Notes: generated from the sequence alone by a model not told the origin. DNA of 64,000 bases from an uncultured Rhodococcus sp. (GCA_963517305.1 CAUQEL010000008.1:36145-100144); one strand, 5' to 3'. Numbered from the stretch's first letter, positions 1 through 64,000 are shown. Numbers and translations are program-made.

Positions 1-673
1 ATTCGCCGTCGGAGAAGTTCTCGATTTCTCGTCGCCAGTTGCTGATCAACGACGTCGGGCACACGACAAGGTAGTTGCCCTCGCCTCGCCGTGCTCCGGC
101 GATCATGTGTGCAATGGCCTGGAGCGTTTTGCCCAGCCCCATCTCGTCGGCCAGGATTCCGCCGCCTCCGACCTCGTGAACGGTCGGCATCCAGGCGGCA
201 CCGTGCACTTGATAGGGCCTGGGCGTGAAGGCCGAGGCACGTTCGAGCAGATGGTTTTGAAGAAGCAGGCTGGCCCGGAGTGCGTCAGCAGCACCGTGTG
301 CCGTCAATACGCTCGACCCGCCGGTGTTGGGAACCGCGTGCGCCACAGGCGGGAGTGCATCAATGAGCGCTGGGGGAACTCCGCTCACGTCTGGATTGTG
401 CTCGACGTGGTTCAGGATCGCCAACCATCCGCGTGCCGATGGACCTTCCGCCGAGCCGGTTGCGGTTCGGAGTTCGCCGAGGTTCGCTGCCACGAGTTGC
501 GCGCCCACAGTGCGCACGGCAATGGTTCCGTCCGCGCCGGGGAGCGCAAGCTCGATGGGAGTGGACTCTCTTTCGGGCGTCGCCCCCGGTGTGCTGTGCC
601 AGGCGGCGAAACAATGACGCTGCGGCAGATAGGTGACGTGCGGAGCTGGGTCTGTTTCGGCGGTCGAAAGCAT
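1..673 (-). CDS. SNF2/Swi2-family DEAD/DEAH helicase, N-terminal part (runs off window start)
   Basis: Not in the ORF track because it is truncated. Manual minus-strand translation gives PRPYQVHGAAW...GGILADEMGLGKTLQAIA...YLVVCPTSLISNWRREIE (SNF2 motifs Q, I, Ia). ATG at 673 is preceded by GGAGG. Confidence 0.85.
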   Translation of the reverse strand, partial: MLSTAETDPAPHVTYLPQRHCFAAWHSTPGATPERESTPIELALPGADGTIAVRTVGAQLVAANLGELRTATGSAEGPSARGWLAILNHVEHNPDVSGVPPALIDALPPVAHAVPNTGGSSVLTAHGAADALRASLLLQNHLLERASAFTPRPYQVHGAAWMPTVHEVGGGGILADEMGLGKTLQAIAHMIAGARRGEGNYLVVCPTSLISNWRREIENFSDGE

Positions 674-829
674 GCACCCTCCGGCGAAGTTCGCTGCCTC
701 GGCCAGGTCCGAGGCTGCCCACACCGTACGCCGTCCGGTTGGTTTTCGCTGCATCCGATCGCGGTTGACAATTCCGAAAAATGCTGTCCTACAGTGCTAT
801 CGAGCTCCGACCCGGCGCGATGGGTTGGA

Positions 830-1648
830 TCAGGATTGCTCGCGAGAACACCACCACGTCGTGCGGCCACCCACCGTTCCGCGAGCCATCGGCGCACCAC
901 ATCGAGGGCAGGCTGCATCCGTTTTTCGGAACGGAATGATCTCCCCGGTGTGTACGCCACCTTTCTTTATCGCCGATCGGATCGCGCGACGCAGAACAAC
1001 GCGCAGTTGGTCGAGTTCCTCCGTCGTGAGCGTCTTGGCTCGCCTGGACGGGGATTGCTCGCTCTGCCAGAGCACCTCGTCCGCCAGTAGGTTGCCCACT
1101 CCCGCTATCGCGGCTTGGTCGAGCAGTCGTGCCTTCAGAGGTGCACCGCTGGAACCGATTCGGTGACGGAAGTCGTCGCGACCGATCTCCGCGGCATCCG
1201 GGCCGAGAGCGTCGATATCGGGTTCGAGTCGAACCCGGCCGAGGCGGCGCTTGTCGAAGAGTCGAAGCTGCCCACCGTCGTCGAACGTCATGGAGAACCG
1301 CGTCCACTCCGGCTTGTCGGTCGGGCGCTCACCGACATGAGGATCGCCACCTCCGTACTGCGAGGTGCGCTCACCGTCGGGAGCGGTGACGATGACGCGT
1401 CCACCCATGCCGAGGTGGATGCCCAACGTCGGGCCGCTCGAGCCGTCGGCCGTGACGGTTTCGCACCACATTGCCTTGCCGCGTCGACGCGCCTCGGTGA
1501 GTTTCCCGCCCGTCAGGGCACGGGCAATATCGCCTGGCATGTGCGGTCGGCACTCGAACGTGTCGGTGTCGTCGATGTCGACGATGACGCGACCGAGAGC
1601 TTTTTCGACGACCTGTCGAGCGTTTTCGACTTCGGGTAGTTCGGGCAT
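830..1648 (-). CDS. Fpg/Nei-family DNA glycosylase/AP lyase
   Basis: N-terminal MPELPEVE, RRGK, HLGMGG, H2TH motif LLDQAAIAGVGNLLADEVL, C-terminal CPRC...CSREQ zinc-finger-like segment. Confidence 0.92.
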   Translation of the reverse strand: MPELPEVENARQVVEKALGRVIVDIDDTDTFECRPHMPGDIARALTGGKLTEARRRGKAMWCETVTADGSSGPTLGIHLGMGGRVIVTAPDGERTSQYGGGDPHVGERPTDKPEWTRFSMTFDDGGQLRLFDKRRLGRVRLEPDIDALGPDAAEIGRDDFRHRIGSSGAPLKARLLDQAAIAGVGNLLADEVLWQSEQSPSRRAKTLTTEELDQLRVVLRRAIRSAIKKGGVHTGEIIPFRKTDAACPRCGAPMARGTVGGRTTWWCSREQS

Positions 1649-1698
1649 GGATCCGGGGTACCCAATTCGCGGGCACTATGCGCGGGTGCCGTCACCGG

Positions 1699-2142
1699 TC
1701 ACTCGACTCGTTCGTCGTCCCTTTCGGGCACCAGTGGACCCAATTCCGCGTCGAGCACCTTCTGCACGACGCGCATCGCCGCCAGCGCAGCAGGCGCACC
1801 GCAGTACCCCGCTGTATGGATAACGGTTTCGGTGATCTCGGTTCGGGTGAGGCCGTTGCGGAGAGCTCCACGTACGTGTCCTGCGAGTTCCTCGTGGGCG
1901 CGCAAGGCGATGAGGATTCCGAGGTTGAGAAGGCTCCGGCTGCGGTGATCGAGACCGGGACGCGTCCACACGCCGCCCCACACGGTGTCGGTTACGAAGT
2001 CTTGCAATGCTGCGGAGTCGGTGTTGGAGGCGACGGCGAACGCTCTGTCGACGTACTCGTCGCCCATCACGTTTCGGCGGACCTCGAGCCCGTCCTCGAA
2101 TCGCGGTCCCCTGTTCCGATTCGTGGCCTCGTCCTCGATCAT
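1699..2142 (-). CDS. Carboxymuconolactone decarboxylase (CMD/AhpD-like) family protein
   Basis: GLEVRRNVMG...VWGGVWTRPGLDHRSRSL...HVRGALRNGLT...EITE...YCGAPAA pattern typical of PcaC-like proteins. Confidence 0.88.
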   Translation of the reverse strand: MIEDEATNRNRGPRFEDGLEVRRNVMGDEYVDRAFAVASNTDSAALQDFVTDTVWGGVWTRPGLDHRSRSLLNLGILIALRAHEELAGHVRGALRNGLTRTEITETVIHTAGYCGAPAALAAMRVVQKVLDAELGPLVPERDDERVE

Positions 2143-2222
2143 GATGTCCCTTTCCGTCGTCTGCGTTGTCGACAGATCATGGCAGGGGGTTTCAGTGAAA
2201 CAGAATGCGGAGGCGAACTCGG

Positions 2223-2450
2223 CTACGGTTCGATCTGGCCGGTGTCCGTGCGTGGATCACCGTGATCAGGTGGGGTGATCCCACGCTCGCGTGGCGAGCC
2301 CATGAAGGCCGATCCTCCGACAGCACTGTCGATTCCGTGGAAACGACCGCGCCGCATGCGCGAGCGAAGTATGCGCGCGATGACGACGAAGACACCCAGA
2401 ACGACGGCGAACCCGGCAATTACGGCAACCAGTGCCAGCGATGTGTCCAT
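2223..2450 (-). CDS. Small single-pass membrane protein, hypothetical
   Basis: 75 aa, N-terminal hydrophobic helix followed by a basic stretch; GGAG upstream of ATG. Confidence 0.55.
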   Translation of the reverse strand: MDTSLALVAVIAGFAVVLGVFVVIARILRSRMRRGRFHGIDSAVGGSAFMGSPRERGITPPDHGDPRTDTGQIEP

Positions 2451-2559
2451 AGCAGTCTCCGATCCTCACCGTCGTAAAACCCGACCGGTCGCTATCGATT
2501 ATCGGGCATGGGAGTGACTCGGGTGATGAAATCAGGACACACGGTGTCTGTCGATTTGC

Positions 2560-2727
2560 TCAGCGCGGGGAAACCGGCCCACCGTCACGGTCGTCGTGCG
2601 AAGTTTGTATGTCGTCGGAGACGTACTCCGCGCGAGTTGCTTCGAGGAACAGCTGAAGAAAAGAAGAATGCGCGCCTCGTTCCTGCGCCGTACTTCCCTC
2701 TCGGGGGTCTTCCGATGCCTTCGACAT
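2560..2727 (-). CDS. Small hypothetical protein (55 aa, MSKASEDPREG...)
   Basis: ATG at 2727 with a GGGAGGAG RBS-like element upstream; no recognisable motif. Confidence 0.35.
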   Translation of the reverse strand: MSKASEDPREGSTAQERGAHSSFLQLFLEATRAEYVSDDIQTSHDDRDGGPVSPR

Positions 2728-2989
2728 AGCGATTCGCTCTCCTCCCGTGTCCGCGAACAACAGTCTCAGATTCTGAATAGTTAAGCAACTGAGACAGTGA
2801 GTGCAAACCCTGACACGAAGTGAACGACCGGTGCGGTGAGAACCTCGTCGTCGAGATGCGTTGCCGAGGCAGCCCGAATTGCGGCCGCGGCGTCGGCTGT
2901 GACGCGGGTCCGGTCGCGCTACAACTCGTGCTCGTCGGTATCGAGAGTGACCGGAGCGTGCATCGCCGCCCGTTGCCTTCGAATGAAGG

Positions 2990-5053
2990 TTACGTTCCAG
3001 CGGCGGTAGGCGGCTCGATCAGCATCCTCTTGATCACCTTGCCGGTCGCAGTTCGGGGCAGTTCGTCGAGGAACGTGATGTCGCGAGGAACGCAGAAGCG
3101 GCTCAACCGATTTCGAATGTAGGCGCGCACCATGTCCGCATCGAGACCGGCCGATCCGCGGCCGACGACGAATGCGGCCAAACGCTGCCCGTATTCAGGG
3201 TCGGGCACACCGACGACCGCGACCTCGCCGACCTGAGGAAGATTGGCGATGGCATCCTCGACGGGTCCGGGAAAGACGTTCTCGCCACCGGAGATGATCA
3301 TCTCGTCGTCCCTGCCACAGACGAACAGCCGTCCGTTGCAGTCGATGTACCCGAGATCTCCGGTATCCATCAGGGCAGCTCCGCGGGCGGACGCCGTCGA
3401 CGGCGGCTCGGCGTTGGTATAGCCGTCGAACAACATGTCGTTGCCGACGAATATTCGGCCGAGGGTTCCGACCGGAACGGCAGTACCGTTCGCGTCGAGA
3501 ACCGCGACCGTCGTACCCAGGGGAGGGCGGCCGGCGGTGGCGGGGGCTGCGCGCAGGTCTTCGGGAGTAGCGATCGTGGCCCACGAGACCTCGGTGGAAC
3601 CGTAGAAGTTGTAGAGGACGTCACCGAAGACATCCATGAAGCGGCTGACGGTCGATCCGGTCAATGCCGAGCCACTGCACGCAACGACTCGCAGGCTCGA
3701 GGTGTCGTACCGTGATCGAACCTCGTCGGGCAGGTCGAGTATCCGCTGCAGCATGATCGGAACCGCGATCAACGACGTACAACGGTGCGCATCGATCGCA
3801 CGCAAGCAGTCCTCCGGATCGAATCGATCCTGGAGAACCACCGTGGCGCGCAACGGAGTACTGATCTGCAGTGCCGCAAGCCCCCAGCTGTGGAACATCG
3901 GTGCCGCGATCAACATTGTCTCGTTCATCCGAAGGGGCATGCGAGACAGCATGGCTGCCACTGTTCCGAAGCCCTTCGGTGTGGGACGAACCGCACCCTT
4001 CGGTGACCCGCTGGTTCCGGAGGTCAGCACGACCACCGACCCGGGGCGATCCGGCCTCGTGAACGTGGCGGACGGTGCTGCGACGAAGTGTTCGAGGGTG
4101 CGCCGACGGGGAACGGCGGTATGGGAGGACAGGCTCACCCGGGTGACATCGTCGGGCAGGTACCGCACCATCGAGTCGAACTCGTCGTCGACGAACAGCA
4201 CTCGGAGCTGGTGGCGGGCGGCAATCGTCTCGATCTGACGGGCAGCGAGGCCGGTGTTGAGAAGGACCACCTCGACTCCGAGCATGCCGCATGCGACGGT
4301 GCACTCGATCATCGCCGAGTGGTTGCGGGCCAGAATTCCGACAGTGCTTCCGGGACTGATTCCGGACGCGTCGAGACCCGCCGCGATACGGTGCGATCGG
4401 TGGTGGATCTCTGCGAAGGTCCTGGTTCCTCGGTCGTCGATCAAGGCGATCTCGTTCGGGGATTTCGCTGCAGCGGCGGCGAAGCCACCGCCCAGGGTGA
4501 AGCCCCATTTCGCCAGCGAATTCAGCTGCCTGTACGCGCGGTCGGGACGGGCAGCACGAATGACGCCGGTTCCCACCATCGTCTTCATGATTGCCAGCGG
4601 TAGCGACCGTGAATCCCCGGTGTTGGTCACGATCGACGTCGAGGTGCCGGACAGGGAGTTCTCCAGTCGACGCAGTCCGCCCATGACCCAATCGACCACG
4701 GCGCGGTTGTGTTCGGGTTGGGGAACGTAGGACCCGCCGAGCCCCGCTCTGAACACAGTGACATCGATTTTCGTCTCGCCGGCCGAGCGCGCAGTGAGGG
4801 TGAATCTGACGAATCCGCCGGACTCGACGTGTTCGATGGTGATGATCGGCCGGTTTCGTCTGTTCACCACCAGGTCGAGGGCGTGCTCGATACCGCCCAC
4901 TCCGCATCGGAAGCCTGCCGTGGACTCACGGAGCGTGCAGTAATCGAGCCCGGGGAAGTAGCGTGGGAACAGCTCGACCGCGCTCAAGACCCCGCATACC
5001 TGCTCGATGTCGTGTGCGAAGACCGTGCTGCAGTCGATGACGTCCGAGACCAT
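2990..5053 (-). CDS. AMP-binding acyl-CoA synthetase (FadD-like) with N-terminal SRPBCC/START-like domain
   Basis: LTSGTSGSPKG P-loop, NFYGSTE, DTGDLG, GRDDEMIISGGENV, LPRTATGK; about 140 extra N-terminal aa with an SRPBCC-like pattern (LFPRYFPGL). Confidence 0.88.
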   Translation of the reverse strand: MVSDVIDCSTVFAHDIEQVCGVLSAVELFPRYFPGLDYCTLRESTAGFRCGVGGIEHALDLVVNRRNRPIITIEHVESGGFVRFTLTARSAGETKIDVTVFRAGLGGSYVPQPEHNRAVVDWVMGGLRRLENSLSGTSTSIVTNTGDSRSLPLAIMKTMVGTGVIRAARPDRAYRQLNSLAKWGFTLGGGFAAAAAKSPNEIALIDDRGTRTFAEIHHRSHRIAAGLDASGISPGSTVGILARNHSAMIECTVACGMLGVEVVLLNTGLAARQIETIAARHQLRVLFVDDEFDSMVRYLPDDVTRVSLSSHTAVPRRRTLEHFVAAPSATFTRPDRPGSVVVLTSGTSGSPKGAVRPTPKGFGTVAAMLSRMPLRMNETMLIAAPMFHSWGLAALQISTPLRATVVLQDRFDPEDCLRAIDAHRCTSLIAVPIMLQRILDLPDEVRSRYDTSSLRVVACSGSALTGSTVSRFMDVFGDVLYNFYGSTEVSWATIATPEDLRAAPATAGRPPLGTTVAVLDANGTAVPVGTLGRIFVGNDMLFDGYTNAEPPSTASARGAALMDTGDLGYIDCNGRLFVCGRDDEMIISGGENVFPGPVEDAIANLPQVGEVAVVGVPDPEYGQRLAAFVVGRGSAGLDADMVRAYIRNRLSRFCVPRDITFLDELPRTATGKVIKRMLIEPPTAAGT

Positions 5054-5189
5054 GCCCCACCCCTCGTACCTTGCCGAGCCGACAGCAACGCCGACTCAGC
5101 ACCGACCAGGGGATGGCGGCGCGCACCAGGAACGGGTCATCCGCCTGGATGAAGTCGTCATCGTAAACCCGGCGCATGGTTCTTCGCGC

Positions 5190-5225
5190 GAAATCGGCCG
5201 AAGTCGGTCTCGAATCGCCGATTTC
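5190..5225 (-). terminator. Possible hairpin downstream of the DASS transporter
   Basis: 9-bp inverted repeat gaaatcggc/gccgatttc 15 bp past the stop codon; no clear U-tract. Confidence 0.3.
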
Positions 5226-5239
5226 TTCTGTGTCGAGCG

Positions 5240-6844
5240 TCAGAACTGAATGCCGAGCGACCACGCGAACACCGTGTACGCGGCGATGGTGATCAGTGAG
5301 ATGGCGATCAGATTGAGCCAGAAACCACCACGCATCATCTGACCGATCGTGATGTAGCCACTGGCGTAGGACACCGCGTTGGGCGGAGTCGCCACGGGCA
5401 ACATGAACGCACAAGTGGCCGCAAGCGCAACGGGGACGGTCAGGACCAGAATGTCGATGTTCATGCCCATCGCGACGCCACCCGCGACCGGAAGGAAAGT
5501 TGCGGCCGTCGCGGTATTGCTGGTGATTTCGGTCAGGAAGATGATCGCAGCCGTGGCGACGACGACCAACATGACCACCGGAATGGTGTCGAGGCCGCCT
5601 GCGACGCTACCGATCCACTCCGTTAAGCCACTGGACTCGAATTGGGAAGACAGGGCGAGCCCGCCGCCGAACAACAGCAACACGCCCCAGGGCAGCTTGA
5701 CGGCGGTTTCCCAATCGATCAGGCGGACACCCTTCTTGCTTCCGCTGGGTAGCAGGAACAGCAGCAGAGCCGCTGTCATGGCTATCCCGGTGTCGGAGAT
5801 CGGGGCATCGTCGAAGATCAGCGGAACACCCACCCACGACACGGCCGCCAGGCAGAAGATGATCGCGACTCGGATTTCACCCTGCGACATCCTGCCCAGG
5901 GCGTCGAGTTCACCTCTGATCAGCTGTTTGCCACCGGGTATGTCGTCGATCTCCGGCTTGAACAGCACGTGGGTCAGCAGGAACCAGGCGATCACGAGCA
6001 AGATCACGGCGAGCGGAACGCCGGCGATCATCCACTGGAGGAACCCGATCGTGATTCCCTGCCCCTCCAGGTAACCCACCAGCAGTGTGTTGGGGGGAGT
6101 ACCGATGATGGTTCCGAGTGAGCCGATCGACGCCGCATAGGCGATGCCGAGCATCAGAGCGGTCCCGAAGTTGCTCTTGATGACGGCCTGGGTGATGGTT
6201 TCGTCGTCGGGGGCGGAATCACCGCCGGTGCCGGGCACCGCCCCGGCCTTCTTGCCGATGTCTAGAACCAGAACCAGCACCGATACACCGATCGGAATCA
6301 TCATGACGGCGGTGGCCGTATTGGACACCCACATCGACAGAAAGCCTGTCGCGATCATGAACCCGGCGATCACCATCGTCGGTTTGGTGCCCATGGCGTC
6401 GACGGTCAACAGGGCTATGCGTCGGTGCAGATTCCACCGTTGCATGGCCAGCGCCAGGAGGAACCCGCCCATGAACAGGAAGATGATGTTGTTGCCGTAC
6501 GAGGCACCGACATCGTTGACGGCGACATCGGAATCGAAGACCGGAAAGATGACGAGGGGCAGCAGCGCGGTCGCTGGGATGGGCACCGCCTCCGTCATCC
6601 ACCAGATACCCATCAATACCGCAGTGCCTGCGGTCAGCCTCGCCGGATGCGCTACGTCATCGGGAAGAACCAGGTACACGAGAACTGCCAACAGGATGCC
6701 TGCGCCGAGGCCGACCCATTGACGCGTGCGGCGCCCCGGTTGCACTTCGTCTTCTCGTTCTCCGGCCGATCTCTGATCCACTTCGTCGAAGTCGTGGCCT
6801 TCGGACGAGCGCCCGGCCTTCTCCTCGTCGCCGACCTGCGTCAC
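5240..6844 (-). CDS. SLC13/DASS family sodium:dicarboxylate/sulfate symporter
   Basis: WWMTEAVPIPATALLP, SMWVSNTAT, GTPPN, TEITSNTATA, FMLPVATPPNA motifs. GTG at 6844 follows GAGGAGG; the 908-aa ORF in the track has a spurious 5' extension. Confidence 0.9.
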   Translation of the reverse strand: MTQVGDEEKAGRSSEGHDFDEVDQRSAGEREDEVQPGRRTRQWVGLGAGILLAVLVYLVLPDDVAHPARLTAGTAVLMGIWWMTEAVPIPATALLPLVIFPVFDSDVAVNDVGASYGNNIIFLFMGGFLLALAMQRWNLHRRIALLTVDAMGTKPTMVIAGFMIATGFLSMWVSNTATAVMMIPIGVSVLVLVLDIGKKAGAVPGTGGDSAPDDETITQAVIKSNFGTALMLGIAYAASIGSLGTIIGTPPNTLLVGYLEGQGITIGFLQWMIAGVPLAVILLVIAWFLLTHVLFKPEIDDIPGGKQLIRGELDALGRMSQGEIRVAIIFCLAAVSWVGVPLIFDDAPISDTGIAMTAALLLFLLPSGSKKGVRLIDWETAVKLPWGVLLLFGGGLALSSQFESSGLTEWIGSVAGGLDTIPVVMLVVVATAAIIFLTEITSNTATAATFLPVAGGVAMGMNIDILVLTVPVALAATCAFMLPVATPPNAVSYASGYITIGQMMRGGFWLNLIAISLITIAAYTVFAWSLGIQF

Positions 6845-6930
6845 GGAACCTCCTCGGTGTGGACGTTTCATCACCCTAACGCGTGAATTGTCCGGAAGGT
6901 CCGAATCGAACAGCCTCGACGCACACCGGC

Positions 6931-8397
<1,467 letters not shown>

Positions 8398-8507
8398 GGT
8401 GCCATCCTGGAGTGCTCGGTGTGTGGGTGCGTCGACAGCACATTACTCGCAGATGGCCGAAAGTTTGCACCGAACAAAGACACACGGGTGCAGTTCCGTG
8501 CACGCTC

Positions 8508-9848
8508 TCAGTGCTCGGTAGCACCCCAGATGTCGCCGAACGGCATCGAGCGCCCCAGAATGCGTTCTGCTGCACGGTGTCCCGACTTCAAGGCTGCGGT
8601 GACCGTTGCCGGATCATCGGTCCAGGTCGCTTCACCGGCGAGGTGAAGTACGTCGCCGATCGGAGTGGCAAGGTCGTCGTGATCGCGCGTACGTGAACCC
8701 ACCGTCATGTACGAATACGAACCGTAGGAGAATGGATCGTCCTGCCAGCGAGTGACATACACGCGGTCCGGTGTGACGACACGGTCGCCGTACAGGCCAC
8801 GCAGAGCTTCGAGAACCGAGTCCGCGATACGGGCGTCCGACCAGTGTCGAGTCTGCTGCGCACACGCGCCCGCTGCGAACGTCAGAAGCGTCGGACGTCC
8901 CAGCGGCATGGTCACGTCGTACCAGGAGTGCCACCAATGGCCGGCTTCGCCCTGCTGCCGTACGGCGTAGACGTTCTCGTCCCAGAACTTGGTGGGGAAC
9001 GTGAGGAACACCTTCTCGAACGCGTTCATCTCCAGTCGTTCGAGTGCGCCCGAAACAGGTTCCGGCAGAGGGGGTTCCACGGTGAACGTCGGTGACTTCA
9101 GGACTCCGATCGGCACCGTCACCACAGCACGCTCGGCCGAGAACTTCCCGGACCCGGTATCGACCAGAACTCCGTCTCGACCCCAACGGACCCGCGTCAC
9201 CACGTGTTCGAGCCGGACGTCGAGTCCCTCGGCCAGCCGAACGGCCAATTCGTCGTAACCATCGGGAAACACCACTTCGTCGCCCTCGATGGCGTCGTCG
9301 TCCAAACCGTGCGCGTCGAGGAGATCTCCTCCTACCCCCAACTGTTCCTCGGCTCGATGTCCGAGGAACTCGCGAACTCGTTCGAGTCGATCGTTGCTCC
9401 AATCCAGTTGCACCAGAGTTGCTTCCACCGCGTCACGGAACGACGTTCCCAGGGGCGACTCCGCGATCGTCCTTGCGAACAGTTCGTCGAAGTGGTGAAC
9501 GTCGGCACCGAACTGTGCGGCGGCCTCATCGCTCAACCTGGTCCCGGTGGGGGAGTAGTACGCGATGGGCCTGCCGTCGGGCTGGTAGCTGCCGACGGTG
9601 AATTCGACGGTCCGCATTCCCAGCGCGTGCACGGCATCGGCGAGAGGGTTGTCCTGCGTCCCGTGAATCCAGGACGCACCGACGTCGAGAATGCTGTCGT
9701 CGGTGCGCATCGTCCAGACCCGACCGCCCACGCGGTCTCTGGCCTCGAGAACGACAACACGCTGACCGGCACGCTGTAGGAGCCTCGCAACAACCAAACC
9801 GGAAATTCCTGCTCCCACCACGAGGGTATCGACGTGTGTCACCGTCAC
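8508..9848 (-). CDS. Flavin monoamine oxidase family protein
   Basis: VVGAGISGL dinucleotide fold, LEARDRVGGR, DVGASWIHG, TRWQDDPFSYGSYS, LAGEAT. Confidence 0.9.
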   Translation of the reverse strand: MTVTHVDTLVVGAGISGLVVARLLQRAGQRVVVLEARDRVGGRVWTMRTDDSILDVGASWIHGTQDNPLADAVHALGMRTVEFTVGSYQPDGRPIAYYSPTGTRLSDEAAAQFGADVHHFDELFARTIAESPLGTSFRDAVEATLVQLDWSNDRLERVREFLGHRAEEQLGVGGDLLDAHGLDDDAIEGDEVVFPDGYDELAVRLAEGLDVRLEHVVTRVRWGRDGVLVDTGSGKFSAERAVVTVPIGVLKSPTFTVEPPLPEPVSGALERLEMNAFEKVFLTFPTKFWDENVYAVRQQGEAGHWWHSWYDVTMPLGRPTLLTFAAGACAQQTRHWSDARIADSVLEALRGLYGDRVVTPDRVYVTRWQDDPFSYGSYSYMTVGSRTRDHDDLATPIGDVLHLAGEATWTDDPATVTAALKSGHRAAERILGRSMPFGDIWGATEH

Positions 9849-9872
9849 TCCTGCCTGTCGACGGCCGTGGGG

Positions 9873-11213
9873 TCAGTTCCCTCGGCCGGAATTACCGTTG
9901 CCGTTCCCATTGCCGTTGCCGGAATTGCCGTTCCCGTTGCCGTTGCCGGAGTTGCCGTTTCCGTTCCCCGAATTGCCGTTACCGTTCCCCGGAGGTAGCG
10001 GTGCCGGCGCAGCGGGCTCGATCGGAACCGGATTCGTCGTGGGTACGGGAGCAGGCTCAGGTGGGTTCGAGAAGACCGGAATCGACGTCGCAGGCGCAGG
10101 CGTCGTGGGTGCCACTGTGGTCGACTCCACCAGTGTCGGAGTCGATGTCGACGGCGACGGCGAGAGAGGCTCCGGCTCCTCGCCTGTGCCGACGGCGACC
10201 CAGACGATCGCCGCTCCCAGCGACACGAACAGAGCTGTCGCTGCTGGGATCATCCATCGTCGGCGCGGCGACTCCGCTTCGATCGACGCTGGAACTGAAG
10301 GGGACGCAACCATATTGGTCGGTTCGGCGGGCATTACGGTAGTGCGGGGAAGAGGTGCCGTGCTTCGCGAGAGCTCGCGCAGTCGGTGGGCGACGGCAGC
10401 TGCGGCCGGTCGATCCTCGGGGCGCCTGGATGTCATCTCAGTCAACAGTGCGTGCCAGTCCGATCCGAGCCCCTCGGGTACGGCGGGATCGCGGTGCAGG
10501 CGCGCCACCGCTGCTGCCACCGCGCTTCCCTCGAATACCATTGCGCCGGTAAGGCACTCGATGAGGACGAGCCCCAGGGTATAGATGTCCGTCGGTGGGC
10601 CTGCAGACGTACCCGTCGCCTGCTCCGGGCTGAGGTAGTGCGCAGTACCGACCGTGGTGCCGTGCTCGGTGAGTCGTTCGGCGTCGACGATGCGGGCGAT
10701 ACCGAAATCGGCAAGTTTGGCGCACTGTCCCATGCCGACGTCCGGAGCCTGCGCAACGAGGATGTTGGCCGGTTTGATGTCGCGATGCACCACACCCTGC
10801 TCGTGAATGTAGGCGAGAGCCTCCGCCAGCTCGTATCCGATCCGCGCGACGTGGGCACCGTCCATTGTTCGGCCCTGGCGATACGCACTCAAAGTCGGCC
10901 CGTCGATCAGCTCCATCACCAGGTACGGCACCGGCACCCCGCTTGCATCGACCGCAGTGCCCGCGTCGTACAGCGTCACCAGACCCGGGTGCGACAGCGA
11001 CGCGAGAGTTCGAATTTCTGCATCGATGCGCTGGGCAGTGTCCGGCGGCTCACCGTGGCGGAATATCTTCACCGCAACGGATCGGCCGAGAACGTGGTCA
11101 TCGGCGTGCACGACGTCGGCCATTCCGCCGCGCCCCAACACCGTGCCCAGTCGGTATCGACCCGCGAAGAGGTGGTCGTGAGGGGCACCGGGACGAGAGT
11201 CCGCTTCCACCAT
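9873..11213 (-). CDS. Hanks-type Ser/Thr protein kinase with TM helix and Pro-rich plus Gly-Asn repeat extracellular tail
   Basis: LGRGGMADV, VAVK, HRDIKPANI, LADFGIA, GTAHYLSPEQ; hydrophobic segment WMIPAATALFVSLGAAIVWVAV. Confidence 0.93.
   Translation of the reverse strand: MVEADSRPGAPHDHLFAGRYRLGTVLGRGGMADVVHADDHVLGRSVAVKIFRHGEPPDTAQRIDAEIRTLASLSHPGLVTLYDAGTAVDASGVPVPYLVMELIDGPTLSAYRQGRTMDGAHVARIGYELAEALAYIHEQGVVHRDIKPANILVAQAPDVGMGQCAKLADFGIARIVDAERLTEHGTTVGTAHYLSPEQATGTSAGPPTDIYTLGLVLIECLTGAMVFEGSAVAAAVARLHRDPAVPEGLGSDWHALLTEMTSRRPEDRPAAAAVAHRLRELSRSTAPLPRTTVMPAEPTNMVASPSVPASIEAESPRRRWMIPAATALFVSLGAAIVWVAVGTGEEPEPLSPSPSTSTPTLVESTTVAPTTPAPATSIPVFSNPPEPAPVPTTNPVPIEPAAPAPLPPGNGNGNSGNGNGNSGNGNGNGNSGNGNGNGNGNSGRGN
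9876..9989 (-). repeat. Coding Gly-Asn(-Ser) low-complexity repeat, 38 aa
   Basis: GNGNGNS-GNGNGNS-GNGNGNGNS-GNGNGNGNGNS-GRGN at the kinase C-terminus. Confidence 0.9.
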
Positions 11214-11362
11214 CGATCACCGCCGTTCGTCGAGTCCTTGGAGCACCTTATAGCCAAAGAATCGACGCGCAGACCGCAGTCGGGTATCGACATCACGGTG
11301 CGGTCGGGCATGATGATGCCCCGGGTGGGGACCGATCGAGCAGTATCGAGGGAGGTCCACCC

Positions 11363-12616
11363 ATGCACCGACGTTCGAGGAGTGCCGAGATTTCGCCGAT
11401 GTCTGTCGACATCACGTCGGTGTATCAGCCGATCGTCACGCTGGACGGACGCGCCGTCGTGGGTTACGAAGCGTTGGTGCGGACCTGTGGTGGCGGTCCG
11501 CCGATTCCGCCGCCCGAACTGTTGGGCGTGGCTCGGGAACAGGGCGTCATTGCCGATTTCGATTGGCGATGCCGACTCAGCGCGCTGCGCGGTGCCGTCG
11601 AGTCCGGCTATCCCGACCAGCTCGCACTGTTCGTCAATGCCGAACCCATCGCCCTCGATGAACCGCCTCCTCGGGACTACCTACCGACCCTCTCGGACGC
11701 GTCGCGGCTGTCCATCATCGTCGAGGTGACCGAGCGAGACCTGATGGGTGATCCGGCCGGTCTGCTGAGGGCGGCCGAGCACGCTCGAAACCTGGGGTGG
11801 CGAGTCGCCGTCGACGATGTGGGGGCAGATTCTTCCAGCCTGGCGCTTATCCCACTGCTGCGTCCCGACGTGATCAAGCTGGACATGGAACTCGTGCAGG
11901 GGCGGTCGAGCAACGAGACCGCCGCGATCGTCGCTGCCGTCGCCGCCGAGGCCGAACGCACCGGTGCCCTGGTCCTGGCCGAGGGAATCGAAACCGAACA
12001 CCACGAAAGTTGTGCCCGAGCCATGGGCGCCGTTCTGGGGCAGGGATACCTCTACGGCACACCGGAGGCTCTCCCTGATTTCCGTCAGGTGCACGGGCCG
12101 GTCCGTTCTCTCGATCTGGATGGGACGGTGACCGTGCGTGCCCCCGTGGCGGTAACGCCGTACGGCCTCACCCATCCGCTCGGTGCTCGCAGGCACGCGG
12201 ATTCGACTCTGCTCGACGCCATCGAGAACAGCTTGCTGCACAGTGCCTACGGCACCGGTCCCTCGACCGTCGTACTGGCGACGGTGAGCGCGTCCACCGG
12301 CATGACGCCTGCACGTGCGGCGATCTTCGAGGACCTTGCGGCACGTACCGCACTGACTGCTGTCTTCGACTCGAACCCCGTGTCGCCTGTCGCAGGCTTC
12401 CGAACTGTGGTCGTGGGCGCGGACGAACCCTTGGCACTGGAACGTTCGATCGTGATCGTGGCTCCGATGTCGAGCGTGGCGCTCATCGCGGTAGAGCGAG
12501 GCACGTCCGAGGACGGCAGCCCGATGTACGACTACCGCCTCACCTACGACCGCCATGTCGTACTGGATGCTGCAACAGTGCTTTTGAGGCGAATACCGGC
12601 GAGATCTGCGGAGTGA
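11363..12616 (+). CDS. EAL-domain c-di-GMP phosphodiesterase with C-terminal DICT-like sensory region
   Basis: YQPIV, GYEALVR, FVNAEP, EVTE, AVDDVGA, IKLD, AEGIET, GQGYLY. Start at 11363 (GGAGG upstream) or 11399. The DICT assignment is inference. Confidence 0.85.
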   Translation: MHRRSRSAEISPMSVDITSVYQPIVTLDGRAVVGYEALVRTCGGGPPIPPPELLGVAREQGVIADFDWRCRLSALRGAVESGYPDQLALFVNAEPIALDEPPPRDYLPTLSDASRLSIIVEVTERDLMGDPAGLLRAAEHARNLGWRVAVDDVGADSSSLALIPLLRPDVIKLDMELVQGRSSNETAAIVAAVAAEAERTGALVLAEGIETEHHESCARAMGAVLGQGYLYGTPEALPDFRQVHGPVRSLDLDGTVTVRAPVAVTPYGLTHPLGARRHADSTLLDAIENSLLHSAYGTGPSTVVLATVSASTGMTPARAAIFEDLAARTALTAVFDSNPVSPVAGFRTVVVGADEPLALERSIVIVAPMSSVALIAVERGTSEDGSPMYDYRLTYDRHVVLDAATVLLRRIPARSAE

Positions 12617-12706
12617 GTCTCCGGCCTCGGTCAAGATCACGTAAATTATCGCGCGAAATTCGGTAAATCGCGTCCGCGGCCGTCCACGTGCTGTTCACTC
12701 GAAGTC

Positions 12707-14251
12707 ATGAGCTCTCACTCCCTCGCAACCGATGTACTGGCCGCGGACGGAGGCACGATCAGCTCCATCGAGACGGCGATCAACAATGCCTTCGATCCGA
12801 TCTCCGCTGCCGTGTCGAATGTCGTCTTCTTCACCGTCAATATCGGTGGAGCCGCTGTTCCGCTGATCGTCCTCTGGCTCATCGTCGGTGCCGTCGTCTT
12901 CACGGTGGCGTTCAAGTTCATCCAGGTCCGCGGAATCAAGAGGGCGTTGATTCTCGTCAGCGGCAAGGAGGACGAGGCGGACGCGCCCGGTGAAGTCAGC
13001 CACTTCAGGGCGCTCACCGCCGCGGTGTCCGGAACAGTCGGGCTCGGTAACATCGCCGGTGTCGCCGTCGCAGTGACGCTCGGCGGACCGGGTGCCACCC
13101 TCTGGATGATCCTCGCCGGCTTGTTGGGCATGGCATCGAAGTTCGTCGAGTGCACACTCGGCGTGAAGTATCGCGACATAAACGAGGACGGCACCGTCTC
13201 CGGTGGGCCGATGAAGTACCTGACCAAGGGGCTCGCAGAGCGGGGACTTGCCAAGGTCGGCAAGGTCATGGCCGTCTTTTATGCCATCGTCATCACGTTC
13301 TTCGCCATCAGCGGCGGAAACATGTTCCAGGCCAATCAGACATACGCGCAGGTCCGTTCGGTCACCGGCGGTGACGACGGATTCCTCGGCTCCGACGGCG
13401 CCAAGGCCGTGTTCGGGATCGTCATCGCGCTCATCATCGGACTGGTCATCATCGGCGGCATGAAGTCGATCTCGGCGGTCACCGCCAAGCTCGTGCCGAC
13501 CATGGCGCTCGTCTACATCGTCGCGTGCGGCGTCGTCATCGCCGTCAACTTCCGTTCGGTCCCCACGGCGTTCACCGCGATCTTCGAAGGTGCGTTCTCG
13601 CCCGAGGGTGTGGCCGGTGGTGTACTCGGCGTCATGATCATCGGATTCCAGCGCGCCGCGTTCTCGAACGAGGCCGGACTGGGTTCGGCGGCCATCGCGC
13701 ATTCGGCCGTCAAGACCAGGCATCCGGTCACCGAGGGCTTCGTGGCCATGCTCGAACCCTTCATCGACACGGTCGTCATCTGTACCGCGACGGCACTGAC
13801 CATCGTGATCGCCAATACCGTCACCTGGCAGGACCAACGGGCAATCGTCGCCGAGACGGGCGAGCTGCCCGCCGGAGGCGTCACCCTCACCTCCGATGCT
13901 TTCGAGACCGTGCTGCCATGGTTCCCGTACGTACTGACGGTTGCAGTGGCGCTGTTCGCGCTGTCCACGGCCATCACCTGGGCCTACTACGGGCTGCAGG
14001 CGTGGACGTCGCTGTTCGGACGCAGCCGCCTTTCGCGCAGCTTCTTCAACGTCATGTTCTGCATGTTCACCGTCATCGGAACCGTGCTGTCGCTCGGTTC
14101 TGTGCTCGACTTCGCCGACGCGACCCTGTTCCTGCTGGCGCTGGTCAACATCACGGGCCTGTACTTGCTGCTGCCCGTGGTCAAGCGCGAACTCTCCGAG
14201 TACCTGGCGATGCGCCGAGGCGAGCCGGACAAGGTCGACGCCGAGGTGTGA
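12707..14251 (+). CDS. Alanine/glycine:cation symporter (AgcS family), second paralogue
   Basis: SGTVGLGNIAGVA, GGPGATLWM, GGPMKYL, RAAFSNEAGLGS. Confidence 0.93.
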   Translation: MSSHSLATDVLAADGGTISSIETAINNAFDPISAAVSNVVFFTVNIGGAAVPLIVLWLIVGAVVFTVAFKFIQVRGIKRALILVSGKEDEADAPGEVSHFRALTAAVSGTVGLGNIAGVAVAVTLGGPGATLWMILAGLLGMASKFVECTLGVKYRDINEDGTVSGGPMKYLTKGLAERGLAKVGKVMAVFYAIVITFFAISGGNMFQANQTYAQVRSVTGGDDGFLGSDGAKAVFGIVIALIIGLVIIGGMKSISAVTAKLVPTMALVYIVACGVVIAVNFRSVPTAFTAIFEGAFSPEGVAGGVLGVMIIGFQRAAFSNEAGLGSAAIAHSAVKTRHPVTEGFVAMLEPFIDTVVICTATALTIVIANTVTWQDQRAIVAETGELPAGGVTLTSDAFETVLPWFPYVLTVAVALFALSTAITWAYYGLQAWTSLFGRSRLSRSFFNVMFCMFTVIGTVLSLGSVLDFADATLFLLALVNITGLYLLLPVVKRELSEYLAMRRGEPDKVDAEV

Positions 14252-14262
14252 CGGGTCGGACG

Positions 14263-14308
14263 AACCGAATCGACGAGACTGCGCAGTATCGGTCTCGTCG
14301 ATTCGGTT
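14263..14308 (+). terminator. Intrinsic terminator-like hairpin
   Basis: Perfect 17-bp inverted repeat aaccgaatcgacgagac/gtctcgtcgattcggtt just after the symporter stop. Confidence 0.7.
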
Positions 14309-14371
14309 GTCGGGCATCTCTGCGGCCGAAGTTTCCCAGTGCTCGACAGTGGTGCTAGCCGGAGGCGAGCG

Positions 14372-15004
14372 ATGAAAGTCGATTTCAAGAAGACGCTCGA
14401 CGCGTATTCGGCGCGGCACAACACCTTTCGTACCCTCGTCGTTCCGCCGCTGACCTACCTGATGATCGACGGTCGCGGTGATCCGAACACCGCCCCGGAA
14501 TACGCCGACGCAATCGGGGCGCTTTACCCGGTGGCCTACGCATTGAAGTTCGCCAGCAAGAACACCCTCGACCGCGACTACGTCGTCATGCCGATCGAGT
14601 CATTGTGGTGGGCCGAGAACATGGCCTCGTTCACCACTGAGAGGGACAAGAACGAGTGGCACTGGACCGCGATGATCATGGTGCCCGACTGGATCGATCG
14701 CCCGATGTTCGAGGTGGCCAAGGCGTCCGCCGAAGGGAAGAGCAACTCGGATGCCTCGAGCAGAGTTCGGCTGGAGACTCTCGACGAGGGACTGTGCGTG
14801 CAGACGCTGCACATCGGGTCCTACGACGACGAGACGCCGGTACTCGACGAGCTCCATCACCGGTACATCCCCGGTTCTGGACTGACGATGACCGGCAGAC
14901 ATCACGAGATCTACCTCAGCGATGCGCGCCGGGTCCCACCCGCGAAGCTGCGCACCATTCTTCGTCAGCCGGTTGCGCATTCGGCGGAGTCGGCGTCGCT
15001 CTGA
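14372..15004 (+). CDS. GyrI-like small-molecule-binding domain protein
   Basis: YLMIDGRGDPN, LYPVAYALKF, DYVVMPIESLWW, LCVQTLHIGSYDDE, HHEIYLSDARR, LRTILRQP; GGAGG RBS. Confidence 0.85.
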   Translation: MKVDFKKTLDAYSARHNTFRTLVVPPLTYLMIDGRGDPNTAPEYADAIGALYPVAYALKFASKNTLDRDYVVMPIESLWWAENMASFTTERDKNEWHWTAMIMVPDWIDRPMFEVAKASAEGKSNSDASSRVRLETLDEGLCVQTLHIGSYDDETPVLDELHHRYIPGSGLTMTGRHHEIYLSDARRVPPAKLRTILRQPVAHSAESASL

Positions 15005-15008
15005 CACG

Positions 15009-16289
15009 ATGACCGTCATGACCAACGCGGTGCGCCCGGCGTCGTTCACTGTCGGCACCCTCACTCTCCTGGGTGCGCTCTATTTCGCACAGGGACTGCC
15101 GTTCGGATTCTTCACCCAGGCCCTGCCGGTGGTGCTTCGGGAGTCGGGGTTCTCCTTGGTGAAGATCAGCGCGACCGGCGTGCTGTTCCTGCCGTGGGCG
15201 CTCAAGTTTCTCTGGGCACCGTACGTCGATCGGTACGGATCCAGACGGCGGTGGCTGCTGTCGCTGCAGTGTTCGGCCGCGGCGGTGGCACTGGCGTTGT
15301 CGTTCCTCGATCTGTCCTCGACGTTGCGCTGGCTGTTCGTCGGCATCTTCGTCATGAATGCTCTCTCGGCGACGCAGGACATCGCGACCGACGGCATCGC
15401 GGTGCGTACGCTCACCGCGGCGCAGCGCGGGCTGGGCAACGGTCTCCAGGTCGGTGCCTACCGCATCGGGATGGTGTGCGGTGGCGGACTGCTGTTGTGG
15501 CTGTTCACCTTTGCAGGATGGCGGGTGCTGTTCGTCGCGATGGCACTGCTGATCGTGCTGACGACGATCCCCGTGTGGTGGATGCGCAGACAACTCGACG
15601 CGGCCGACTCGGACTCCGATCCTCACACCGAGCGCCCGACGCCGGGGCGGCTCGCCGGTGCGTGGTGGTCGCGACTTCGCAGACCCGGAATGGTTGCATT
15701 CATCCTGCTGATCATCGGGTTCAAGTTCGGGAACTCGATGGGGTCTGCCCTCGTGGGTCCGTTTCTGTCCGACAGCGGACTGTCACTGCCCCAGATAGCA
15801 CTGGTCGAGGGCGGTCTGTCGTCGGTGGCTGCGGTCGGGGGAGCCGCACTCGGGGCATGGTTGGCGTTTCGGCACGGACGTCGCCGGGCGCTGCTGGTGG
15901 GCGGAGTGAGTCAAACGCTCAGCCTCGGGCTGTATGTCGTTGCTTCCCTCGGCGTCGGCGGCTTTCCACTTCTGGTCACCGCCAACATCACCGAACACGT
16001 GCTCGGTGGTGCGGCCACCGTGGCGGTGTTCGCGTTGATGATGGACGCGTCCGAGAAGCGCTTCGCGGGAAGCGATTACACACTGATGGCATGCGCGATC
16101 GTCTTCGCGCAGGGCGCGGCCGGGATTGCCGCCGGTGTGGTCGGAGACCTGTTCGGATACACGGCGATGTTCGGTTCCGCGCTCGTCCTGTCCGGTATCG
16201 GCTGTGCAGTGTTGCTGGTGGCACTCGATCGAGGCTGGGGGCCCGACGGTCTCCGACATGTGATCCCGCCGAAGACCGTCGTCCAGTAG
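15009..16289 (+). CDS. MFS transporter, AmpG/RhtX-FptX-like family
   Basis: LYFAQGLPFG, LPWALKFLWAPYVD, SATQDIATDG signature; multiple hydrophobic helices. Confidence 0.85.
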   Translation: MTVMTNAVRPASFTVGTLTLLGALYFAQGLPFGFFTQALPVVLRESGFSLVKISATGVLFLPWALKFLWAPYVDRYGSRRRWLLSLQCSAAAVALALSFLDLSSTLRWLFVGIFVMNALSATQDIATDGIAVRTLTAAQRGLGNGLQVGAYRIGMVCGGGLLLWLFTFAGWRVLFVAMALLIVLTTIPVWWMRRQLDAADSDSDPHTERPTPGRLAGAWWSRLRRPGMVAFILLIIGFKFGNSMGSALVGPFLSDSGLSLPQIALVEGGLSSVAAVGGAALGAWLAFRHGRRRALLVGGVSQTLSLGLYVVASLGVGGFPLLVTANITEHVLGGAATVAVFALMMDASEKRFAGSDYTLMACAIVFAQGAAGIAAGVVGDLFGYTAMFGSALVLSGIGCAVLLVALDRGWGPDGLRHVIPPKTVVQ

Positions 16290-16304
16290 CGGCTGCCGCT
16301 GTGC

Positions 16305-16724
16305 TCAGCTCCCGCTGGGGGATCCGGCGATGTTGACCATCCACTGCACACCGAACTTGTCGGTCAACATACCGAAGGTGTCACCCCACGGAGCCTTCTC
16401 GAGACCCATGGTGAACTGCGCGTCGACGGCCAACGCGTTCCAGTAGCCCGTCAGTTCGTCCTCCTCGTCGCCGCTGAGCGAGACGCTCATGGTGTTGCCG
16501 GGGGTGTGCTCCATCGACGACGGCGTGTCGGCTCCCATCAGCGTGAAGCCGTTCGGGGTGGTCAGCTGGCCGTGCATGATCTTGTCCCGGTCGGCGGGAT
16601 CCTCGTTGGCATTGGCCTCGCCGAGCGTGGTGATGGTGAGCTCCCCACCGAAGACCGACCGATAGAACTCCATGGCCTCGCGGGCGTTGTCTCGGAACGA
16701 CAGATAGGGGTTGAGAACGGACAT
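16305..16724 (-). CDS. VOC/PhnB-family protein
   Basis: LNPYLSF..NAREAMEFYRSVFGG, IMHGQL, PWGDTFGMLTDKFGVQWMVN; GAAGGAG RBS. Confidence 0.9.
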   Translation of the reverse strand: MSVLNPYLSFRDNAREAMEFYRSVFGGELTITTLGEANANEDPADRDKIMHGQLTTPNGFTLMGADTPSSMEHTPGNTMSVSLSGDEEDELTGYWNALAVDAQFTMGLEKAPWGDTFGMLTDKFGVQWMVNIAGSPSGS

Positions 16725-16825
16725 GATCGATGTCTCCTTCTTCGCTGAACGAGCGGGCTGAACGACGGCGACGGCATCCGTCGAAACGGTAGACACGCAG
16801 CACGACGGAAAGTCACCGCAGACGA

Positions 16826-17122
16826 CTAGATGGAGGCGTCGGTGTCGGCCAGAATCGCGCGCAGTGCCGCCACGTGACGGCGATACGCCGTTCTTCCGTC
16901 CTTGGTCAACGACAACCACAGTCGACGCGAGTCCGTGCGTGATCGCTGCTGCTCGACGTATCCCGCATCGACCAGAGCGGCGACCTGTTTGCTCAGCGCC
17001 GATGCGCTCAACCCGCTGTGTTCCTTGACGATCGCGAGTTCCACCGTCGTCGCCGCGGCCAGAAGGGCGCAGATTCGCAGCCGGTGGGCGGGGTGAATGA
17101 TCGGATCGAGATCGCTCGTCAT
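16826..17122 (-). CDS. Winged-helix (MarR/ArsR-like) transcriptional regulator
   Basis: LDPIIHPAHRLRICALL...LSASALSKQVAALVDAGYV...LSLTKDGR; ATGA overlap with the upstream gene. Confidence 0.85.
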   Translation of the reverse strand: MTSDLDPIIHPAHRLRICALLAAATTVELAIVKEHSGLSASALSKQVAALVDAGYVEQQRSRTDSRRLWLSLTKDGRTAYRRHVAALRAILADTDASI

Positions 17123-17538
17123 CGACGTGTACTGCGGTAGTGCAGGATCGAGCCGATCGAGTAGATCGACGCGGCCGCGGCCGCGAGCAGAACCACCGGC
17201 CCGGCCGGTCCGCTGGGATTGCCGACAGCCTGCGCCAGTGCGACGCAGAGCGCCGAGAGCGCCACGCAGGCGAGGAAGCCTCGGTTGGTGGGTAGGGCCC
17301 ACGGCGTCCCCATTCGGTATCCGGTGATGACGTTGACTGCGATGATCACCGCGAGGACTCCGAGCAGCGAGGCGGGGCTGTCGAGCAGGGCGGTCAGTGC
17401 GGATGCTGCAAGCAGTACGGCGTTGACCGGATACAGCCACACCGGCCAGGGAGTGTCTCGTACCGCGCGTTGAACTCGGTCGATGTCGTCGAGAGCTGTT
17501 CGTGCTTCGGCAGGTGTGGGTTCTCCGATGCTTTCCAT
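17119..17538 (-). CDS. Small integral membrane protein (about 4 TM)
   Basis: 139 aa, hydrophobic helices, coupled to the regulator. Confidence 0.75.
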   Translation of the reverse strand: MESIGEPTPAEARTALDDIDRVQRAVRDTPWPVWLYPVNAVLLAASALTALLDSPASLLGVLAVIIAVNVITGYRMGTPWALPTNRGFLACVALSALCVALAQAVGNPSGPAGPVVLLAAAAASIYSIGSILHYRSTRR

Positions 17539-17574
17539 AGTGGAAACTGTATTGGATAGTTTCCACTATGGCAA
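17532..17574. promoter_or_regulatory. Double palindromic operator overlapping the start codon of the membrane protein-regulator operon
   Basis: Two sites TTTCCA-N3-TGGAAA (17532-17546) and TTTCCA-N3-TGGCAA (17560-17574), together forming a perfect 14-bp inverted repeat. Confidence 0.7.
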
Positions 17575-17588
17575 CGATCTGGCGAGGA

Positions 17589-17879
17589 TCAGGTCTCGGC
17601 CGGCCGCGACACTTCCGATTCCCATCGGGCCCGTCGCTCGTCGTCCGACTGCTCCCACCACGGCGTTCCTCGCTCGCCGAGGGCGACTTTGATGGCCTGC
17701 ACGCCCGCTCGAGATTCCGGTGCACCCGACGTGCGTTTGACCTCCCTGCGCCACGCCATCAGAATCGACCGCAATTCGGCATTGCGATCCTCCGGGATGT
17801 CAGGATCCGTTGCGCGCCAACGTCGACCCTTGACGACGATGTAGTGACCGTCCTCGGTGCGTTCCGGTTCTTCGGCCAT
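17589..17879 (-). CDS. Conserved small hypothetical protein
   Basis: DGHYIVVKGRRWRATDP...LMAWRREV...KVALGERGTPWWE resembles a recurring small actinobacterial family of unknown function. Confidence 0.7.
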   Translation of the reverse strand: MAEEPERTEDGHYIVVKGRRWRATDPDIPEDRNAELRSILMAWRREVKRTSGAPESRAGVQAIKVALGERGTPWWEQSDDERRARWESEVSRPAET

Positions 17880-17898
17880 GGGTCCACTTTGCCATGTG

Positions 17899-19050
17899 TC
17901 AGCTGCTCAGATACTGCGGCACTGCAATTGCGTCGAGGCCGAGCGCCACGGCCGCACGAGCGGCGACCGGTCCGACCAGGTTGCCTGTCCCGTTGTAGCC
18001 GCCGAATGCGATCACGGTGTCGTCGACCTTTGTGCACAGCGGGCGCCCATCGGTGGTGAAGCCGACGGACGCAGCCCATCGCGCATCAACCGAGACAGGT
18101 TCTCCTGCAAACGATGTCGCGACAGATTCGATGTAGTTCTGAACCTGAGCGGTCGGTTCACCGGACGGTGTCCACTCGTCCTCGGCGAAGAGGTCACGTC
18201 CGCCCCCGACATACATCCGCCCCGACGCGTCCTGCTGCGCGTAGTCGTACCCCCATCGTCCGTACACGGGGCACGGCAACCGACCCGGCGTGACGGGTGA
18301 GGTGGCGAGCATCTGCAGACGTGCGGTCCGCACCCGGCCGTCGAGCTGGGGGAGTACCTGTTCGAGGCGACCGTCGACGGCAACGAGAATCAGGCCGCAC
18401 CGAACCACACCATTCGGCGTCGTGACCGCTCCTGGCTCGATGGCGGTTGCCGGCGTGTACTCGTACAGCCGCGCTCGGCCCACTAGAATCGACGCCAACC
18501 CGAGCGCGCGACGCGCGGGATTGATCACCGCATCGTCCGGTAGGAAGATGCCGCTCCCCAACTCGCCGGAATACTGTTCGACGACAACGTCGTGCTCGCG
18601 CAGGCACCGTGCCAGCGCGTCGCAGTCCTCCGAGTCGGCGAGCTCGGTCGGCGTACCGGGGATTCCCGCGAGCCTGATGGAGCCGGTGCGTCGGACGATA
18701 TCGGATCCGAGAAGTCCCTCCAGAGAGTCGATCTCGGCCAGAGTCGCTAGATAAAGATCCACTGCGCACGGACCCCATGTCGCGAGCGCGGTATGCAGAA
18801 AGGTCGCGGGACCGCCGAGCAGGAAACCACCGTTGCGACCCGCGGCACCCGCAGCGACCCGCCCTGCGTCGATTCCGACCACATCGAGACCACGGTCGAG
18901 GAGGTCGGCGACAGCGGCCAGACCCGATCCTCCCAGGCCGACGACGCAGACGTCGGCGGTGTCGTCACGCTCGAGAACGGGCAGGCCCGGCCAGCCGGAC
19001 ACGGCCGGGTCGTCGTCCCAGGCCGGGCGGTTCATGTCGCTGGCAATCAT
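17899..19050 (-). CDS. FAD-dependent oxidoreductase (DAO/PuuB-like)
   Basis: DVCVVGLGGSGL, AGAAGRNGG, RWAASVGFTTDGRP, GGYNGTG; start may be 19035. Confidence 0.85.
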   Translation of the reverse strand: MIASDMNRPAWDDDPAVSGWPGLPVLERDDTADVCVVGLGGSGLAAVADLLDRGLDVVGIDAGRVAAGAAGRNGGFLLGGPATFLHTALATWGPCAVDLYLATLAEIDSLEGLLGSDIVRRTGSIRLAGIPGTPTELADSEDCDALARCLREHDVVVEQYSGELGSGIFLPDDAVINPARRALGLASILVGRARLYEYTPATAIEPGAVTTPNGVVRCGLILVAVDGRLEQVLPQLDGRVRTARLQMLATSPVTPGRLPCPVYGRWGYDYAQQDASGRMYVGGGRDLFAEDEWTPSGEPTAQVQNYIESVATSFAGEPVSVDARWAASVGFTTDGRPLCTKVDDTVIAFGGYNGTGNLVGPVAARAAVALGLDAIAVPQYLSS

Positions 19051-19131
19051 CGGTCGATGGTATCGACGGATTCGGCGGCCGGATGGTTTACGATTCCGGC
19101 ACCCGCATCCCAGCTCCGGTAAGGACCGTCC

Positions 19132-19695
19132 ATGCGCACTGTGATCGTGACCGCGTTCGTTTCGCTCGATGGCGTGATGGAGGGACCGGGCGGCGAGGTG
19201 GGCTATCGCAACTCCGGGTGGACGTTTCAGGGCATCGAATTCGACCCGGCGGCCTACGAGATCAAGGGACGCGAGCAGGATGAGGCCACCGCGCTTCTGT
19301 TGGGCCGCACCTCGTACGAGGCATTCGCGCCGATCTGGCCCACCATGGACGATTTCGCGGGGTACAACGCGATGCCGAGGTTCGTGGTGTCGACGACACT
19401 CGAGCAGGACGACTCACGGTGGCCTGCAACCATTCTGCGCAGTGTCGACGACGTTGCCGAGCTCAGGAACTCCGATGGTGGGCCGATCTCGATACACGGC
19501 AGCGCCACCCTGGGACGAAGCCTGGCCGACGCCGGGCTCGTCGATCGTTACCACCTGCTCGTCTTTCCGCTCCTGCTCGGGGCGGGGAAGCGACTGTTCA
19601 GTGAGGCCGACAAGGACACCACGCATCTCGAACTGGTCGAACACGAGGTCTACGGCAACGGAATTCAGAAGCAGGTGTTCGACGTACGTCGATGA
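19132..19695 (+). CDS. Dihydrofolate reductase/RibD C-terminal domain family protein
   Basis: FVSLDGVMEGPG, LLGRTSYE, IHGSATL, LVDRYHLLVFPLLLGAGKRLF. Confidence 0.88.
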   Translation: MRTVIVTAFVSLDGVMEGPGGEVGYRNSGWTFQGIEFDPAAYEIKGREQDEATALLLGRTSYEAFAPIWPTMDDFAGYNAMPRFVVSTTLEQDDSRWPATILRSVDDVAELRNSDGGPISIHGSATLGRSLADAGLVDRYHLLVFPLLLGAGKRLFSEADKDTTHLELVEHEVYGNGIQKQVFDVRR

Positions 19696-19711
19696 CCCGG
19701 CGGGTTGGGCC

Positions 19712-20008
19712 TCAGATGTCGTCACTTCGGATGGTGCGGCGCCGAACGGAGACGAGTTGCAGCTCGGGACGTGAGGCCGCCAGGCGCTCGATTCGGTCGA
19801 GGACATCGGTGACGTGGTCGCGATCGCCTGCTACGACAGACGCGCCGATACCTGCTCGTCTGTGCAACTCGCGATGATCGGTCTCCGCGACCGACACCGC
19901 GAATCTGCGGTGCATTTCGGAGATCACCGGTCGGATCACGGAGCGTTTCTCTTTGAGTGAGTGAACATCTCCGAGAAGGAAGTCGAATTCTATCCATCCA
20001 ATCCACAT
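19712..20008 (-). CDS. DUF503 (YlxP-like) protein
   Basis: DVHSLKEKRSVIRP...RFAVSVAET...HRRAGIG pattern. Confidence 0.85.
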   Translation of the reverse strand: MWIGWIEFDFLLGDVHSLKEKRSVIRPVISEMHRRFAVSVAETDHRELHRRAGIGASVVAGDRDHVTDVLDRIERLAASRPELQLVSVRRRTIRSDDI

Positions 20009-20112
20009 ATGCCAGCCAGTCTACCGCTGGAGCGATACCCGAGCGGTCGGGATTCGACTCGGCGATCCTTCGGATGCGCACCATTTGCCGAACATGTTCG
20101 TACACTGGCGTC

Positions 20113-20787
20113 ATGGCTGCACCGGCGGAACACGGTTCATTGCCGCCGAGCCTTGTCGAAATGGCGACTCGCCAGGTCCGGTCCGAGGTGCTCAGCGGTG
20201 CGCTCGAGCCCGGATCCCGCGTGGTCGAGGAAACCCTGTGCGCTCGTCTCGGGATCAGTCGAGCACCGGTACGCGAGGCGTTGCGCCTGTTGGCCGAGCA
20301 GGGTCTGGTCGAGCATCTCCCACGTCGCGGGTTCCGAGTGACGGTGTGGTCGGCAGAGGACATTCTCGAACTTTTCGAGCTGCGTCAGGTTCTCGAACGG
20401 CATGCGCTCGAGCGTGCGCTGCCGCTCGCGTCGTCTCCTGACGGTGCGTTCGCACCGGTGAGAACGGCGCTCGACGAGATGCGTGACGCCGATGCGCGGG
20501 GCGATACCCTCGAGAAGGACGACGCCCACCGGCGTTTCCACGAGGCCATCGTGGCGTTGGCCGGCAGTCGCCAGCTCGATATGGCGTATGCGCCCATCCT
20601 GCTGAAGTTGCAGCTACCGATGGCGCGCAATCTCAGGGAAGAAGCCCGAGTCGCCAACCCGGTCGACGGGATCCGGCGTCACGAGTGGTTGCTCGATGCC
20701 ATCGAATCGAACGACGTGTCGGTGGCGCTCGCTGCGTTGAAGCAGCACGGCGAGCTGACCTACCTGCATCTCGAGAGCATTTCCTAA
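20113..20787 (+). CDS. GntR-family (FCD) transcriptional regulator
   Basis: LGISRAPVREALRLLAEQGLV HTH; FCD with HRRFHEAI and EH-like C-terminal motif. Confidence 0.9.
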   Translation: MAAPAEHGSLPPSLVEMATRQVRSEVLSGALEPGSRVVEETLCARLGISRAPVREALRLLAEQGLVEHLPRRGFRVTVWSAEDILELFELRQVLERHALERALPLASSPDGAFAPVRTALDEMRDADARGDTLEKDDAHRRFHEAIVALAGSRQLDMAYAPILLKLQLPMARNLREEARVANPVDGIRRHEWLLDAIESNDVSVALAALKQHGELTYLHLESIS

Positions 20788-20844
20788 CAGACTCGAAACA
20801 CGGCAACAACCTGCAGTAACAGGAAACTGTCGACAATCGACGGT

Positions 20845-22677
20845 ATGAATTCAGACCTGGGACCGGCACTAGGCCCGACCGTCACCGAGATGCTCGCGGC
20901 GTACAGAACCGGAGGAACGACTCCCACTGCAACGGTGGAGGCGTTCTCGACCGCCGTGGCTGCCCGCGGCGACGACGGAACATGGATCACCGTCGTCGGC
21001 CGAGCAGAATTGCTCGCGGCCGCCGCGGCTCTCGAAGCGCGACCCGACGCAATGTCGCTGCCCCTGTACGGAATTCCCTTCGGAGTCAAGGACAGCATCG
21101 ACGTAGCCGGATACCCGACCACCCTCGCCTGTCCCGACTACGCCTACACGGCGAATACGACGGCCCCGGCCGTGCAGGCGTTGGTCGACGCCGGAGCCAT
21201 TTTCGTCGGCAAGACCAGCCTCGACCAGTTCGCGACCGGGTTGAACGGGACCCGCACGCCGCACCCGATTCCGCGGAGCGTCTACGGCAACGACATGATC
21301 TCGGGTGGCTCGAGTTCCGGTTCGGCACTGGCCGTCGCCCTAGGGCAGGTGCCGTTCTGTGTGGCCACCGACACCGCAGGATCGGGTCGAGTGCCTGCCG
21401 CGCTCAACGGGATCGTGGGATACAAGCCGTCGCGCGGCCTGATCAGCACCGTCGGACTCGTCCCCGCGTGCAAGTCACTGGACTGCATCACCTTGATGGC
21501 GACCACGATCGAAGATCTCGACCTCGTGTTCGACGTCATGTGCGCCGAGGATCCAGAAGACGGGTGGGCACGTTCGCGCGGAGGAAGATACGACGGACGA
21601 GAAGTCACCGTCGGACTACCGGACCTGCAGCAGCTGGACTTCTTCGGTGACGCAGCCATGTTCGACGCGCACTCGGCCGTTCGCCTGTCGCTCGCCGATC
21701 GTGGTTTACGCACCACCACAGTGGATCTCACTCCTTTCCTCGATGCCGGTTCGCTGCTGTATCAGGGGCCGTGGGTCGCCGAGCGACTGGTCGAGTTCGA
21801 CGAATTCCTGAGCGAGAAGCCCGATTCCATCGTTCCCGTCGTCCGGGAAATCCTTCTCGGTGGGCGCCGGTACAGCGCCGTCGATGCCTTCCGAGCACTG
21901 CAGACGCTGCAGGACCTTCGCGCTCGCGTCGCGCAGCTCTGGACGTCCATGGACGTGATGATCGTGCCGACCATCGGCACCACCTTCACCGTGCCGGAGG
22001 TACTCGCAGACCCCATCGCGTGCAATACGAAGCTCGGTCACTACACCCACTTCGGGAACCTTCTCGACCTGGCGGCCGTAGCGATTCCCGTTGGGCACAC
22101 CGAGGACGGTCGACCGGTCAGCCTCATGGTGATCGGGCCTGCGCTGGCCGACGATACGATTCTCGCGGTCGCGGCCCGGTTGCTCGGACAAGGGTGCGCC
22201 GTCTCACCACCTCTCGCGGCCGAAGGGTCGGCAGTCGAGACCATCGACATCGTCGTCGCCGGCCACCACCTGTCGGGAGAGCGGGCCAACCCTCAGCTGC
22301 TCGAGCTGGGCGGGTCCCTGGTCGAGGCCACGTCCACGGCGCCGACGTACACGCTGCTTCGGATCGGAACCGCCGATCCGACACCCGGCTTGCTGCGAGT
22401 TCGTCATGGCGGCAGCGCAATCGACGTGGAGAGATGGCGTCTGCCCGCCATTTCTCTTGCGGTTCTCGTGGGCAGAATGCCAGCGGTGCTCGCTCTGGGA
22501 AGAGTGCTGCTGGCCGACGGTTCCGACGTTCTCGGCTACGTCTGCGACGCCACTGTGCAGACCGGTGCTCAGGGGCACACCGTCGACGACATCAGCGAGT
22601 TCGGCGGCTGGCGCGCATATTCCCGGGCGATCAGTTCTGCTCACGACACTTCCATTGCAGCACAGGAGATCTCATGA
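20845..22677 (+). CDS. atzF: Allophanate hydrolase
   Basis: Amidase signature GVKDSID, GKTSLDQFATGLNGTR, GGSSSGSA, TDTAGSGRVPA, LYQGPWVAER; C-terminal AtzF domain (GHHLSG...N, DISEFGGWRAY). Confidence 0.92.
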   Translation: MNSDLGPALGPTVTEMLAAYRTGGTTPTATVEAFSTAVAARGDDGTWITVVGRAELLAAAAALEARPDAMSLPLYGIPFGVKDSIDVAGYPTTLACPDYAYTANTTAPAVQALVDAGAIFVGKTSLDQFATGLNGTRTPHPIPRSVYGNDMISGGSSSGSALAVALGQVPFCVATDTAGSGRVPAALNGIVGYKPSRGLISTVGLVPACKSLDCITLMATTIEDLDLVFDVMCAEDPEDGWARSRGGRYDGREVTVGLPDLQQLDFFGDAAMFDAHSAVRLSLADRGLRTTTVDLTPFLDAGSLLYQGPWVAERLVEFDEFLSEKPDSIVPVVREILLGGRRYSAVDAFRALQTLQDLRARVAQLWTSMDVMIVPTIGTTFTVPEVLADPIACNTKLGHYTHFGNLLDLAAVAIPVGHTEDGRPVSLMVIGPALADDTILAVAARLLGQGCAVSPPLAAEGSAVETIDIVVAGHHLSGERANPQLLELGGSLVEATSTAPTYTLLRIGTADPTPGLLRVRHGGSAIDVERWRLPAISLAVLVGRMPAVLALGRVLLADGSDVLGYVCDATVQTGAQGHTVDDISEFGGWRAYSRAISSAHDTSIAAQEIS

Positions 22678-23387
22678 ACTCACCACACTTACCGCACACG
22701 TCGATACCGTCGGCGTCACCGTCGGAGTTCACCATCGATGCCTCGACGACGGCACTGCTCGTCATCGACATGCAGAGGGACTTTCTGCTCCCCGGGGGGT
22801 TCGGTGAGAGCCTCGGCAACGATGTCGGCCTGCTCCGAACCGTGATCGAACCACTCGCAGGTCTCATCGCAGTGGCCAGGGAAGCCGGGATTCCCGTGAT
22901 CCACACCAGGGAGGGGCATCTACCGGACCTGTCGGACTGCCCGCCGGCGAAGTTGCGCCGCGGCACGCCCTCTCAGCGCATCGGTGATCCAGGAGCGTTC
23001 GGCCGCATCCTCGTTCGCGGTGAGTACGGCCACGACATCGTCGACGAGCTGGCACCGCTCGAGGGCGAGACCGTCATCGACAAGCCCGGCAAAGGTGCGT
23101 TCTACGCCACCGAGCTCTCCGAGGTTCTCACGAGCGCCGGAATCACCACCTTGCTCGTCACCGGTGTGACGACCGAGGTGTGCGTGCACACCACGGTGCG
23201 GGAGGCCAACGATCGAGGGTACGAGTGCCTCGTGGTGACGGACTGTGTCGGTTCGTACTTCCCGGAGTTTCAGCGTGTGGGCCTCGAGATGATTTCGGCT
23301 CAAGGCGGCATTTTCGGTTGGACCGCGCCGTCGGAGGACGTCGTGGCCGCGTTGGTTGCACTCGTCCCCACCTCGGCAAGTCGATAG
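22674..23387 (+). CDS. biuH: Biuret hydrolase (cysteine hydrolase/isochorismatase fold)
   Basis: IDMQRDF, HTREGH.PDLSD, DKPGKGAFY, GVTTEVCVHTTVREANDRGYE, AQGGIFG; ATGA overlap with atzF. Confidence 0.85.
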   Translation: MNSPHLPHTSIPSASPSEFTIDASTTALLVIDMQRDFLLPGGFGESLGNDVGLLRTVIEPLAGLIAVAREAGIPVIHTREGHLPDLSDCPPAKLRRGTPSQRIGDPGAFGRILVRGEYGHDIVDELAPLEGETVIDKPGKGAFYATELSEVLTSAGITTLLVTGVTTEVCVHTTVREANDRGYECLVVTDCVGSYFPEFQRVGLEMISAQGGIFGWTAPSEDVVAALVALVPTSASR

Positions 23388-23395
23388 GACCGAAC

Positions 23396-24976
23396 ATGAC
23401 CATGGACGTCAAGGACTCACCCGCTGCAGGCTCCTCGTCCTCGTTCACCCTCCCGTGGTGGACGAAGGGCGACACCAACGCATTCTTCGGACTCGGCTTC
23501 AACATTCTCGTCAACGTGCTCACTCTGACGACCTTGAGCATCGCGGTGGTCGGAATTCCAGGAAGCGACGTCCTCGGGACGCTGCTGCCTGCCCTCGGGA
23601 TCGCCCTGATCCTGGGGAACCTGTACTACATGGTTCTCGCTCGTCGACTTGCCAAGCGCGAGAACCGAACCGACGTGACGGCGCTACCGTACGGTCCGAG
23701 CGTTCCGCACATGTTCATCGTCGTGTTCGTGGTCATGCTCCCGGTCTACCTGGCGACGGGTGACGCGGTGCAGGCGTGGGCGGCGGGACTCGCCTGGGCC
23801 TTCATGATCGGCATCATCGTCATGATCGGAGCGTTCGTCGGGCCCTACATTCGCAGGATCACCCCGCGCGCGGCGATGCTCGGCACGTTGGCCGGCATCT
23901 CGATCACCTTCATCGCGATGCGCCCGGCCGCGCAGATGTGGGAGGCCGCCTGGATCGGGTTGCCCGTTCTCGCAATCATTCTCATCGGCTTCTTCACCGA
24001 TGTGAAGTTGCCCGGCAACATTCCGGTCGGTCTCGCCGCGCTCCTGGTGGGCACGGCGATCGGCTGGATCGGCGGATACATGTCCGTGCCGGACGTGACC
24101 GAGGCCGCAGGCAATATCGCGCTGGGCCTTCCCGACCTACGCCTCGACCTGCTTCTCGACGGTCTCGGCAATCTGGCACCGCTGCTCGCGACGGCAATCC
24201 CGTTGGGTGTCTACAACTTCACCGAGGCGATGAGCAACGTCGAAAGCGCATCTGCTGCCGGAGACAACTACAACCTGCGCAGCGTGCTGCTCGCCGACGG
24301 ATTCGGTGCGGTCGTCGGCTCGGCGTTCGGATCGCCGTTCCCGCCCGCGGTCTACATCGGCCATCCGGGCTGGAAAGACGCGGGCGGCCGAACCGGGTAC
24401 TCGCTCGCGTCGGGCATCGCGATCGGACTGATGTGTTTTCTCGGGCTCTTCGGATTACTGGCAACGCTGCTTCCGATCCCCGCGATCGTCCCGATTCTGT
24501 TGTACATCGGCCTGCTGATCGGTGCCCAAGCATTCCAGTCGGTGCCCAAGCTGCACGCCATCGCGGTGGTGGTGGCACTGCTGCCCAACCTCGCGGAGTG
24601 GGCGGTGGGTCTGATCGACAACGCACTGAGCGCGGCAGGCACCTCGGCGACGGAAGTGGGAAGCGAGGCACTGGGTCAGGCGGGTGTCGTCTACGACGGG
24701 TTGAAGACGTTCGGGTCGGGAGCGGTACTCGCCGGTCTGATGCTGGGCACCATCGTCACGTTCGTTCTCGACAAACGGTTCCTCGCCGCCGCAACAGCGA
24801 GTGGGGTGGCCGCGGCACTGTCGTGGGTCGGTCTGATCCACTCGCACGAGGTGGGTTGGGCAGCCAATCCCCAAGTCGCACTCGGCTATCTGTTCTTCGG
24901 GCTCGTGTGTCTGGCGTACTCGCGGCTGATTTCCGCGCCGAAGCCGACGACCGAGCCACAACCGGTCGGGGAGTAG
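23396..24976 (+). CDS. NCS2-like (xanthine/uracil-type) permease, putative biuret uptake
   Basis: GDTNAFFG, TALPYGPSVPHMF, TPRAAMLGTLAG, PPAVYIGHPGWK; many TM helices; 8 bp after biuH. Confidence 0.8.
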   Translation: MTMDVKDSPAAGSSSSFTLPWWTKGDTNAFFGLGFNILVNVLTLTTLSIAVVGIPGSDVLGTLLPALGIALILGNLYYMVLARRLAKRENRTDVTALPYGPSVPHMFIVVFVVMLPVYLATGDAVQAWAAGLAWAFMIGIIVMIGAFVGPYIRRITPRAAMLGTLAGISITFIAMRPAAQMWEAAWIGLPVLAIILIGFFTDVKLPGNIPVGLAALLVGTAIGWIGGYMSVPDVTEAAGNIALGLPDLRLDLLLDGLGNLAPLLATAIPLGVYNFTEAMSNVESASAAGDNYNLRSVLLADGFGAVVGSAFGSPFPPAVYIGHPGWKDAGGRTGYSLASGIAIGLMCFLGLFGLLATLLPIPAIVPILLYIGLLIGAQAFQSVPKLHAIAVVVALLPNLAEWAVGLIDNALSAAGTSATEVGSEALGQAGVVYDGLKTFGSGAVLAGLMLGTIVTFVLDKRFLAAATASGVAAALSWVGLIHSHEVGWAANPQVALGYLFFGLVCLAYSRLISAPKPTTEPQPVGE

Positions 24977-25018
24977 GGCATCCCGATGCGGGCCGCACGG
25001 CCCGCATCGGGAACTCCT

Positions 25019-28000
25019 CTAGCGCTCGCTCACGAGCTCGAGCGCCACGAGATCGGAAAGATACTTTTCGATCAGTTCGCGTCCGAGGTGCGGAATATCC
25101 CCGACGGCCGAGGCGAACTCGTCGGCAGGCAGTATCGCCCCGGACGACGGGTGCTGCGGTTGTGCGTACGAGTCGATCAAGGGGAGCAACGAGTGCGAAC
25201 GCTGCTTCTCCGGAAGCGCCTCGACTGCAGCGCTGAAACGCTCGAACCACTCGTCGTAGTTCTCGACGATCTCTATGTCGCGACCCGCGTCACGGATCCA
25301 ATCGACGAAAGTGTCCAGCGAGATGTCGTCGTCGTGTGGGTTGAGGATGTCGAAGGTTCGGTAGCCCGAGGTATCCCCACCCGCGATCGACGTTATGGCC
25401 GACGCACTGAAATCGGCCGGCAGTCCGTCGTAGTGGGCCAGCGGTCGCCCCTGCTCGTCGGTCGGTGCCCCGGTGTCGGTGTTGTAGAACGTGTGTGGAG
25501 CCAGACCGGTTGCGACCACCGACAAGAGCAAACGAGTGAACACGTCCGGCACGTTGAGCTGACCCCTCCACGTGCTGTGCGCGAGAATCATGTCTGAGCG
25601 GAAGACCGAGACGGGCAGGCCGAACTCGTCGAAAGCATTGCGCAACAGCACCTCACCGGCCCACTTGGAGTTGCCGTAACCGTTGGCGTACGAATCGTCC
25701 ACGGCCCGCGACGGGCTGTCGACGCGAATGTCGCCGTTCTCCCGGAATTCCTCGACGCCCGCTGCGACCGCCACCGTCGACAGGTAGGTCACCGGCTTGA
25801 CATGGTCGGTCAGCGCCAGTCGGATCACCTCGGCCGTGCCGACGACGTTGGGGCCGAAGAGGTGCTCGTACGGCAGGGCATGGTTGACCAGCGCGGCGGG
25901 ATGGACGATGCGATCGACCCGTTCGGCCAGCGCCTGGAATGCGTCGTGTTCCAAGCCGAAGTGAGGTGCCCCGAGATCACCTGCCACGACCTCGAGAGCG
26001 GCGTCGGCCAAGGTTCGATAACGCTCCGACAGTTCGGCGTCTCCACTGTCGAAGGCTGCATCGAGACGAGCTCGCGCGTCGGAATCGGAGCGTCCGCGCA
26101 CCAGGCACACCACCTTTCCGCCGACCTCGGCCATGCGCCCCAGCCATTCCAGGCAGAGGAAGCGGCCGAGGTACCCGTTGGCACCGGTCAGCAAGACCGT
26201 GCTGGTCTGTTCTCGTGGGCCGGGAACATGGTGTGCGGCGTCCAGGAGCGCGTCGTCGAGAAATGCCGACAGACGCAGGTCGGAGGCGCGTGCAACGGCG
26301 GAGTCGCGACCGTGCACCGAGGCGAATGTCGCTGTGTCGGAGTCGTTGTCGCGAGCCGAGGAAATGTACTCGGCGAGCGCCGCCAGGTCCATGGCGGGCC
26401 CGGTGATCACTCCGACCGGTACGTCCACGTCGTAGATCTCACGCAGGAGCGTCGAGAACGTCAACGCCGACAACGAGTCTCCGCCGAGATCACCGAAGTG
26501 GGCATCGGGTCGGACGTCGGATCCGTCGCATCCCAGCAGTGCCTGCGCGGCATCGCCGACGGTGGTCAGCACTGGTGCGTCGGCACCGCTGCGTCGTAGC
26601 TCGCGGAGACGTTCGTTCTGACCCGACTCGAGTTCTGCGTAGCGACGCTCGAGATCGGCACCGTAGCGCTCGACCAACTTGGGACGCAGTTGCTTGCCTG
26701 CACCGGACAGCAGTCCGTTCTCCTGTGTGAACGGCTGGTGCTCGACGATGACGTCGCGCGGAATCTCGTACGAGTTCAGCGCGTCGGTGCGCGCGATACT
26801 CTGCAACGATTCGATGACCGAACCCGCAGTCGTATCCGGGTGGGCCGGTACGACGATTGCCAGGAGATACGCCCGTTGGCTGTTGCCGTACAGAAATATC
26901 TGGTCGACCAGCTCGCTGGTACCGAACAACGCTTCGAGGCGCGCCAGCGCGACGAACTCGCCCTGCGCCAGCTTCAGCACGTTCTTGCGCCGGTCGACAT
27001 AGGCCAGTCGGTCCGGTTCGAGCTCGGCGACGACGTCACCGGTGCGATAGAAGCCCTCGGAGTCGAAAACATCGGCCGTGACGTCCGGGCGCTTGTAGTA
27101 ACCGGGAATGATGGTCGACGTTCTGAGCAGAAGCTCACCGCGGGGGTACGGCTTGTCCGTGGAGAAGTACCCGAGTTCGGGGACGTCGTCGAGCTTGTAC
27201 TCGATCACCGGTGGGCGCGCGATCACGCCGTCGTGCAACACCATTCCGGCTTCGGTGGAGCCGTAGTTGTCGCGCACCTCGATATCGAGGAGCTCCGTGA
27301 CGAAATCCTTGACCTCCTCGGCGATCGGTGCGGTGCCGACCATGGCTGCAAGGATGCGTCCGCCGAACTGCTCGTTCCTGTTGCGCTCCAACACAGTTTG
27401 CCGAGCGCGGTCGTCGTCTCCCTCAGTGGAGCGTTCGACCTCCCGGTCGATCTCGGCGAGGACGTTGTGTCGGATCATCTCGCAGACCCGCGGGATCAAC
27501 AGTGCCATCGTGGGTCGAGCGAGTGCGAAATCCTCGAACAAGGTGGACAGGTCGCTCGCCCCTGCGAAATGGACGGTGCCGCCGGCCGCCAGCGTCGAGA
27601 AGACGAGGCCACGCCCCGCCAGGTGACTCATCGGAAGGTAGTCGAGCGTGATCACGGGGAAGGCAGGCCGATCCACGGATTCGGAGGAAGCTCCGGTGTG
27701 GTGCCAGGCCCCGGTCCAGGCTCCGCACACGATTCGTTCGGTGTGCATCGCTCCCTTGGGTGTTCCGGTGCTGCCGGACGTGTAGATCAGTGTCGCGAGT
27801 CGATCGGAATCCTCGGCCTCGGGTAGTGGAACCTCCGGTAGTTGCGCGCCGTCGCGAACCAGCTCGGTGAGCGGCCGGACGAAGACGCCCACTTGTTCGG
27901 CATCGTTGCGCGCGGCTCTCATGATCCGGGTGTGCGTGTCGATTGCACCGTCGTAGTCGAGGACGACGATTCGCCGAATGGACCGACAATGCGTGGCAAC

Positions 28001-28546
28001 CTGGACCGCAACGGACAGGTTGTCGACATCGGCTGCCAGAACGGCGGGTTCGACCTCGTCGGCGATGGCGGAGAGCTGGCCCGCGGTGGCACCGGCCTGC
28101 AAGGGAACGGCAATTGCGCCGAGTCGGATCGTGGCCAATTCCGCGATGACATAGTCGGCACTCGCGAATCCCAGAGTTGCGAAGAAGTCTCCTGGACCGA
28201 TACCGAATGCGTCGTGCGTCAGCGCCGACGCCAGTGCACCGGCGTCGTTCCAGGCTCGGCCGTAGGTGACGGTGTCGAAGCGCGGGAGCAGGCGAAGGGT
28301 GTTCGCGTCGTCGATTCGGGCGATCTCTCGAGCTCGGCGGCCGAGCGCCGGCCGATCCGAGTAGCGCGTCATGACCTCGGCAACCACGCGGGCCAGGTTG
28401 GGCGACAACTCCTGGGCGGCGTCGGCCACTGCGCTGTCCGGTTCGGCGGCTCGAAACTCCTGGTCGGACTCGTGCAGTTCCTGAAATCGACTGCGTTGCC
28501 TGCTCTGACGATCCTGTCGGCTGTCGACGGCCAGTGTGTGGGTCAT
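25019..28546 (-). CDS. car: Carboxylic acid reductase (A-T-R architecture)
   Basis: A domain YTSGSTGTPKG, YGSTEAG, YRTGD; carrier DLGGDSLSA; reductase LTGANGYLGRF, YGNSKWAGE; ATG 28546 after GGAGGGAG. Confidence 0.93.
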   Translation of the reverse strand: MTHTLAVDSRQDRQSRQRSRFQELHESDQEFRAAEPDSAVADAAQELSPNLARVVAEVMTRYSDRPALGRRAREIARIDDANTLRLLPRFDTVTYGRAWNDAGALASALTHDAFGIGPGDFFATLGFASADYVIAELATIRLGAIAVPLQAGATAGQLSAIADEVEPAVLAADVDNLSVAVQVATHCRSIRRIVVLDYDGAIDTHTRIMRAARNDAEQVGVFVRPLTELVRDGAQLPEVPLPEAEDSDRLATLIYTSGSTGTPKGAMHTERIVCGAWTGAWHHTGASSESVDRPAFPVITLDYLPMSHLAGRGLVFSTLAAGGTVHFAGASDLSTLFEDFALARPTMALLIPRVCEMIRHNVLAEIDREVERSTEGDDDRARQTVLERNRNEQFGGRILAAMVGTAPIAEEVKDFVTELLDIEVRDNYGSTEAGMVLHDGVIARPPVIEYKLDDVPELGYFSTDKPYPRGELLLRTSTIIPGYYKRPDVTADVFDSEGFYRTGDVVAELEPDRLAYVDRRKNVLKLAQGEFVALARLEALFGTSELVDQIFLYGNSQRAYLLAIVVPAHPDTTAGSVIESLQSIARTDALNSYEIPRDVIVEHQPFTQENGLLSGAGKQLRPKLVERYGADLERRYAELESGQNERLRELRRSGADAPVLTTVGDAAQALLGCDGSDVRPDAHFGDLGGDSLSALTFSTLLREIYDVDVPVGVITGPAMDLAALAEYISSARDNDSDTATFASVHGRDSAVARASDLRLSAFLDDALLDAAHHVPGPREQTSTVLLTGANGYLGRFLCLEWLGRMAEVGGKVVCLVRGRSDSDARARLDAAFDSGDAELSERYRTLADAALEVVAGDLGAPHFGLEHDAFQALAERVDRIVHPAALVNHALPYEHLFGPNVVGTAEVIRLALTDHVKPVTYLSTVAVAAGVEEFRENGDIRVDSPSRAVDDSYANGYGNSKWAGEVLLRNAFDEFGLPVSVFRSDMILAHSTWRGQLNVPDVFTRLLLSVVATGLAPHTFYNTDTGAPTDEQGRPLAHYDGLPADFSASAITSIAGGDTSGYRTFDILNPHDDDISLDTFVDWIRDAGRDIEIVENYDEWFERFSAAVEALPEKQRSHSLLPLIDSYAQPQHPSSGAILPADEFASAVGDIPHLGRELIEKYLSDLVALELVSER

Positions 28547-28863
28547 GCTCGACTCCCTCCGACGAAGTGCACCGATCGTTCGGGGCACCTCGCGATTGTC
28601 CGCTCAATATCGTTATCAAAGGTAAGTATATGCCGTCGAGTGCCGCGCCAATCGTGACGCTGCTCATAGTCCGATAAGTCGTAAATATCTGCCTGACTGC
28701 ACTTTTGGAGCGCGGATCGCGGACGCGAAGCTGCGGTGTCAGGTCACGTGGGTACTCGGTGAAAGCGAGAGATCGCGACTTGTATGGTGAATCCACAGTC
28801 ATGTGCGTCACAGTGCTCGTCATCATCGTGCGCACGTGTCACCCCTCGCGATCGGAGAAGTGA

Positions 28864-30660
28864 ATGTCGGACGTCCTCTCGCGACGCGACCTGGATTTTC
28901 TGCTGTACGAATGGCTGGACGTGGCGGCACTGACTGCTCGGCCTCGCTTCGCGGAGCACTCGAAGGAGACCTTCGACGCGGTCCTCGACCTCAGCGCTGA
29001 CATCGCCCGCAAGCATTTCGCGCCGCACAACAAGAAGGCGGACGCGCAGGAGCCGACGATGAACGCGGACGGTTCGGTCGAGCTGATACCTGAGGTCAAG
29101 GAAGCGCTCGATGTCTATGCGTCGGCGGGTCTGATCGCCGGGCAGTTCGACGAGTCGATCGGCGGTATGCAACTGCCCGCGACCGTCTCTCGGGCAGCGA
29201 TGGCGTTCTTCCAGGCCGCCAACGCCGGGACCTCCTCGTACCCGTTCCTCACCATGGCCAACGCCAACCTGATCGCGACCTACGGCACGGCGGATCAGGT
29301 GCGAGATTACGTCCGGCCCATGCTCGACGGGCGGTGGTTCGGAACCATGTGCCTGTCGGAACCGCAGGCCGGATCGTCACTGGCGGACATCACGACCAAG
29401 GCAGTGCCGCAGGACGACGGTAGCTTTCGTATCACCGGAACCAAGATGTGGATTTCGGGTGGAGATCACGAACTCACCGAGAACATCGTTCACCTGGTGC
29501 TCGCCAAGACGCCGGGCGGACCACCGGGGGTCAAGGGGATCTCCCTGTTCATCGTTCCCAAATTCCTACCGAACGGCGACGGCGGTACGGGCGAGCGCAA
29601 CGACATCGTGTTGACCGGACTCAATCACAAGATGGGCAACCGCGGCACCACCAATACACTGCTGGCCTTCGGCGACGGAACCCACTCTCCCGGTGGGCAA
29701 CCCGGAGCAGTCGGCTTCCTCGTCGCCGAGGAGAACCGCGGATTGTCGTACATGTTCCACATGATGAACGAAGCTCGGATCGGCGTCGGATTCCTCGCGA
29801 TCGCCCTCGGCTACGTCGGCTACCTGAAGTCGGTCGAGTATGCGAAGACCCGTACTCAGGGCCGACCACTCGGTGCCAAGGATCCCGCAGCACCTGCGGT
29901 CGCGCTGATCGAACACGCCGACGTTCGTCGAATGTTGTTGGCGCAGAAGTCCTACGTCGAAGGGGCGCTGGCGCTCGGACTCTACTGTTCGCGTCTGGTC
30001 GATCATCAGGACTCGGCGTCCGACGATGCCGAAGCGGCGCGATCGACACTGCTGCTGGACGTACTGACGCCCATCGCCAAGAGCTGGCCGTCGCAATGGT
30101 GCCTCGAGGCCAACAGTCTGGCCATCCAGGTGCACGGCGGCTACGGATACACCCGCGACTACGACGTCGAACAGCACTACCGCGACAACCGCCTCAATCC
30201 GATTCACGAAGGTACGCACGGTATTCAGGGTTTGGATCTGCTCGGGCGCAAGGTGATCATGCAGGGCGGCGCGGGATTGGCTCTGCTGGCCGAACATATC
30301 GGGGAGACAGTCGAGCGTGCGCACGCAGCGGGCGGTGACGCCGCTCTGTACGCGGCCGAACTGCACGCACGCTTCGGCAGAATCGTCGAGGTCACCGCGG
30401 CAGTGTGGGGTACCGGCGATGCCGCTGTGGCGCTGGCGAACTCCACGGCGTACCTCGAGGCGATGGGGCATACGGTCATCGCCTGGATGTGGCTAGAGCA
30501 GTTGCTGGCCGTCGGTACGAAATCCGGAGACTTCTACGACGGAAAGCGTTCTGCAGCAAAATATTTCTATGTCTACGAATTGCCGAAGGTGGACGTTCAG
30601 CTCGATCTGTTGGCGAGACTGGACCGCACGACCCTCGATATGTCACCCGCTTGGTTCTGA
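28864..30660 (+). CDS. Acyl-CoA dehydrogenase
   Basis: GTMCLSEPQAGS, GTKMWISGG, HKMGNRG, MFHMMNEARIG, IQVHGGYGY, IHEGT. Confidence 0.93.
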   Translation: MSDVLSRRDLDFLLYEWLDVAALTARPRFAEHSKETFDAVLDLSADIARKHFAPHNKKADAQEPTMNADGSVELIPEVKEALDVYASAGLIAGQFDESIGGMQLPATVSRAAMAFFQAANAGTSSYPFLTMANANLIATYGTADQVRDYVRPMLDGRWFGTMCLSEPQAGSSLADITTKAVPQDDGSFRITGTKMWISGGDHELTENIVHLVLAKTPGGPPGVKGISLFIVPKFLPNGDGGTGERNDIVLTGLNHKMGNRGTTNTLLAFGDGTHSPGGQPGAVGFLVAEENRGLSYMFHMMNEARIGVGFLAIALGYVGYLKSVEYAKTRTQGRPLGAKDPAAPAVALIEHADVRRMLLAQKSYVEGALALGLYCSRLVDHQDSASDDAEAARSTLLLDVLTPIAKSWPSQWCLEANSLAIQVHGGYGYTRDYDVEQHYRDNRLNPIHEGTHGIQGLDLLGRKVIMQGGAGLALLAEHIGETVERAHAAGGDAALYAAELHARFGRIVEVTAAVWGTGDAAVALANSTAYLEAMGHTVIAWMWLEQLLAVGTKSGDFYDGKRSAAKYFYVYELPKVDVQLDLLARLDRTTLDMSPAWF

Positions 30661-30685
30661 GTCGAGTACAAGGAGATTCATCAAC

Positions 30686-31447
30686 ATGTCGATCTTGGAC
30701 AAATTTCGCCTGGACGGTCGTGTCGTCATCGTCACCGGAGCATCCTCCGGACTGGGCGTGGCATTCGCCAGAGCAGCCGCCGAGGCGGGAGCGGACGTAG
30801 TGCTCGCCGCGCGGCGAGTGGACAAGTTGGCGCAGACCGCCGAGTTGATCGACAGCGTCGGAGGGCGTTCGATCACGGTCGCCACCGACGTGGTCGACCC
30901 GGATCAGTGCACCGCGATGGTCGAGGCGGCGGTGACGGAGTTCGGAAAGGTCGACATTCTGATCAACAACGCGGGAGTCGGAACCGCTTACCCCGCAACT
31001 CGTGAGACACCCGAGCAGTTCCGTTCGGTGATCGACATCAACTTGAACGGGTCGTACTGGGCAGCGCAGGCCTGTGGACGGGTGATGGCACCCGGCAGTT
31101 CGATCGTGAACATCTCCAGCATTCTTGGCCTGACCACCGCGGGCCTTCCGCAGGCGGCCTACAGCGCCAGCAAGGCAGCCATCATCGGCCTCACCCGCGA
31201 TCTCGCACAGCAGTGGGGCGCACGAAAAGGCATCAGGGTCAACGCTATTGCGCCGGGGTTCTTCAAGAGCGAGATGACGGACTCGTACCAGCCGGGATAC
31301 CTCGACTCGATGGCTCCGCGAATGATTCTCGGACGCAAGGGCGATCCCGAAGAACTGGCCGCAACCGCGATCTGGCTCGCCTCGGACGCCGGGGGATACG
31401 TGACGGGTCAGACCATCGCGGTCGACGGCGGGATCACGATCACCTGA
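30686..31447 (+). CDS. SDR-family oxidoreductase
   Basis: TGASSGLG, NNAG, YSASK, VNAIAPG; AGGAG RBS before ATG 30686. Confidence 0.92.
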   Translation: MSILDKFRLDGRVVIVTGASSGLGVAFARAAAEAGADVVLAARRVDKLAQTAELIDSVGGRSITVATDVVDPDQCTAMVEAAVTEFGKVDILINNAGVGTAYPATRETPEQFRSVIDINLNGSYWAAQACGRVMAPGSSIVNISSILGLTTAGLPQAAYSASKAAIIGLTRDLAQQWGARKGIRVNAIAPGFFKSEMTDSYQPGYLDSMAPRMILGRKGDPEELAATAIWLASDAGGYVTGQTIAVDGGITIT

Positions 31448-31453
31448 CGGCTG

Positions 31454-32716
31454 CTAAGACGCTGCCGTCACCGCAATCCCCTCGCGGATCAGTCTGCGCG
31501 CAACCACCAGCGCATCGTCGGTGTCGAGGCCCGGCATCGAGTCGAGGCGGCACGAAGCGCCCTTCGTCAAGCTCTCGATCGCGTCGGCGCACTGAGACGG
31601 CAACGTGACCGTTTTGTTCCGAAGCACCATCGAGACGCCGTCCTTCGTGTGCGTGATCCGCGCGAAGATGCCGGGCCGCAACCGAATCGAATTCTCGCCC
31701 CGAAGCGCACCCATCGTGGCGACGCTCGCCAGCGGGCGCACCGGTTCCGGTCGGACGAGGTCGTGGTGACGATCTGCGACGCGTTCGGCGAGTCGACGTA
31801 CTGCGTCGGGGTCTCGGTCGATGTCGTCGAGCGCGGCGCGCATGACGTCCACAACTCGGTGTACATGCGCAACGATGGACTCCGGGTCCGAGTGGTCGAG
31901 GCCGGCGGGGAGGGGAGCACGCAGACTCTCGACGTCGCCGAGCGACTTCAGCACATGGTGCGCGAGGTCGTAGTCGTTGTACGACGCGACGCCGATGGTC
32001 AAGTGCACGGTGGTGTCGCCGAGCGCTTGCGCCGAATGGATCCACCCACGCGGCAGGTAAAGCACATCGCCGGGCTCGAGGACGATGTCCAGTTCGGGAG
32101 TGTCCGATGCGTGATCCTCGACGGCCGACCGTCGATCCGACCACGGTTGATTGTTGAGCGGATGCACGTGCACCGGCGAGTGAATGCTCCACCGCTTGGT
32201 ACCCGCGATCTGCACGACGAACACATCGTGCACATCGTAGTGCGGTGAAAAGCCTTGGGACGCAGCTGGTGTGACGTAGGAATTCACCTGCACTGGATGG
32301 CCCAGCTCACGAACGAGATCGCCGACGAAGTGAATGAGCGGTGGCCAGAGTCGATGCAGGCCTTGCAGTACCAGCGTATTTCCGGCCGCGAAGGCTGCCA
32401 GCACCGCTGCGGAGTCGACCTGGTCCGTCACCTCGGCACCGAATCCGCCGGACGCCGTGAACTGCGACTTGTCCAGCAATCGACCGTCTTTGGCCATCCG
32501 CACGAACGGAGTGCGGACTCCGCGTTCGGATATCAGCTCGTCGACCGCATCGAGCGTCATCAGATCGTCGAACGAGTCCGACAGATCGGCTGATCTGGTC
32601 ACCTTGGGAGCAACGCCCCAGAACCGATCTGCGAAGGTCCCGAGGTCGATACCGGTCAGACGACGGAGCGCGGACCGGTTTCCCGGTCCGCGCTCGCCGC
32701 TCGGCTCAGTGCTCAA
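31454..32716 (-). CDS. JmjC/cupin 2-oxoglutarate Fe(II) oxygenase, NO66/MINA/YcfD (ROX)-like
   Basis: NSYVTP...GFSPHYDVHDVFVVQIAGTKRW and LEPGDVLYLPRGWIHSA give the HxD...H triad; C-terminal winged-helix-like region; TTG start overlaps the upstream stop (TTGA). Confidence 0.88.
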   Translation of the reverse strand: MSTEPSGERGPGNRSALRRLTGIDLGTFADRFWGVAPKVTRSADLSDSFDDLMTLDAVDELISERGVRTPFVRMAKDGRLLDKSQFTASGGFGAEVTDQVDSAAVLAAFAAGNTLVLQGLHRLWPPLIHFVGDLVRELGHPVQVNSYVTPAASQGFSPHYDVHDVFVVQIAGTKRWSIHSPVHVHPLNNQPWSDRRSAVEDHASDTPELDIVLEPGDVLYLPRGWIHSAQALGDTTVHLTIGVASYNDYDLAHHVLKSLGDVESLRAPLPAGLDHSDPESIVAHVHRVVDVMRAALDDIDRDPDAVRRLAERVADRHHDLVRPEPVRPLASVATMGALRGENSIRLRPGIFARITHTKDGVSMVLRNKTVTLPSQCADAIESLTKGASCRLDSMPGLDTDDALVVARRLIREGIAVTAAS

Positions 32717-32970
32717 GCGGTACCGTCCGCACCGCCGTCGTGTCCGTTGGGGTTGGATCCGCCATCGGCCGGGCCCTCGCCCGCTCCGGCGGGGCCGTCT
32801 GCTCCGCCGTCGTGACCGTCGGGGTTGGATCCGCCGTCGGCAGGCCCTTCACCGGCTCCGGCGGGGCCGTCTGCTCCGCCGTCATGACCACCGGGGTTCG
32901 ATCCGCCGTCAGCGGGTCCTTCACCTGCGGCTCCGCCCGTGGTGGTGATGTCGTCGTCGTTGATGCTCAT
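32713..32970 (-). CDS. 85-aa Gly/Asp-rich tandem-repeat peptide (putative precursor or substrate of the JmjC enzyme)
   Basis: ATG 32970 after GGAAGGA; MSINDDDITTTGGA followed by 3x AGEGPADGGSNPxGHDGGADG(PAG/TA); synonymous differences between repeats preserve this frame. Confidence 0.8.
   Translation of the reverse strand: MSINDDDITTTGGAAGEGPADGGSNPGGHDGGADGPAGAGEGPADGGSNPDGHDGGADGPAGAGEGPADGGSNPNGHDGGADGTA
32716..32928 (-). repeat. 72-bp coding tandem repeat, 3 copies
   Basis: Units 32928-32857, 32856-32785 and 32784-32716 (last one codon shorter). Confidence 0.9.
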
Positions 32971-33073
32971 CGAAGTCCTTCCGGTCGTGGAGGTTCGTGT
33001 GCCCGCGCAGCGCGAGAACATCGGAGGTATTGACGCAAACTCTGTTTCTCAAACAGCGATGGTGCCGTGAATC

Positions 33074-33232
33074 TCAGGCAGAGTCGTCGGCGATCTCGGG
33101 CGCGTTCTCCCGCGTCGCCATCCCGCCTGCGCCGCCGCCGTCCACTGGGCCTGGTCGGCCGCCCTTCGGCGTGTCCGATGCCTTCTCGGACTCTGTCGGG
33201 TTCTCGTTGTCGGTGTTCTTCTCACGTCCCAT
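33074..33232 (-). CDS. Small hydrophilic hypothetical peptide (52 aa)
   Basis: MGREKNTDNENPTESEKASDTPKGGRPGPVDGGGAGGMATRENAPEIADDSA fills the gap between the repeat gene and idi; no clear RBS, possibly leaderless. Confidence 0.5.
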   Translation of the reverse strand: MGREKNTDNENPTESEKASDTPKGGRPGPVDGGGAGGMATRENAPEIADDSA

Positions 33233-33276
33233 GGTTCGACAGTAGACCGCCGCGCAGGCCGTGGGACCATGGAACG

Positions 33277-33885
33277 ATGGATCGATCCCGAGCGCAGCAC
33301 GTGGTGCTGCTCGACGACGAAGGCCGTGCCGTCGGCACGCACGACAAGACCACAGTCCACACGCTGGACACGCCACTCCACCTGGCATTTTCCAGCTACG
33401 TGGTGAGATCGGACGGCGCTGTTCTTCTCACCCGCAGAGCGTCGAGCAAGACGACGTGGCCAGGGGTGCTGACCAATACGTGTTGTGGTCACCCGGCTCC
33501 CGGTGAGAAGCTCGACGACGCCGTGCTGCGACGAATCGGTGAAGAACTCGGCCTGCGTGCGGAATCCGCCGAGTTGGTACTGCCGCACTTCCGATACCGG
33601 GCCGTCATGGACAACGGAATCGTGGAGAACGAGATTTGTCCCGTGTACCGCGTGAGAGTCGACGAGCACGCGACACTCGATCCTGATCCGGCCGAGGTGG
33701 ACGAGACTCGATGGGTCTCGTGGCGTGAGTTCTCTGCGGGGGTGCTGGGCGGCACCATCGACGTATCGCCCTGGTGCCGAACGCAGGTGGAGCAGTTGAC
33801 CGCTCTGGCCGACGAGCCCCTCGGCTGGCCGGCGTCGCCGGACGATCTGCTCCCTCCCGCAGCCCGGCCTGCCGATACCCGCTGA
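33277..33885 (+). CDS. idi: Isopentenyl-diphosphate delta-isomerase type 1
   Basis: VVLLDDEG, TPLHLAFS, KTTWPGVLTNTCCGHP, ENEICPVY, SPW. Confidence 0.93.
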   Translation: MDRSRAQHVVLLDDEGRAVGTHDKTTVHTLDTPLHLAFSSYVVRSDGAVLLTRRASSKTTWPGVLTNTCCGHPAPGEKLDDAVLRRIGEELGLRAESAELVLPHFRYRAVMDNGIVENEICPVYRVRVDEHATLDPDPAEVDETRWVSWREFSAGVLGGTIDVSPWCRTQVEQLTALADEPLGWPASPDDLLPPAARPADTR

Positions 33886-33912
33886 TCTCGCCGGGCCTCT
33901 AGGGTTCGTACC

Positions 33913-34548
33913 GTGACTGTCGACGATTCCGGTGGGCCGAACGAGGACCTGCTCGATCGGGCTTCCGTCGCGCGCGAACTCACCCGCTTCTCCTACCGCA
34001 CCGCTGAATCCGATGGACTGCGCGCCGCTGCCGTCGCCGTTGCGGTCGGTGGACCGCCGGGGGACAGGCGCATGCTCCTGACGAGAAGGCCGGACCGGTT
34101 GCGCGCGCATCCGGGCCAGTACGCGTTGCCCGGCGGCGGCGTGGACCCGGGCGAATCCAGGATGCAGGCCTGTCTACGGGAACTGGCCGAGGAGTTGGGG
34201 ATTCGAGCCGATGAGGCCGACGTGCTCGGGAGGTTGGACGACTACGTCACTCGATCCGGGTATGTCATCACTCCGTTCGTGGTGTGGGTGGGCGACTACT
34301 CGTCCTCGTTGCTACCCAGCGAGGACGAGGTGGCCGAAGTGTTCGAGGTGTCGGTCGACGAACTCGACGTCGACGCGCAATTCGTGTCGATCCCCGAATC
34401 GACGCGTCCGGTCATTCGGTGGCCGTACCGAACCGGGGCCATCCATGCTCCGACCGGCGCGATCGTCCACCAGTTTCGTGAAGTGGCACTGCACGGTCGA
34501 CACACCCGAGTCGCGGACTTCGAGCAGCCGGTGTTCGCGTGGCGCTAA
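33913..34548 (+). CDS. Nudix hydrolase, CoA pyrophosphatase-like
   Basis: LLTRR...LRAHPGQYALPGG followed by Nudix box GES...ACLRELAEELG. Confidence 0.88.
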   Translation: MTVDDSGGPNEDLLDRASVARELTRFSYRTAESDGLRAAAVAVAVGGPPGDRRMLLTRRPDRLRAHPGQYALPGGGVDPGESRMQACLRELAEELGIRADEADVLGRLDDYVTRSGYVITPFVVWVGDYSSSLLPSEDEVAEVFEVSVDELDVDAQFVSIPESTRPVIRWPYRTGAIHAPTGAIVHQFREVALHGRHTRVADFEQPVFAWR

Positions 34549-34609
34549 CGTGGCCGCAGGCCCGCGTGGGCAGACCGCGAGGAGCAGGACGACAAGGAGG
34601 TGATCGCCG

Positions 34610-35212
34610 ATGACGAACAACCGTGAGCTCGAGGTATCGGATCGCATCGCGACCATTCCCAACCTGCTCAGCGCGATCCGGCTGCTGGGCGTTCCGCTGT
34701 TCCTCTACCTCATGCTGGGCCCCGAGGCCGATGGCTGGGCGTTGGTGATACTGCTCGTCAGCGGTGGAACCGATTGGCTCGACGGCAAACTGGCCCGCAT
34801 GCTCGGTCAGGCATCGAAGCTGGGTGCCATTCTCGATCCGCTGGTCGATCGGCTTTACGTCGTCAGCACCCTGGTGGCGTTCGTACTGCGCGGGATCATT
34901 CCCTGGTGGGTTGCAGCGATACTCATCGGGCGCGACGCCGTACTCGGATTGACGATGTTCGTCTACCGCCGCAGGTCCCTCCCGCCTCCGGACGTCATCT
35001 ATCTCGGCAAGGCCGCCACATTCGTGGTGATGATCGCGCTGCCGGTCCTCCTGATCTCCGCCGGTAGCAATTCGGTGGCCGACGCCGCAGGACCGCTCGG
35101 ATACGCGTTGCTGATCTGGGGCACGGCGTTGTACACCTGGACCGGTCTGCTGTACCTCGGCAAAGCGATCGCTGTCGCCAGGGCAGTCGATCCGACAGTG
35201 GCCGGCACCTGA
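34610..35212 (+). CDS. pgsA2: CDP-alcohol phosphatidyltransferase
   Basis: TIPNLLS, TDWLDGKLAR...GAILDPLVD; synteny with DUF881-sbp-gcvH. Confidence 0.88.
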   Translation: MTNNRELEVSDRIATIPNLLSAIRLLGVPLFLYLMLGPEADGWALVILLVSGGTDWLDGKLARMLGQASKLGAILDPLVDRLYVVSTLVAFVLRGIIPWWVAAILIGRDAVLGLTMFVYRRRSLPPPDVIYLGKAATFVVMIALPVLLISAGSNSVADAAGPLGYALLIWGTALYTWTGLLYLGKAIAVARAVDPTVAGT

Positions 35213-35214
35213 CT

Positions 35215-36102
35215 GTGGAGCCTGGGGAACGACCGAGACGACCGGAACGACCAGGAACACCGGTCAGGCGAAATCCCGTCCCGTCGTTGTTGACGTCGTT
35301 GTCGACCGATCATCTGGACCCGGGGTACGGCGCAGCGGCCGCCGAACGCACGGCGCAGCACACCCGCAAGCGACGGGTTCCTGCGGCGCTCTGGCTGTTG
35401 GGCGGCGCTGTCGTCGTCGGGGTCATCTTCGGTATCGCGTTCTCGCAACTGGCGGCCGGCGGCGCCGATGTGGACCGCGCGGGCTCGGATGCGTCGGCTG
35501 CTGTCCGCGCCGCACAGGATCGCAGCGTGGAATTGGAAGCGACGCAACAGGCACTGGCCGAGCAGGTGTCCGCGGAGCGCGACAGAGCGCTCCAGTCCGA
35601 TGTCTCCGGCAGTGCTCTGCTGAACCGGTTGAGTGCTGTCGAATCCGCTGCGGGCATCGATTCGGTATCGGGTCCTGGGCTTTCGGTCGTCGTCACCGAA
35701 CCGGTGGCCGAGGACGATACGTCGGATCGGTCGGTTCGCCGGGGTTCGGGCGCAGCCGTGCTCGATCGAGACATTGCTGCGATTGTGAATTCGTTGTGGG
35801 CCAGCGGTGCGGAGGCGGTGTCGGTGGACGGTATTCGAGTCGGACCGAACGTGACCATCCGGCAGGCAGGCGGGGCGATGCTACTGGACAATCGCCCTAT
35901 CGACTCGCCGTACGAGATCGACGCGATCGGGCCGCCGCAGCGCATTCAGGTCCAGTTCGTCGTCAGCGACGCCTATCTGCGGATGAGCACCGTGGCGCAG
36001 TTGTACGGCGTCGGATTCACGGTGCGTCCGGCGACCGATCTCGAATTCGGACCAGCAGCTGTGAGAGAGTCGTTCGAGGCAGAGGAGGCAGGCCCACGAT
36101 GA
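35215..36102 (+). CDS. DUF881 domain protein
   Basis: TM plus coiled coil, GPGLSV, VLDRDIAAIVNSLWASGAEAVSVDG.R, IRQAGG. Confidence 0.87.
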   Translation: MEPGERPRRPERPGTPVRRNPVPSLLTSLSTDHLDPGYGAAAAERTAQHTRKRRVPAALWLLGGAVVVGVIFGIAFSQLAAGGADVDRAGSDASAAVRAAQDRSVELEATQQALAEQVSAERDRALQSDVSGSALLNRLSAVESAAGIDSVSGPGLSVVVTEPVAEDDTSDRSVRRGSGAAVLDRDIAAIVNSLWASGAEAVSVDGIRVGPNVTIRQAGGAMLLDNRPIDSPYEIDAIGPPQRIQVQFVVSDAYLRMSTVAQLYGVGFTVRPATDLEFGPAAVRESFEAEEAGPR

Positions 36103-36527
36103 CGGAGCACGATCCACCGAGTTCCCTACCGGCCGAGTCCGACGTCCAGGTGCCGGCAGCCGCCCCGATCACCCCCACCCACGGTGCCTACGCCCTCGCC
36201 GCCATCGCCGCACTGATCGTCGGGGTCGTCATCGGGACGGTCGCGGGTCCTCAGGTTCCCGCCGCGGTTGCGCCCTATCTGCCGATCGCCGTCGTGGCAG
36301 CGATCGACGCGGTGTTCGGCGGTGTACGGGCTTTTCTCGACGGAATCTTCGACGCCAAGGTGTTCGTGATCTCGTTCGTCTTCAACGTCCTGGTCGCGGC
36401 CTTGATCGTGTGGCTCGGCGACCAGCTCGGGGTGGGTACTCAGCTGTCCACGGCCATCGTCGTCGTCCTCGGTATTCGTATCTTCGGCAACGCCGCCGCT
36501 CTGCGCAGACGTCTGTTCGGTGCGTAG
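36099..36527 (+). CDS. Small basic protein family (Sbp/DUF1290)
   Basis: PYLPIAVVAAIDAVFGG...FDAKVFVISF...LGIRIFGNAAALRR; ATGA overlap. Confidence 0.88.
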   Translation: MTEHDPPSSLPAESDVQVPAAAPITPTHGAYALAAIAALIVGVVIGTVAGPQVPAAVAPYLPIAVVAAIDAVFGGVRAFLDGIFDAKVFVISFVFNVLVAALIVWLGDQLGVGTQLSTAIVVVLGIRIFGNAAALRRRLFGA

Positions 36528-36530
36528 GTC

Positions 36531-37280
36531 GTGACGGCAGGCGGCGGTAGACACGGCTGGCGCGCACGACGTCCCGACGCAGAGGGACGAAGGCGCGGAG
36601 CAGCATTCGGCGTCCTCGCGCTTGCGCTGCTGTGCGTCCTGGGAATCGGCCTGGCCACCCAGGTACGAGAGACGAGCACCGCCGATGGTCTGGAGAATTC
36701 CCGGCCCGAGGACCTGTTGGTCGTGCTGGACACCCTGACTCGACGCGAGGCGTCGATCAGGGACGAGATCAGCACCTTGCAGGCCACTCTGGCGACGCTG
36801 CGCCAGTCCGGTTCGGGATCGGAGGCGGCAGTGGCGGAAGCGCAGGAACGACTGTCCGCGTTGTCGATTCAAGTCGGCACCGTCGCGGCTCAGGGGCCGG
36901 GCGTGACATTGGTGATCGAGGACCCGAACTCGGGCGTGGGGTCCGAGGTGCTGCTCGACGCCATGCAGGAGTTGCGCGCCGCCGGTGCCGAAGCGATGCA
37001 GCTCGAGGGCGGCGGAAATGCCGCCCGCATCGGTGTCGATTCGTGGATCGCCGGTGCCGCGGGTCGGGTGGTGGTCGACGGTCGAGAACTGCGAGCCCCG
37101 TACACCTTCACTGCCATCGGAGACCCGCCGACGCTCGCGTCGGCTCTGAACATTCCCGGCGGGGTCGTCGACACGGTCACTCGCAACGGTGCTACCTCGA
37201 ACATCGCGCAGTCGGACCAGGTCACGGTGTCCGCCTTGCGGGATCCGCGCCCGCGTCAATACGCTCAGCCCGGTAACTGA
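36531..37280 (+). CDS. DUF881 domain protein
   Basis: GPGVTL, QELRAAGAEA, AIGDPPTLASALNIPGG. Confidence 0.87.
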   Translation: MTAGGGRHGWRARRPDAEGRRRGAAFGVLALALLCVLGIGLATQVRETSTADGLENSRPEDLLVVLDTLTRREASIRDEISTLQATLATLRQSGSGSEAAVAEAQERLSALSIQVGTVAAQGPGVTLVIEDPNSGVGSEVLLDAMQELRAAGAEAMQLEGGGNAARIGVDSWIAGAAGRVVVDGRELRAPYTFTAIGDPPTLASALNIPGGVVDTVTRNGATSNIAQSDQVTVSALRDPRPRQYAQPGN

Positions 37281-37321
37281 CCGCCCGCTCTCCTCGGGCC
37301 ACGATCGAAGGGAATGCCGCG

Positions 37322-37726
37322 TTGAGCGACATCGACACACCAGCTGATCTGTACTACACCCCCGAGCACGAGTGGGTGCAGCGCACGGGGCCTGCAACGG
37401 TGCGCATCGGTATCACCGATTTCGCGCAGGCGCAGTTGGGCGACGTGGTGTTCGTTCAGCTTCCCTCGATCGGCGACACCGTCACTGCTGGCGAGTCTCT
37501 CGGCGAGGTCGAATCCACCAAGAGCGTGTCCGACGTGTTCAGCCCGCTGACCGCGAAAGTGGTTGCCGTGAACGAGGATCTGGACGGCGAACCGGAGAAG
37601 GTGAACTCGGGGCCGTACACCGGAGGCTGGCTGATCGACCTCGAGATTTCGACATCGGAGGAGTTGGACGCGGCACTGGCGCAGATGCTCGATGCGGCCG
37701 GATATGCTCTCATCACGGCCGAGTGA
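37322..37726 (+). CDS. gcvH: Glycine cleavage system H protein
   Basis: EHEWV, IGITDFAQAQLGDVVFV, lipoyl-Lys motif EVESTKSVS, VNSGPYTGGWL. Confidence 0.95.
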   Translation: MSDIDTPADLYYTPEHEWVQRTGPATVRIGITDFAQAQLGDVVFVQLPSIGDTVTAGESLGEVESTKSVSDVFSPLTAKVVAVNEDLDGEPEKVNSGPYTGGWLIDLEISTSEELDAALAQMLDAAGYALITAE

Positions 37727-37939
37727 TCGGCCGGCTGTCGACACCAGCCAACAGGCCACACGGTCCCCACTGCGCAGGGTACGGTCGACACCGAGCGAAT
37801 ACCCTGTCGGGGCGAAGGTCCAGCAAGCTGTACGACGCTACGCAACACCGAACGCCAAGCAACACCTGATGTGAAGACCATGTACTGCGTTACCCGTGGC
37901 GTTCTCTGCCCCGGGTGAACGGACTGAGAAGGAGTAACG

Positions 37940-38437
37940 GTGAGCCAGAACGACAACGACAGCAACTACGGGGAGTCACCGGCAGAGACCACCTCGGTCT
38001 TCCGTGCAGATTTCCTGCAGGAGCTGGACAACTCCGCGGCCGCCCAGAGCACCGAAGCTCCGGTATCGGGTGTCGAGGGTTTGCCTGTCGGTGCCGCGCT
38101 GCTCGTCGTCAAGCGAGGACCCAACGCCGGATCGCGGTTTCTGCTCGACCAGCCGACCACCTCGGCCGGTCGGCACCCCGACAGTGACATCTTCCTCGAC
38201 GATGTCACAGTCAGCCGTCGGCACGCCGAGTTCCGGCAGGACGAGGACGACTTCCAGGTCGTCGACGTCGGCAGCCTCAACGGCACGTACGTCAACCGCG
38301 AGCCGGTCGACTCCGCTGTGCTGGCCAACGGCGACGAGGTCCAGATCGGTAAGTTCCGGCTGGTGTTCCTCACCGGACCGCGGGGCGGCAACGGATCTCA
38401 GGTCGGCGACACGTCTGCGGGTGCAGGAAGCCAGTGA
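37940..38437 (+). CDS. garA: FHA-domain oxoglutarate dehydrogenase inhibitor GarA/OdhI
   Basis: ETTSVFRAD phosphorylation motif; FHA GRHPDSDIFLDDVTVSRRH, GSLNGTYVN. Confidence 0.95.
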   Translation: MSQNDNDSNYGESPAETTSVFRADFLQELDNSAAAQSTEAPVSGVEGLPVGAALLVVKRGPNAGSRFLLDQPTTSAGRHPDSDIFLDDVTVSRRHAEFRQDEDDFQVVDVGSLNGTYVNREPVDSAVLANGDEVQIGKFRLVFLTGPRGGNGSQVGDTSAGAGSQ

Positions 38438-39171
38438 CCGCCGTCGGGCAGCAGTCCAACGGGGGGATGTCGATTGGCTCCGTCCTCGATCGACTTCGGC
38501 CCGACTTTCCTGATGTCACCATCTCGAAGATCAGATTCCTCGAAGCCGAGGGGCTGATCTCGCCGGAGCGCACACCGTCGGGGTACCGACGGTTCTCCAT
38601 CGCGGACTGCGAGCGGCTGCGCTTCGTACTCACCGCGCAGCGCGATCAGTACCTTCCGCTCAAGGTGATCAAGGAACAACTCGAAGCCATCGACCATGGA
38701 GTAGCCACAGTGGAACGGGCCGATGCGTCGGTCAAGCGTCCGCGGTCGCTCACGGTTGCCGCGGGTGAGGTGTCTCCCGAGGAGTTCCTGCCCGATCGTG
38801 AGGTTCGCATCGCCAAAGCAGATCTGCTCGCTCAGGCGGGGATCGACGATGCATTTCTGACCGAGCTCTTGCGAGCCGGTTTGATCACTCCCGGGCAGGC
38901 CGGTTTCTACGACGACGGAGCCGTGACGCTCGCCCGAACGGCACACGCGATGTTGCAGTTCGGTCTCGAAGTACGGCACCTTCGCGCTTTCAAGCTCGCG
39001 GCGGACCGCGAAGCCGGCCTGGTTGCGCAGATAGCCGGACCGGTCGCCAAGGGGCGCGACGCCGGTGCTCGCGATCGCGCGGAAGAAATGATTCGCGAAT
39101 TGGCTGCACTGTCCTTGACACTGCACACCTGCCTGGTCAAAGCGGCGGTGCGCGGTGCACTCGACCGGTGA
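38434..39171 (+). CDS. MerR-family regulator (Rv1828/FtsR orthologue)
   Basis: MSIGSVL...DFPDVTISKIRFLEAEGLI.P.RTPSGYRRF; position after garA. Confidence 0.9.
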   Translation: MTAVGQQSNGGMSIGSVLDRLRPDFPDVTISKIRFLEAEGLISPERTPSGYRRFSIADCERLRFVLTAQRDQYLPLKVIKEQLEAIDHGVATVERADASVKRPRSLTVAAGEVSPEEFLPDREVRIAKADLLAQAGIDDAFLTELLRAGLITPGQAGFYDDGAVTLARTAHAMLQFGLEVRHLRAFKLAADREAGLVAQIAGPVAKGRDAGARDRAEEMIRELAALSLTLHTCLVKAAVRGALDR

Positions 39172-39270
39172 CGCTCACTCGCGTCGTTTCGAATTCCAAT
39201 AGACTCGGCAGCGACGAGCTGAGCCAGTATTCAGTGCAGCCCGGATTTCTCGAGGTGAGAGGTAGACACG

Positions 39271-39744
39271 ATGAGTGAGATGCGTGTGGTCGGTATTCGT
39301 GTCGAACAGCCGCAGAACCAGCCCGTGTTGCTGTTGCGCGAGGCCGACGGCGATCGGTACCTGCCGATCTGGATCGGTCAAACCGAGGCTGCTGCAATCG
39401 CTTTGGAGCAGCAAGGAGTGCAACCCGCCCGGCCACTCACCCACGATCTCGTCAAGAATTTGATCTCGGCACTGGGTCACCAGCTCAAAGAGGTACGCAT
39501 CGTCGATCTGCAGGAGGGCACCTTCTACGCCGATCTCGTGTTCGACAAGGACATCAGAGTCTCCGCTCGGCCGTCGGATTCGGTTGCCATCGCGCTTCGG
39601 GCCGGGGTGCCGATCTTCGCCGAAGAGCCCGTACTCGCCGAAGCCGGGTTGATCATGCCCGACGAGCGCGAGGACGAGGTCGAGAAGTTCAAGGAGTTCC
39701 TCGAATCGGTGTCTCCGGACGACTTCAAAGCCACCGACGGGTAA
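39271..39744 (+). CDS. Bifunctional nuclease family (DUF151) protein
   Basis: LPIWIG, RPLTHDL, GTFYA, SARPSDSVAIAL. Confidence 0.92.
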   Translation: MSEMRVVGIRVEQPQNQPVLLLREADGDRYLPIWIGQTEAAAIALEQQGVQPARPLTHDLVKNLISALGHQLKEVRIVDLQEGTFYADLVFDKDIRVSARPSDSVAIALRAGVPIFAEEPVLAEAGLIMPDEREDEVEKFKEFLESVSPDDFKATDG

Positions 39745-39752
39745 CGGAAGAG

Positions 39753-39776
39753 TCTCAACCTCAACTTTAGGTTCAG
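39753..39776. promoter_or_regulatory. Putative MerR-type operator
   Basis: AT-richer imperfect palindrome tctcAACCT-caacttt-AGGTTcag upstream of the second MerR gene. Confidence 0.5.
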
Positions 39777-40018
39777 GTTTACGGCGCGTTGCGTTGAATC
39801 TGCATGGCCGTCCCCATAACGTTCGTGCCAGTGAAGTTCATCGCCGCTGCTGGTCCGATCCGGTGCAGTTCACGCCTCTTCGACAGCTGTCGAGGCGTAC
39901 TCTGGCCTGGTACACGGTATGACTTCACGCGAGTACACCGAGGCATTTTCAGTGTCTCGGACGGATCGCAGTACTGACTCGATCCGAACGCAGTGAGACA
40001 TCCGAGAGGGAGCAGTCA

Positions 40019-40699
40019 GTGGGAGATCAGCCGCAGCAGCATCACGGCAGTCGAGAGTCCGCAGCCGCAGGCCGGACCGAGGACACGCCCGTCGGTGCCG
40101 ATGCTCGGGTCGACACCCCCGACCAGGCGTCGAGCGCCCGAACCGAAGCGCCCCAGGACATTCAACCGGGATTGTTCCCCGACGACTCCGTGCCCGACGA
40201 ACTCGTGGGCTACCGCGTGCCGAGTGCCTGCCAGATCGCCGGCATCACCTACCGCCAGCTCGATTACTGGGCCCGCACCGGGCTCGTCGTCCCGTCCATC
40301 CGCGGCGCAGCGGGGTCGGGAAGCCAGCGGCTGTACTCGTTCAAGGACATGCTCGTTCTCAAGATCGTCAAGCGGCTGCTCGATACCGGTATCTCGCTGC
40401 AGAACATCCGCGTCGCCGTCGATCACCTTCGCCAGCGCGGCGTGGGCGATCTCGCCAACATCACGCTGTTCTCCGACGGCACCACCGTCTACGAGTGCAC
40501 GTCGGCGGAGGAAGTGGTCGACCTGCTCCAAGGCGGGCAGGGTGTGTTCGGCATCGCCGTGAACGGCGCGATGCGCGAGCTCACCGGCACCATCGCCGAC
40601 TTCCCGGCCGAACGAGCCGACGGCGGTGAAAGCCAGTCGAGCCCCGAGGACGAGCTGGCCTCACGCCGCAAGAATCGCGCGAGCCGCAAGACCGGCTAG
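40019..40699 (+). CDS. MerR-family regulator (Rv1830 orthologue)
   Basis: [47 protein letters not shown]. Confidence 0.9.
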
Positions 40700-40710
40700 A
40701 CTTTCCTCGT

Positions 40711-40935
40711 CGCGCCCGCGCGGGAGAGTTCCGAGGCATCCAGTCTCGGACGCCGAAGGAGCAATACCTCCCCGTCAATCTCTCAGGCACACGGACCGTG
40801 TGGGCTTCGACAACTCTGGAAAGTGGTGGGAGCACCCACCCGCCCAAGGGGAAAGGTGCCGGCGCGCTTCACTGGAGCGCCGTGTCCGACCGAATCTCTC
40901 AGGCGCACGCGTCAGCGGGCACACGACAGAGGGGG
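40711..40935 (+). ncRNA. Tandem glycine riboswitch
   Basis: Aptamer 1 GGGAGAG...CGCCGAAGGAGCAA...AATCTCTCAGG; aptamer 2 CTCTGGAAAG...CGCCCAAGGGGAAA...AATCTCTCAGG...ACAGAG; directly upstream of gcvP. Confidence 0.93.
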
Positions 40936-41002
40936 AGGAGCGGCCGGAGCGTATGCCTCGGTCGTCCGACGCCTCGTCTTTCCGGCACCTGGGAGCACAA
41001 TC

Positions 41003-43855
<2,853 letters not shown>

Positions 43856-43862
43856 GCCGAGA

Positions 43863-43896
43863 ACAGAGCCCGCCACGTCGACGTGGCGGGCTCTGT
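43863..43896. terminator. Perfect 34-bp palindrome, bidirectional terminator between convergent genes
   Basis: acagagcccgccacgtc/gacgtggcgggctctgt. Confidence 0.8.
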
Positions 43897-43915
43897 CGTA
43901 TTCGCGTAGGAGTCT

Positions 43916-45055
43916 TCAGCCCCGAGTGAGCTCGAGCATCGCGATCTCGGGCGGAGCAGCGACGCGGACCGGTGGGCCCCACGCGCCCGCGCCCCTGGTG
44001 GTGTACAACGTGGTGTTGTCGATAGTGTCCAGGCCTTCGACACTCGGCTGCTGAAGCGGCACCAGGTACCGGATCGGCCATATCTGACCCCCGTGTGTAT
44101 GCCCGGAGACCTGCATGTCGACTCCGAAGTCCGATGCCTCCACCGCCTGCAACGGCTGGTGGGCCATCAGCAACACGAAGCGGTCGGGATCGATCCCCTC
44201 CAACGCCGCACCGAGATCGGGTTCGTACGGCGCAGGGGCAGTGGCGTCGTTGATGCCGGCGAGATCGATCGCGGCGTCGCCACGGGTGAGGGTCGTGCGC
44301 TCGTTGCGTAGGACGTCGATTCCGAGCGTCGACCACAGATGGAGCCATTCACCGCCGTCTCCCGCATAGAACTCGTGGTTGCCGCTGACAGCGAACACAC
44401 CGAGCGGGGCGTCGAGGTCGCGGAGCGGTGCGAGATCGGCACCGACCAACGGGACCGTCCCGTCGATGAGATCGCCGTCGAGCAGGACGACATCGGGACT
44501 CTGGGCGTTGATCGAATCGACGACCTTGCGTACGAAGTCCGCGCCGCGGGAGGGGCCGGCGTGCAGATCGGACACCAACGCCACTCGGACGCCGTCGAAT
44601 TCGGCCGGTAGCCTGTCGAGCGCGACATCGGTGTTCGTCACCCGTGGAGTCGCCGCCTCGACGAGTCCGTACCCCACTGCGACCACGCTGAGAAGTGCCA
44701 CCGCAGCAGAGCCGACCCTCGACACGCGCAGTCGAGCCGCGGACGAATCACGATGTCGAGCAGCGAAAACCACTCTCATGACGGTGCAGACCACGGCCAC
44801 CAGCACCGTTCCCAGGAACAGGTACAGCACCACGGCGAGCCAACTGAGCCCGACGAAGGCGGGCCCTCGTGCCCAGGACGGATCGAACTCGACGCCGCTG
44901 CCGAAGCCGATCACCGCACCCAGCCACAGGAGCGCCAGCACAGCATCGACAGCCCGCTTGGGACGCGTCGGCATCCTGGTGACGGAGAGAAACCGCCAGT
45001 GCAGGAACAGGGTGACGAGGAGCAAGAAAACGCCGACAAAAATTACACGAGACAT
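43916..45055 (-). CDS. Membrane-anchored metallophosphoesterase
   Basis: SDLH, GDLID, GNHE, AHQP, SGHTHGGQ; N-terminal TM helices. Confidence 0.92.
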   Translation of the reverse strand: MSRVIFVGVFLLLVTLFLHWRFLSVTRMPTRPKRAVDAVLALLWLGAVIGFGSGVEFDPSWARGPAFVGLSWLAVVLYLFLGTVLVAVVCTVMRVVFAARHRDSSAARLRVSRVGSAAVALLSVVAVGYGLVEAATPRVTNTDVALDRLPAEFDGVRVALVSDLHAGPSRGADFVRKVVDSINAQSPDVVLLDGDLIDGTVPLVGADLAPLRDLDAPLGVFAVSGNHEFYAGDGGEWLHLWSTLGIDVLRNERTTLTRGDAAIDLAGINDATAPAPYEPDLGAALEGIDPDRFVLLMAHQPLQAVEASDFGVDMQVSGHTHGGQIWPIRYLVPLQQPSVEGLDTIDNTTLYTTRGAGAWGPPVRVAAPPEIAMLELTRG

Positions 45056-45058
45056 GTT

Positions 45059-46786
45059 CTAGTACAGCAACTTTCCGAGTAGGTCGAAGAAATCCGGTGA
45101 ATCCGACGTCGGCACGGTGGTCGCAGTGCCGCCCGTCCGGGCTGCGATGTCGGTGAAGGCGGTCGCGTCGGTGTTGTCGCCGATCATCACCACGTTCACC
45201 GCGACCGGACGCGCGGGATCCGATACCGAGGACAGATCGGCGAGCAGTTGCTCGGCGGACAACGGCGAATCGTCCGGTCCATCGGTGACGACCACCACGG
45301 AATTCACCCGGCCCGGAACGTATCCGGCCACAGCATCGGCGTATGCGACGAGCAGGGAAGCGTACGTGAACGACTGGCCCTCAGGCGTTGTCGCGGCCGT
45401 GCTGGAAACCAAAGCAGTACGCCTGGGAGTCGGCCCGACAGCAGCCGCCATCGGGCCGGTCGGAACGTCGACTCGGAAGGGGAGTGAGTTTTCCAGATCC
45501 TCGCTGAAGCTCCACAGGCCCAGTTCGGTGGCGTCGGGCACTCGCTGGAACTGCTCGTCGAGGGCGCGAACCGTGTTCTGCAGCCGAGTTGCACTGCCTT
45601 CGACGGTGCCCATCGACTCGGAAACGTCGAGCAGGATCGTGGCTCGGCGCGGCAGGACCGGATTTCGCAGCACGGCCAGAAGGGCGTCGGCAACCGGTCC
45701 GGAAGGAGCAGCGACAGCGACAGCTTCCGCATCCAGTGTCTCGCCGACGCCGAAGCCGGCATCCGTGAGCAACCGAGCACCGTCCGGCTGCCGGACGAAA
45801 TCGACGAACGCGCCGGCAGCCCGGGTCGAGGTCTCGTCGCCCGAGAGCACGGCCGCGGGGTGATCGGCAACGGGAGCGGGACCCTGAGGTTCGACGGCGA
45901 TCAACGTCGACGAATCGGTCGATGCGAGCTGCTGTTGGGTGACCGGAACCGCGTGGACCGGAGCGTCGGGCCCGGGCGCGTTCTCGAGGTCTGCGAGCAC
46001 GTCGTAGGTGGTGGACGCCGACGTTGCCGATGCCCCGGTGTCGGTCACGGCCAGCTCCGACAGAGCCGAGACCAGTTCTCTCGACGAGACCTGCTCGACG
46101 GTCGGTGCACCGGTCGGTGCACCGGTCGGATCGCCGAGTACCCCGGCAGCGATGGCGGCGACCGCGAGTGTGGTTGCGCCTGCATCGGATCCGGTCGGCA
46201 GTGCGAGACGGAGTGCGCCCCACTCGCCGAGGCCGAATGCCTGCGGGTCGCGTTGCAGGCGGACCAGGTCGGCCCAGCTCACTGTAGTCAGAGCGTCGGC
46301 CACGGCGGACGGCACCGCGAGTACGACCGGACTCGTCGCAAGTGGCCGCGGGGTGCCGTCGACGGCACCCCGGTCGGTCACGGCCTCGACGTCGCCCGAC
46401 GACTGAGGTATCCACAGGCCCGGCCGAGCGCCGAGCGCTCCGACGTCCCAGTTGTCGATGCCGGCGTTCAAGGCCGTCCGCACGGCATCGGAGTCCGTAG
46501 CTCGAACCTGCACCGTCACACAGTGATCCCGTACCACCGGTGCGGTGTCGTTGAACCGAGCAGCCAATTGTTCGACAGGCCCGGAGATGTCGGGATCGGC
46601 GGCGACAGTGAGCACCGCCGATCCCTCCACGCATGTGTCGGCAGCTTCGATCCCCTGATCGAAGATTCGATCCCGTAGTTGAAACCATCCGAACACGGCC
46701 GCAGCCAGCACCGCGATCGCTGTCACGACGATCACGGGTCCGGCGGCTATCGAACGCCTGCGCCCTGTGTTCCGATGTTCACCCAC
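45059..46786 (-). CDS. Substrate-binding-like plus vWA domain protein (Rv1836c-like)
   Basis: MGEHR N-terminus, TM helix, MIDAS LLDVSESM, VVTDG. Confidence 0.85.
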   Translation of the reverse strand: MGEHRNTGRRRSIAAGPVIVVTAIAVLAAAVFGWFQLRDRIFDQGIEAADTCVEGSAVLTVAADPDISGPVEQLAARFNDTAPVVRDHCVTVQVRATDSDAVRTALNAGIDNWDVGALGARPGLWIPQSSGDVEAVTDRGAVDGTPRPLATSPVVLAVPSAVADALTTVSWADLVRLQRDPQAFGLGEWGALRLALPTGSDAGATTLAVAAIAAGVLGDPTGAPTGAPTVEQVSSRELVSALSELAVTDTGASATSASTTYDVLADLENAPGPDAPVHAVPVTQQQLASTDSSTLIAVEPQGPAPVADHPAAVLSGDETSTRAAGAFVDFVRQPDGARLLTDAGFGVGETLDAEAVAVAAPSGPVADALLAVLRNPVLPRRATILLDVSESMGTVEGSATRLQNTVRALDEQFQRVPDATELGLWSFSEDLENSLPFRVDVPTGPMAAAVGPTPRRTALVSSTAATTPEGQSFTYASLLVAYADAVAGYVPGRVNSVVVVTDGPDDSPLSAEQLLADLSSVSDPARPVAVNVVMIGDNTDATAFTDIAARTGGTATTVPTSDSPDFFDLLGKLLY

Positions 46787-46802
46787 GTGATCGACAAGTC
46801 CG

Positions 46803-48977
46803 TCAGGCGTTGACGGCCTTGTACTCCCGTCGGCGACGATGCAGGATCGGCTCGGTGTAACCGTTGGGCTGGCTAGTGCCCTGGAAGATCAGGTCACTGG
46901 CAGCCTGGAAGGCGATGTTGGTGTCGAAGTCGGGAGCCAACGGCTTGTACGTCGGATCGGATTCGTTCTGACGGTCCACCACCGGCGCCATCCGCTTCAG
47001 CGACTCACGCACCTGGTCTTCGGTGACGATGCCGTGGCGCAGCCAGTTCGCGATGAACTGACTCGAAATGCGCAGCGTCGCGCGGTCTTCCATGAGTGCG
47101 ATGTCGTTGATGTCGGGCACCTTCGAGCAGCCGACGCCATGATCGATCCACCGCACGACGTAGCCCAGGATCGACTGCGAGTTGTTGTCGAGTTCGTTCT
47201 GCTTCTCCTCGTCGGTCCAGTCCGTGGACGGCGCGAGAGGAATTTCGAGAATGTCGTCGACGGTGGCGCGCTTGGCCTGTGCGATCTCGTGCTGACGGGC
47301 AAAGACATCGACCTTGTGGTAGTGCAGGGCGTGCAAGGTCGCAGCGGTGGGCGAGGGAACCCACGCAGTGTTGGCTCCGGCCTTGGGGTGGCCGATCTTC
47401 TGCTCGAGCATGTCGTGCATCAGATCGGGCATGGCCCACATACCCTTACCGATCTGTGCCTTGCCTTCGAGGCCTGCGGCGAGACCGGTGTCGACGTTGA
47501 AGTCCTCGTAGGCGGCGATCCACTTCTCGCCCTTCATCGCACCCTTGCGCACCACGGGACCTGCCTCCATCGAGGTGTGGATCTCGTCGCCGGTGCGGTC
47601 GAGGAAGCCGGTGTTGATGAACACGACCCGCTCGGACGCGGCCTGGATGCACGCCTTGAGGTTGACCGTCGTGCGGCGTTCCTCGTCCATGATGCCGACC
47701 TTGAGCGTGTTGCTCGGAAGACCCAGAACCTGCTCGACGCGGCCGAACAGCTCCGCGGTGAACGCGACCTCGTCCGGTCCGTGCATCTTGGGCTTGACGA
47801 TGTACAGCGAACCGGTGCGTGAGTTGGACAGCACGTTGTCCGAGGTCAGCGAGTGCATACCGGCCAGCGAGGTGAACAGAGCATCGAGAATTCCCTCGGG
47901 CACCTCGTTGCCGTCGGCATCGAGAATCGCATCCGACGTCATCAGGTGACCGACGTTGCGGACGAACAGCAGCGAGCGACCGTGCAGCGTCAGCTCCGAA
48001 CCGTCGACCGAGGTGTACGTGCGGTCCTTGTTCATCGCGCGAGTGAAGCTCTTGCCGCCCTTGGAGACTTCCTCGGTCAGATCGCCCTTCATCAGACCGA
48101 GCCAGTTGCGGTACCCCAGAACCTTGTCGTCCGCATCGACTGCAGCGACGGAGTCCTCGAAGTCCATGATGGTGGTGACCGCCGACTCCAGCAGAACGTC
48201 CTTGACGCCTGCGCCGTCGGTCTTGCCGATCGGGCTCTCGGGGTCGATCTGGATCTCGAAGTGCAACCCGTTGTGGACGAACAGAATTGCCGACGGCGCG
48301 TCCGGGGTGCCCTGGTAGCCGAGCAGCTGTGACGGATCCTTCAGCCCGACCGTGCTGCCGTCGGCGAGGGTCACCGTCAGCGATGCGGCGTCGACGACGT
48401 ATCCGGTGGTACCGACGTGCGAGCCGGAGCTCAGGGGCAGAGCCTCGTCCAGGAAGTCCCGCGCGAAGGCGATGACCTTGTCGCCGCGGACCCTGTTGTA
48501 GCTGGTGCCCTTCTCGGCACCGTCGGTCTCGGGAATGGCATCGGTTCCGTAGAGAGCGTCGTACAACGAGCCCCACCGTGCGTTGGACGCGTTGATCGCG
48601 AACCGGGCATTGAGCACCGGCACCACGAGCTGGGGGCCGGCGGTGGTGGTGATCTCGGTGTCCACACCGGACGTGCTGATCTGGAAGTCGGCCGGCTCGT
48701 CGAGCAGGTAGCCGATCTCCTTCAGGAATGCCTTGTAGGCGGCGCGGTCGTAGTTCGGGCCTGCGTGCTCGCCGTGCCAGGCATCGACCTTGCCCTGGAT
48801 CTCGTCGCGGACAGCCAGCAGTGACTTGTTCTTGGGAGCGAGATCGGCGATCACCGATGCGGCACCGGCCCAGAAGGCATCCGAATCTACGTCGGTACCC
48901 GGCAGCGCCTCCTTCTCGACGAAATCGAATAGGACCTTGGCGACCTGAAGTCCACCAGCCTGCACACGATCGGTCAT
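46803..48977 (-). CDS. glcB: Malate synthase G
   Basis: [64 protein letters not shown] 48977 after GAGGA. Confidence 0.96.
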
Positions 48978-49042
48978 GAAATCCTCACTCTTTCCGGTCA
49001 CGGACACCGGTGACCGGTGTCCCCACGACAACGCTGTCGATG

Positions 49043-49957
49043 TTACTCGGCGGTAGGTCCGACGCCGAACTCGCCGCCGATCAGTAAATTCTGGCATCGA
49101 GCGATCAACGCCGAGCGCAGAGGTGCCGCTTCGCTCGACAATTCTCCTTGTGCACGCACGTATTCGGCTCGACCGGCTGCGGTCTCTATCCGAATGGGTT
49201 CGAGATCGAAGCCGCTCAGGTCGTACGGACTCGCGCGCATATCGATCGTTCGCGCGTGCAGGGCCAGCTCGAAACAGTCGGTGAGAAACTCGGAGTCGAT
49301 CAGCGGTCCCAGCTTGTAGCACCACTTGTACAGATCCATCGACGCATGAATACAACCGGGTTGCTCGGATGTCAGACGCGACTCCGGCGACAGCGTAAGA
49401 GCGTTGCGCGGCGCTGCATCGGGGGTGAAGAACCGGAACGCGTCGTAGTGGGTGCAGCGCAACGTCATCGTATCGACCACGGCGTCGGTCCCGTCGTGTC
49501 CGAGACGCAGCGGCACCTGCCCGTGGCGCTGCGCCGCGGTGCCCCCGCGGTAGACCATTGCCCACTCGTGCAGTCCGAAACAGCCGAGCACCGGTGGCTT
49601 GTCTCGGGTAGCGGCGAGCAAACCGAGGGTGAATTCGATGCTCGATCGTCGACGCTCCACCAGATCCGACCGCACCCGAAAGCCCGGGCCGTCGTCGGTG
49701 GCCACCTGCTCGTAGGACGCGAACGCCGAGAAGTCCTGCGCGCGATCACCGGTGAGGACGACGCCGTGACCTGGATTCCATCGGCGCAGCTGACCCGGGC
49801 GGTGACTGTAGTAGGTGAACAGAAAGTCGAGCACCGGATGGACGCCGCCGTGGCCCCGGTCGGTCAAATAATCACCGACGAGGTTCTCCACCCGTGCCGC
49901 ATGCGCAGCACGACGAGTGGTCCACTGCTCTTCGCTCAGCAACGTCGAGGAGGGCAT
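49043..49957 (-). CDS. Conserved hypothetical protein with Cys/His motifs (family often labelled 3-methyladenine DNA glycosylase)
   Basis: [56 protein letters not shown]. Confidence 0.75.
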
Positions 49958-51094
49958 TCACGCGTTCCGTGGGGGAGCGGCCGCGGACTTGAAGCTGGAC
50001 GACGATTGACCCGGACGAGGACCGGCCACCCGGTGCGTGCCGTCTCGAACCGTACCGACGAACTCCTCGACCAGGTCCTCGAGCGCGACGATGCCGACTG
50101 TGGCACCTGTCGCGTCGTGCACGGCACCGAGATGGCTGCTGGCCCGACGCAACTTGGTCAATGCGTCGTCGAGCACAGTGTCGATGGACACCACCGGTAG
50201 TGCCCGTACATCGCTGCGCGGGATGACCGTGTCCGGTCCCGCCGACTCGTCGGCCATGTCGTCGAGGACGTCCTTGAGGTGCAGGTAGCCCACGAGTGCC
50301 CCCGAGGCGTCGCGGACCGGATAACGAGAGAATCCCGTTTCGATGACAGCGCGTTCGACGGAGCCCAGTGTGGGTCCGAGTGTGTGCTCGGGCCCGGACA
50401 ACTCGATGCTGCGAACCTGGTGAGAGGGAATCAGAACCTCACCCACCGTCCGTCCGGACGTCTCGAGCGCCTGCCGCAATCGTCGATGCTCCTCGGCGTC
50501 GATCAATCCCTCGGATCGTGATTCGCCGATCATCTGCGACAACTCGACCGCCGATACCGAGGAACTGAGCTCGTCCTTGGGTTCGATCCGCAGCAGCCGA
50601 AGGGTCAGGTTGGCGCACATGTTGTAGAACGAAATCAGCGGCAGCGCCACCTTGATGAACAGCAGATGGATGGGCACCAGAACCATGGCAGTGCTCTCCG
50701 GGCCCGCGATGGCGATGTTCTTGGGCACCATCTCGCCGATGAGAATGTGCAGAACGACCACGAGCGTCAACGCGATGGCGAAGGCGATCGGGTGCAGGAA
50801 GGACTCGGGAATGCCGACGGCCTCGAGCGGAACCTCGATCAGGTGTGCCACCGCAGGCTCCGCCACACGCCCGAGAAGGATCGAGCAGATCGTGATGCCG
50901 AGCTGGGCCGCGGCGAGCATCTGCGACAGGTTCTGGCCGGCCTCGATCACGCTCTGAGCGCGCTTCTTGCCTTGCGCGAGCAGAGCTTCGAGGCGATCGC
51001 GCCGGGCCGAGATCAGTGCGAACTCGGCTCCGACGAAGAATGCGTTGCCGGCGAGCAGCAGAACGGCGAGACCGACGCCGAGGAAATCACCCAT
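49958..51094 (-). CDS. CNNM/DUF21-CBS (hemolysin family) protein
   Basis: [42 protein letters not shown]. Confidence 0.92.
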
Positions 51095-52466
51095 CGATCT
51101 CACCTTCCGATCTCATCCGAGCTACCGCTGCCGCGTCGACGGGCAGTAACACCACCCGGTCGATGCGGCGGCCGTCCATACGAAGAACCCGTGCCACCCA
51201 ACCGCCGTCTCGTTCGAGCGGATCCTCGTTCGCCGGGGGAGGCAAAAGAACTGCGTCGCCCTCGGTCGGAATGCGACCCAACTGTGTCAGTACCAGACCG
51301 CCGATGGTTTCGTACTCGCCCTCCGGTGCCGAATACCCCGTGGCCGACGCGACCTCGTCGATACGCAGCAGGCCTGCGCAATCCCATCCGTCGCCCGATC
51401 TGGAGACGTCGAGCTCCGGCTCGTCGTGTTCGTCGCGCACATCACCGACGATCTCCTCGATCAGATCCTCCATCGTGACCATGCCCGCGGTGCCGCCGTA
51501 CTCGTCGACGACGAGCGCGACCTGCATACCGTCGGCGCGCACCCGTTCCATCACTGCGTCGCCGTCGAGGCTGGACGGCACGACGGGAACGTCGCGCGCC
51601 AGGGACTCGACCGTCGTCGAGCGACGATGCGCTCCGGCGACGGTGAACGCATGCTTGATGTGAACGACGCCGATGGTGTCGTCCAGGTCGCCGTCGACCA
51701 CCGGAAACCGCGAGAAGCCGGTCCGCGCAGCCGTTTCGATCAGATCGGCCATGGTCGCGTCGGTGGCGAGCGTTTCGATCTTGACTCGCGGCGTCATCAG
51801 TTCCTCGGCCGTGCGATCGCCGAACTGCAACGACCGATCCACCAATCGGGCGGTGTTCTCGTCGATCGACCCCTGCCGTGCCGACGTGCGGACCAGCGAA
51901 CCCAGTTCCTGCGGGGACCGCGCGGATCTCAGTTCTTCCGCCGGTTCGATCCCGAGCCGGCGTACCAGCCAGTTTGCCGAGCCGTTGAGCCCGTTGATGG
52001 CCCACTTGAAGACCAGCGAGAACCCGGCCATCGCACCGGCGGTGACACGAGCGGTCGACATCGGTTTCGCGATGGCGATGTTCTTCGGAACCAGCTCACC
52101 GAAGATCATCGAGAACGAGGTGGCCAGGATCAGCGCCACCGCAAGCGAGATGCCGGCGGAGAGGGTCTCGGATGCGCCCAGCGCGTCGGCAACCGGCCGA
52201 ATGAAGCCGGCCAGCACCGGTTCGGCGAGATAGCCGGTGATCAGTGTCGTGATGGTGATGCCGAGTTGGGCACCGGACAGCTGAAACGACAATGTCTTGT
52301 GGGCGTGCAGAACCTGGCGGGAGCGTAGGTCGCCGTTGTCGGCCTGTGACTCGACCGCACTTCGTTCGAGAGCAGTGAGGGAGAACTCGGCGGCAACGAA
52401 CAGCGCGGTGCCGGCCGTCAAAGCGACGAAACCGAGCAGGCTGACGATGGTGATCAGAAGTGCCAC
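51087..52466 (-). CDS. CNNM/DUF21-CBS-CorC (hemolysin family) protein
   Basis: [55 protein letters not shown]. Confidence 0.93.
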
Positions 52467-52469
52467 GCG

Positions 52470-52661
52470 TCAACTCCGCCTGAGCCGGGACCGTCGAAGC
52501 TGGGACAGGAGCATCGCGCCGCCGGAGTGCACGTGGCTGCCGAAATCGGTGTCGCCGGGTTTCTCTCCCGGCTCGATAGAGGATCCCTCCGCAGTGGAAC
52601 CGTCGTCGTGCTGTTCCGCAGTTGCCGTATCGGCAACCGAGATAGTGGGTGCCTCGGGCAC
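52470..52661 (-). CDS. Putative leader peptide/uORF (63 aa) upstream of the CNNM operon
   Basis: GTG 52661 after AGAAGGGA; MPEAPTISVADTATAEQHDD...LLSQLRRSRLRRS; stop 3 nt before the next start. Confidence 0.45.
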   Translation of the reverse strand: MPEAPTISVADTATAEQHDDGSTAEGSSIEPGEKPGDTDFGSHVHSGGAMLLSQLRRSRLRRS

Positions 52662-52812
52662 CTGATTCCCTTCTGTCGGTTCGCGCTGTGGCCATACTCT
52701 ACGAGGAGCCGACCGTTCGTCCGCACGTAGAGAATCGAATGCTCGAATTTCCGACGAGTGACGAGCGCGAACAACTGTGTTTGCTGTAGGCGAGTCTAAC
52801 CGTGCCCGACCG

Positions 52813-55156
<2,344 letters not shown>

Positions 55157-55160
<4 letters not shown>

Positions 55161-56461
55161 CCGCGTCGTCCTCGGCTACCGCCGCGCCTGCCTCCGGCCC
55201 GCCCGCTTCGCTCGTGTCGGGCGGGTGCGGCACCGCGTCGTGAACTGCGAGGAGCCGGTGATTCCGCCGCTTCGGCCGAGATCGGGCGGCCGATCGGTGT
55301 GCGGGCCCCCGTCAATCGACGCCACGAGGTGGGATCGGACTCGGTATCGACCACCGTTGCCGAGACGCCGGCATCGACGGCCATCGCACACACGTGATCC
55401 ACCTGTTCGGCGGTGGCCAGTGTCACGACGGTACCGCTGGCTCCGGCCCGTGCAGTGCGACCTGCGCGATGCACGTAGTCCTTGGAATCCAACGGTGGAT
55501 CGACGTGAACCACGAGGGTGACGTCGTCGACGTGAACCCCACGTGCTGCGACATCGGTCGCGATCAGGGCAGTCGAGTCGCCGTCGCCGAAAGCGGCAAG
55601 CGAGCGTGTGCGGTGAGCCTGAGTCTTGTTGCCGTGCAACGACGATACCGATACGCCCAGCCGGCGACAGTCGTCGGTGAGTCGGTCGACGGCGTGAGTG
55701 GTCCGGACGAACAGCAGCGTGCGACCGTCTCTGTTGGCAAGTGCGGCAGCTACTTCGGTCTTGCGGGCAGCATCGACCCTGAACACGTAGTGCGCAATGT
55801 CGGGCTCGCTGACCGATTCCGCCGTGGAATGTTCGGCCGGATCGTTCAGGAACTTCTCGACGAGGCGGTCGACGTCCTCGTCGAGGGTGGCCGAGAACAG
55901 CAGCCGCTGCCCGTCGGCCGGTGTCGCGGCGAGAAGCGATGTGACCTGGGGTAGAAAGCCCATGTCCACCATGCGATCCGCCTCGTCGATCACGGTCACC
56001 TCCACGCGATCCAACACGATCGAGCGGCGCGCGAGCAGGTCGTTGAGGCGACCGGGGGTGGCGACCACGATGTCGATTCCGCGCTGGATCTCTCGGACGT
56101 TGCGCTCGAGCGGAACGCCGCCGACCACACCGACGCTGCGCAGGCCGAACGTCGCACCGTGGACGTCGAGCACTTCCTGGATCTGCAGCGCAAGTTCGCG
56201 AGTGGGAGCCAGTACCAGTCCGCGCGGTGCACCGGGCTCACTGCGACGGCCGGCAAGCCGAACGAGCAGCGGAAGCCCGAACGCGAGAGTCTTCCCCGAT
56301 CCGGTCGGAGCACGGCCGAGCACATCGCGGCCTGCTAGCGCATCGGGCAGGGCGGCGGACTGGATCGGAAACGGCTCGGAGACACCCGCTTTCCTCAGTG
56401 AGTGCACGAGAACCACGGGCAGTCCCAGTTCTGCGAACGATCGAACGGATTGACCCGGCAT
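55157..56461 (-). CDS. DEAD-box RNA helicase
   Basis: SFAELGL, PFPIQ, APTGSGKT, PTREL, TPGR, DEAD, SAT, HRAGRTAR. Confidence 0.93.
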
Positions 56462-56607
56462 GGCTGTGACCCTACCGCTGGCTCGTCCGCGCATCGGAAT
56501 CTTCTTGTCGGTGCCCCGCGCAATACTCGCCGATGGAACGCACGTTCGATGGGCGTTCGACACCGTGATTGCCGAGGGGGCGATCGCACGCAGAGTGTGG
56601 GGGAGCT

Positions 56608-57078
56608 ATGTGCAAGATGTGTCAGGGCTACAGCGTCGACGAGTACATCGAAGGTGTGAAACGCACCATCGACAGGTGTGGGTGGGCCTTGCAGTATGTC
56701 GAATCGGAGATCGATCCCGACGGTATCCATCCGGCGTTCTGCTACACGGTCGGTCTCACGAATTTCGGCAGCCCGGAGATCGTCATGACGGGGCGCGGGC
56801 CGCATGAGTCCTCCCGAATCCTCAATTCGCTCGGCACCTCGGTGGCTTCGGGGATGCTGGAGCTCGAATCCGGAATCGGTTGCACTGCAGCAGGATTCGA
56901 GATATTTACCATCGACGTGCCGGACTGTGCCGAGATTCTCTACACGGCGTCCGACGTCTACGGCCAAGGGTGCTTCAGTGCCGTGCAGGCGGTGTGGAAG
57001 GACCTGGACGGTGCACTGCCGTGGGAGGGCATCCCGTCGACGGTGGTCCAACCGGTCCTCGGGCCGGTACCCGTCTGA
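56608..57078 (+). CDS. DUF4262 domain protein
   Basis: MCKMC N-terminus, GWALQYV, FCYTVGLT..G.PEI, Q.VW.D..G.LPW; GGGGAG RBS. Confidence 0.8.
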   Translation: MCKMCQGYSVDEYIEGVKRTIDRCGWALQYVESEIDPDGIHPAFCYTVGLTNFGSPEIVMTGRGPHESSRILNSLGTSVASGMLELESGIGCTAAGFEIFTIDVPDCAEILYTASDVYGQGCFSAVQAVWKDLDGALPWEGIPSTVVQPVLGPVPV

Positions 57079-57113
57079 CGCGTTCTCGGTGCGCCACCGA
57101 CGGGCGATCGTCG

Positions 57114-58565
57114 TCAGGCTTCGATCTCGGAACGATCGCCGCTCCACAGAGTGTGGAACTTCCCTTCCGAGTCGGTTCGCTCGTAGGTGTGCGCCCCGAA
57201 GAAGTCCCGCTGTCCCTGGGTCAGAGCGGCGGGTAGGCGCTCTGCCCGCAACGCGTCGTAGTAGGAGAGCGAGGACGCGAACGCGGGGACCGGAATGCCC
57301 AACGAGGCCGCGGTGATGACGACGCGACGCCAGCTGTCGATGGCGTTCTCGATGGCGTCACGGAAGTACGGGGCCAGGATCAAGCTCGGTAGTTCGGCGT
57401 TGTCGTCGTACGCGTCCTTGATGCGATCGAGGAACCGGGCGCGAATGATGCAGCCACCGCGCCAGATCGTGGCGAGGTCACCGGGATGCAGATTCCAGTC
57501 GTATTCGGTACTGCCCGCGGCGATCTGATCGAAGCCCTGTGCATAGGCGACGATCTTCGACGCGTACAGAGCCCGACTGATGTCGTGCGTGAACTGCTCG
57601 GCATCGGTCGGCTTGTCCGCGAGTGTTCCTGAGGCGAGCCCGACGGCTGCCTTGCGCTGAGCGCGTGACCCCGACAGAGCCCGAGCGAACACCGCCTCGG
57701 CGATACCCGTGACGGGAACGCCGAGGTCCAGGGCCGCTTTGACGGTCCAGCGACCGGTGCCCTTCTGCTCCGCAGCGTCGACGATCACGTCGACGAGAGG
57801 CTGACCGGTCTTGGCGTCGACCTGGCGGAGAACCTCGGCGGTGATCTCGACGAGGTAGCTCTCCAGATCGCCGTTGTTCCACTCGGTGAACACGTCCGCT
57901 ACCTGAGCCGGCGTGTAACCGAGGGCGTCGCGGAACAGGTTGTACGCCTCGCCGATGAGCTGCATATCGGCGTATTCGATGCCGTTGTGGACCATCTTGA
58001 CGAAGTGTCCTGAGCCGTCTGGTCCGATGTGGGTGCAGCACGGCGTGCCGTCGACCTGAGCTGCGATGGATTCCAGCAACGGCCCGAGGGCCTTGTAGGA
58101 CTCGGCCGGGCCACCCGGCATGATCGACGGTCCGTTGAGCGCACCTTCTTCGCCGCCGGAGATACCGGCACCGACGAAGAGCAGTCCGCGCTCCTTCATG
58201 GCCGCCTCACGGCGGATGGTGTCGGTGTAGAGAGCGTTGCCACCGTCGATGATGATGTCGCCCTCCTCCATCGCGCCCGCAAGCTCCTCGATCACCGCGT
58301 CGGTGGGGTCGCCTGCCTTGACCATGATGAGCACTCGCCGCGGCTTCGCGAGAGCGGCGACGAACTCCTCGATGGTTTCGGTGCGAATGAAGGTGCCCTC
58401 GGTGCCGTGCTCGGCGATCAGGGCATCGGTCTTGGCGACACTGCGGTTGTGCAATGCGACGGTATGGCCGTGATGGGCGAAGTTGCGGGCGATGTTGGAG
58501 CCCATGACGGCGAGTCCGGTGACTCCGATCTGAGCCAGTTCTGTCGGTTCTGCTGCTGAGGTCAT
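57114..58565 (-). CDS. gndA: 6-phosphogluconate dehydrogenase, decarboxylating (NADP+)
   Basis: GLAVMG, NRS, DGGN, VKMVHNGIEY, QKGTGRW, QRDFFGAHTY. Confidence 0.96.
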   Translation of the reverse strand: MTSAAEPTELAQIGVTGLAVMGSNIARNFAHHGHTVALHNRSVAKTDALIAEHGTEGTFIRTETIEEFVAALAKPRRVLIMVKAGDPTDAVIEELAGAMEEGDIIIDGGNALYTDTIRREAAMKERGLLFVGAGISGGEEGALNGPSIMPGGPAESYKALGPLLESIAAQVDGTPCCTHIGPDGSGHFVKMVHNGIEYADMQLIGEAYNLFRDALGYTPAQVADVFTEWNNGDLESYLVEITAEVLRQVDAKTGQPLVDVIVDAAEQKGTGRWTVKAALDLGVPVTGIAEAVFARALSGSRAQRKAAVGLASGTLADKPTDAEQFTHDISRALYASKIVAYAQGFDQIAAGSTEYDWNLHPGDLATIWRGGCIIRARFLDRIKDAYDDNAELPSLILAPYFRDAIENAIDSWRRVVITAASLGIPVPAFASSLSYYDALRAERLPAALTQGQRDFFGAHTYERTDSEGKFHTLWSGDRSEIEA

Positions 58566-58641
58566 ACCGACAGCTTTCCCTGCCGAGAGATTTCGCGCGA
58601 GCCAACCCCCCGGCCGGTGTCGAACCCGAGCACCGGCAACG

Positions 58642-58682
58642 ACAACGGGTGCCGCATTCGCGAAGAATGCGGCACCCGTTGT
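58642..58682 (-). terminator. Terminator hairpin after the DEAD-box helicase
   Basis: Perfect 18-bp inverted repeat acaacgggtgccgcattc/gaatgcggcacccgttgt. Confidence 0.75.
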
Positions 58683-58723
58683 TGCAGGTTCGGTCGGATC
58701 ACGACCTCACGGTGACGGAGCGA

Positions 58724-60472
58724 TCAGTGGCTGCGAGCCGGACCGTCGAAACCGTCGTACGAGCGGCGTTCCGTGCGGCTGCGGAAGCCACCGGAGCGGT
58801 GCTCGTCCTGGCGGGGGCCGGACGCGGGACGACGGTTGTCGGAGCCACGGTTGTCGGAGCCACGGTTGTCGGAGCCGCGACCTTCGTAGCCACGACCCTC
58901 GGAGCCGCGGTACGAGCTCGAGTCGGAGCGACGCGGGCGGTCACCCTGGTAGCCCTCGCTGCGTGGGTTGGAGCCCTGGTATCCGCCGCCGCTGCGGGGA
59001 TTGGAGCCCTGGTAGCCGGTGCGGGGACGGTCTCCCTGGTAGCCCTCGCTGCTGCGCGGGTTGGAGCCCTGGTATCCGCCGGTGCTGCGCGGGTTGGAGC
59101 CCTGGTATCCGCCGGTGCTGCGCGGGTTGGAGCCCTGGTATCCGCCGGTGCTGCGCGGGTTCGATCCCTGGTAGCCGGGACGGCTGTTCCGGTCGCGGGG
59201 AGCGGACTCGGCGCGCAAGGGCTCACCGGTCGGCTTCTTCGCTCCGGTGATGCTGTTCAGCTCGGCCGAACCGGGCGAGACGTTGACGGCGGTGGCCTTG
59301 ACGCCGGCCATACCGGTCAGCCGCAGAACCTGACGACGCTGGTTGGGGAGCACGATCGCGACGACGGTGCCCTTCTCTCCGGCGCGTGCCGTGCGTCCTG
59401 CGCGGTGCAGGTAGTCCTTGTGGTCTGCGGGCGGATCGACGTGGACGACCAGGTCGATACCGTCGACGTGGATTCCGCGAGCGGCGACGTCGGTAGCGAC
59501 GAGGACAGGGGTGCGGCCGTTCTTGAAGCGCTCGAGAACGCGGGTGCGCTGATTCTGAGCCTTGCCACCGTGCAGGGACTCCGCGGCGATACCGAGCGCA
59601 CGCAGGCGATCGGTGATTCCGTCGCAGCCCAGCTTGGTACGCGCGAACATGATGGTGCGACCGCCTTCGCGGGCGCCGATCTCGGAGAGAACGAGATCCT
59701 TCTGACCCCGGTCGACCATGAGGACGTAGTGATCCATGGTCCGGACGCTGGCTTTGCCGTCCTGGGTGGAGTGCTCGACGTGATCGGGCAGGAACTGGCG
59801 AACCAGCGACTGAACCTCACGGTCGAGGGTGGCCGAGAACAGCATGCGCTGTCCGTCTGCCGGAGTGTCGGCGAGGACTGCACGTACCTCGGGCAGGAAG
59901 CCCATGTCGGCCATCTGATCGGCCTCGTCGAGGGCGGTGATCTCGATGGAGTCCAGGATGCAGGTGCCCTGGCGGAGGTGATCGGCGAGGCGGCCGGGGG
60001 TGGCGACGAGGACGTCGACTCCGCGTCGGAGCTGCTCGACCTGCTTGTTGAACGGGGTACCGCCGACGGCGGGCATGACTCGCAGGCCCTGCGCGTTGGC
60101 GTAGGGAGCGAGGGATTCGACGACCTGGAAAGCGAGTTCGCGGGTGGGGACCAGCACGAGCGAACGCGGACGCTTGGCGGCAGGACGGTCGGTGTGCAGC
60201 GACAGGCGCTGCAGGATCGGCAAGCCGAAAGCAAGGGTCTTGCCCGAGCCGGTCTGCGCGCGGCCGAGAACGTTCTTACCGGCGATCGCGTCGGGAAGTG
60301 CCTTCTCCTGAATAGGGGAGGGCACGGTGATCGAGTTGCGCGCCAATGCGGCGACGACTGCCTCGGGCAGACCGAGATCGGCGAAGGTGAAGGCCGGTGC
60401 CGCTACGGGCGTCGGGACTGCCGTGGTGTCGGAAGCGGTGGAAACGGGTGTGTTGGAAACAGCGTGGGTCAC
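58724..60472 (-). CDS. DEAD-box RNA helicase with repetitive low-complexity C-terminal tail
   Basis: TFADLGL, AQTGSGKT, PTREL, DEAD, SAT, HRAGRTAR; tail of GYQGSNPR repeats. Confidence 0.94.
   Translation of the reverse strand: MTHAVSNTPVSTASDTTAVPTPVAAPAFTFADLGLPEAVVAALARNSITVPSPIQEKALPDAIAGKNVLGRAQTGSGKTLAFGLPILQRLSLHTDRPAAKRPRSLVLVPTRELAFQVVESLAPYANAQGLRVMPAVGGTPFNKQVEQLRRGVDVLVATPGRLADHLRQGTCILDSIEITALDEADQMADMGFLPEVRAVLADTPADGQRMLFSATLDREVQSLVRQFLPDHVEHSTQDGKASVRTMDHYVLMVDRGQKDLVLSEIGAREGGRTIMFARTKLGCDGITDRLRALGIAAESLHGGKAQNQRTRVLERFKNGRTPVLVATDVAARGIHVDGIDLVVHVDPPADHKDYLHRAGRTARAGEKGTVVAIVLPNQRRQVLRLTGMAGVKATAVNVSPGSAELNSITGAKKPTGEPLRAESAPRDRNSRPGYQGSNPRSTGGYQGSNPRSTGGYQGSNPRSTGGYQGSNPRSSEGYQGDRPRTGYQGSNPRSGGGYQGSNPRSEGYQGDRPRRSDSSSYRGSEGRGYEGRGSDNRGSDNRGSDNRRPASGPRQDEHRSGGFRSRTERRSYDGFDGPARSH
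58832..59175 (-). repeat. Coding tandem repeats: 33-bp unit (GYQGSNPRSTG) and 15-bp unit (GSDNR x3)
   Basis: Identical 33-mers at 59051, 59084 and 59117 plus degenerate copies; acggttgtcggagcc at 58832, 58847 and 58862. Confidence 0.92.
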
Positions 60473-60750
60473 GCAGTAAAGCCTCTCCGGATTACGGGCA
60501 CGCCAATAAGCCCGAAGCTGAGAGCACCCGAAGGACCGGGAAACACGTAAAACAGCCAGAACACATTGATACGAGCCAGGGCACTGTCACCTGGCCATCA
60601 GAATGCAGATGAGAACTGCATAAAGTGGGGCTGTTTGTGCCATTTCGATTGCTAGGTCGCGATGGCGACCGGTCTCTACTGTACGGGACGTACCGCGAAT
60701 TGTTCGACTCGAGTCGATGTGACCTGTGCGACCCCCCATCGCGTGCGGAT

Positions 60751-61707
60751 TCACCCGAAGAGCTTGCTCAGTTCCTCCAGCCACGGCATGGCGACGTAGA
60801 TCGTCGGAAGAACGAGAATCACCACGGCCGCCGCGTAGGCAGCCGCGGCGATGCGTACATCGCTGCCCGGTCCGCTCAAGCGCTGAACACGGATGAGGGT
60901 GTGCGGCCCTCCGGCCGCCATCGCACCCCGCGGTGCGGTGGACCCGGCACACGTGACCAGAGCCCTGGCCAGCGGCGTCGGTCCGGTGACCTTGACGGCC
61001 GAGTCGTCTGCGAGCAGCTCCACCAGCAGTTGCACGCTGCCGAGGGCGGACTTGCTGCGGACGATCCGCGGGAACGCTTCGTTGACGGCAGTGAATGCTT
61101 CGAGGACCAGGTCGTGGCGGGCGCGCAGGTGTGACCGCTCGTGGCTGAGGATGGCGGTGACTTCCGCCTCGGACAGGTTGGCCAACGTTCCCCGGCTGAG
61201 AACCACCCGCTGACGCAGACCGGGTAGGCAGTACGCGATCGGTTCGGCCGCGTCGAGCACGCGGATGTCTGCATCACGCAGACCACGGAAAGGGTTCTCG
61301 CCCAAGTCGCTTCTATCCAGCAGGTCGACGAGCACGCGATGCCTGGCACGTCGACGACGGGTTCTGACCGCTACCTGAACGATGGAGAACATCAGCTTGG
61401 CACCGATGCCCAGCGTGATGGCGAGGACGACGACATAGAGGATCCACAGGGGCAGGCCGAGCGCGTCGATCTCGTCGGTCGGTGCCGTCGTGGGACGACC
61501 GTCCGGACCGGGGACGAGCAGCAGTCCGCCGATCGCGAGGCCGGAGCTGAAAGCCGAGAGCACAGCCGCCAGCGCAATTGCTTGCCACAGCACGAGAGCC
61601 GCGCGTGGTGACCGGTACGGCCAGTTCGCGCGAGCGAGCACTGCCGGAACCGGCCCAGCCAGGATCAGCGCGAGTACTGCGAATACCAGCGCAGTCGTCG
61701 AGTTCAT
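60751..61707 (-). CDS. blaR: M56-family metallopeptidase (BlaR-like, Rv1845c orthologue)
   Basis: PRAALVLWQA, AYCLPG, HERSH zinc motif, VELLADD; downstream of blaI. Confidence 0.88.
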   Translation of the reverse strand: MNSTTALVFAVLALILAGPVPAVLARANWPYRSPRAALVLWQAIALAAVLSAFSSGLAIGGLLLVPGPDGRPTTAPTDEIDALGLPLWILYVVVLAITLGIGAKLMFSIVQVAVRTRRRRARHRVLVDLLDRSDLGENPFRGLRDADIRVLDAAEPIAYCLPGLRQRVVLSRGTLANLSEAEVTAILSHERSHLRARHDLVLEAFTAVNEAFPRIVRSKSALGSVQLLVELLADDSAVKVTGPTPLARALVTCAGSTAPRGAMAAGGPHTLIRVQRLSGPGSDVRIAAAAYAAAVVILVLPTIYVAMPWLEELSKLFG

Positions 61708-61730
61708 GTCCTCACTTACTGCCGCGAGCG

Positions 61731-62147
61731 TCAGTCCGTCGGACGGCCATCTCCAGCCGAAGGGGACTTCGATGTCGATTGTGCCACTTCCAGCGCGGCG
61801 AGCGCCTCACGGAGAGCGGCGGCTTCGTCGGCCCCGACCTGACCGACGAAGTGGACGAGTGCCGCCGCGCGTCCACCCGACGCCGGCGCCTGCGACAGCG
61901 CGTCGACCATGAGGCTGGCGACCAGCTCGTCGCGGCCGTGCAACGGTGCGTAGCGGTGCGCTCGGTCGTCGCGCTGCTGCACGACCAACTTCTTCTTCGC
62001 CAGCCGCTGCAGCACCGTCATCACCGTCGTGTACGCGAGTTCGCGATGCGTCGCAAGTGCCTCGTGGACCTGTCGAACGGTCTGGGGATCCGACGACTCC
62101 CACAGATGGTCCATCACTGCGCGCTCTAGTTCACCAAGACCAGCCAT
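61731..62147 (-). CDS. blaI: BlaI/MecI/CopY-family repressor
   Basis: LGELERAVMDHLW, LAYTTVMTVLQRLAKK, RAHRY. Confidence 0.93.
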   Translation of the reverse strand: MAGLGELERAVMDHLWESSDPQTVRQVHEALATHRELAYTTVMTVLQRLAKKKLVVQQRDDRAHRYAPLHGRDELVASLMVDALSQAPASGGRAAALVHFVGQVGADEAAALREALAALEVAQSTSKSPSAGDGRPTD

Positions 62148-62181
62148 TCGTCCGAGTCTACGGCTACTCCGACGCGGATGC

Positions 62182-62200
62182 GTACTACTCGTGGTAGTAC
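62182..62200. promoter_or_regulatory. BlaI operator
   Basis: GTACTAC-N5-GTAGTAC palindrome 35 bp upstream of blaI; matches the TACTAC-N5-GTAGTA type box recalled for mycobacterial BlaI. Confidence 0.8.
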
Positions 62201-62348
62201 CGACCGGTCAGGTGGTGTGGGATCGGTCATACAAGTGGTCGCGACGAAGCGGCGGGTCTGGACCGCAGGAATCCAGGGGAGAATATTCTGTGCTGTGATC
62301 GTGCCGCCTCTCGGCCCGACTTTGCCAGAAGTGAGCGGAGACGAAAGC

Positions 62349-63650
62349 GTGGAGTGGTTCGATTCCCTGTCGTTGATCGACGGCCCGGTACCGGTGATCG
62401 TGTCCGTTCTCGGTGCCATCGGTGGCCTGTGGCTGCTCTTGTCGAGATCGCGGCGCTACGCCACGCGTGCGCTGCCGATCGCCGCGACGTCAGCGATCGT
62501 CGTGACGGCGATCGGCTACGTGGTGGTCGAGAAGGTGTGGCGACCGTTCCCGGACCCGATAGAGACTGCGATCTACGTGTGGATCGGAGTCGGCCTCGCC
62601 GCGCTGTTCGCGGTGATTCCCAGGTCGTTGGTCGCGCGAGGGGTGCTGAGCACCGTGGCGTCGGTGATGGCGATGGTATTCGTGGTGGCGGCGTCGGCCC
62701 TGCACGTCAACCTCGTGTTCGACGCCTATCCCACCGTGGGAAACGCTCTCGGGGCCGAGTCCGCGGCGCGCATTCAGTTCTCGGATGTGCCCGCTGCGGT
62801 GGAACGAACCGTCACCGGGACGCCCCTTGACTCGGTCTGGACCGCGCCCGCAGATCTGGCGGCCGCCGGGAGAATCACCTCCGCCTCCATTCCGGCCACC
62901 GCGTCGAACTTCTCCGCACGAGATGCGGAGATCTACCTGCCGCCCGCCTACTTCGCCGATCCTCGTCCGCTCCTTCCGGTTCTCGTGCTGCTCGCCGGTC
63001 AGCCGGGAGCACCCGAGGACTGGCTCAACGGCGGAAAGCTCGCCGAGACCATGGACAACTTCGCTCGCGACCATGAGGGTCTCGCGCCGGTCGTCGTCGT
63101 CGCGGACGGAACCGGGTCGTCGATGGCGAATCCGCTCTGTGTCGACTCGGCCCTGGGCAACGTGGACACGTATCTCTCCCGCGACGTTCCCGACTGGATC
63201 GACAGCGCGCTGCAGGTGGACCCGAATCGCGCGCACTGGGCGATCGGTGGATTGTCGTACGGCGGTACGTGCTCGATTCAGATGGCGACCAATCATCCCG
63301 ATGTCTATCCCACGTTTCTCGACCTGTCCGGCCAGCGCGAGCCGACTCTCGGTGATCGAGACCGAACGGTGCAGCAGGCCTTCGGGGGAAATTCTGCGGC
63401 GTTCACCGCGATCAACCCCCTCGACCTGCTGAAATCACGTCAGTACCCCGACTCGGCCGGTATTTTCGTCGTGGGGTCGGACGACAAGGACTACAAACCG
63501 GGCCAACAGGAGATGTACGACGCGGCGAAGGCCGCCGGAATGGACGTGCAGTACGTGGAGGTACCGGGCGGACACAGCTTCGCGGTGTGGTCGGAAGGCC
63601 TTCGACGTGAGCTCCCATGGTTGGCAACGAGGACAGGGTTGATTTCGTGA
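62349..63650 (+). CDS. Membrane-anchored alpha/beta hydrolase (esterase family)
   Basis: N-terminal TMs, IYLPPAY, LAGQPG, nucleophile GGLSYGG, PGGHSF; start approximate. Confidence 0.85.
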   Translation: MEWFDSLSLIDGPVPVIVSVLGAIGGLWLLLSRSRRYATRALPIAATSAIVVTAIGYVVVEKVWRPFPDPIETAIYVWIGVGLAALFAVIPRSLVARGVLSTVASVMAMVFVVAASALHVNLVFDAYPTVGNALGAESAARIQFSDVPAAVERTVTGTPLDSVWTAPADLAAAGRITSASIPATASNFSARDAEIYLPPAYFADPRPLLPVLVLLAGQPGAPEDWLNGGKLAETMDNFARDHEGLAPVVVVADGTGSSMANPLCVDSALGNVDTYLSRDVPDWIDSALQVDPNRAHWAIGGLSYGGTCSIQMATNHPDVYPTFLDLSGQREPTLGDRDRTVQQAFGGNSAAFTAINPLDLLKSRQYPDSAGIFVVGSDDKDYKPGQQEMYDAAKAAGMDVQYVEVPGGHSFAVWSEGLRRELPWLATRTGLIS

Positions 63651-64000
63651 ACGTGACCGATCCGGAACGACCGTCCGCGGCGAATGCCGCAGCACCCACC
63701 ACGGCGGTGGGAGACGCGCACGACCCCGCCGAACCGTCGTGGATGTCCCAGCGCGCGGAATCTCTGAGGTCGGGTGCGTCTGCGGTGATGCGCCAGCTTC
63801 GCCGGGTGTGGGCGCTCATCGTGTTCGGTGCCGTGGGCGCACCGGCCAGTTTCACCTTGCTCGCCGTCGTCTGGGTGATGGGCATCGTCGCCGCTGTCGT
63901 GGACAACCGCGGCGAGATGGACAAGTACTTCGCCGTGGGCATCGTGCCGTTCGAGCACTGGCACCTGTGGACCCCGCTCACCTCGGGACTGGCAGCGCCC
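63647..64000 (+). CDS. Membrane protein N-terminus (runs off window), possibly MprF/DUF2156-type with rhomboid-like segment
   Basis: GTGA overlap with the esterase stop; open frame MNVTDPERP...APASFTLLAVVWVMG...FAVGIVPFEHWHLWTPLTSGL. Family call is inference from context. Confidence 0.55.
   Translation, partial: MNVTDPERPSAANAAAPTTAVGDAHDPAEPSWMSQRAESLRSGASAVMRQLRRVWALIVFGAVGAPASFTLLAVVWVMGIVAAVVDNRGEMDKYFAVGIVPFEHWHLWTPLTSGLAAP

Follow-up and report, generated by a model that had tools for sequence, protein, structure and literature searches.

A short acidic repeat peptide and a ROX-type JmjC oxygenase are encoded by adjacent genes in an uncultured Rhodococcus sp., and both genes are real, coupled and co-occurring across the phylum Actinomycetota. 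The peptide is quite probably the dedicated substrate of the oxygenase. If it is, beta-hydroxylation of its Asp residues is the likely chemistry, and the two claims taken together, that of a dedicated substrate hydroxylated on Asp, are modestly favoured. The pair lies in a stretch of 64,000 nucleotides (GCA_963517305.1 CAUQEL010000008.1:36145-100144), referred to here as the window, and was first singled out by a model's sequence-only reading as a candidate undescribed RiPP or peptide-hydroxylation system.

The peptide gene and its surroundings

The precursor-like peptide is encoded at positions 32713..32970 on the minus strand and consists of 85 aa (7.35 kDa, pI 4.05), including 29 Gly and 13 Asp, without Cys, Lys, Arg or any aromatic residue. 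The sequence-only reading had described an 85-aa ORF with its own ribosome binding site, and the translation agrees with that description; the Shine-Dalgarno sequence GGAAGGA (32976..32982, minus strand) stands 5 bases 5' of the ATG. An alternative ATG at 33021, which would give 102 aa, is missing from most orthologues. Residues 1-11 (32938..32970, minus strand) form a conserved leader with the motif [IL]-x-D-[DE]-D-[IM]-T-T, and three Asp-rich core repeats follow at 32928-32857, 32856-32785 and 32784-32716 (all within 32716..32928, minus strand), delimited by TRF and conservation, so that the proposed layout of a leader plus repeats is borne out. Each core repeat contains three Asp-Gly pairs (ADGG, HDGG and ADG), and the peptide has ten Asp-Gly in total. 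Three units of 24 aa had been claimed; TRF confirmed the tandem (period 72, 2.8 copies, 87% matches), and the third unit proved to be 23 aa long. The earlier remark that the DNA copies differ mostly at synonymous sites also holds, since over 20 codons the copies differ by 6, 12 and 9 synonymous codons with 1 non-synonymous difference each. Among 17 equal-length orthologues, 348 codon differences are synonymous vs 99 non-synonymous. The peptide is a real gene, and its repeat is under purifying selection as protein. It matches no family in Pfam or NCBIfam. Its relatives at E <=0.01 number 169, one of which is named 'BatC protein', and the matching Atlas clusters carry the name 'BatC protein family protein', an uninformative automated label of the kind the earlier reading had mentioned.

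The stop codon of the peptide overlaps the TTG start of the 420-aa oxygenase in the TTGA at 32716-32713, as had been observed, and NTGA-type stop/start overlaps are common at this junction across the loci. The flanking genes in the window are SDR, idi and a Nudix gene, and the enzyme gene ends 6 bases from the convergent SDR gene, with no ferredoxin remnant between them. The earlier caveat that no protease, exporter or signal peptide is visible near the locus stands for the window. No gene for a leader protease or exporter recurs nearby in 80 loci with flanks up to 8 kb. A double-glycine leader was ruled out, as no double-Gly site is conserved in the peptides. A 52-aa acidic Gly-rich ORF, unnamed in databases, lies 5' of the peptide (33074-33232, minus strand) with TACTGT 6 bases 5' of its ATG and is possibly leaderless; it is present in 14 loci only, all from close relatives, and was rejected as a part of the system. 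Elsewhere in the window, GYQGSNPRST tandem repeats (58832-59177, minus strand) form the C-terminal tail of what is by its motifs an apparent DEAD-box RNA helicase, a short GN-type tandem repeat is found at 9885-9994, and a 1189-aa ORF (25019-28588, minus strand) presumably resembles carboxylic acid reductase, with adenylation, carrier and reductase motifs.

A SigF-like promoter candidate, GTTT-N16-GTCAA (33030..33054, minus strand), is conserved 5' of the peptide gene in the genus and departs from the strict GGGTA -10 element. The patterns were picked after looking at the data. Of the 11 genus loci left after de-duplication, 10 have a GTTT-N15-17-GTCAA variant, against a mean of 0.01 on shuffling; a relaxed SigF-like form is present in 17 of 27 loci from other Mycobacteriales, where shuffling gives a mean of 0.42, and in none of 24 loci of the Microbacteriaceae group or of 31 distant loci. 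The strict GTTT-N15-17-GGGTA is absent at the window locus and present in 1 of the 27 other Mycobacteriales loci. GGGTA is the most enriched GTTT partner at N15-17 in this genome (39 vs 18.7 expected), and the ORFs behind related GTTT motifs are what we take to be Dps and a manganese catalase. Because GTCAA is not enriched as a GTTT partner genome-wide, control of the peptide gene by SigF, the consensus forms of which are given in a passage of PMC4694148, is no more than plausible. A sigma-70 promoter scan upstream of the peptide found none, and an IdeR-like box, with the pattern used, was found in 0 of 94 upstream regions. One raw-read run (X24) placed 0 reads. In related strains, three runs labelled as RNA gave contigs that cover 24-29 of 30 bins and so may be DNA; the higher depth over the peptide (506 vs 16.6 for X9, 37.8 vs 3-11 for X10) may come from collapsed repeats.

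Architecture and pocket of the oxygenase

The oxygenase gene (31454..32716, minus strand) encodes a ROX-type JmjC Fe(II)/2-oxoglutarate oxygenase that matches JmjC_2 at E 8e-30 and was modelled with a pLDDT of 95. The predicted structure has a JmjC domain, a helical dimerisation region and a C-terminal winged helix, in that order. The metal ligands H159-x-D161...H227, which the earlier reading had recognised as an intact HxD...H triad, are accompanied by the 2OG lysine K174; H159, K174 and H227 are invariant among 137 sequences and D161 is nearly so, with 11 short or broken enzyme extracts left out. The proposed likeness to NO66 was recovered by Foldseek (TM 0.66-0.68), by VIA-align (Z 27.9 with rmsd 4.8 over 384 aligned residues, followed by 24.5 for a MINA53-type structure and 19.0 for YcfD) and by profile search (E 2e-49, with 5e-23 for Rhodothermus YcfD and 2e-16 for E. 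coli YcfD). Alignment and model thus show a complete predicted Fe/2-oxoglutarate site and a NO66 fold. The members of the enzyme's cluster are named cupins and come from Rhodococcus and Rhodococcoides fascians-group strains, and a plasmid search with the enzyme gave, among the best 25 matches, only distant cupins at ~30% identity.

Passages in PMC6006756 and PMC4556315 give the His pocket of NO66 as R297, Y328 and S421. By sequence alignment, the register of which may be off by one, these residues correspond to V116, Y147 and G242; V116 and G242 are invariant in the clade and the Tyr is kept. The Arg pocket of YcfD, given in a passage of PMC5862942 as D118, M120, Y137 and S208, aligns under the same caution about register to Q143, N145, H163 and T240, and K174 stands where YcfD has its 2OG-binding Arg. 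On alignment and model, therefore, the enzyme has the triad, the 2OG basic residue and the domain order of the ROX structural family, and lacks the functional marks both of NO66/MINA53 (R297 and S421 are replaced, and this genome's uL2 is without the NHxH motif) and of YcfD/RoxA (the Arg pocket is replaced). Residues R73, Q143, N145, Y147 and H163 are invariant in 54 near and 32 distant enzymes, and R68, Q118 and R122 are nearly invariant in the same set; R73, R68, R122, Q118 and H163 form a basic and polar group to which an acidic substrate would be suited. Actinomycetes-type enzymes are almost alone in having a P191-W192 loop. In a FastTree enzyme tree, which contains no NO66 sequence, the peptide-linked enzymes are not cleanly monophyletic, as the peptide-less long branches L157 and L159 nest among them.

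The winged helix covers about residues 340-420 (31457..31699, minus strand), with three strands followed by helices according to DSSP on the model, and carries the conserved residues R347, R407, R408 and R411. Its nearest Atlas family is a ROXA-like winged helix (score 0.94). Profile and Pfam sequence searches found no PqqD/RRE family in the C-terminal domain, and the strand-then-helix order of the model would fit a PqqD-like RRE layout. According to parts of PMC12710340, an RRE-like fold can occur in domains fused to JmjC, and the closest bacterial homologues of these are found in RiPP-like contexts. On the peptide side, successive positions of the leader motif are occupied, among 121 unique peptides, by D (115), D/E (111), D (114) and I/M (121), and the I3-x4-I8 spacing of the motif resembles the L(X)4L motif, which is described in part of bioRxiv 10.64898/2026.10.04.756588 as binding RiPP recognition elements. 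The modelled winged helix is a candidate leader-binding element; a winged helix is common to NO66 and YcfD, neither of which needs a leader. In Mycolicibacterium pyrenivorans (L096:5366-6814) a frameshift inside the repeats joins the leader and first repeat to the reading frame of the JmjC protein, a fusion that is probably an assembly error. When this fused ORF of leader, one repeat and enzyme was folded from an alignment whose rows did not cover the leader, the latter had a pLDDT of ~35 and no strand; the single-chain model gives no support to leader docking, yet is not counted against binding.

Linkage across Actinomycetota and the third gene

The peptide is encoded directly upstream of the enzyme, ending at the enzyme start, in 108 of 110 loci, a set made up of 30 from relatives and the best 80 of 559 GTDB matches, some from the same genome; the two loci without it are cut off by a contig edge at most 14 bases away. 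Among 48 further loci (28 returned automatically and 20 chosen across the score range), an acidic peptide is directly upstream in 43, one being divergent (L119) and one truncated (L140), and the 5 without it are among the weakest enzyme matches. An enzyme match was found in 73 of the 401 Actinomycetota genomes drawn. The reverse search with a peptide profile detected 37 of the 401 genomes, all within the 73 enzyme-positive ones, and this 37 is a floor because the profile misses many divergent peptides. Of 39 profile matches, 37 adjoin the enzyme; the other two are in a genome split over contigs (G357) and in one with a second, free-standing copy (G162). Co-occurrence of peptide and enzyme, which had been set as a check on the original idea, is thus observed in both directions, in loci that are related and partly duplicated, with counts that are not independent. 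The enzyme is present in 46 of 47 genus genomes. Unpublished genomes contributed single loci (G031, G292 and G088) or tallies only (G128, G355, G362 and G431), and no conclusion rests on these.

Two loci with basal enzymes (L150 and L154) have a precursor made of two copies of an acidic 20-residue His-containing unit and no adjacent ferredoxin. The free-standing copy in G162 (L254:1914-2201, contig C814) encodes an Asp/Ser-rich peptide that has the leader motif; it lies behind a CBS-like ORF, and no JmjC gene was found in the 5 kb covered. Overall, a short precursor with a conserved leader and cores stands beside a gene of modifying-enzyme type; the unit would resemble a minimal RiPP system in its working, with the modification itself predicted.

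No neighbour except the ferredoxin recurs widely. A PF06999 sucrase/ferredoxin-like gene, whose product has an invariant C132-x8-C141 and H165-x-G-G, follows the enzyme in 118 of 153 loci and is absent from the window; 25 of the 35 loci without it belong to this genus, and enzyme-ferredoxin read-through products exist (P0193). PF06999 genes are missing altogether from 17 of the 46 genus genomes that have the enzyme, so the ferredoxin is dispensable and was rejected as an essential part. Gene content indicates that the window lineage has lost it, which leaves peptide and oxygenase as the minimal unit. The window holds a natural minimal version without the ferredoxin and so offers the cleanest peptide-enzyme pair to test.

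The only PF06999 copy in this genome is a 33% paralogue directly behind a Peripla_BP_2 gene. Among genus PF06999 loci, 13 of 30 follow a Peripla_BP_2 binding-protein gene and 16 of 30 follow the JmjC gene. Stand-alone PF06999 loci from other parts of the phylum, some with neighbours not identified, are beside FecCD, IucA/IucC, Peripla_BP_2 or ferritin genes in 4 of 20 cases and beside citrate-synthase or Cache-sensor genes in 6 of 20, and Streptomyces-type copies adjoin citrate genes. In one family of large genomes (L206, L208, L215, L217 and L218), PF06999 is located beside a helix-turn-helix citrate-synthase and/or a Cache/PAS sensor gene. Part of bioRxiv 10.64898/2026.07.30.741596 places the PF06999 family in cyanobacterial siderophore uptake cassettes, role unknown. 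The PF06999 context is a real but indirect pointer to iron. The Peripla_BP_2-linked gene is, by its neighbourhood, a candidate ferric-chelate reductase. One such stand-alone ferredoxin-like gene behind Peripla_BP_2 (L111:5689-7623, G000:C1) is next to a convergent Fe/Mn superoxide dismutase. A further neighbour that encodes an iron protein, a hemerythrin-domain gene, comes after the ferredoxin at 7 of the 80 loci, namely L102:10236-10766 and six related ones in Mycolicibacterium.

Predicted chemistry, alternatives and known systems

Two sets of Actinomycetes-type repeats, with 267 and 251 units, keep the three Asp of the unit in 98-100%, the Asn in 94-96%, and the His in 95% (first set) and 84% (second set); some other unit positions were fixed by the search pattern itself. 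Precursors have 1 to 8 repeats, and in 3 of 97 and 12 of 119 of them no unit has a His. Two such His-free precursors, L098 (Q,Q,Q in place of His) and L102 (Q,N), are paired with enzymes 77-81% identical to those of their His-type nearest neighbours. Distant cores are of a DADGTD type with about 30% Asp; 27 of 30 are without His, in a count for which the automatic peptide pick skipped 22 loci and the mis-picks L081 and L083 were excluded, and Asn is present in 9 of 32 distant picks. The only residues present in all 121 cores picked are D, G and A. The His is probably not the target, because it is replaced in whole precursors and missing from 27 of 30 distant ones with the pocket unchanged. Because D is kept in all cores and the same pocket residues serve the near and distant groups, the simplest single chemistry would be on Asp. 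The sequence-only reading had left the choice between His and Asp/Asn; its His option has been weakened by the His-free precursors, and its Asp option strengthened, Asp being the sole reactive residue in every core.

In the proposed mechanism, the acidic I-x4-I leader would dock on the Arg-rich winged helix at the C-terminus, in the way that RiPP recognition elements receive their leaders, and the enzyme would move along the repeats, beta-hydroxylating the Asp of Asp-Gly pairs (+16 Da each, with a maximum of ~9-10 sites here). The product may remain full length in the cytoplasm, because no protease or transporter recurs nearby, and might be made under general stress from the SigF-like promoter. 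Its hydroxy-carboxylate groups might then bind Fe(III) or another hard cation, with the thioredoxin-like ferredoxin as an optional redox helper lost in this lineage. An iron-binding role for the product is suggested tentatively and is rather unlikely. A broader proposal is still more doubtful: a phylum-wide, non-exported RiPP in the form of a poly-beta-hydroxyaspartate iron buffer for stress, a hydroxy-carboxylate counterpart of metallothionein, would be built by one processive NO66-like enzyme and release its metal on reduction by the optional ferredoxin.

Other explanations have to be weighed against Asp hydroxylation. The peptide may be the substrate of an enzyme that in this subclade hydroxylates His, as NO66 does, or the Asn of NPxGH, or that performs another oxidation (desaturation, cleavage or backbone hydroxylation); jointly these options are improbable. 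NO66, a His hydroxylase, is the best match by profile and structure and the closest solved relative, its Y328 is kept as Y147, and the high retention of His and Asn in subclade units and the near confinement of the P191-W192 loop to Actinomycetes-type enzymes would also suit such a reading. Against it stand the loss of NO66 R297 and S421, the His-free precursors beside closely similar enzymes, and the distant cores, which mostly have neither His (3 of 30 have it) nor Asn and are served by the same pocket residues.

A slightly poorer prospect is that the peptide goes unmodified and serves as a disordered, acidic protein for stress or cation binding, or may be a regulator or decoy, and that the enzyme targets another protein such as uL16 or uL2. 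The full ROX architecture, the enzyme's being the only strong JmjC_2 match in this genome, a uL16 that keeps RMGSGKG, and a composition and SigF-like promoter suited to a stress hydrophilin are in keeping with this, as is a loose likeness of the unit NPxGHDGGADG to the segment NPVDHPHGGGEG of this genome's uL2. However, that likeness is missing from distant peptides, the uL2 has no NHxH, the Arg pocket of YcfD is not retained, ribosomal targets are universal and the enzyme is patchy (73 of 401 genomes), and a phylum-conserved leader before freely varying repeats has the look of a recognition sequence. That the peptide ORF serves chiefly as a translational leader controlling the oxygenase in cis is very improbable, for although the overlapping stop and start at the junction would allow it, the strong selection at the amino-acid level, the conserved leader motif, the range of 1 to 8 repeats and the second peptide-like gene apart from any JmjC gene in G162 all speak against it.

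With the peptide as substrate, a testable substrate would be available for an uncharacterised bacterial clade as large as 839 clusters (50% identity, E up to 1e-30), to which human NO66 and MINA53 are the closest solved relatives, and many 'BatC' microproteins would have a candidate function. If leader-guided Asp hydroxylation holds, the bacterial relatives closest to eukaryotic NO66/MINA53 would be suggested to be leader-guided peptide hydroxylases, and a two-gene system that hydroxylates Asp at multiple sites would offer a simple means of placing siderophore-type ligands in peptides.

The peptide-oxygenase system is real and widespread, and apparently uncharacterised. In openly licensed literature and preprints no description of the peptide-JmjC-ferredoxin unit was found; section 11 of PMC2938197 gives other neighbourhoods for bacterial MINA/NO66 proteins, and the supplements of PMC2938197 and PMC12710340 may list this one. 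JmjC or Fe/2OG hydroxylases of precursor peptides are already known. BipG of biphenomycin biosynthesis is described in part of PMC12707348 as a JmjC protein that hydroxylates a RiPP precursor; it differs in that it is a tailoring enzyme, a gamma-ornithine hydroxylase, and in that its antibiotic cluster of nine genes includes a protease and a transporter. MppG of the Moorena producens mpp cluster, as described in part of bioRxiv 10.64898/2026.10.04.756588, is an Fe/2OG hydroxylase that depends on the leader, acts processively, has a C-terminal RRE and reads an L(X)4L leader motif, and is by that description likened to the present system, with its I-x4-I leader; in contrast, MppG beta-hydroxylates Trp of a lanthipeptide with a long Nif11 leader in a multi-enzyme cluster. 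SmaO of a group 18 graspetide cluster beta-hydroxylates both Asp of DGDG in a RiPP precursor, according to part of PMC12186529, and is by description similar to the Asp-Gly chemistry predicted here, whereas its system is limited to two sites and comprises a double-glycine leader together with an ATP-grasp ligase and SmaX, an HD-domain enzyme. Apd1/Aim32-type thioredoxin-like ferredoxins, such as CctD of the cyanochelin uptake cassette, belong to PF06999, as does the usual third gene, the fourth ligand position of which is Asp (HxGGD) vs HxGGH in the Apd1/Aim32 type (PMC11138216). The ROX enzymes (human NO66/RIOX1 and MINA53, E. coli YcfD/RoxA and Rhodothermus YcfD) have the same JmjC, dimerisation and winged-helix domains and HxD...H triad, and NO66 and MINA53 also have the same 2OG lysine. 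Unlike them, the enzyme described here has the His- and Arg-pocket residues replaced; its gene is coupled to that of a small repeat peptide, and its distribution is patchy.
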